Source of the DNA: Styela clava
Taxonomy: Eukaryota
DNA: 64,000 nucleotides
Assembly: GCF_964204865.1 (NCBI RefSeq)
Contig: NC_135252.1
Coordinates: 15,376,001 to 15,440,000, forward strand
Direction of reading: 5' to 3'
Made by a program: the position numbers and the translations under genes. The first letter of the stretch is position 1; the number at the start of each line of letters is the position of its first letter. The notes below the pieces were generated by a model. The model did no database searches. It had not been told where the DNA came from and worked only from the letters and a program-made list of their open reading frames with translations. This document shows positions 1-64,000 of the stretch, in pieces.

Positions 1-35
1 GCCCTGGACATAACAAATTCCAATAATAATACTAC

Positions 36-2216
36 CATGGTCCATGTCACTTCCTGAATCTACCACGTCTTCATATTGATCCTCCTCATCATTTTGTTCT
101 TTCACTGAAGTACTGATTTTCGCAGCAAATCTGTGTAATGTTGTCTTAGGTAATTGATTGTTCAAACCTAAAATTTAAGTAAATTTTTGCAAAAACAGAA
201 ACTTTTATTAAACACACATTTATTTAAATATACAATTCAAAAAGGAAGTTATTTCTAGAAGCCACATCCAAACTTCCATGCCATTATTCCTTAGTATATA
301 ATCAACATACCTTTTATAAAAGTCGCCATTACAAAATAATATGAAGTATAATCATGTCCATCAGTCCTAGCCAGCTTTTCGATATCAAGCTTCTTATTCA
401 AAGTCCTTTCGATTAGTTTTTCCAACATCTTTTTTTGTTCCTGAAAGAAGATGTCACGGATATTAATGATTTGCAACTAATTTCGGTTGGAAATCCATAA
501 ATGGATTTACTTTGAATAAAAAAAAGTAAAATTTGGCATTTTTCGTGATTTCAAGCATATGCAGTTAATAAGAGGAGCATATTTACAAGTATTGGTCCTT
601 TTTCTCTGCCTATATGTAGGCTACATTTATTTCAAATAGCATTACTTTAGAAATGCATTTAAATTGGGTAAATTCTCTAAAAGGTACATTTCCGCTTTAC
701 CTCATTAATCCGATCTCGATAAAGAACTAGGATTTTTGATGCTTCAACTGATTGTTTCTTCCTTAAAAATGCAATAACTGCCTGCTTTACAGTATGATGC
801 CAAATGTCACAGAAATTCTGCAAAAAATAATAAAACTCATTCTCACGTTATAAACATTGAAGAATTTGAAAACCTAAGAAATGAATGGCACAGTTACCGG
901 TACCTCTAAATCGATGCCTATTGATTTTCTAAAGATTCCTAAAGGCTTTTGATCTAAACTAAACACAAGATTGTAAATAGATCTATCTCTTGACTCAAAA
1001 TCTTTTTTTAAATATAGCATCAGTGTCAAAAGTAGATTGTCATGCAGCATAAGCAATACAGTGTCTATCCATATGGCGGGAATATACACTAACATTAACA
1101 TTATCAGTTTTATATTATCAAAATAATTTTGAAAACATAGTCATTACATCTCCATAGCATGAAAGTACAATAATGTCCAAATAATTTTGTCTTCTATAAT
1201 TCAATTAGAGGTGATAAAGTTTAGAAAAAAACACCAATTTGGATTGTGTGAATTATAACAGAACATGGTAATAAATATCAACAGTCAAAATTTATTTGTA
1301 CTAAATTCTTGGCACTTTAATGACTTACCGGATGTTTGATTACATTTTGAAATGCCAGTGCAATATCACTCAAGCGAATGAGAGCAGTTTCTAATGGAGC
1401 CAAATTCTCAGAAGTAAACCTCTGGTCAATATGTTCACCTAACATCAAGCTGGAATTATATAAAACAATACAAGATTAAAAATATTTAACTTGATATTAA
1501 TTGGACGGATTTGGTAGATGACAAGCTGTATTGTTGGCTCAGTGTTTCTCAACTGGAGGAATTTTGTTAGGAGTGAGAGTTGAGCATAATACTAGTTAAG
1601 CATTTATTAACTACTGAACAAAGAACAGAGTTTTACGCACAGTGGGGGAGGAAAAAGAGATCTTAAATCAGCATAAAATGGAATGTATCGAAAAAAATTA
1701 GAAACAATTACTTTAGCTAATTGTTATGCACTAAATCAAAATTTTGTTTTTTAATTAATAAGTATTAGAAAAATAACAATTGAGGGACAGCAGCATTGTA
1801 TCACGGTAAATGAAAAATATCACAATGTAGAGACAATGCAATCAAGCCCCTGTTGGTCAAGGATGGGATCTTCTTAATCCTAATAACTAGCATTATTATT
1901 AAGGATTTCGTTATTTCCAAATTTAAATACAAGCTCTGAGTCTTTTATCAGTGCCTAAGAATCGAATTGATATTTATCAAATTAGTAAATGTACTTACCA
2001 TTCGACAACGATAAACAAGAGAATTCTTTTCTGAAAGGATGAACATTGAGATAGATAAGTTGGAACTTTTTTGATCTTGCTCATAAAACAAGAAACCAGT
2101 TTAGTTATGGCTGGATAAGTTGTCATCAAATGAATGAATGATTGCACTCCTCTATTTGTTTTTTCAACATCATTTAAATCTATAAACAAACTGGACAGCA
2201 TACTGTCTGCGACCAT
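36..2216 (-). CDS. TERF: Telomeric repeat-binding factor (TRF1/TRF2-like), N-terminal TRFH dimerisation domain; 3' part runs off the window
   Basis: GT-AG exons 2216-1999, 1449-1329, 817-701, 440-311 and 167-36 splice in frame. They give ...VECLMLGEHIDQRFTSENLAPLETALIRL...VKQAVIAFLRKKQSVEASKIL...DYTSYYFVMATFIKGL..PKTTLHRFAAK. This resembles recalled TRFH motifs (TRF2 [37 protein letters not shown]; TRF1 STFLMKAAAK). The Myb domain would lie outside the window. Confidence 0.75.
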
Positions 2217-2961
2217 CTTGCCCTGAAAGGAAAAGCAAAGTTTCAAACATCCTTATGTGAAAACTGATGCGTATGTTAAGTGTGATGGTTTGTGTTTAGC
2301 ATCTTGGGCATCATACATCATTATCTTGGGTTAAAACTCATGCAAAACATCTTAATCAATTTGTATTAATCACTACAATGACTTGACTCACAGAAACACT
2401 TTCTAATATGAAAACTGAGAATAAGGTAATTAATTAGGGGTATAATTCAAAACAAATATATTTGAGTTTTATAGGATTTTGAAAGTAAATATTTGAAATA
2501 TGATTATCCTGATATTGTAAAGATGCAGATATAGTACAGATTACAGTACTTTAGATAATTTATTGAAGGTATCAGTGAGATAGTTAAATGACAAGATAGA
2601 ATACAGTGATGCATTGTACATAATTTTTTTTGTCATATTGATATTGTGGAGACTAGTGAGCATTGAATGGATGTTGTCTTCAAGTTTTGTGTGAGTTTAG
2701 GTCACCCATGGTTCGTGATAATGCATAGGCATCCCCCGGCCATAGAAGTTCTCTGGATTGCAGGAAATATGATTTATGTTTTTATCTTCACTAAATATGT
2801 GTGTGTTTAATCATCAAAGACAAGTTCAAAAGAAAACACATATATCACTCCGTAAAGGAAAACCAGGCCCGATATAGCGAAAATAGACATTACCATACTC
2901 TGATTATTTCCATATATTTTATTCGTCACAAACAAAAAAGTCAAAAACTGAAACACAAATT

Positions 2962-4061
2962 TCACATTGAGTCATCGGGTAGAGAAGCCACTGTAGTATT
3001 TGGAACAGAAGTACCAGTAGATAAAATGGCAGAAGAAGTTGTGCTATTAACAGCACTGGAATTTCTATTTGATTGCATTGATGTCATTTCTGTTGCATAA
3101 ATCTCATCAAGAAACGTCTTGACAAATCTATGAAATAAATTAGGATTGTCAAGATATGCGGGATGACTACCATTAGGGATGACTTTTATTTTGCTACCAG
3201 GTATATTCGCTATAACTTCACTAGTTCTTTTGCCCCAAGTATCCCTCGAGCCATAAACAATCAATGCTGGTAAAATAATTTTCTGAAATTTTTCTTTTGT
3301 TCCGCCATAATTAGAAGGCGCTATTGGGATATATCCCCTCAGTTTAGAAGAATGATTAAGCACATAAGGTATTGAGTAGCGGCCACTCATTGATGGGCTG
3401 ACAAGAATAGGTCTTTCAATTCCAATATTAGCAATAAGTTCATCCATAAAATCATTAGTGTCTCCTCTGAAATAGCCTTTTGTGCGTCCAAATCCTGGTA
3501 GATCCACAGCAATAGGATTGTAGCCATTTTTTGCCAAGAACCGTAATGTTCCTAATTTTCGCCAAGTCTGTGACGAGAAAGCAGCTCCATGGAGAAGTAG
3601 AATTGGAAGTTTTGTATCAGAACCATCAACAACTTTAGCAGTTTGAAAGTAGACTCGATGTCCATTTGTCAGATATGCACCAGTTGAATACTTGATACGA
3701 ACTGGTGGTGGAACAGTGGTAGTTGTAACACTGACTTTTAAACCACCGTTACTCTGTTTTCCTCCTGGAATGTACAAAAGTGAATCAGTTAACAGTATTT
3801 TAAATTAAGCAAGATAATGATTAAGTGATAAAAACTTAAATTCTTTTTCGAAAGACTCTATAGTGATAAAGTGGAACTGTTATATACCCTACCCTGTTCA
3901 TTTACAGGATTAATTAAACAATACAAAGTAAAACAGTTATCAGATTTATAACTATTCATAATCATAACATAAAAACCACTTAACATATATCCTACATACA
4001 TACCATTTGCTGAGGCTTTGAAGATGCAACATAAAATCACAATCACAAGTTTTCCTTCCAT
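2962..4061 (-). CDS. ABHD14: ABHD14-family alpha/beta hydrolase with signal peptide/anchor and Ser/Thr-rich tail
   Basis: Exon 4061-4004 (MEGKLVIVILCCIFKASANG, donor GTATGT) splices in phase to exon 3764-2962 (acceptor TTCCAG). It carries LLLHGAAFSSQTW, AVDLPGFG, the ABHD14-type nucleophile elbow SPSMSG and GSHPAYLD. Confidence 0.9.
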
Positions 4062-4875
4062 ATTTGATAGCTTGTTTTTTGACTATACCTATGCCACTCA
4101 CAAGATATATATGTACATACAAAAATGTACAATGTCATGGTGATACTATCAGCTACATCATATACCTTTGCCCAAGGCAAAATACTAACCAAAATTAGTG
4201 ATAACGACCACAATATTTTGACTATCGGTACTTCATATGGATGTCATGATTTATTTATAAGATCAGCAACTCATGATGAACAACTCCGCATTATACAGCA
4301 AAATATAATGAAAATTGTGACAGATTATTTAACAATCATATAGCCTATAAAAGAGGTAGATAAAATTTTAATATTATGCACTATCCTGTCAACTAGATTT
4401 CAAAGTAGCAGAGATGTACCGTACAAAAGCCAGAGTGCTGTTTGCGAGTAACACAAGCTAATGACCCGTTAGAGATTGAATACCAGAAATGAAAAAATAT
4501 TCCATGTCAATGTCACTTTAATAAACAATCTCAGCAGTTGTGAAATCTCAGTGATTTTTAGTAATAACCTCTTAGTGTCACTTTGGTATGTGATTGAGAT
4601 CATGTTAAACCAGTGAGATCATGTACCAAGGTATTTTTATGTCGTTGAAATCGCATATCAATGTGGCACAAAACAATTTTTATGCCTGGTGGGGGATGGT
4701 AAGAGTGTCAAATAGGCCATGGGAGCAATGTTGGAGACTGGTGCACTATACATAATTTCGGTAATTGCAATATGTTTAAAAGGAAATGTCAACTGTGAGA
4801 AAAAAGTAACAAATCTGTCATCTTATTATTGTATGGTGTGATAGAAGAATCTGTGAGTTTGATTGAGATTGTTAC

Positions 4876-4921
4876 CTTGAACCCAAAGATAACACTCAAA
4901 AGTTTATTATCAGTGTTAAGT
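4876..4921 (-). other. Probable 46-nt 5'UTR exon of the ABHD14-like gene
   Basis: Strong acceptor CTCTTTCTGCTTTTCACAG and donor AAG|GTAACA on the minus strand; no ATG inside. Confidence 0.45.
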
Positions 4922-6158
4922 CTGTGAAAAGCAGAAAGAGACGTCTGAATGGAAAAAATAATGGCATGTCAATCAGCGATGAAAATTGTTTTGGGCCATA
5001 CATCAATCAGCCCAATCATATTTGTTCATCCTACTTATAAGAGCAGCATCACCTTTTTTTATCATGGTTTTAAATATCGCAGATTGCTGAATTTTAAAAC
5101 ATGGCTTAAAAATTATAAAATTCTTTCAAGGGTTGTATAGCTAATCAATGACTGTTATGCCTATTTTGTCATGTATCGGTATTCGAAAAAAAAGCTACTT
5201 TGCATTTGTACATGCTTTTACTCGTATAATCAACATACCTCCATAACATCTTTTACGGTTACTTCTTGCTTTGACATTTTTACTTTAAGTCACTCAACAT
5301 CCAATTCAAGAATTTCACATTATTATTATATTTATATTTGCTGCAAAAAAACACAGTTACATTACAAATATCAATTGAGAAAGCATGATACAAAGTTTGC
5401 TGTATTGAACATAGAGAAATCGAAAGCAAGCATTTGTAACCAAATTTATCAAATGGCCCAGGCATATAAAAACGATAGCAATCTACCATCAATAAAATAC
5501 CACTTCATACATCAAAAGTAGGGCCCGACCGGTACCAACATAGTAATAAGATTGATAGTTCTTTAACACTACACAAAATAGGAAAATATCAATGTTTTTC
5601 CACAAAAATGATGGGTTCTGGTCTTGGCATTACTTAACAATTTCTGCATATATCGGTGGGTCTTTTCTGGCCTCAATCTGACTACACCACACAAAAATCA
5701 CATCATTCTGATATGTCAATCACATAAAAGGAAAATAAGCATAAAAATGATAGCCTACAACAAGCAACGAAAACTTGGCATTGAGTGAATTTGAATATGG
5801 GAAAATCACTATGACACCATATCACAGAATTAGACAACAACAATTGATGTTAAAATTAGCCAATACTTTAATTCATTATTGGTAGGTGATATCGGTCCGA
5901 CCCTACTATGGAAATGAAAATATTGGTATACATCCTGATATTAAGGATAGAAATTCGTATTTTATTTATTATTGACTGGACTAGATGAATCAATCAGAAA
6001 ATTAGTCATGTACACAAACAAAAACCATAAATGAACCAAGTCTCAATGAAAAACTAGGAAGAATGAAACCCAATACTAAAACAGATCAGAACTTAAATTA
6101 CGCCATAAATACTTCTTAATAAGCACTGTATTGTTTAATTAAACCACCAATTCTAAAC

Positions 6159-6414
6159 CAGTGGGTCATAGCCTCTTGGCCAGAGCAACATTTTCAGATG
6201 GGACACAAAAAATTGCTAAAGATATTGATAAATTTAGCTAGATTGATGATAGTATCAGAGAATGACAATGCTGTATTTTGCTACAGGGTGGCATTCTAAT
6301 TATTGAAGTAAAGGTGTTTATTTTTGCAGAAAGGATTTTTTTCATAGTTACCCCCCTGCAGAATTTTTGTGCAAAGAAAATGGGCCATGAGAGAAAAAGG
6401 GTGTAGAACCACTG
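6159..6414. mobile_element. Degenerate hAT/Charlie-type MITE
   Basis: Ends CAGTGGGTCATAGCC ... GTAGAACCACTG resemble the other CAGTGGTTC..GAACCACTG elements in the window; TSD not preserved. Confidence 0.5.
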
Positions 6415-6536
6415 GTTTGGATCAATAGTAAAATGGTTTGAAAAATATTGAATTATATAAGAACCCAAACTAAACAAACCAATCTATAAATAGGAGTTTT
6501 TTTAAACAAATACAAAAATTTCAAATATTGAAAAAG

Positions 6537-7829
6537 TCACGGATTCATGAAAGAAATTTGTTTATCAGATGGAAAATCGTCCATAACTAGTATTCCCAAT
6601 TTTTTCATCTCGTCAGAGATTCCATCAATAAACCCAAACCAATAGATAACTATACCAGGACCAAATCTATTCCAATAACTATAATACTGGTCTCTCAAAT
6701 ATTCACTATGAGTTTGTAAGTCACCGAATGATGCTTTGCTTTCTATCCAACAAACCGGATAACCATTTACTGATATTGGAACTTCCAGTTTTACATCAGG
6801 AGTTTTGTCATATCCTCGTTTTCTTAGATCATTCTCATCCAGAAATGGTAGATTGTGCCTTTTTACATTTCGAACGAGTTTTTCCTCAAATTCAAGACCA
6901 ACCGAATGTCGGATAGCATCATTAATTGGGCCGTAACACACATCAAAACTTATACAATGCAAAACTTGTTCACGAAGCTTCTCATCTGGTATAAGAAAAG
7001 GATCATTCATCCAAGATGACACTTTATTTTTGATCGATGTTTGTGAAACAGAGCTTGTGCTAGGGGGTTTGCTAGTAGGCATTGATTGTGTGGAAGATTG
7101 GTGATTGCTCATTGGCGGAAAACTAACATCTGGTTTAGATTTATTTGATAACCCAATACGAGAGGCCGGAAAAGGTGAATATTTGGTTCCATCAACTCTA
7201 GCAAGATCTACAGTTTTCTGCACTTGTTCATTATTTATATTCTCCATTTTGAGTGATGCAACTGTAGTTTCTTGTGTAACATTTTGATTTTTTCTGTTAC
7301 CAATCACTGTTCCCGTAGCAAAATTTTCTTTGTTGTTAGCAGAAGCTTTTTCTTCAATGAGGTATTGCTCTACAATAATTCTTGCCATTAAACAAGGTGG
7401 AATTTCGAAATCATTTGCAATACCAATCAATACAGATTTGCCATTTACATCAGAAGAACCACTGTCAGTGCCATTCGAAACCGCTTCTTTTCCATTGCAC
7501 AATTTTGCAATTTCACTTGAGGTTTGTTCTATATTTTGTGCGGGTAATTTGTTACTTTTCACTACATTTTGTTTATGATTCATTTGATGTGAGATATTCA
7601 TTCGTTCTTTATATAATTTGTAATAATATTTCAATTTCTCTTCTTTCATTTTTGAGTGGTACGTCATTTTCACTTTTCGTTGCAAACAGGTCAAAAATAT
7701 ACTCATTAGTGTATGATATTGATATTGAGACCCAAAGTTTGAAATAACATTAGAGAGAACTGTTCTTGGACAATTAGATTTGTGGTAATTGATAAAGTCA
7801 AAGATTGTGCTGTATTCTTCCAGCCTCAT
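6537..7829 (-). CDS. CDIN1: CDAN1-interacting nuclease 1 (C15orf41) homolog, intronless, 430 aa
   Basis: Motifs PCLMARIIVE, CYGPINDAIRHSVGLEFEEKL, LRKRGYDKTPD..LEVP, WIESKASFGD, QYYSYWNRFGPGIVIYWFGFI; PD-(D/E)xK-like C-terminus. Confidence 0.93.
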   Translation of the reverse strand: MRLEEYSTIFDFINYHKSNCPRTVLSNVISNFGSQYQYHTLMSIFLTCLQRKVKMTYHSKMKEEKLKYYYKLYKERMNISHQMNHKQNVVKSNKLPAQNIEQTSSEIAKLCNGKEAVSNGTDSGSSDVNGKSVLIGIANDFEIPPCLMARIIVEQYLIEEKASANNKENFATGTVIGNRKNQNVTQETTVASLKMENINNEQVQKTVDLARVDGTKYSPFPASRIGLSNKSKPDVSFPPMSNHQSSTQSMPTSKPPSTSSVSQTSIKNKVSSWMNDPFLIPDEKLREQVLHCISFDVCYGPINDAIRHSVGLEFEEKLVRNVKRHNLPFLDENDLRKRGYDKTPDVKLEVPISVNGYPVCWIESKASFGDLQTHSEYLRDQYYSYWNRFGPGIVIYWFGFIDGISDEMKKLGILVMDDFPSDKQISFMNP

Positions 7830-7965
7830 TCTTCAAATAGATTGAATTTGAAGATTTCTAGCAGCAAACACAAAAAATTTATAATTGAAAAAAAAAATGT
7901 GGTTGTAAGCCAAATTGGATATATTTCACTACAAATTTATTTCAGTTTTAAAATTATCCTGTTTA

Positions 7966-8349
7966 CTATGCTACTTGTTTTCCAGTTGGCTTTGGAAGCG
8001 AAGCTTGAATTTTCATTAATGCTTGTCTTGTTGTCTCTTGTTTCTTTTCCAAATCCTCAATTGTTTTCTCTTGTCTTTTAAATTCCTCTGTAATATAATC
8101 AACTCGTTTTTTCACATTCGCTTTTGCTTCATTCAAATCCTGCTTCACCAATACAGGACCTGTAAGCTTATAAACAGTGGCATCACTTTCAAGAATATCC
8201 AACTCTTTTTGTACGAGAGTATTCTCTGTAAGTTGAGCTTCAAGCTGTTGTCGTAGTTTCACACACTTGCCAATAGCTTTTTGATTTTTTTGCAATTCAG
8301 AAACGTGACTTTGAAATTCTAGCTGTACTTTTTTATTAACTTTTTCCAT
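7966..8349 (-). CDS. PFDN6: Prefoldin subunit 6, intronless
   Basis: RQQLEAQLTENTLVQKELD...VYKLTGPVLVKQDLNEAKANVKKRVDYI is the beta-prefoldin PFDN6/YKE2 signature; 127 aa. Confidence 0.95.
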   Translation of the reverse strand: MEKVNKKVQLEFQSHVSELQKNQKAIGKCVKLRQQLEAQLTENTLVQKELDILESDATVYKLTGPVLVKQDLNEAKANVKKRVDYITEEFKRQEKTIEDLEKKQETTRQALMKIQASLPKPTGKQVA

Positions 8350-9559
8350 CCTGCTATAATATCACAAAAATACAAAAAAGATACGTTACATGAAGAACAT
8401 GTGGAAGCTATATATACATAAATGTAGAAAATATTGATGAAAAACAGCAAAACATCTGAATATATTGAATATAATGAAAATAAGTCATAACATCACAATA
8501 TAGCCATTTCGAAAAGACTGCACATTTAAATAACCCCATAAAGTGAAATATCATCCTTCGATAAGTTATTTTTTTAACTGATGGCGAGCTTGACTGTAAT
8601 CTTTGTCCATGTTGTTCTATTGAGCAATTTGTAAAATGAGTAATTTGAAACTTCAAACAATGATACAACACATAAACATAAAAAAAAAAAAAAACTTAAT
8701 GACTCCCATGGACAATAATCTCTACTAGGCAAAAACGAATGATCAAACAACACCTTACAAAAGAATAGGTTATAACTGTATACAAAATATAGCAAAAAAT
8801 CTTGCCAACTTATACATATCATGATTGTATTTTGCAGAAGCTGGCTAATATACAGAAATTAACATTGTGTAAGATATGTCAGAATTTAGTTCTTAATCTA
8901 ATATCGCAACAAAATGCAAATACTCGATGCACTACACAGAATTCTAGTACTCCATATAGCTTAAAAAGCATTTTTCTAGGAAAGTTGGTAGCATACGTGA
9001 CGCATTAATTGACTTAATATATTGCAAGAAATGACATGAATATTATTTTGAAACAACTGTCAGAGAAAATTTTTTTATTCAAATAATAAAACTAAATTCA
9101 TAAGAAACGATTACTAAAACAGACATGATTCCCTCAAAACAAATAACTTGGTGAATGCAGCATAAAATTTCATTAAACATAGAATTACAAAAGAGAAAAC
9201 GGGCAACAGACGGGCACAATTACATATATGCATTAAAAAATGTACAGACTTGAAATATGTTTTTACAAATATAGCAATTTGCTTCAAAACTATCACAGTT
9301 AAAGCTGGACTAAGATACAGGAATGCCTCCAAGGTGCCAATGGTTGGCATATCAGCCTCAAAAGATAGTGTCCAAAATTTTATTCGAGGTTAGTTTTGCA
9401 TTTCACACAACATAAGTTTTACCCAGGATATAATAATAAAGACAAATTATTCTCAAATAATGAACTTCCATTCCTATCGCAATATTTTGTTAGTTATTTA
9501 AAGGAAGATGAGTTCAGAAAATTTGCTGCAAAAGCTTATATTATGTCAATCTGTAATCT

Positions 9560-11263
9560 TCAATCAATGTCTTCATCAGAATCTTTCTCTTCTGGTAATT
9601 GCATATTGTGGACTTTTTGTTGAAAAGGAACCAGATTACCAGTATCTGGATCGATACATACAGGTTTGATAATATCATCACTTGACAATTTCGAAATCTG
9701 ATTTGCTAATTGAACAGCAAGATATTCTTTCTGTTCTTCCGACATACCTTCCATCGGATTGGGAATATTAGGTGGAATGTGACCAGTAATGGGGTTAATT
9801 TTCTCTGCATTTTCTAAATATTCTTCTGTGTCAGAGTCAGAATCACAATCAGAATAAACAGTGTCTCCCTGGCCTCCTGCGAGTAACCCCCTGCTTGCAA
9901 GCAATCCCGCAGCATTTCCATAACCAGTGTATTTAACAAGTCTCTCCACCTTCTCTCTGCACAAGACAAATACAAAATCAGCAGCAGCCGCTTTTACTTC
10001 TGTGTTAGCATGTGTGAAAAGCTTTATCAATTTATTACGAAATTCTGGTCCAACTTCAGGACGATGCTCAAAATCCTTACGTGGTGGGATAACGTAATTC
10101 TTGCAATATTTTCTGACATATCTTGATGTACGACTGATGTGGCTCAGCAGTGAAAGAACAGGTTGCAAGCTTTCAGTTGTCAATGACTTATTGTGAATCT
10201 TCAATTCAACTTCTTTTAAAATATTCAAAACAGCACTGAGATCTCTTTCCTCCCATTGCGGGATGTCTTCGCCATTGTATGAAAACACATCATCAGGGTC
10301 ATACTTGTCAATTAAAGGAATTATCGTATCATCAAGTAAACAAGACCTGGGCACAGTGTATAAACAATTTCCTGCGTCACCATGTAATTTCTCCGTCAAA
10401 ACTTTGTCATCACCTGCTTGAACCAAATACAATTTACGACAAACTGATGTCAAATCTTCAAATTCAATAGTAATTCTTTCTTCCTTTACTTGACTTTCTT
10501 CATGCCGATATTTCAGATTCAAATTGAACAGTGTTCTTAATATTTCACAACAGGATTTTGCATGTGCAGGAGAAATACTAGCTCTGATACATGGCGTAGG
10601 TTTAACAACTCTTTTTGATGATGTCAATTTCGAATTCAAATAATCCAACAAGACTCGGCTACCCTCGTGGTTTTCAATAATCTTTGTTCTTGCTTGCACA
10701 TTGAGCACAGAAACGAGAAACAGCAATCGAAGTGTTAAAAATTCAACTTCAGTATCATTTGATTCATCTTTGGGATCCAGAGATTTCAAACGTTGCAAAA
10801 TGCCTTTTATAAGTTCATCGTCGCAACAATAACCTTGCGAATCTTTTGAAATGAACATGATATTGCATAGACATTTACTAGCAAGTGTAAACAGTATCTT
10901 AGACGTTTCGATGACCGTCATTGCCTTCCCATTTTTATCCAGTAATCCAGCAATCACTGTCAATATCTTCCATGTTTCTCGATTCAAAAATCTTCCATTC
11001 ATTGACATATGATCTCTAGACATTACGACTAGAGCAGAAAGGCTTTCCACCACATATTCAGATTCTGAGGTGCTTTCACCATCCAGAGAAGACTTTAAAA
11101 TATCCAATAAATGTGAGACAAATAGTTTTCTTTCTTGCATGTCATTTTTGCCAAAAATGAAAGCGCCACTATTCTTTGCATTGAACTTTTTTAATGCTTC
11201 TAATGATTTATCAGTATCATTCTCAGATAATATAGTATTAGGATATCCATTAATAGGTTCCAT
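9560..11263 (-). CDS. RIC8: Synembryn / RIC-8 G-alpha GEF and chaperone, intronless
   Basis: KCLCNI, LRLLFL, EILRTLFN, RPEVG..RNKL, FVLCREKVERLVKYTGYGNAAGLLASRGLL, YSD.DSDSDTEEY, INPITG, MSEEQKEYLA. First ATG at 11263 (the ORF track starts at an upstream GTG). Confidence 0.95.
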   Translation of the reverse strand: MEPINGYPNTILSENDTDKSLEALKKFNAKNSGAFIFGKNDMQERKLFVSHLLDILKSSLDGESTSESEYVVESLSALVVMSRDHMSMNGRFLNRETWKILTVIAGLLDKNGKAMTVIETSKILFTLASKCLCNIMFISKDSQGYCCDDELIKGILQRLKSLDPKDESNDTEVEFLTLRLLFLVSVLNVQARTKIIENHEGSRVLLDYLNSKLTSSKRVVKPTPCIRASISPAHAKSCCEILRTLFNLNLKYRHEESQVKEERITIEFEDLTSVCRKLYLVQAGDDKVLTEKLHGDAGNCLYTVPRSCLLDDTIIPLIDKYDPDDVFSYNGEDIPQWEERDLSAVLNILKEVELKIHNKSLTTESLQPVLSLLSHISRTSRYVRKYCKNYVIPPRKDFEHRPEVGPEFRNKLIKLFTHANTEVKAAAADFVFVLCREKVERLVKYTGYGNAAGLLASRGLLAGGQGDTVYSDCDSDSDTEEYLENAEKINPITGHIPPNIPNPMEGMSEEQKEYLAVQLANQISKLSSDDIIKPVCIDPDTGNLVPFQQKVHNMQLPEEKDSDEDID

Positions 11264-11849
11264 TGTCAGACTGTGGTTCACACTAAATGAAGGAAATCAC
11301 TAATACTGTAATAGTATAGTTTAGTACAAGTAATGATCTGAACAGTTGTATATTGAATAATTATGAAAGGAGGATTTCTTAATAATCCTTTCACACATAA
11401 GGTATACACCTATTGTGAGAGATAAACAACTTAATTATTCTTTAAACCACTAACCAGAAACACAAAACATAAATAATAGACCAAATGAGTGATTCAAAAT
11501 AAAATCTTTTATTAATGACTGGGTGGTAAAGAATGAGTTAATCAGATTTTTTCACCACCCAATACATGAATAAGTAATTGAAACTAGTTCAGTACTATTG
11601 ATCTCTCTATACCAGAATACTGCAATATGTTAAAAGTTATAAGCACCGTACTGCTGGATGAATTTAATCTGACAGAGAAAAATTCTTGAATACCAAGTAC
11701 AGAACTATTGCGCTATAAACAATGGGGATAAAAATATGTGGTGTGGGGCACGTGGAGTCTAACGAAGTACACGGAGCAAGTTTTTAAATAATGCCAACCA
11801 AAAAAAAAAACATGATGTAAAAAAAATAAAGTCCAATATTTATTATTTT

Positions 11850-13000
11850 TTTATAATAAAAGTAGTCTCGGACAGAAGTTGAGTCAGAACGCTACTGGTA
11901 TATGGTACTCTATTTCAGTTTACAGTACGACATAGTCTGCCCATACCCTACTGGTATATGATATGGAATATACTGCTGTACTGGCTTAGTTGAAAATCGA
12001 GTGGATTTTATTTTAACTAAACGCAGAAACGCATCTGTCAAGTATTTCATTTCCGTCCTAGACAGACTTTAAAAAAAAAATTTCACATCACATTCTGTTT
12101 GGGATTATTCAAGCAGTTTCGGTACCAAAGTTACCCCAGCCCACACTCGCTCAGCCCACACTCAGCCTGACGTCAATGGGTCAACCAACTATTTTACCAC
12201 TTTATAAACGTTAATACATAAAAACTTGGTGGCTATGACAATATAGAGACCATATTGGATATACACAGCGCAAATGCAATACCAAGCACGGACCAGTTAC
12301 CCCTAGTATGGCCTGTCAAAAACGAGTGTGGGCTAGCGTCTCACGAGTGTGGGCTAGCGTCACACGAGTGTGGGCTGGCATCCTACGAGTGTGGGCTAGC
12401 GTCACACGAGTGTGGGCTGGCGTTCTGACAGTGTTATACGGTAAGTTAAGGCATCCTAAACGCTCACAGATTACTAAATTACATATATCCACGTTTACCT
12501 CAGCACCAGAACCTCTCAGAGTCCGGCAATTGAAAGCACAAAATGTGGTAGACTAATCCTGTAATCGGAGACTTCATACAAAACCAGCTTGGCCATATTT
12601 TTTTAATACGGGAAACTTATTATTTTTTCTTCGCTGCTCACTGTTTAGAAATCAATACCGGTACCGGTACGGTATTCAATTTAACAACGGCAATCGCCTG
12701 ACCTTTATAAAATACCGGTACCGTAATTACAATCTGAATATATAAAGTGTGTCACGTACTGAAGAACTGTACCGGTACGGTATACAACTAAATAAAAAGA
12801 TTTTGATAATTTTAAATATACCGGCTGCACCCGTACCGACACCATACGGTAACTCAGTAACTAGCCTCCTCCCACACCAAATAAAAAGGTCCAGACGAAA
12901 ACGGACTCTTGCGCGAATACTAACCCTATACTTATATTTTTGCGACTGGCGTTATGCAAAACAAACATTTGCGAGAATGCAATCGCAGAAACAACTTAGC
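11850..13000 (-). promoter_or_regulatory. Putative promoter region for the minus-strand gene cluster
   Basis: Visible rise in CpG content relative to 1-11.3 kb; cluster of TACCGGTA/GTACCG/TACGGTA motifs at ~12656-12850; position upstream of RIC8. Function is inferred. Confidence 0.4.
12322..12426 (+). repeat. Minisatellite, 5 x 21 bp (ACGAGTGTGGGCT(A/G)GC...)
   Basis: Five head-to-tail units at 12322, 12343, 12364, 12385 and 12406; two inverted core copies (AGCCCACACTC) at ~12138-12163. Confidence 0.9.
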
Positions 13001-13543
13001 GACAATGAATGAGCAGATAGATGGATAGATAGAAGTTTATTCATCACCCAGTCATTAGCCAACAAATCAAACACAAACAACAACATTCAATAAGTAAAAG
13101 AAGAATAAATCGACTAACAACGGAATTGATAGGAGGTTGGAAGGACCATACGGTCACTAAATCAAGCAGCGAATAAATTTTTGAGAAAAAGAAAGATATT
13201 CATATTTGATTTATCCTGAAAATAAGGGGAACCAATATAATAGGACAGCCGTGTGTATATGTATATATATAAGTTTATTTTGTTTTTGCGAATGAATCGA
13301 AATAAAATCTATCTATCAAGATGCACACATATAGCCTAGGGATAAGTTAATTTATAAGATATTCTAGCCAAGATAAAAGTTTTTGCATTTATAGAAAATT
13401 TAAGTGATTTGATTAGGTACCTTACCTGCTGTGCTGGGATATTCACACATTCAATAGTTGATGCAGCGCACGCAATAGTCCCAAATGAACGCTTTCAAAA
13501 GAGGTATGAATACACCTGCTTCGAATCAACGAAGCATGTTCAA

Positions 13544-14313
13544 TGTAATTTTTGAGGGGTAATTAGCCTCGTCATAGGCTGACGCGCGACGTCGTTAATT
13601 AATTAAGATTCTAATCCACCCTATCCTCATCGGTAGCGGTAGCTCAGGGGAAACGTAGTAACACGATCAAACATTACGACTTTGGTTCGAACCCCACACG
13701 GTAGATTGAGTTGAGGGAATGGACCAGCAGACATGACAGACAGCCGAGGGGTAAAGAGGGCAGACGAGAACAGAGTTGAAAAGGAAATAGAAGCCAGTGA
13801 GTGAGTGGAGAAGGCCAAGCGGATCAGGAGGGTGGAGCGAAAATAGAAATCACCAAGGGGACCACTGAGAGAGACAGTGAGAGTGAATTAATCAAGGCGT
13901 AGCCATGGAAATCGGAAAATGAGCGAAAATACATCAAGCCAGAAGGCCAAGCGATCAGAGCGGAGCGCAATAATAACAATCAGCGAGTAGACGAGTGAAA
14001 GTAAAAAGTTAATAATGGGAAATTGGCGAAAAGAACAGCCAAGAGGAGAGAAGCGCGATCCAGCGAAGCCAATTATAGTAATCACGAGATAATAGGAGAC
14101 ACGAGTGGGAGTGGTGGATTCAGCGAGGCCAAAAAATGTAACGAGTTAAAAATAGGAAGGAAATTGGCGAAAAGAGCAGCCAAGAGGAGAGAAGCAGCAC
14201 GGGGTTAGAGTGACCGAAATCAGCGGTAGGAGGAAGAAGGGTAAAAAAAAAACTTGACAAACAATAAGTAAATGATATGATGTAGTCCTAAGTTGACGCA
14301 ACCACAGCTTACA
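13544..14313. mobile_element. Probable solo LTR (Gypsy or BEL/Pao type)
   Basis: 770-bp purine-rich block bounded by TGTAA...TTACA. Flanks TTCAA / TCCAA match 4/5 as a TSD. Internal direct repeat AAATTGGCGAAAAGA.CAGCCAAGAGGAGAGAAGC at ~14020 and ~14161. Confidence 0.65.
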
Positions 14314-14374
14314 TCCAACACAATTAAGCCAATGGACATCATCGGTCATGAATTGCCGACTTTGGGATTTTTAA

Positions 14375-14689
14375 AATGGCGATATATCTTGCTTAAAATA
14401 ATCTTGAGGATTGAAAAAACAACACAAATTCGACGAATCAAAATATCGCAAAAATACGATTCCTATCAATCTATGGTTGGAAGTTTAGCACGTATTTGAT
14501 GTTATTTTAAAATAATAATCTTTCATTTCAGTAATGGCGATATATCTTGCTTAAAATAATCTTGAGGATTGAAAAAACAACACAAATTCGACGAATCAAA
14601 ATATCGCAAAAATACGATTCCTATCAATCTATGGTTGGAAGTTTAGCACGTATTTGATATTATTTTAAAAAATAATCTTTCATTTCAGT
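14375..14689 (+). repeat. Recent 158-bp direct tandem duplication
   Basis: 14375-14532 and 14533-14689 are nearly identical (about one substitution and one 1-nt indel). Confidence 0.92.
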
Positions 14690-15588
14690 TATCGTGATAG
14701 TAAAATCTCAACTCAAAGGCGAGCTACGATGGACACAATTAAATGACTATGACAAGACATTATAAACGTTCTCATCGGCCACGGATTGAATATTTTATGC
14801 AACAGAAAACTCGTTATCCGCTGAAAAGTCTTTGTTCAACGAGTTGCCTAATCGCGAATAAGGTTGCGTGGAAATTTTCGATCCCAAATTTGGCCTTCCC
14901 CTCCCTTTCAAAAATCCTGGCTGCGATCCTGCTTATAGAAAATGTGATATATATATTCGAATTTCCGCATTGTTGCCATATTTCGACGGCTCAGTTGCCA
15001 AATCTCATTTCAACTGTTGTTATTGCCTCTTTGGACTGTTACAAAATTAGCCGATCTATAATCGAATTGCTCGCGGAGCCCCTAGTTTTCTCTCACGAAG
15101 CCCTGTGGCTTTGTACGGAGCACTTTGAGAACCTATGCTCTAATATCTGAGTGCTATGTGTTAAAAAGTTTTGACACTTATTTTGAAGGCAAAAATATTG
15201 GAAATTATTGCGAGAACATTGTTTTCCTTGATAAAGTTTCAGTAAAAGGACGAAATGTATACCCAATCAGATATTTACCTATTTAAAGCCATTTATTTAA
15301 AAACATAACAACCTCAACATTAAGTATTTGTAAAGAAAAATGAACATATTTATATAACGAGAGTCGAGCACCATCGTAAAATGAAACACTTATACTGTAT
15401 GAACCACTCATTGTCGTGTATAAAAAGGATCCTTTGGTACAAAAAATTGATGGTGCAGAACAAGAAAAAACTCAATAAAAAACTTTGGGAAAAAATGCTC
15501 ATGGCAAGTTTTCTGAACGCATTCGTCAGTAATCCAATCTTCTGACTTCTTTTGTGAACACAGAAGAAAATATTGCTTCTTTTGCCTA

Positions 15589-18500
15589 CTACTGATGTGT
15601 GAGCTGGGCATTGACCAAACTGAAAAAATTAATTGAAAATAGAATTCAGTGCTGGCATAAATGCAAAACAAATACTACTCAAGTATCATTAAAGATAGCT
15701 GGCATGTACGTCATCATGTCTTTTAAGAATTCTACACAGACATCAAGAAAAGTAAATGGAAATAAAATCGGAAGAGAACAGACAAGACTGCAAGATCGAC
15801 CGACCTCTAAAGAAAAATTATGACTGTTAGCTGTTCAGGTGACAAGTAAATAATAATAAATCCTAACCAAATGCGGACTGCATAGAAGGAAAGTAATGAG
15901 AATTGAGAAATATTTTCATTGAAACTTGAGAAACAAGAGAATATTAGGCGTTCTGGCCCAAACCCAGATTGATAATAACATTCAAATATATACGGACAGC
16001 CCTAATTAGTATTTACACTTTAGGAAAATCAATGAGCATAACACGTGAATAAATAAATGAAAAATGGAATTACTAATAGATAAAAAAATAAAAAATTCGA
16101 ATATTCGCTTTGGACAATGTAAAAAAGATGAAATAAAAAACATCATAAGTATACATGGTTGACTATCCCCAAATTCCAAAATGAAGTTTTATTTCTAATC
16201 AGCAAAATTTTTTACTTCAGTAAAATTATTAATATTGACGAAGAAGGAAATATTGAACCTCAATATTAAAATTCAAACCACGCTTATTATGCTGATAGCA
16301 AGTAGGCGTCTATGTTATGATTATACCTGTAGAATGCGCCTCGCTTCTTTAGAAGTTCTTCATGTGTTCCAGTTTCGACAACTTTGCCCTTGTCAACAAC
16401 TGCGATGATGTCTGCATTTTTAACAGTTGACAATCTGTGTGCTATTATGATACTTGTACGACCTTTCCGTGCTTTGTCTAATGCTTCTTGCACAATCTGT
16501 AAAACATATCAAAAAATATTAAAGAAGACGTCTTATATTATATTCAGTCATTCGCAAAACTACAAATCATATCAGTGAGGTAAATTACAGTATATACGGT
16601 ACTAACAACGGCAGCGCTTTATCAGTTGGGAATAACTGCAAACAGATTTTATTCAAAAATTTGACATCTTACATTTAAAATATCTCTTTATGTGTATTAC
16701 AACGCAAATATATTTAGATTAATTTGGAGTAACCAGTTTGGTAGAAATGCTAAAAGGATGAAATCATCATGCTGAATAGTTTAACATAATACCTTTTCAC
16801 TTTCTGTATCCAATGCTGATGTTGCTTCATCCAGTAATAATATAGTTGGTTTTCTCAATAAAGCTCTCGCAATAGCAATTCTTTGTTTCTGCCCACCAGA
16901 CAGTTGGCCACCTTTTGCACCTGCTTTTGTATTGTAACCCTGACCATTTGAAAAGTTGTAGGAACAGGCATTAATAAATTTATAATATAAGGGCAATTTC
17001 CTGTCTCAACATGAAGTTGTGCATTATGTTATTTTACGATACAATTACCTATGAAAAACAATCAGAAGCTATCGAAAAACAGCAAACAAATGATAAACGG
17101 CCAAAACTCAGGTTAATTCAATATTTTGAACTTCAACTGATTTCAAAAAGGTAAATAGCAGTATTAAAACACTTAAAAGACTGCAAAATACAATAAATAA
17201 ATAAACTACAAACCTCAGGAAGACCGGATATAAATTCATGAATATTTGCACCAGCGGCAGCAGCAGTTACCTCTTTATCAGTGTATGGTCGTGTTTTGTC
17301 ACCAAGTCTACGCAATTATAATACGGAAGAATTTAATGAAATATAACTTTATAATGCCCTTACTGGTACTTGGTTTTTGTAAATTAATTCAGTTAACAAT
17401 TTTTTCTGGGAGACAAATGCATGTTGCTACACTAAAATCCAGGCAACTAAATATGGGGAGAATAAAAAATTAAATTTTCAGAAGCCAGAATTCGGAAAAA
17501 CACAGTCGATTTTTTTCTGCATTCCTTCATAAATTTTTTCTATATGTATTATATTGGCTGTATTTGATTGATATAATAAATTCCTGATTTTCGAAGATTT
17601 TTTTCTTCTGGATGAAATATCATTTCAGCCACTTGAAAGTCGAATTTTTAAATATTGTGCAAATTTCACTGCTAATGTGGCCAAAATTGAGAATATATTT
17701 CATATTCTATACTTCAAAAATTTCCTCGATTGCATTATTAAATTATTCAGTTTTGGCAATCTCTGCTTGTCAATCATGTTAGTACGAAATGAATATAAAA
17801 AAATTATTTGATGAAATGTTTGTGTTTGCATGAAAACGTGATATCTTATGAAACCTAGTCTGTGTTTGAATACCCCACCTAATTGCAGCAAATTGAATGT
17901 TTCAACTAAATAATAGATATGAACAAATTTGAATTCTTCTAACAAATTTTAAGAAAGAATATAAAATTACAAAATATTTTCTTTGATGCTTATATTGAAC
18001 AAGACAGGTTCTTGTGATACAATTCCCATTTGTTGTCTCATCCATGCCACATTCAATGTTTTTACATCAGAACCATCAACCATCTGGAAATAAATAAAAC
18101 ATAAAAATTAGAATAATCCATTGGAATCAAGCCATTATCTAAGTATAGATCCACGATCAGATGAACAAACCATCTATCTTTTAATCAGAATATATTCAAT
18201 ATGTGCCATGCTACAAAGAAGAAGGAAATGCTTATATTGCATTAAAATTAAATTCTATTTCTCCATCAGTTTTTGATTTAAATTTACAGTCTCCCGAAAA
18301 AATTCTGAAATTAGAAATATTTTGAGCTAGAACAAATCAAAAAAATTCTACAACTTTCTCAGACCAAGTTCCACAAGATCTTATATCACAATATTTTAAC
18401 CGAAGCATCTAACTGACATTGAAGAAATAATTCATTAATTAATACAGTGGTTCTCAAAACTTCTTGGTATTGCGACACCTTTAGGAAAATATGTTAAAGT

Positions 18501-21500
18501 TGCGACTTCCCGTGAAAAACGTCTTAATATCTTTCAATGAATAACATCTTTCGCAATGAGTTTTATTTAAGTTGTGCCCGAAGAAAACTGCCGCGGTGTC
18601 AATATTGAATATCCGTTTGAGTCCACACGCAGGCGAAGTGCTGAACGTTGCTCAACAACGCTCTGTACGTCCATGTTTATAAAAAGGATTAAAAATGAAT
18701 GACATGCATGACTCAAGCCTACCTAGTGTGTGAGTGTGATGTCATCATGGGAACAGTATTGAATGACCCATGACATTAGGAAGGTCTCATATAAATAACG
18801 TTGATCGTTACAATTTTTAAATCGACAGTCTTCTCCAGTTTTCAAGTGTGATTTAAATTTTAAACAATAACAACGAGAAGTTTTACTTTGTCTACGCATC
18901 GCAGGTATAATTCCGCAAAAAAGGAAAAGTTTTGCGAATGCCCTTGAAAAAGTAAAACGACGCACTTGGGCGCCGCGACGCCCACTTTGAGAACCACTGA
19001 GTTGATACATACCACTCCTCCTTCCACCACATCATAAAATCTTTCAATAAGTTGAATACATGTAGATTTTCCACAACCTGATTGTCCAACTAGAGCAAGT
19101 GTACTACCAGATGGTACACTGACATCAAGCCCTTCCAATACAAGTGTATCTGGTCTGGTAGGATATGTAAAGTCTACAGATTTGAATTCGATGTTGCCTT
19201 TGCAAGTATGCTGTAATAAAGTAAAGTCATTTTGGTTACTGGGTTTCAAAATTGCAATTACTGATACTGTATATATAAGACTTGAGTGTTGGAATGTGCA
19301 TTGGTTCAACGGAAATAGCACCAAACGATTCAAACCGTTGGTCATGCTATTTATTACTATTGAGGACTCAATAACTTAGTCAGGCTATCCTGAATTAGAA
19401 GATTGTTTGGACAACAGTGAATCTATGTTGCAACAGTCATGCAATGCATGTTATTCAAATTATCGACTTGAATGACGAACAACCTTTAAACAAAAAGAAT
19501 TTATTGAATTGGCTTTTTAATCGATAATTGGAACATATGCCGAAAATCATTACAAAAAATATCAAAAATTTTGATAATAATTGTATTTGTTAAACAATAG
19601 TTCAGAAGTATGTTGGTAAAACGACTATTGTAATAAAATACAAACAACTTACTGGTTTATGTCCTTTATCACTGTAGGCATCAATAATAGGTTTCGAATC
19701 AAATAACTTGAACATTCTAGCAGCCGATACTTGTGCTTCTGCAGCATCAGGTGCGAATGAACTGTTTTGTCCAACTGCCATAGCCCCAAATATAACAGCA
19801 GTAAGGACCCTGTGATTGAAAATTCAAATATTTCAAATGATTGATATACACTTAGATGCAAGATATACATATGCAAGCTAACCCAAACTCGAGGCAGCGA
19901 AATCAGCACTTAAAACAAATTCAAAACCCAGAAAAACTTAAATAACTCGAACTATAGTTTATAGTATGTAAAACATGCATCTCCCCATCTGATGCCAGGT
20001 ATATGGATAAATTGCAAGTTGATAGTTACGATCAAGTAGGCTTTCTGGCATAATCAATCAATTAGCAAAGTCGAAAGTGTATGGTCTTCTCCGAGGAATT
20101 GTATTGCTGATTGTTTATTATTACTTATCGATTTTAATCGGTAAGTATGTTGATAGGTAATTGTCCGTTTGTTTGTTAGATGCACGCGATATCTCACGGA
20201 AGCGAGATATAATCTGCTCCAGATCTTGCATGTGCATTCATCATATATGTCGGACCAGAAGCCTATTGATTTTGGATGAATTATTTCGTATAATTAGCGA
20301 GTGATTAATTAATTAGTGATGGGACACAAGGTGTCACCATGGAGTAAGAGCGCTGTTTTGGGGGATCCCCTGGGAGAAAAATTAGCATAACCAAGATTCT
20401 TGATTTTGGACAATTAAATTAAATTGAGAGTAGTAATTTTAGAATACCATAGTTTACACATCCCTTTATAATAATTTACAAAGATGAACGAGCACTACTC
20501 TGGGCAGTGATCACTGAATAGTAAACGAAATACCGTGACGAAGAAAGAAACTGAGTTTATACTGTGAACCGTAATTCCAGGAATAACTTACTTGAAAACA
20601 TCTTCGAATGACATATCCTCAATTTCAACCAAATATATTCCAAGGCGAAATATTCCAGCGTATGCAAAGTAAATGACACATTGCGAGAAACCATAGCCAA
20701 GACCAGTGATGAGAGCTTTTTGGTTTGCACTTCTGCAAAAAAAAATAAAGATTAGAAATCTAAATAGCATAAGAAATTTATGGTATTATTCAACATACTT
20801 TGCAGGTTCCTCCAGTCTTTCATTGTAAATCTGAAAAACCTTTTCTTCTTTTGTCAAAGAAGCAACAGTACGAATATTATTCACAGCTTCAGTTACTATT
20901 TTGCCTGAAATGTAAGTCATTGAGTATATTGAAACAAACAGCAGATCTTATCTTGGCTCTCTATGAATTTTCATGAATGATCCAAACTTTTAATTATCAA
21001 TATTGTATCATAAGCATAATCAAAGTATATGACCAGCGTGTTGGTATTACAGGTTGAATGAATAATCAATTAAATTGAATTATAACAATAGTAGGAAACA
21101 TAAAATTGTTCTTCACAATTTACATGAATATCTAATATACACATTTTCGAAATTTGCTTGGCTTTTACTTTTTTAAGCTAAAATATAAACAAGGTTTAAT
21201 TTCAACGAAGTTTCCAATTTACAAAAAAATTATGCTAATTTGAACTTTTTTCTTGTTCAAATAACTTATTTCTGTATAATTAGAACATACTTGCTTCCTC
21301 GTATATTTGTTTATCTTCATCTCCTTGTCCCATCAACAGAGCCATTTCCAAGAATCCTCCGATCATAAGGAAAGGTACGAATCCGATCGTTAGTAAAGTC
21401 AATTTCCATCCATATGCAAAAGCAATTCCAAGGGCAACACCTGTTAAAAACACATTACGATTTTATGAATAGTGAAGCTTCATGAAAAATTGGCCAAGAA

Positions 21501-24500
21501 ATATTAATCTTTCATTCACAATAATGCCCTTTGCCATCATTATCAGGATTTGAGAACATGAGTCTGTATCATACTTAAGACTATGATATTACATTGATAG
21601 ATGAATATTCTAAAAGTCTTCTTACCTAATGAGCAAAAGTTCTTGAGCATTGTTCCCAATCTCACACCAGTACATCCTTGCACTCTTGATGCATCAGTTG
21701 CAAGTCTCGAACACAGAGCACCAGTACTATGCTTATGATCATCAAAATAGGAAATATCCTGTCGAACCATAGATTCGAATGCCTTTCTTCGTAGACGTGT
21801 CGTCAATTCCATTCCAGACTTGGAAAACAAGGTTGCCTGAAAATCACAAAAGTTTTATTTATCATACACTCAGTATTTCTGTACGATTCAAATCGATATC
21901 CCTGCTTCTAAACTAGTAGTTATATGACTGTTTATGATCTGCCATATCAAAAAGCTACCTTGCCTCGAATTTAATATACCAGTGGCAGTAATCACAAATT
22001 CACAAATGTGAGTGCTGAGCGAAATACTGAAATGAACATTTATTTATTCATGCCATGTGACTAATATGTTTGTAACATATAGCCTGAATAAAATCTCAAA
22101 TTTAAAATATTTGAAATGACATAATGTCAAGAAATCAGGTGAATATTGGACATGGGCTTCAAGTTCACTATGTGAGAAAACTTGGCGCACAATACTATTT
22201 GCAACAAACTATTAATCAAATCTTGACACTTCTATATTCAGAGGAATGCAAAGCATTTCGTTTTATAGGTACTATACAAGCAATTCCCGTAAGCATATCA
22301 CAAGGACTGACTCTAAAGTTTAAAATAAATAAAAAGTTTTTCTAAACAAACCTCCATTGTGTAAGCAATGAAAGCAACAACTCCAAGTCCAAGGAACAGA
22401 CATGCGTGTAAAACAGACAAATATTGTTGCTTTTCCACATCACCTTCTGTGAATATAGTCAGAACAGAAGCAAACAATATTGCATTCACAGGATCAACAG
22501 AACCAGCCATTGCAGCAAAGATACAACCAACTGTAATATGTAGAAAACACATATTTTAAAGAAATTTCTATTCATTTAAGTTGTAATACTTTTCATTATA
22601 ATTTATTTTCAAAAACAATGTTAATTTGATCAATTGAGCAATAAGTCAAAAAATTACAAATTTGACAGCGTCAAAAACATGATTGCCATCAGGTCGCAGC
22701 TTATCCTAATCAGATGTTGCCTGGGCTATTAAGGGATTTATGCATTCGAAAGAGAGTCACAGTGTGGATCTTCCATAATGCCAGATGTCCTTCCTATAGG
22801 TTGCAAGACCATCAACATCTGGTTAATTTTTAGATACAACGGCTTAACTCACATCCAATATAACACCCTTCAGGTTTATTCATCTGCATGATTCTGGTGA
22901 ATGGAGCATCTGGCAAATCTTCCTTCTCATCCTCGCCTTCACCATCATCCTGACAAAAAACAGCATCCTAGTCTCAAGATATTGAAAACATATTTTTAAT
23001 AATGTCTAACTTAACAGTTAGATCCTCAAACCATTGATTTCAATTGGCCAATTTATATTGTTTATTAATCAGGGATTCTAATTCATTCAGATTAGGGTGG
23101 TCTAAGTTTGTAATAGGAAATGAACGTAGCAGCGTTGCTTTAAGATAATAATGCTCCAGGCTAGAAATCTTGAGTTATTTGTGCAATGAAATGAGGTAGA
23201 GCTGAAACGTCTTCATGCCAGAACTTTTGTTTATTGCTAAAAATAACACTTCATGAAATATTTTTCCACTCTACAGTCTCAGAAAGACATCCCAATCTCA
23301 GTCAGGAGTGTGAAATCGTAATGTGCGAGATTTATTCAGGATTATACGTTCAGATGTCAGTTCAATGGGCTACATGGGAACAAAAAGCCTACGATTAGGC
23401 CAAACTGACTTGAATTTGATCACTGTTTATATATTAGCAAGCTCATTTATCATTTGTAATCCACGACGATCTAAAAATAGTTATTTCTCAAATCTATACT
23501 CACTTTGTCTCCACTAAACTCATTATGAGAAGAAGTTACAAATCCTGTGGTTGAACCTAGACGTCTAAATTTATGAGAAGATTTTCTCTTGAGTGATGTC
23601 TGAGTAGAGAACCGGTTATCACTATCTGTAAAGACGAATAATAAACTTAGTATTTCAAAACAAATGACAAGCTATTAAAAATACATATGATAAGCACTGT
23701 CGTTCATCTGTTAACACAAGAATCCTCATTAATTAATGATTCGCTAATCGAAGTGCAATATATCTGGTGAACGAAAATGATGAATTATCCCCATACTATA
23801 CCGTATCTTACGAACAGACGAGATGCTGTGATTCAGTATATAATAAACCGTCTTACTATCAACTATATCCTGCTTGTGATAAATATGAAAACCCCATCCT
23901 TAACCACAACCATTTTGTTGATTTATTTCAGAAGACTAACGGCATTATCAAATAATGACCATGATTTACCTTCATGCAAGATAAGATGGATGAATTAGAT
24001 AAACAATTTAACTATTTTATAAGTTTGTAGTAATACAGAATCAGTTTAAAAGTACACATCATACGCATATCTCATTTTTTTCAATCCTTTTTATCAATGA
24101 CTGTGCTATACATTTTAATTCACAGATTTTTCTACTTCGTGAAGCCCAACAACCCACACAACGAATACAAAGATTGAAAAGTTTATTTCCTTAGTATTTG
24201 AATACCTTTCTCTGGCGGAGGTGTGATAGACCTGTTAGTATTGACCACCTGCATGTTGATCAAGTTTTTATAAACTCCATCAGGATTTGTAAGCAATTCA
24301 TCATGAGTTCCAATTTCAGCAATTTCACCTTCTTGGAAAGCAACGATTTTATTGGCATTTTTGATGGTGGAAAGTCTGTGAGCGATTACAATGGTTGTTC
24401 GACCTAAATTTAACATTAAAAAGAATATAAAACTATAATTTCGATGGAAAAACATGCCACAACACTATGCAAATGATTCAGTAAATTATGTATGAAACCA

Positions 24501-27500
24501 ATACCACTCATATTGAGAGACAAAGGGAAATGCGTATTAATCAATCGAAACCTCTGCGCGCAGATTTACGTTCCGAGTGGGATAATTATGTGCGATTAGC
24601 CTAACGTGGAGGCCGATGCTCCATCATCATCAATTTCTTGCACCTGAAACGAACAACCGGTCAACTGGTAACTACCCGACATGGACCGAAAACCAGGAGA
24701 GTGGTTGTGGTTTGTCATATCTCTTATCTTATACGGAGATAAACTCGCAAATAACATCCTATAATAATGAGTATTTCATAGAAGGTCTAACTAAAGGTAT
24801 TTAATCGCAAATGCACTTAAGTTTGTACGGAAGATTAAAAATAATAGGAAATTGTGTCAAAAAAGACAAATATTCGAATTCACGTATTTATCACTTCAAT
24901 GCTATCTCGTACAAGCATCCTTGTGACAGCCACATAAGAATCCAAAGGAGGAGGTAGATAAGGAGAAAGGACTCGCAATATACACAATATCCTAGTACTC
25001 TCTATACCGGCTACTTATTTAACAGAAAAAGTTTGCAAACAATGGAGTAAATTTGAAATGGAATTTTATATGTAATACTAGGCTAAAAATAATAATTTGC
25101 AAATATTTTCTGTTTGCTTACAAAAATAGTTTGAACAATATGGCGCAAGAAAATAGTTTCTAGTATATTCGTCGATCAGCACTCAAACTATATTTTTTAA
25201 CGAAATCAACTTTTCTGATTTAAATCTTCTATTATTAATATTTCGGTAAGACTGGTAATTATTGAGAATTGTTAGCAGAAAGTACCGATTTAGTTTTTTT
25301 TTCAGATTTCCGAATTTACGTATCTAAAAAGTTGCCACCCATGGAGTTTGTTTGTTTCAAAAAAGGTGTTTACACAATATGGCTTAAGAAAATATTTTTT
25401 TGTGTTTTCGTCAACCAGAAGCATTCAAAACTTGTTTTCAAGTTCAACTTTATTTTGACGTAAATCTGCTCATATTTTTATATTTTAAAAATCAGTATTT
25501 AGCAGCTTTATCTCAATGCTAATTATTACTAATACAAATACTAATTATTATTAGAAATGACTAGCAAAAAGTATCGACTAAAAATTACCCATGGCAAAAT
25601 ATGGCGCAACAAAAATTCTTTTCTCAATACGTAGCGTAACCGAATTACAGATGGCAGCGTATTACAGACGTGATTAATCTTGACAAAAGACAGATTGACA
25701 TAAATAGAAGGGATTTTTTCAAATGATCGAACCGGTAAAAAGAAATGCATTTGCAAAATATGGTGAAATAACATATTCTGTAGTCTTGTAAAAGCTGATA
25801 CGTCACGTTCAATCACGTTTAAATCGAAACATTCTTGGTTGGTCCCGTGATATCCGGCCGTGAAAATAAGCCAAATCATGTGAAAGCATTTCCATTATAT
25901 ATCTGGGTTTAATGAGGTCACGGCGTCTGAATAAATTTCAAACGCATGTGCAACAATGACCAGAAAACTTGAGTAAAATCCAGTTTTTAGGAAACCAATC
26001 GGTGCATAAAATGATTGTTAAAACCTCCGACTTTTATACCTGCGGCTGCTTTGTCAAGTGCTTGTTGGACGATGGATTCGCTTTCAGTATCCAATGCTGA
26101 AGTAGCTTCATCGAGCAACATAATCTTGGGGTCGCGAACTATCGCTCTTGCAATAGCAATACGTTGTTTTTGTCCGCCGCTCATTTGGCCACCGCTTTCA
26201 CCGACCAAGGTGTCAAATTTCTGAAAAAAATATTTTCAGTGAGGCAAGCGCGTGTATGGTGGCCCATCGTTGTCACGCGTAAAATTGAAAATAAAAATAA
26301 AATAAAAAACCGAAAATAAAAAAATAGTTGTGAAAAAACATAAAAATAATTGAAAAAAAAAATGATAAAAAAAATTAAAATTCGAAAAAAAAAAATTAAA
26401 AAAAAAAAAAAAAAATTGAATAAAAAGAAAATAAAAAGGTTGACAACGGTGGTCCGCCTCGTGGCCCATCGTTGTCACGCGTTTTTATTTTTAGAAAATT
26501 TGCTTCTGCTTGGGACCAACGTTGTCAGGCATAATCCTACGCGCACAAATGTGTTCCCTGGGTTTCCAACTCACTACTGATTTTTCTTGAGCAATATTCA
26601 ATATGAAAATGTTCTATAAATTTTCCATGCTACAAGTTCAACAAGAAGTAATATATTTATAACAATGATAACAGAATATAGAATTGAATACGAAAATTCG
26701 GAAAATTTGTTTTTACGTGTAGAAGGTAATTTAATTGGAGAATGCTGCTTAACTACTCAGTTGTCTGGACACTCGCGATGCCGGTACCGTACCGTCTTAC
26801 CAAATACCGGTAGTCGGTTATAGTCCCTTTGCGTCTGACCGTACCGGTAGCCATGCAATCACTCATGAAATAATGGAAGATACGGATAGTCTCGTAGAAT
26901 ATAGACTACTGAGACACTCTCTGCGCCTGCCCCATACCGTACAGCCGTAACGTACCGATCCAGACAAATGATAAATCGCCCGTGCTCAACCATTTATTTC
27001 AATCTATACCTCGATCCTAGTAGAATATAGTGAGTCGAGGTATGGATTGAAATAAATGGTTGAGCACGGGCGATTTATCATTTGTCTGGATCGGTACGTT
27101 ACGGCTGTACGGTATGGGGCAGGCGCAGAGAGTGTTTCTATATTTTATATTTCTATTTTCTATATTCTATTTTCTATATTCTATATTTTATATTTTATAT
27201 TTATATATTCTATATTTCTATATTCTACTAGACTATCCGTATCTCCCATTCTTTCATGAGTGATTGCATGGGTACCGGTACGGTCAGACCAATGACATTA
27301 AACAACATGATAGGCAACTCTGACGTCACTCCATAAGACTACATGCGAAAGATTGTATTTCATGATACGCTCTAATGCACATATTTCTCGTCGCATTTCG
27401 CGATCGTTTTCCAATCGCTTTTGCTACTCGGCGTCTTCTTTACTTGTAGTACCTGCCCTTTTTGCGCCTGTAACGAAAGAAAATAATCTCTATATCTAAG

Positions 27501-30500
27501 AAGTTTTGCTCACTTGGGAAGCTGGAATGGCAGACAAGCTGTAAAGAGTAATTCTAGACATCATAGACGTTTTTTTTATCAGAGAAGATTACAAATGCGA
27601 TAGCGTAAAGATTTGTGTGGAACATTTTGCAGATAATGACAAATTTCAAAGTTAGTAATTTTAGTGTTTGCGCTTAAACATTGAAATTTCATTTGAAGAG
27701 GGTGTCATACAAAACAGCAAAACTGTTTTTACTTCTCTTAACGGTGCTGTGATACAATTCCATAACACAAAGTTTGCACTTATCGAACTTGCTTTAGTAG
27801 GTGAATTTATTAGACATATTACATATTCAGTTAATCGTAGGTAACATTGCTGATACATAATGCCTCGTAGATAGGTTTGTGTCTAAATTTAGGAATTTAG
27901 CTCATAGCCCATTAATTAATATTATCTTCTATGCAGGAGGTTGCAGGGCTGATTCAACTTGCAGCCTTACCGATCACCTGACGATACTCATTTAGTTTGT
28001 CTCGAGCAAGTCTTCTTGAAAGACTTGTGTGAATAGAAACTACCTATACGTTTTGCCTTCCTCCGATTTTAGAAGACAAATTTATTCTGAGGGATTTGGC
28101 ATATAATTCTCATTGATTGTTGGGTGTTTATAATTCGTATTAATTGTGATTTCTGATTATAACAAAGAGTTAAAAAAAATTTTCAAGTAATTTATGGGCA
28201 CCTTTTTCTTGTCAATACTCCAAGCTGAGGCAATAAGCAAGACAATACATTTATTTTAGCTGGAAGCAAAATATGCACACTAATTAAAAGTTTGACACAT
28301 TGAGATAATACATTATGACAGAAAATACAAGTTAAAGATATGTATGACCATCACATGGTAATTGAAATTAAAAAAAAATTAATAGAGGCTGAGGAGTATG
28401 AAAAGTTCAAGACAAAGAAGAGAACAAAATTTCATAGCTCATGAACTCTCAATTTTGCCTCCATTGCTTTGTGAAGGCCAATATATTCCGAGTGGCTGAA
28501 TTGGTTTACCTTTATGATAGCAACGATTTTGTATTTAATATAGCGAGATTTTTTTCAATTTAATTGAAGTGATATTATTTCACAAAGCAATGCTTGAATC
28601 GTCTAGAATAGATCAGTGGTGTCAAACTGTCAGTGGTGTATTTTTTAGATAGTTTTAGTTTGTGACATATATTGTGATGCAATTAAACAATTGGATTAGG
28701 TTTTATTATTTTCTTTAATTTCAAATGCAATTACATATTAATATTTGCATTCCACTATTATTGCAAGTTATTGTATTTATTACAAAAAAATCATAAAATT
28801 CCATGTACAACCATCAAAATCATTTTTGAACGTATTGACTGCTGAGCTTATTGTGTTTTTTCATTGTACGGATGGAAATATGAGAAATTAATATGACACA
28901 ATGTGCTTCAGAATTTTGTGAAATGCAGAAATATTGCAACTCCCATTTTCTTTGGAAATGCCACCTTCTTCATGTACTTTGCGTTTAATTTAATCAATCA
29001 AATGTTTTATTCAAGTATTCTTTCGCTAGCTTGATGTTAACAAAAAAAATTAATTTTTCAAAACTTCCTTCAGTAAATTGTTTTCTGTGTGAATATTCAA
29101 TTTCACTTTGAAAGGTTTGAAAAATCTATTACATTTAGATAAAAAAAAAACTTCCAAAATACTATTACAATTATTGTTAAGCGTTCGAGGGCCGCACTGG
29201 AAGTTCTCTGGGGCCGCGAGTTTGACATCCCTGGTCTAGATTGAAGCTGTCCAAAATATATAACAGTATTTTATCATAAATCATGATTATACCCTTTCCT
29301 GAATTTCTTCTATAGTACTACCAAAAGTTGATGAACCAAATATTACACAGGTGTAGTCAGTGACCCGTAATCCTCATTCTTCAAAGCTGTTTCAAGTATG
29401 TCTGGCATGTTCTGTGACTTTTTACAAATAAGACCGCTTATGTAATTTACGCTTTGGAATTTTTAGTTATTTCCCTCAAGCCCTGCAGGATGTAGGGGCT
29501 ATATACACAACTTTACCGAAGGGTCAAATTTCTTTGAATGCCTCCATAGGTTGTTCTTCTATTGCAAACATTTATGGAGTATTCTAATCATATTTCTTGG
29601 AATCACACTGTCACTGATATGTCGCCAGACCCCTTCTGCTATAGTTGTCCTGTGAATAAATAATAGGAAATTGAGACTAAACGAATAGTTGAAAGTTTTG
29701 CTTTATGTCGGCTTAATTTTTTGATTGATATACTTACTATATTTGCTATTGCCTCTTGTGCTGCAGGAGTCTCACAATGCTTAGACAGGTTTGTCCACAA
29801 CTTTCACATTTAAAGAAAGAGAGGAGATTTATTAATTTTCGTTAAGAATAAATAAAGCAGTCTATATGATTTAGAATGGAAAAGCTAATAAATCCAATAT
29901 CCCATGTTTTATGTAAAAAATGTTTTACTGAATTTGGTATATAAACCAACTAATAAAAGGGTTTGGTCAGAAAATTACAAGCATTCGTGGCTCCAAATAC
30001 TTGAGAGATCAGACTATACAATATAGACCGGCATGAGTGACATGTTAGGTGAACTTGTTAACACTTTGATTCAATACGCAAATAAAAGTGAATGCGCAAT
30101 AGTATGTTACAATGAACAGCAATCAGCAATGAGTATATATCCTCACTGATTAAAAAAAATATAAATGGAGGTGCATGAACTATTTGAAACCATAAGGGGT
30201 AAGTAAATATGCAATTTCGGCAAATGGGCAACTACGTACCGTACTGAATTAATAACTTCGTAGTATTTGACAAAAGCTGGCTTTCCCACATGTACTTAAC
30301 AGTGCGATGCCCGGGTGTGATATGCAACAATAGTATTTACCTTACTTTCTTCCGATTTCTTTTTACCTTCAATTTTCCAAATATCATTAAAAACCACAAC
30401 AACTGTCAAAGCAGACCCGAACACCATTCGTGCTATGCCTTGGAAGCAGTACACATCCGCTCGTTTTCGTCTCGTCAAGTATGTGCATTGGAGCGTGCTA

Positions 30501-33500
30501 TCGGATACGATCTTCGGCCAAAAATGCCGGAGTTGCGCATCATGTTGTTTAATGTCATTGGTCAGACGGTACCGTACCGGCATCGCACGAGTGTCCAGCC
30601 AACTGAGCAGTTAAGCAGCATTTTCCAATTACCTAAATTACCTTCTACACGTAAAAACAAATTTTCGTATTCAATTCTATATTCTCTTATCATTATTATA
30701 AATATATTGCTTGTGGTTGAACTTGTAGCATGGAGAATTTATAGAACATTTTCATGTTGAATTTATTGAATATTGCTCATGAAAATCAGTAGTGAGTTAG
30801 AAACCCAGGAAACACATTTGTGCGTGTAGGATTAAGCCTGACAACGTTGGTCCCAAGCAGCATCAAATTTTCTGAAAATAAGAACGCGTGACAACGATGG
30901 GCCACAAGGCGGACCATCGTTGTCAATTTTTTTNNNNNNNNNNNNNNNNNNNNNNNNNNNNNNNNNNNNNNNNNNNNNNNNNNNNNNNNNNNNNNNNNNN
31001 NNNNNNNNNNNNNNNNNNNNNNNNNNNNNNNNNNNNNNNNNNNNNNNNNNNNNNNNNNNNNNNNNNNNNNNNNNNNNNNNNNNNNNNTTTTTTCACAACT
31101 ATTTTTTTATTTTCGCTTTTTCATTTTATTTTTTCATTTTTTTTTTAATTTTACGCGTGACAACGATGGGCCACCATACGCGTGACAGATGACGAAGCAA
31201 TTTCAACTATTGTTAACTTGTTCAAATTCGAACGCTGTTATAAAAATATTTGATAGGAGATGACAAATACCTTACATAATTCATAATACCCACCTTAGGA
31301 AGAACGTTGATAAAATCGAAGGCATTAGCTTGCTTTGCAGCTTTTATAATTTCATCCTCAGTTACTCCTTCTCTTCCCCATCTTATATTTTCACCGATCG
31401 TGGTGTCAAAAAGTATAGGTTCTTGTGCCACAACTCCTATTCTGTCTCTTAACCATTTCACATTCAACTTCTTAATGTCATTTCCATCGACCAAAATATC
31501 ACCCTTCTATAAAAATAACTTCTATTTATTGTAACTGTTCAATCGAAATTGTACATTTGGGTTGAAAAAACTGTTAGTTGTGCCACACTCATTAAATGTA
31601 AAACTTTCATGTATACAACTTTTCCATATGATATTTCTTAGCTAAAAACCTACGAAAACATTTGATTCGATTCTCTAAAACAACTTTATAGCCAGCACTC
31701 ACCACAATATCATAGAATCTCTGAATCAGACTGACGGATGTACTTTTACCACAACCGCTCTGTCCCACCAATGCAACCGTTTGACCTTTTTCCACAGTGA
31801 AACTTACTCCTTTCAAGACCTTGAAATAATAATATAATTAAAATAGCTGATATCCTAAAAAGAGAAAACACAAAAATATGCCTTATTAATACAAACAGTA
31901 CAATTTGAAGCCATGGTGTGTTTTGGCAAAATGGTCACAAAATGGTTAGGAAAAATTAATCGTTGGAAATCTTCCGAAATACTCGGTGCGGTTAATACTC
32001 GATTACTACGATTTGGTCGAATCAAACTGTGTTATATGATTGAGTTTGAATAGCCTGGATAAAATAATTAGTTTAGATTTTTAGAAATGATTTACCAGAT
32101 ATTTTCATGGTTAGATATTAATACTACGGAAGTATTTGTTAGGTCTTGTTTTTATTCCAGTATGGCGCCATATACGCGTGAAACCCTTCTCCAAATTCTT
32201 CAAAAGCGAAAACATTGTATTCATTGATTACTTATATTCACATGACCAAAATCGTAAAAACTGGTTGCGCAAAACAACATTAAAATGTGATATTCTCATA
32301 ACAAATACTTTTTTGATATTGAATGAAGACATACATTGGAAAAATGACGTTGAAAGGGTCACGTGAAAACGAGTAGGAAAGTACACAATTGGAATAAAGG
32401 CAGACGATACATCCAACACAATTGATTGTAAGCCATAGCGGTCATAACAGGACGTAAAAGTATCACGTGGTCATTCTAATTCTTACACGTCAAAATGGAG
32501 ATGATTTATGAACCGCTATCAGCGATAAAAAGAAAAGAAATCAAATACTGAATATTCCATTGAAACGAAATATTTTTATATGATTTTAAACGCCGTTGAA
32601 CACACTTTAACACGCCTAGTTCTAACACATACCTCCACTTCCGCACGGGAAGGATAACTGAATCGCACATTCTTGAATTCAATTTCCCCGTTCACATTTT
32701 TAGGTTTTTGCCCTTTATCTGAAAATACGTCGATTGGGGGTATTCGATCAATCACGGCAAAAACTTTCTGCCCGGCAGCCATGGCAGCAGAAAAGTATTC
32801 CATGTTGCTTCCGGACTGTGAAATAGAATGCAAAAGAACAAAATTAAAAACGCTGTAGAAAACATGTACACAAATGTCGAGCTGAATTTGGGCGCTCTAT
32901 GAAAGTTGTCACCATAGAATTTACATTGCATTTGAACATGCATTATTTTACTGTAATACTAAGATACGAAATACTCGCCGCCACATCCTTGCAATATATT
33001 ATTCAAGGAGTTTTTTGGTCTTATCATGAGATTTTGCTAAAACTTACCTTTTTTGTTTTATTTTTTGATGAGAGGACTCTAAATTATTCCCAAAATTAAG
33101 AACTTATTATGGTGAATATAACTAATTCCGAATCGTTTGGTTTGAGACATATATGAAACCGTCAGTGATAAACGTATATGAATTCCGATTTAGGAATACA
33201 GTCGATATAGCATGGATGTCACACATGAGTCCTTACCGTTCCCAAACCAGAAGCAGCAATCAGGATATTGAAGAAGACGACCATCATATCACCGGGGCCA
33301 AGAGGATCGTTTTCATCGATGACCAATGTAACTCCATACCAGAAAGTTAAAGCATACATTCCAAACATGGTAAAATATAGAAAACCGATACTTGCGCCGG
33401 AAATCACGCCTTTTTTAATTCCCATTGCTTTGGCCTCACCAAGATTGTCACCATATCTGAAATGTGGCAGAAAAACTATAGGCTAGAATTTTTTTTATTC

Positions 33501-36360
33501 AGACGTGACGCGCACTCATGAAGCCCACATTACTGTATAAAGGTCTCTGTTTATTATAGAATTTTCATATTTCCAAAAACTACTAACCGTTTAGCTTGCT
33601 CTTCTTGGATCCCAAATGCCACAACTGTGCGGATGGATGATATCGTTTCTTCCGCGATTGAACCCGCGTTTGCATATGCATCGAGTTCAGCCGTAGTATA
33701 TTTAGTGGTCAACTACAAATAAAAAAGAAAACCAGTGGCAATATGTTTGTAATTCTTCCACACTTGGTTGTAAACAATGGTCGTTAGAAGCAGCCACTTA
33801 GACGCATGAAGGATAATTCCGTTTCTCAATTTATAATCTATGGCTGAGATAGTGAGTTTGATCTGAACAAAGCGCTGGTCATTCACAATTTACATTATCA
33901 AGGCCAATTTTTATATACCAAGATCCATCTATATTGTGCATTGTGACGAAACTCACGGTGAAAATCAATGCTGACGATACGATCAAGAATGGCGATATAG
34001 AGAGAGCAACCAGAGATAGTTTCCAAGAATAAATGAATGCAATGAGAAAACCAGCCAGCACCATGCACACATATTGCACTGTTAACGATACTTTGTCGGC
34101 CATGCCGTCTTGAATCTTTTTGACGTCACTAGAAGCAAGAAAAGAACATGTGGTAAGCGGTGTAGTTGTGATTGCACCAATGAAATGGCATCGTGCCTCT
34201 GCGGATGGGGTAAAAAATGCTCTTGTGAGAGAGATGAACTCATATTTCAACTGTCAATCATGGGTGAACATATATAGGTGTATTCCGCATAAAATAACAG
34301 AAAAAAAACTTACTCGGCAAGTCTTGCATTCAATTCTCCGGAAGAAGTCACGTCATGATATCCAATGTCTTGTCTGAGAATTGCTCTAACATAAGCTACG
34401 CGGATACGCTTGGATTGTCTGAAACAGAGATTTATATTACTAAAATGTATTGCAGAAAAAGCATGATAATTGAAAAGTACGAATATGACCAATCACTAAC
34501 TTGATGATTCTTCACCTCAACTTTGAAGTGTTGAGGCAAATATTTGAAACTAATGGAAATCACAACTTTATCTGCATTTCATAGTATTACATTGAGCATC
34601 TTGTGATCATCGTTCATTACCCTTATTGACATGAAGCCCATCTTCGGAAATAGCAATTTGAAATGCGTTCAAGGTACAAGAAGCATTCACTCGTGGTAGA
34701 AAATCATAGCAATAACTCGTAAAATAATATATAAGCTTGTAAACAAGGGTTTAAAGACAAATTCAACATGATTGTCTATGGCCGATTGCATTGATACTCG
34801 ACAAGATTTTTCAATAATGCGTTTACTTACCGTACTGCTTGGTAGCAGAATGTGCTCACTTGCAACGTTGCACAAACAAATACCCCGCATGCTATGTAGA
34901 CGAAGTAAAAAACATATTTCACCGAATTTCCAGTTAGATCATGAGCCTCGGCACTGTCTATATCAAAATCTCTGAATATGAAAATATGAGGTGTAATATC
35001 GTGCGTATATTTGACTAAACAAAAAATTCATTTTAGGGGGGATACATTTTTCAAATACAGTTTATTGTGTGCAATTTTCATAATGAAAAGCAAAGTAAAC
35101 AAGAGAGCTATGTGTCAAAGAACAACAAGAACAACAAAACGATCGTTATGTCCACCAAACGTGTCCAATTACGAAATCAAAAGCAAGGAGACCCAAGAAT
35201 AAATGAGTTCATAACTTTCAAGCTCATAACGTTAGGCGAACTGGCTTGACATTTGTTCCTGTGTCATGACTAAAAACAAGATCAAAAGGGGTTCGTTACT
35301 CAAACAGATCAACAGCTACATATGATACCATTTGAAAAGTATATAATAGATACGAATTACGTTGATGAGCGCTTATTTGTTACAACACAGTCGTAGGAGT
35401 GTTTAATTTAGATTTTAGACCTCCCATATTGACGTCACTCCTTTTACCCAGGAATGTGTGCTCCGCAGTCGGGGATATTAAAATCGCGCCTATTCGAGCC
35501 ACAGAAGCTCTGATATAGCCTACAATCTACATAACGAAAACTGATTACAATTGTTAAGATATATTTGTTTGGACGACTGAAACACTTACTCTTGTGTTCC
35601 GTTGTACAAGAGAAAATCAACGCATGTTTGATACGTGAAGTTGCAGGCAGCATATTTACCAAACTCGGTAAAACTATTGGTGAGATCCCCGAAGAAGACA
35701 AATAGCAACGGTAAACAAGAACCATGAATTGTTGCTGCCAGCAAACCGATAATCACCAATAAGTAGTCCAATCCATCAGCGAATCGGTACTGAAAACCAT
35801 TATAGAGTTGAAAAGAAAAGTAATTTAAACTCAATGTCATAATGCATGAATTTATGAGTAATGCACAGAAAATATGATACACCACTCAACAAGAATATCC
35901 CAATATCGGTAGTAAAGAGAGCACTATCCTCAATTTTCAGGCGTTTCATGAACAAGTGGATTTTTAAAAAGCAGCAATAGACTGTCATTGTAACGTTCCC
36001 AAGAAAGTTGACAAAATATAAACAGGTTTGGATAAAACATTACACAGGCCAAGTTATATAACTTGGTCACTCGAGAAATTATTGGTGTAGAAGGGGTCAC
36101 GATGATATTTACTCCTGGCGGTTAAATGCTTATTATTCGTGACTAAACGAACAGTTTTTATGCATTATTCGCGATATGCCATTAATCACTTATAATATCA
36201 GAAGATTTTATGTAACGTTATCAAATTGTATAAAAATAAAGTTTCTAACCAGTTTGTAATAAGGCACAGTTGGAATTGGCTCATTTTTCTTAATTTCCGA
36301 ACTCGAAGATTGGCCACCATCACGCGAGGTAACAGGTTTAGGTTGCGTAGCTTCCCCCAT
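15589..36360 (-). CDS. ABCB1: ABCB1/P-glycoprotein-like full ABC transporter, copy A (26 coding exons, ~1293 aa)
   Basis: Exons 36360-36250, 35789-35590, 34971-34831, 34418-34314, 34128-33957, 33712-33588, 33456-33237, 32815-32633, 31819-31703, 31506-31294, 26220-26040, 24403-24206, 23625-23504, 22949-22853, 22530-22352, 21836-21626, 21440-21291, 20904-20799, 20732-20592, 19809-19653, 19210-19013, 18083-17971, 17307-17214, 16939-16793, 16496-16327, 15619-15589. All introns are GT-AG and the total of 3882 nt is divisible by 3. Two TMD-NBD halves with GQSGCGKST, (M/L)[23 protein letters not shown] and IAHRLST. Exact ABCB1/4/5 orthology cannot be resolved. Confidence 0.93.
18445..18999. mobile_element. 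hAT/Charlie-type non-autonomous element
   Basis: TIR CAGTGGTTCTCAAA / TTTGAGAACCACTG; flanks AATTAATA / AGTTGATA (6/8); absent from the homologous intron of copy B. Confidence 0.85.
20117..20371 (+). mobile_element. Helentron/DINE-1-like (HINE) non-autonomous fragment
   Basis: 5' hairpin TACTTATCGA-ttttaa-TCGGTAAGTA, then a (TGTT)n microsatellite and a CGATATCTC...CTATTGATTTTGG core, the typical HINE layout; absent from copy B. Family assignment is by recalled architecture. Confidence 0.5.
26833..27289. repeat. Nested near-perfect palindrome (foldback/MITE) interrupting the left TIR
   Basis: Inner arms 26914-27014 and 27035-27135 (101 bp, 1 mismatch, 20-nt loop). Outer arms GTCTGACCGTACCGGTA...TACCGGTACGGTCAGAC. 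One arm has a CTATATT-type microsatellite expansion at ~27138-27225. Confidence 0.9.
28614..29233. mobile_element. hAT/Charlie MITE nested in the long-TIR element
   Basis: TIR CAGTGGTGTCAAAC / GTTTGACATCCCTG with GGGCCGC subterminal motifs; flanks GAATAGAT / GTCTAGAT, the latter matching the Charlie NTCTAGAN target. Confidence 0.8.
30934..31087. other. Assembly gap (154 N)
   Basis: The N run lies in the T-rich part of the right TIR; its mirror image is the A-rich tract at ~26330-26435. Confidence 0.98.
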
Positions 36361-36388
36361 GCGTGCTTCTTCGTTCTTGTTTTCCTCA

Positions 36389-38204
36389 CTGCTTCACAAT
36401 AGGATTAGGTTACATACAATATTCATCAAAAAGTGAGCAACTGCAATCACATACAAATAGAAAATGTTTAGTATAACTTGGTGATCCTTCCACACATACA
36501 GCAGCTTTTCAGGAATCTAAAACGCGGGACACTCAAGATAAGATTAACCAAGAATATGACGAAACCGAATGCAAAAATTCAAATACCGGCACCGTATGAC
36601 AACTTCCAAGTCTAGGGAAACTTATTAATTGGCGTCTCACAATAGGTACCATATCCAATTGTTGCGTCATATTTATACAAACACATGTTCATCTCATATG
36701 AATTCCATAAAACCAAGTGCTGCATTTGTAAGTTCATAACTGCACAATACCAAGCCAGAAGTATAAGCCTTGCGGGAAAGATAATGCATCAAGTTTTTTT
36801 TTATATTTATGCTGACCTTAAATCTACGACCAACATTCTACTTCTTTTTCACGGTAGAAATATAATGTGGCACTTTTGAAATTGGGACATAAAATAAGGA
36901 GAGTCTTTTAGGTGCATTGGTGTAATTGAAATCTCGAGACTGAACCTGTGGGCAGGCCACGTCCCAACATACACAAGCAAAAACGACTGAATATTTGCCT
37001 GGACTAGTTGAGGTTTTTAATTTTTCAACCCACTAAGATAAATCAGTTTCCCCGAAAGAATACTATATAAAATAGTGAGTTTATTTTTACGATATCATTG
37101 AAGGAAAAGTATCAAAATTTACGAGGATTTAACGAATGTTCAACTGATATATATTACTGCACCATAAAATGAAGTCTCGTTTTGGTTGTCTGCAATCTTA
37201 ACAGTACACATTGCTACTTTTCTCACAATGTTTTCTTTTATTTGAAGATTTTAACAACAATGAATTATTCTGTAATGTCTTCTAACAATGAAAAATTGAG
37301 AGTGTCACTGGGAAATTTGGAAGATTTTTGCTGATGAAAAAAGTTCCTAAATGTTTGACGAGTATTTATTAGTCTTCATTTCCAACAAAAAACATTCAAA
37401 TATACAACTATATATACTGAGAGTGCATTGCTCCGATAGTTAGATCGTATTGTACCTTATTTGGAAGCTAATAAATTATAAATCATAATATTATACTTCT
37501 TGGGAATATGATGTATGGAATTTCATTTATTTTCCTGTTATATCTTCTTCGCAGTCTACGTGCTTTTTGTTTTCAAACATGTCATTGTGTCTGTGAGCAG
37601 CAGATGGCACCAAAGCATCGTTCGTAATTATATATACCGTGCATAATTTACATAAAGATCGAGTCGACGTTTTAAGAGTCATTCGCCGACACAGAGCTTG
37701 CGACCATCGGTGGGTTGTGGTATTGTGCCGCGGTCCTTCAGGTGTCCGCGTACGCTCGTTTGAGTTCTTGTCAGTCCGAGAACAGGAGCTAAATGTAGTG
37801 GATGGTATGAGGAAAGTTGCATACGTTTGTTGAATTTCATAGATGAACTAAGCCTTCTTCTTTTGCAGCAAGGCCTATAAAAAGCCCGATTTGGATTTGT
37901 TGCGTCCTCAATACAAAACAACGATAGAGCGTGAGTTAGAATGTTAGATAATGACACGCTTCAACGAAGTAATTTGTTTTGTATCTGATATGCTATTTTG
38001 CACAATGCTCTTGTTTGGTAGCAGATAATTTAAATTGCGTTCATTCGCATTTTTAGTTTTAGTGGGGATACAACGATTTCTTAAGAGCTGCTAGATAGCA
38101 TGAAGGATCATACTAAGCATCGTATATATATTTGTATGCAATTGCAGCTGTAGAGGTAACCATAAATTTTGTATGTGGGTAAGTCTATTGTAATTGTAAA
38201 GCAG
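36389..38204. promoter_or_regulatory. Divergent intergenic spacer / putative bidirectional promoter of the ABCB1 pair
   Basis: ATGs at 36360 (-) and 38233 (+) are 1.87 kb apart. TATA-like TATATATA at ~37628 precedes a GC-rich segment ending in GATG|GTATGA (~37804), a possible 5'UTR exon. Confidence 0.5.
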
Positions 38205-38232
38205 TGAGGAAAACAAGGACAAAGAAGCACAT

Positions 38233-60708
<22,476 letters not shown>

Positions 60709-61229
60709 GCAGAAGAATCAGCATTTCCTGTTTTGTTCACAAAAGAAGTTTGAAGATTGCTGATGTACGCCCTTTGATATTATTTTTCTCAATTCTTTTC
60801 TCGTTCAGTGCTGATTTTTTGCACCAAAGGCTGATTTTCTTTTTATACCTTGAATTGTTGTTATAAAGTGGTTTATGAAATAGCCATCGTTTTGTGACGA
60901 TACTTGGCTCTTATTTTATATATATAAATATTATTTTGTTCCTTTTTTTACACATATACGGTAGTTGACATTAGTGTTACTAACAGATTAATTTCGTTAT
61001 ATTTTAATTGGCTACTTTCTTTCTAATGATTTCTTTCTGAAAACAAGTTCATGCCTATCATGGTAAGTTATAACGAAGATATGCAGCCCTTATTACTACT
61101 GGAAGCTTACATTGGGTTATTATCAGTACAAGGTAAAATAGGCTTTTAGCACACCATTGGTCATCATGATTGTTTGGACTGTTAGAACAGTGGTTCACAA
61201 CCCAGAATGATTTATGAAGGTTTATGAAC

Positions 61230-63015
61230 TCTTAGCTCGCATAAGACTACATCCTGCAAAGTTTCTTGACAGATCACATCTTTTACCACCCACCAAAGTA
61301 GAGGCAGGTCCCGTGTGTTGTTTGAGGATAAGTAAGTCTTGTTTCCAGTGAAGACTGGTGTTTGAAGGGGTCTAATCCAGTGTCTAGTTTAGGTATGAGA
61401 ATAGTAGTGGCCTAGGCAAAGATCAAAAGTTACATAAATCATCCTGTGACTGCAAGAAGTCCTGACAGACAATTATCTCTTACAAAATACTACTTTTGTG
61501 GGTAATCAGCCGCAGCAAGCTACAGTTTAGTGAGCTGTCCCTCAAAGTTAAGTACACCGAGACTGTGCACATTATAACAACTGGTCTGCATGTCATAGAA
61601 ACCAACATTCAAAGCTGTATAGGTTGTTTAGGATTTTCATATTTATCAAAACCGACGAGCTGATTAATAGCATGGCGAAGCATTGTTATAGTCTGGTTAC
61701 CAGTAGGGCTGGGCATTTTCGAATACCTGGTGGATTCTATCTTTTTAGCATCGTATCTCAAACACTTGGAATATTGGTAATTGTATGTGACTTTATTTGC
61801 AAGTCCTCCAGATTCATAAATTAGTGAAAACATAGAATCCATCACTCAGTGTTTACACACAATAATAAGCATGTTTCATCAATAAATCACTCGAAAGAAC
61901 AAGAGTGATGGGTCAGTTTTCATTTCAAAATCATGGCTTTAACAAAAAATATGACAGATTTACCTCGATCTCAGGCAAACAAAACAAAGGTTATTTGAAA
62001 TTTTCATCTGAACCGATTCAAACATTTCACTATTCGGTTTGAAAGGCCCAGCTCTAGTTACCAGTTCATATGGGAATAGTTGATCAGTTATATTTTTCAA
62101 ATACATGGGCTTGAGTAAGCTGCAACTGAACGACGATTACGTGTACCATCCTACGACAGGGTAATGGAAGGAGAGATTGCAAGCATATTCCCAACAGTTT
62201 GCACGTGCAGTGGTCATGACACTAAGCATGTCGCAACAGTTTAAGTTATAGCTCCTGGCCTGATAGTCTCAGATCTGAAGAGGCTAACAGACTCTGCACT
62301 GTAACTAATCATCATCCAACAAAACAAGGAAGAATGCAACCTTTAGGACAGTAATTTTTCTTTTATTCCATTTCAGAAATATCAATCTGGTGCCAACAAT
62401 CAAATAAGCATTAAAATTACACTTACATTAGGCAGAAATGTAATAGGTAAGTTTGAAAAAAGTGCTATATCCACCAAACTGTATACATAGATTCAGGGTA
62501 TCGTTATTTTAACTTTGGTCATAGTTCACAGCATATTTTGACTTTAACAAATGATTATTTTGTCTCATTTTCACAGAGAATATAATGTATCATTTATATG
62601 AATGATTGAAATAATTCGATTTTCATAAAAAACTGAACTGGCCTCACTCGATAATCTTATTTTTTCTCAACATATCTAGTTCAGGTAGGTAGTATTGTTT
62701 AAATAAATGTGAATGATAATTGAAAAAAGATGTTTATCATAAGAAGTATTTTGAACTCTCAATTAATGTTTTTTCACTTTTTAATATAAATTATTAAAAA
62801 TTTGCGATAAATTAATGCACATGAATATAAAATAAGCCTATCTACATAATTATCTATATTTCATGTAATTTTGAGTAAATAGTCCACAAGACAGTGAAGA
62901 AAATCATACAATCATTAATTTGAAGGGAACTTACCATAGTAAAATAGATTTCAATATCTGAGTAGAGAAGAACTTGAGGTTCTATGTTGTATATTTTCAC
63001 AATTCTAGAATTAGT
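61230..63015 (-). other. Possible 3' exons of an unidentified convergent gene or pseudogene
   Basis: 81-nt open exon-like segment 63015-62935 (TTTCAG|...ATG|GTAAGT); a frame with one stop at ~62217-61963 ending AG|GTAAAT; a 78-aa ORF at 61845-61609. No family recognised. Confidence 0.25.
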
Positions 63016-63036
63016 CTGAAATGTCATGATGTATAT

Positions 63037-63333
63037 CAGGGCTCTGGTAGGTTGCGAAAGGGCTAAATAGGGGTTGCGGTAAAAACCTTTTATGACACCT
63101 ATGTCAGAACAAGTTATCGATCAAATTTGAAAATAGTACCGAGACCCACGATCACCGGAATAGAGTCTGGATTCGATCTTTTGTGTGAAAAGTACATATG
63201 TCTGAAGGTATTGACAGTTTTATTATTTTTTTGTAATATTTTTGTTGCTCCATTTTTATTTTAGTTCCTGGGGGTCATGAAAAAATTTGGCTGAGCTAAG
63301 CGGGTCGCGATGAAAAAAGTTTGAAGAATACTG
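63037..63333. mobile_element. hAT/Charlie-type MITE
   Basis: CAGGG...GAATACTG ends, GGGTCGCG/GGTTGCG subterminal motifs, perfect 8-bp TSD ATGTATAT. Confidence 0.8.
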
Positions 63334-64000
63334 ATGTATATATGGTGCTTCGCGACATAGCACAATGCTAAAAATTGTATCATATTTTGCTGGAATATGC
63401 TAGATTGTTATGTGTTTATTAAATTAACAATGTAAACTGACATTTCAGGTCAAGGGAAAGAGGTATAATGTTACGTCTGTAAAGTAACAGATGCAAATTT
63501 CACTTTGAAACACACCACTAGTTATGCATTTAGTGTTATCTTTTCAGGTAGTTAGCGTTTGATTAAACCTAGCAACAAATTAGCTAAAAATTTCTATGGA
63601 ATAGTAGTACAGTGGACAATTATACTAGGAACATGCTCGATTAATATTGTAAAATAAATCTATTGGTGAAAATCAAATGTGAGACATAAAATAGCGCTAG
63701 GTATAATACCATATCATGAATCGGTTCATAAGGATTAGCACAAACTGAAATTAACTCCATATATATTTAATTATACCAATACATGGAGGCATAAGTACGT
63801 GTTGAAAACCAATTCAGATAAGCCAGACTACAATAAAGCATAATGTGTGAAGAAAAATTTTCACCTAACTTACAAACTAACATGGTACAAAGTATATGTT
63901 AAAAGAAATTGAGTAAACTGATTAAACGAATAGAATTAAATACAGTACACTCAGTTAGTGCAAATAATTTGATTTAAAATGATCAAAAATTTCATAGACG

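What the first reader, a model, noticed from the sequence alone, without database searches (positions are those of the whole stretch)
36..11290. Candidate five-gene trans-spliced operon: RIC8-PFDN6-CDIN1-ABHD14-TERF
Seen: five co-oriented genes in 11 kb. An acceptor sits just before the ATG of RIC8 (CACAG|TCTGACAATG, 7 nt), PFDN6 (TAGCAG|GATG, 1 nt), CDIN1 (TGCTAG, 28 nt) and TERF (TTTCAG|GGCAAGATG, 6 nt). The block is CpG-poor and the only promoter-like region is upstream of RIC8. Known: tunicates and some other invertebrates resolve polycistronic pre-mRNAs by spliced-leader trans-splicing. Inference: one transcription unit links G-protein chaperone, prefoldin, nuclease, hydrolase and telomere genes. 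The wider gaps (0.7-2.5 kb) leave room for separate promoters, so the operon may have fewer than five genes.
Basis: partly seen in the sequence, partly recalled or inferred. Interest (0 to 1): 0.75.

Follow-up and report, generated by a model that had tools for sequence, protein, structure and literature searches.

The report
Sea-squirt gene cluster, operon unproven
Five same-direction housekeeping genes of a sea squirt lie in one block, but only the two closest ones look like an ordinary sea-squirt operon, and no direct proof of a shared transcript was found.

Summary
The window is Styela clava DNA, going by source names on proteins of this contig. Five minus-strand genes are real: RIC8, PFDN6 and CDIN1 as single, single-copy exons, then ABHD14B and a five-exon gene whose TERF identity I could not confirm.

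An AG before an ATG carries almost no weight: about 79% of the window's ATGs have one within 30 nt. ABHD14's ATG is at 4061, not near 4921. The CpG-poor block is real: o/e 0.27-0.63 over 1-11900, against 1.07 upstream.

Contigs of three likely-RNA runs cover genes and spacers from 5291 to 11290 without a gap. One contig joins CDIN1, PFDN6 and RIC8. No spliced-leader-like loose end lies at the three acceptors covered, and two RIC8 contigs read straight through the proposed AG. Contigs would probably lose a 16-nt leader anyway.

Verdict: PFDN6-CDIN1, 136 nt apart, is probably a Ciona-type operon pair. RIC8 may join it. ABHD14 and the TERF-like gene are unsupported, so a five-gene operon is not shown.

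The scan has noted many similar candidate operons elsewhere in this genome.

The parts
11901..15500 (.). CpG-rich stretch (o/e 1.07) between the 3' end of an ABCB1-like gene and RIC8; the likely promoter region of RIC8
   Evidence: CpG o/e; an ABC-signature ORF at 16781-16996 on the minus strand marks the upstream neighbour
9560..11263 (-). RIC8 (synembryn) coding region: one exon, 567 aa, single copy in the genome
   Evidence: (Pfam Ric8, 7.4e-90)
11271..11272 (-). AG proposed as the RIC8 trans-splice acceptor. It is weak (7 of 15 pyrimidines) and is read through by the RNA contigs of X1 and X5
8350..9559 (-). RIC8-PFDN6 spacer, 1210 nt and unique in the genome. AATAAA only at 9384 and 9079. 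Covered over its whole length by likely-RNA contigs
7966..8349 (-). PFDN6-like prefoldin beta subunit: one exon, 127 aa, single copy. The AG at 8352-8351 lies one base before the ATG
   Evidence: (Prefoldin_2, 9.8e-20)
7830..7965 (-). PFDN6-CDIN1 junction, 136 nt. AATAAA at 7941-7936. T-rich tract plus TAG acceptor (AG 7859-7858), then a 28-nt leader to the CDIN1 ATG. This is the best candidate for a Ciona-type intercistron boundary
6537..7829 (-). CDIN1 (TPD domain) coding region: one exon, 430 aa, single copy. 419 of 430 residues identical to S. clava XP_039268315.1
   Evidence: (TPD, 1.8e-52)
4062..6536 (-). CDIN1-ABHD14 spacer, 2475 nt. Holds a roughly 290-nt interspersed repeat at about 6134-6426. 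The part 5291-6536 is covered by likely-RNA contigs. A strong unpaired-looking AG lies at 4923-4922
4004..4061 (-). ABHD14B exon 1 (MEGKLVIVILCCIFKASANG), with the donor GT at 4003-4002
2962..3764 (-). ABHD14B last exon (alpha/beta hydrolase)
2217..2961 (-). ABHD14-TERF spacer, 745 nt. AATAAA or ATTAAA at 2923, 2811 and 2564. GTGAGT donor at 2391, 169 nt upstream of the strong acceptor at 2224-2223
1..2216 (-). TERF-like gene, first five coding exons (2216-1999, 1449-1329, 817-701, 440-311, 167-1, running off the window). Its identity was not confirmed here

Best explanation
This is a compact cluster of housekeeping genes of the ascidian Styela clava, lying inside one CpG-depleted domain that is presumably gene-body methylated.

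Its core, PFDN6 followed 136 nt later by CDIN1, most likely works as an ordinary Ciona-type operon. One primary transcript crosses both genes. PFDN6 mRNA is ended by polyadenylation after its AATAAA. CDIN1 mRNA is made by adding the spliced leader at the TAG acceptor at 7859-7858.

RIC8 may feed the same unit. Part of its transcripts run past its two poly(A) signals (9384, 9079), through 730 nt with no further signal, and into PFDN6.

ABHD14B and the TERF-like gene are more likely separate units, possibly also trans-spliced or with their own 5' exons. A single five-gene operon is not shown.

SHOWN: the gene structures, spacing, CpG pattern and continuous contig coverage. INFERRED: co-transcription, use of the acceptors and addition of a leader.
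For: 1. The organism is an ascidian. Source names on proteins of this contig say Styela clava, and CDIN1 is 419/430 identical to a S. clava RefSeq protein.
2. In Ciona about 20% of genes lie in operons, defined by less than 100 bp between genes. Single-exon genes make up 38% of operon genes against 15% elsewhere, and 60% of the 5'-most operon genes (PMC2760879, passages read).
3. Here the three upstream genes are single-exon and single-copy.
4. PFDN6 stop to CDIN1 ATG is 136 nt, with one AATAAA and a T-rich TAG acceptor that falls in about the top 5% of ATG-proximal AGs.
5. Run X1 has one 4249-nt contig over 6541-10764, and X6 has one over 6898-9162. All 30 bins of 5291-11290 are covered in X1, X5 and X6.
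6. These runs behave as RNA. They hold 53-79 Mb of contigs, against 349 Mb for the likely DNA run and a 377-Mb genome. In X5 depth ranges from about 10-30 in the RIC8-PFDN6 spacer to 767 on PFDN6.
7. In X5 the CDIN1 contig reaches 7896, upstream of the acceptor. A piece attached to the PFDN6 contig covers 7867-7907, so RNA spans the junction.
8. The RIC8-PFDN6 spacer is unique sequence with no Pfam-recognisable ORF. It has no canonical poly(A) signal in its last 730 nt.
9. All segments of 1-11900 are CpG-depleted, with a sharp rise at about 11900.
Against: 1. No spliced leader was seen. None of the 14 listed loose ends lies at 11270-11272, 8350-8352 or 7857-7859. One further loose end was not shown.
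2. The RIC8 contigs of X1 and X5 are colinear through the proposed AG to 11290, and run 41 and 62 letters further.
3. The X5 CDIN1 contig runs colinear through the CDIN1 acceptor.
4. The high-depth X5 PFDN6 contig ends at 8355, five bases upstream of the exon start, joined to the opposite strand at 7907. That fits a transcript start or an artefact better than a leader.
5. Contigs cannot give strand, ends or single molecules, and the tool itself warns that a contig across two genes shows no single transcript.
6. I could not find the species' SL RNA gene.
7. In a related styelid, Botryllus, a two-gene locus with a 227-bp spacer gave joined transcripts but no leader, and its authors preferred read-through (PMC3691228, passages read).
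8. CpG-poor spacers also fit the 28.6% of Ciona genes not classed as free of promoter methylation (derived from the 71.4% given in PMC4776710).
9. Reads were never laid on 1-5290.
Confidence: 0.5

Rival explanations
1. The five genes are independent, tightly packed, monocistronic units. Each has its own short promoter inside the CpG-poor domain. Coverage of the spacers comes from long or alternative 3'UTRs, polymerase read-through, outrons of separately started trans-spliced genes, or antisense RNA.
For: - Gaps of 1210, 2475 and 745 nt leave room for promoters.
- In Ciona, neighbouring trans-spliced but monocistronic genes lie a median 2287 bp apart, whereas operon genes lie 1 bp apart.
- In X5 depth differs 25-fold or more between the spacer (10-30) and PFDN6 (767), and the PFDN6 contig ends at 8355, which could be a transcription start.
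- The RIC8 acceptor is read through.
- A GTGAGT donor 169 nt upstream of the TERF acceptor would make that acceptor a paired, cis-spliced one.
- Botryllus fuhc is a precedent for read-through without a leader.
- No leader was seen anywhere.
Against: - Only about 60-80 nt lie between the expected PFDN6 poly(A) site and the CDIN1 acceptor, very little room for a CDIN1 promoter.
- Three single-exon genes in a row are unlikely outside operons, if Ciona's 15% holds here.
- No CpG-rich break occurs anywhere in 11.9 kb.
- X1 and X6 show near-equal depth (about 50-90) on genes and spacers alike.
Confidence: 0.35
2. One promoter in the CpG-rich region above about 11900 drives a primary transcript of more than 11 kb through all five genes, and it is resolved by spliced-leader trans-splicing at each gene's acceptor.
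For: - One unbroken CpG-depleted domain covers all five genes, with a single CpG-rich flank.
- All genes are co-oriented.
- Likely-RNA coverage continues at least 1.2 kb past CDIN1 towards ABHD14, down to about 5345-5369.
- Strong acceptors lie at 4923-4922 and 2224-2223.
- Ciona operons of up to 6-7 genes are on record.
Against: - Kb-scale gaps are far outside the Ciona operon distribution.
- Several canonical poly(A) signals lie in each long spacer.
- The proposed RIC8 acceptor is not used in the assembled contigs.
- There are no read data at all for 1-5290.
Confidence: 0.1

Closest known systems
Ciona intestinalis/robusta SL-resolved operons (Satou et al. 2006, PMC1488885; Satou et al. 2008, PMC2760879; SLOPPR re-analysis, PMC7986045)
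   Same: Ascidian host, same-strand unrelated housekeeping genes, and enrichment of single-exon genes, especially at the 5' end. For PFDN6-CDIN1 there is also a very short gap with an acceptor just after the upstream gene's poly(A) signal.
   Different: Ciona operon genes abut, with a median of 1 bp and inferred cut-offs of 68-84 bp. Here three of the four coding-to-coding gaps are 0.7-2.5 kb, and mRNA ends are unknown. The leader was not seen, and the species' SL RNA gene was not found by me.
SL trans-spliced monocistronic ascidian genes with an outron
   Same: An unpaired-looking acceptor sits a few bases before the ATG, with low-level RNA coverage upstream of it. Kb-scale distances to the upstream gene match the median of 2287 bp.
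   Different: This class needs its own promoter upstream of each acceptor. No CpG-rich or otherwise recognisable promoter was seen in the spacers, though I had no valid eukaryotic promoter test.
Botryllus schlosseri fuhc-sec/fuhc-tm pair (PMC3691228)
   Same: A styelid ascidian with two same-strand genes, a short featureless spacer (227 bp) and RNA that bridges the two genes.
   Different: In that case 5'-RACE and primer extension were done and showed no leader, so the authors favoured read-through. Here no such experiment exists, and the PFDN6-CDIN1 gap is shorter.

Membership tests
Ciona-type (ascidian) SL-resolved operon | The host organism performs spliced-leader trans-splicing | tested here: inconclusive
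   The host is Styela clava by source names. SL trans-splicing is documented for Ciona, and is said to be described for Botryllus in the text of PMC3691228. I found no SL RNA gene array with four patterns built on the Ciona leader. Earlier scan notes report such arrays in this genome, which I did not check. No paper in the library holds both 'spliced leader' and 'Styela'.
Ciona-type (ascidian) SL-resolved operon | Same-strand neighbouring genes | tested here: met
   All five genes are on the minus strand.
Ciona-type (ascidian) SL-resolved operon | [quoted passage not shown] | tested here: inconclusive
   mRNA ends are not visible in contigs. Coding-to-coding gaps are 1210, 136, 2475 and 745 nt. 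Only PFDN6-CDIN1 can meet the criterion on sequence alone: AATAAA at 7941-7936 and the acceptor AG at 7859-7858. The others meet it only if the upstream 3'UTRs run 0.7-2.5 kb to the acceptor.
Ciona-type (ascidian) SL-resolved operon | Downstream genes' mRNAs carry the spliced leader at the acceptor | tested here: inconclusive
   No leader-like loose end lies at 8350 or 7857, or at 11270, among the 14 listed; one more was not shown. Contigs run colinear through 11272 and 7859. By my inference, assemblers trim short dead-end branches, so a 16-nt leader could be lost.
Ciona-type (ascidian) SL-resolved operon | A transcript that spans the cistrons (polycistronic precursor) | tested here: inconclusive
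   Single contigs span CDIN1+PFDN6+RIC8 in X1 (6541-10764) and CDIN1+PFDN6+spacer in X6 (6898-9162). A contig is not one molecule and has no strand.
Ciona-type (ascidian) SL-resolved operon | Enrichment of single-exon genes, especially the 5'-most gene (a supporting feature, not a defining one) | tested here: met
   RIC8, PFDN6 and CDIN1 are uninterrupted ORFs that match their Pfam families almost end to end. No joints were seen inside them in RNA contigs.

The most novel reading that the evidence does not exclude
Ascidian operons may not be limited to abutting genes. Here one CpG-island-like promoter above about 11900 would drive a polycistronic transcript of about 12 kb through five unrelated housekeeping genes. 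Its kb-long spacers would be upstream 3'UTRs that end exactly at the next gene's trans-splice acceptor. The CpG-depleted domain would then mark the true extent of the transcription unit.
Probability: 0.1. Interest if true: 0.5.

Novelty: new member of a known kind. Interest (0 to 1): 0.3.

Why it matters
If the PFDN6-CDIN1 pair, with or without RIC8, is an operon, it is one more instance of a well-described ascidian feature in a second ascidian order (Stolidobranchia). It is useful for annotating S. clava but not surprising.

It would matter more if the long-spacer, five-gene version held. Distance-based operon calling (less than 100 bp) would then miss a class of tunicate operons, and CpG-depletion domains could be used to find them.

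The check also gives a practical warning for the scan: an AG a few bases before an ATG is present at about four in five ATGs in this AT-rich genome, so it is not evidence of trans-splicing.

Tried and rejected
1. SL RNA gene hunt in the window's own genome.
- The Ciona leader plus GT, allowing up to 2 mismatches, gave 160 hits against 63 in the control.
- The excess is one array of roughly 90 copies on C3 at 24.85-24.96 Mb. Its 16-mer matches the Ciona leader at 15 of 16 positions. It is followed by TT, not GT, has no Sm-like site, and sits about 40 nt upstream of tRNA-Leu genes in a tRNA-Leu/tRNA-Ala repeat. I rejected it as an SL RNA gene.
- AAGGT plus the Ciona Sm motif gave 153 hits against 403 in the control.
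- The leader's 3' part plus GTA gave 45 hits against 47 in the control.
- The leader's 5' half plus NNNAAGGTA gave 30 hits against 28 in the control. 12 of the 30 are one 19-mer. In the two copies I examined (four stored loci covering two places) both flanks are conserved, so it is a dispersed repeat and not a leader gene.
- Two hits 25 nt apart on C13 look like a chance relic.

2. Rfam at gathering thresholds found nothing in the whole window.

3. The sigma-70 and terminator scan is a bacterial model. It gave 75 promoter-like sites against 64 +/- 9 in shuffles and is uninformative for a eukaryote.

4. Hidden genes in the spacers: 0 of 8 ORFs hit Pfam at E<=0.1.

5. Retrocopy idea for the three intronless genes: each has only this one locus in the genome, so no parent copy exists.

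6. Transposon insertion as the cause of the wide gaps. The RIC8-PFDN6 spacer is unique. The CDIN1-ABHD14 spacer holds one repeat of about 290 nt. Repeats therefore do not explain the gaps.

7. Inverted repeats at the 7907/8355 fold-back joint: only low-complexity matches. My reading is a cDNA snap-back artefact, or less likely an inversion allele. This is not settled.

8. My first guess for ABHD14's 5' exons (5277 and 4921) failed on reading frame, and the annotated protein replaced it.

9. Literature. No paper in the library holds 'spliced leader' with 'Styela'. Four hold 'trans-splicing' with 'Styela'; of the three listed, none is about Styela operons by its title. The Botryllus SL paper and the 2001 Ciona SL paper are not held.

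10. Supplements are closed, and I did not ask for them. The Ciona operon lists (additional files of PMC2760879 and PMC7986045) could show whether the Ciona orthologues of these genes lie in an operon.

Full report
WHAT IS THERE

All genes lie on the minus strand.
- RIC8: one open frame, ATG 11263 to stop 9560, 567 aa, Pfam Ric8 7.4e-90.
- PFDN6-like prefoldin: 8349-7966, 127 aa, Prefoldin_2 9.8e-20.
- CDIN1: 7829-6537, 430 aa, TPD domain 1.8e-52.
- Each of these three is the only copy in the 377-Mb genome.
- ABHD14B has two coding exons, 4061-4004 and 3764-2962. I took this from a 286-aa protein that a source names ABHD14B of Styela clava and that is encoded on this same 25.6-Mb contig. The start codon is therefore at 4061, not near 4921.
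- The fifth gene starts at 2216 and has at least five exons before it leaves the window. Searched exon by exon, 0 of 5 pieces hit Pfam at E<=1, so I cannot confirm that it is a TERF gene. I did not search a joined model.
- The species call rests on source names and on 419/430 identity of CDIN1 to XP_039268315.1.

THE ACCEPTORS

The quoted strings are present. How much they mean is another matter.
- About 79% of the window's 1294 minus-strand ATGs and 78% of its 1277 plus-strand ATGs have an AG within 30 nt upstream.
- An AG preceded by a pyrimidine and by at least 11 pyrimidines in positions -18 to -4 occurs at about 5% of ATGs.
- On that scale RIC8 (7/15) and PFDN6 (8/15) are unremarkable. 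CDIN1 (11/15) is fair. The TERF-like acceptor (14/15) and the AG at 4923-4922 (13/15) are strong.
- The last of these precedes no ATG and lies 860 nt above ABHD14's start.

CpG

The 12 segments of at least 237 nt from 36 to 11900 have o/e 0.27-0.63, the spacers included, and the 136-nt PFDN6-CDIN1 junction has no CpG.
- 11901-15500 has o/e 1.07. The ABCB1-like genes further up sit near 1.0.
- By established knowledge of ascidian mosaic methylation, this is the signature of a germline-methylated, broadly expressed domain.
- It fits one transcription unit. It also fits several adjacent methylated genes: in Ciona 71.4% of genes are devoid of promoter methylation, so 28.6% are not (PMC4776710, passages read).

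RNA EVIDENCE

- One search for runs found 13 holders in 4 studies. Nine of them hold 53-79 Mb of contigs and were guessed to be RNA.
- I laid X1, X5 and X6, one from each such study, plus X10, a likely DNA run with 349 Mb, on 5291-11290.
- I take the three as RNA for two reasons. Their contig totals are a sixth of the genome. In X5, depth runs from about 10-30 in the RIC8-PFDN6 spacer to 53 on RIC8, 283 on CDIN1 and 767 on PFDN6.
- All 30 bins are covered in all runs.
- X1 has a 4249-nt contig over 6541-10764, spanning CDIN1, PFDN6, the spacer and most of RIC8. X6 has one over 6898-9162.
- No intron-like joint lies inside the three genes.

Results against the operon reading:
- None of the 14 listed loose ends lies at the three acceptors covered. 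One further loose end was not shown.
- The RIC8 contigs of X1 and X5 stay colinear to 11290 and run 41 and 62 letters beyond it, so the AG at 11272 is not used in them.
- The X5 CDIN1 contig runs through its acceptor to 7896.
- The X5 PFDN6 contig stops at 8355 and continues with 41 letters of the opposite strand ending at 7907. I read this as a cDNA fold-back artefact, or possibly an inversion allele.

Limits of these data:
- They are contigs. They carry no strand, no ends and no single molecules.
- By my inference a 16-nt leader forms a short dead-end branch that assemblers trim, so its absence is weak evidence.
1-5290 (ABHD14 and the TERF-like gene) and the RIC8 upstream region were never laid.

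SPACERS

- RIC8-PFDN6: 1210 nt, unique in the genome, with no Pfam-recognisable ORF. AATAAA occurs only at 9384 and 9079. An X5 contig boundary at 9389 and the fall in depth from 53 to about 20-30 fit a main poly(A) site there. The remaining 730 nt have no canonical signal but are still covered, so some RNA runs into PFDN6.
- PFDN6-CDIN1: 136 nt, with one AATAAA (7941-7936) and the TAG acceptor 78 nt further on.
- CDIN1-ABHD14: 2475 nt, with nine AATAAA or ATTAAA hexamers, three strong donors and one interspersed repeat of about 290 nt.
- ABHD14-TERF: 745 nt, with three signals and a GTGAGT 169 nt above the strong acceptor. That donor could make the acceptor a paired, cis-spliced one.

COMPARISON WITH WHAT IS KNOWN

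- Ciona operons are same-strand genes less than 100 bp apart, mostly directly abutted, with the downstream gene carrying the one 16-nt leader.
- They number 1310, hold up to 6-7 genes, and are rich in single-exon genes: 38% against 15% elsewhere, and 60% of the 5'-most genes.
- A re-analysis gave a median intercistronic distance of 1 bp and inferred cut-offs of 68-84 bp. Trans-spliced but separate neighbours lay a median 2287 bp apart.
- What I read: passages of PMC1488885 and PMC2760879, and section 26 of PMC7986045 in full.
- In the styelid Botryllus, a 227-bp-spaced pair gave bridging transcripts but no leader, and read-through was preferred (PMC3691228, passages).
- Against these yardsticks only PFDN6-CDIN1 qualifies on sequence.
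- Three single-exon genes in a row favour an operon setting. Using Ciona's figures, and assuming independence and transfer to Styela, I compute 0.15^3 = 0.3% outside operons against about 9% inside. This is a rough estimate.

VERDICT

My own estimates of the chance that each link is a real operon junction:
- PFDN6-CDIN1: about 0.7.
- RIC8-PFDN6: about 0.35.
- ABHD14-TERF: about 0.25.
- CDIN1-ABHD14: about 0.15.
- All five genes as one unit: about 0.1.

None of this is a new kind of system. The scan has already noted many candidate operons in this genome, some with 9-30-nt gaps (unchecked by me). Interest is modest.

Noticed in passing
G000:C3:24847563-24961794 (sample held as L013): A tandem array of roughly 90 copies of tRNA-Leu and tRNA-Ala genes, with periods of 495, 633 and 1197 nt. 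Each tRNA-Leu is preceded, about 40 nt upstream, by a TATA-like run and a 16-mer that matches the Ciona spliced leader at 15 of 16 positions. The 16-mer contains an octamer-like ATTTGCAT, and its first nine bases can pair with a stretch 14 nt downstream. There is no GT donor and no Sm-like site.
   Followed up: partly
window 7907 / 8355: In run X5 the high-depth PFDN6 contig is joined at 8355 to the opposite strand at 7907. The two break points bracket almost exactly the whole PFDN6 transcription unit (448 nt). This could be a fold-back cDNA artefact or an inversion allele. No real inverted repeat lies at the break points.
   Followed up: partly
window about 6134-6426: An interspersed repeat of about 290 nt with at least 40 other copies at 67-83% identity across many contigs. 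The likely DNA run X10 shows about 4-fold depth at 6291-6490.
   Followed up: partly
window 6540: A 9-nt insertion right after the CDIN1 stop codon is present in the contigs of X5, X6 and X10 and appears as loose ends in X1. The assembly carries the shorter allele.
   Followed up: no
window 5345-5351: The T7 run in front of an AG at 5342-5341 is a contig break point. X1 shows at least 18 extra letters of the same homopolymer. X10 has a diverging haplotype from 5350. An X6 contig starts at 5369 directly after Illumina adapter letters, so many fragments may end there.
   Followed up: no
window 1-64000: CpG o/e falls into sharp domains: about 0.3-0.6 at 1-11.9 kb and again at 54-64 kb, and about 1.0 over the ABCB1-like tandem genes at 16-54 kb. 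This fits mosaic methylation of broadly expressed versus tissue-specific genes.
   Followed up: partly
L026, L029 (G000:C1:1026123 and C1:23527254) and 10 further places: A dispersed repeat family holds a 19-mer resembling leader plus GTA (12 of the 30 hits). In the two copies examined, both flanks are conserved. It is a transposable-element-like repeat, not an SL RNA gene.
   Followed up: partly
window 12322-12423 and 14375-14689: Tandem repeats lie in the CpG-rich region upstream of RIC8: 21 nt x 4.9 copies, and 158 nt x 2.0 copies.
   Followed up: no
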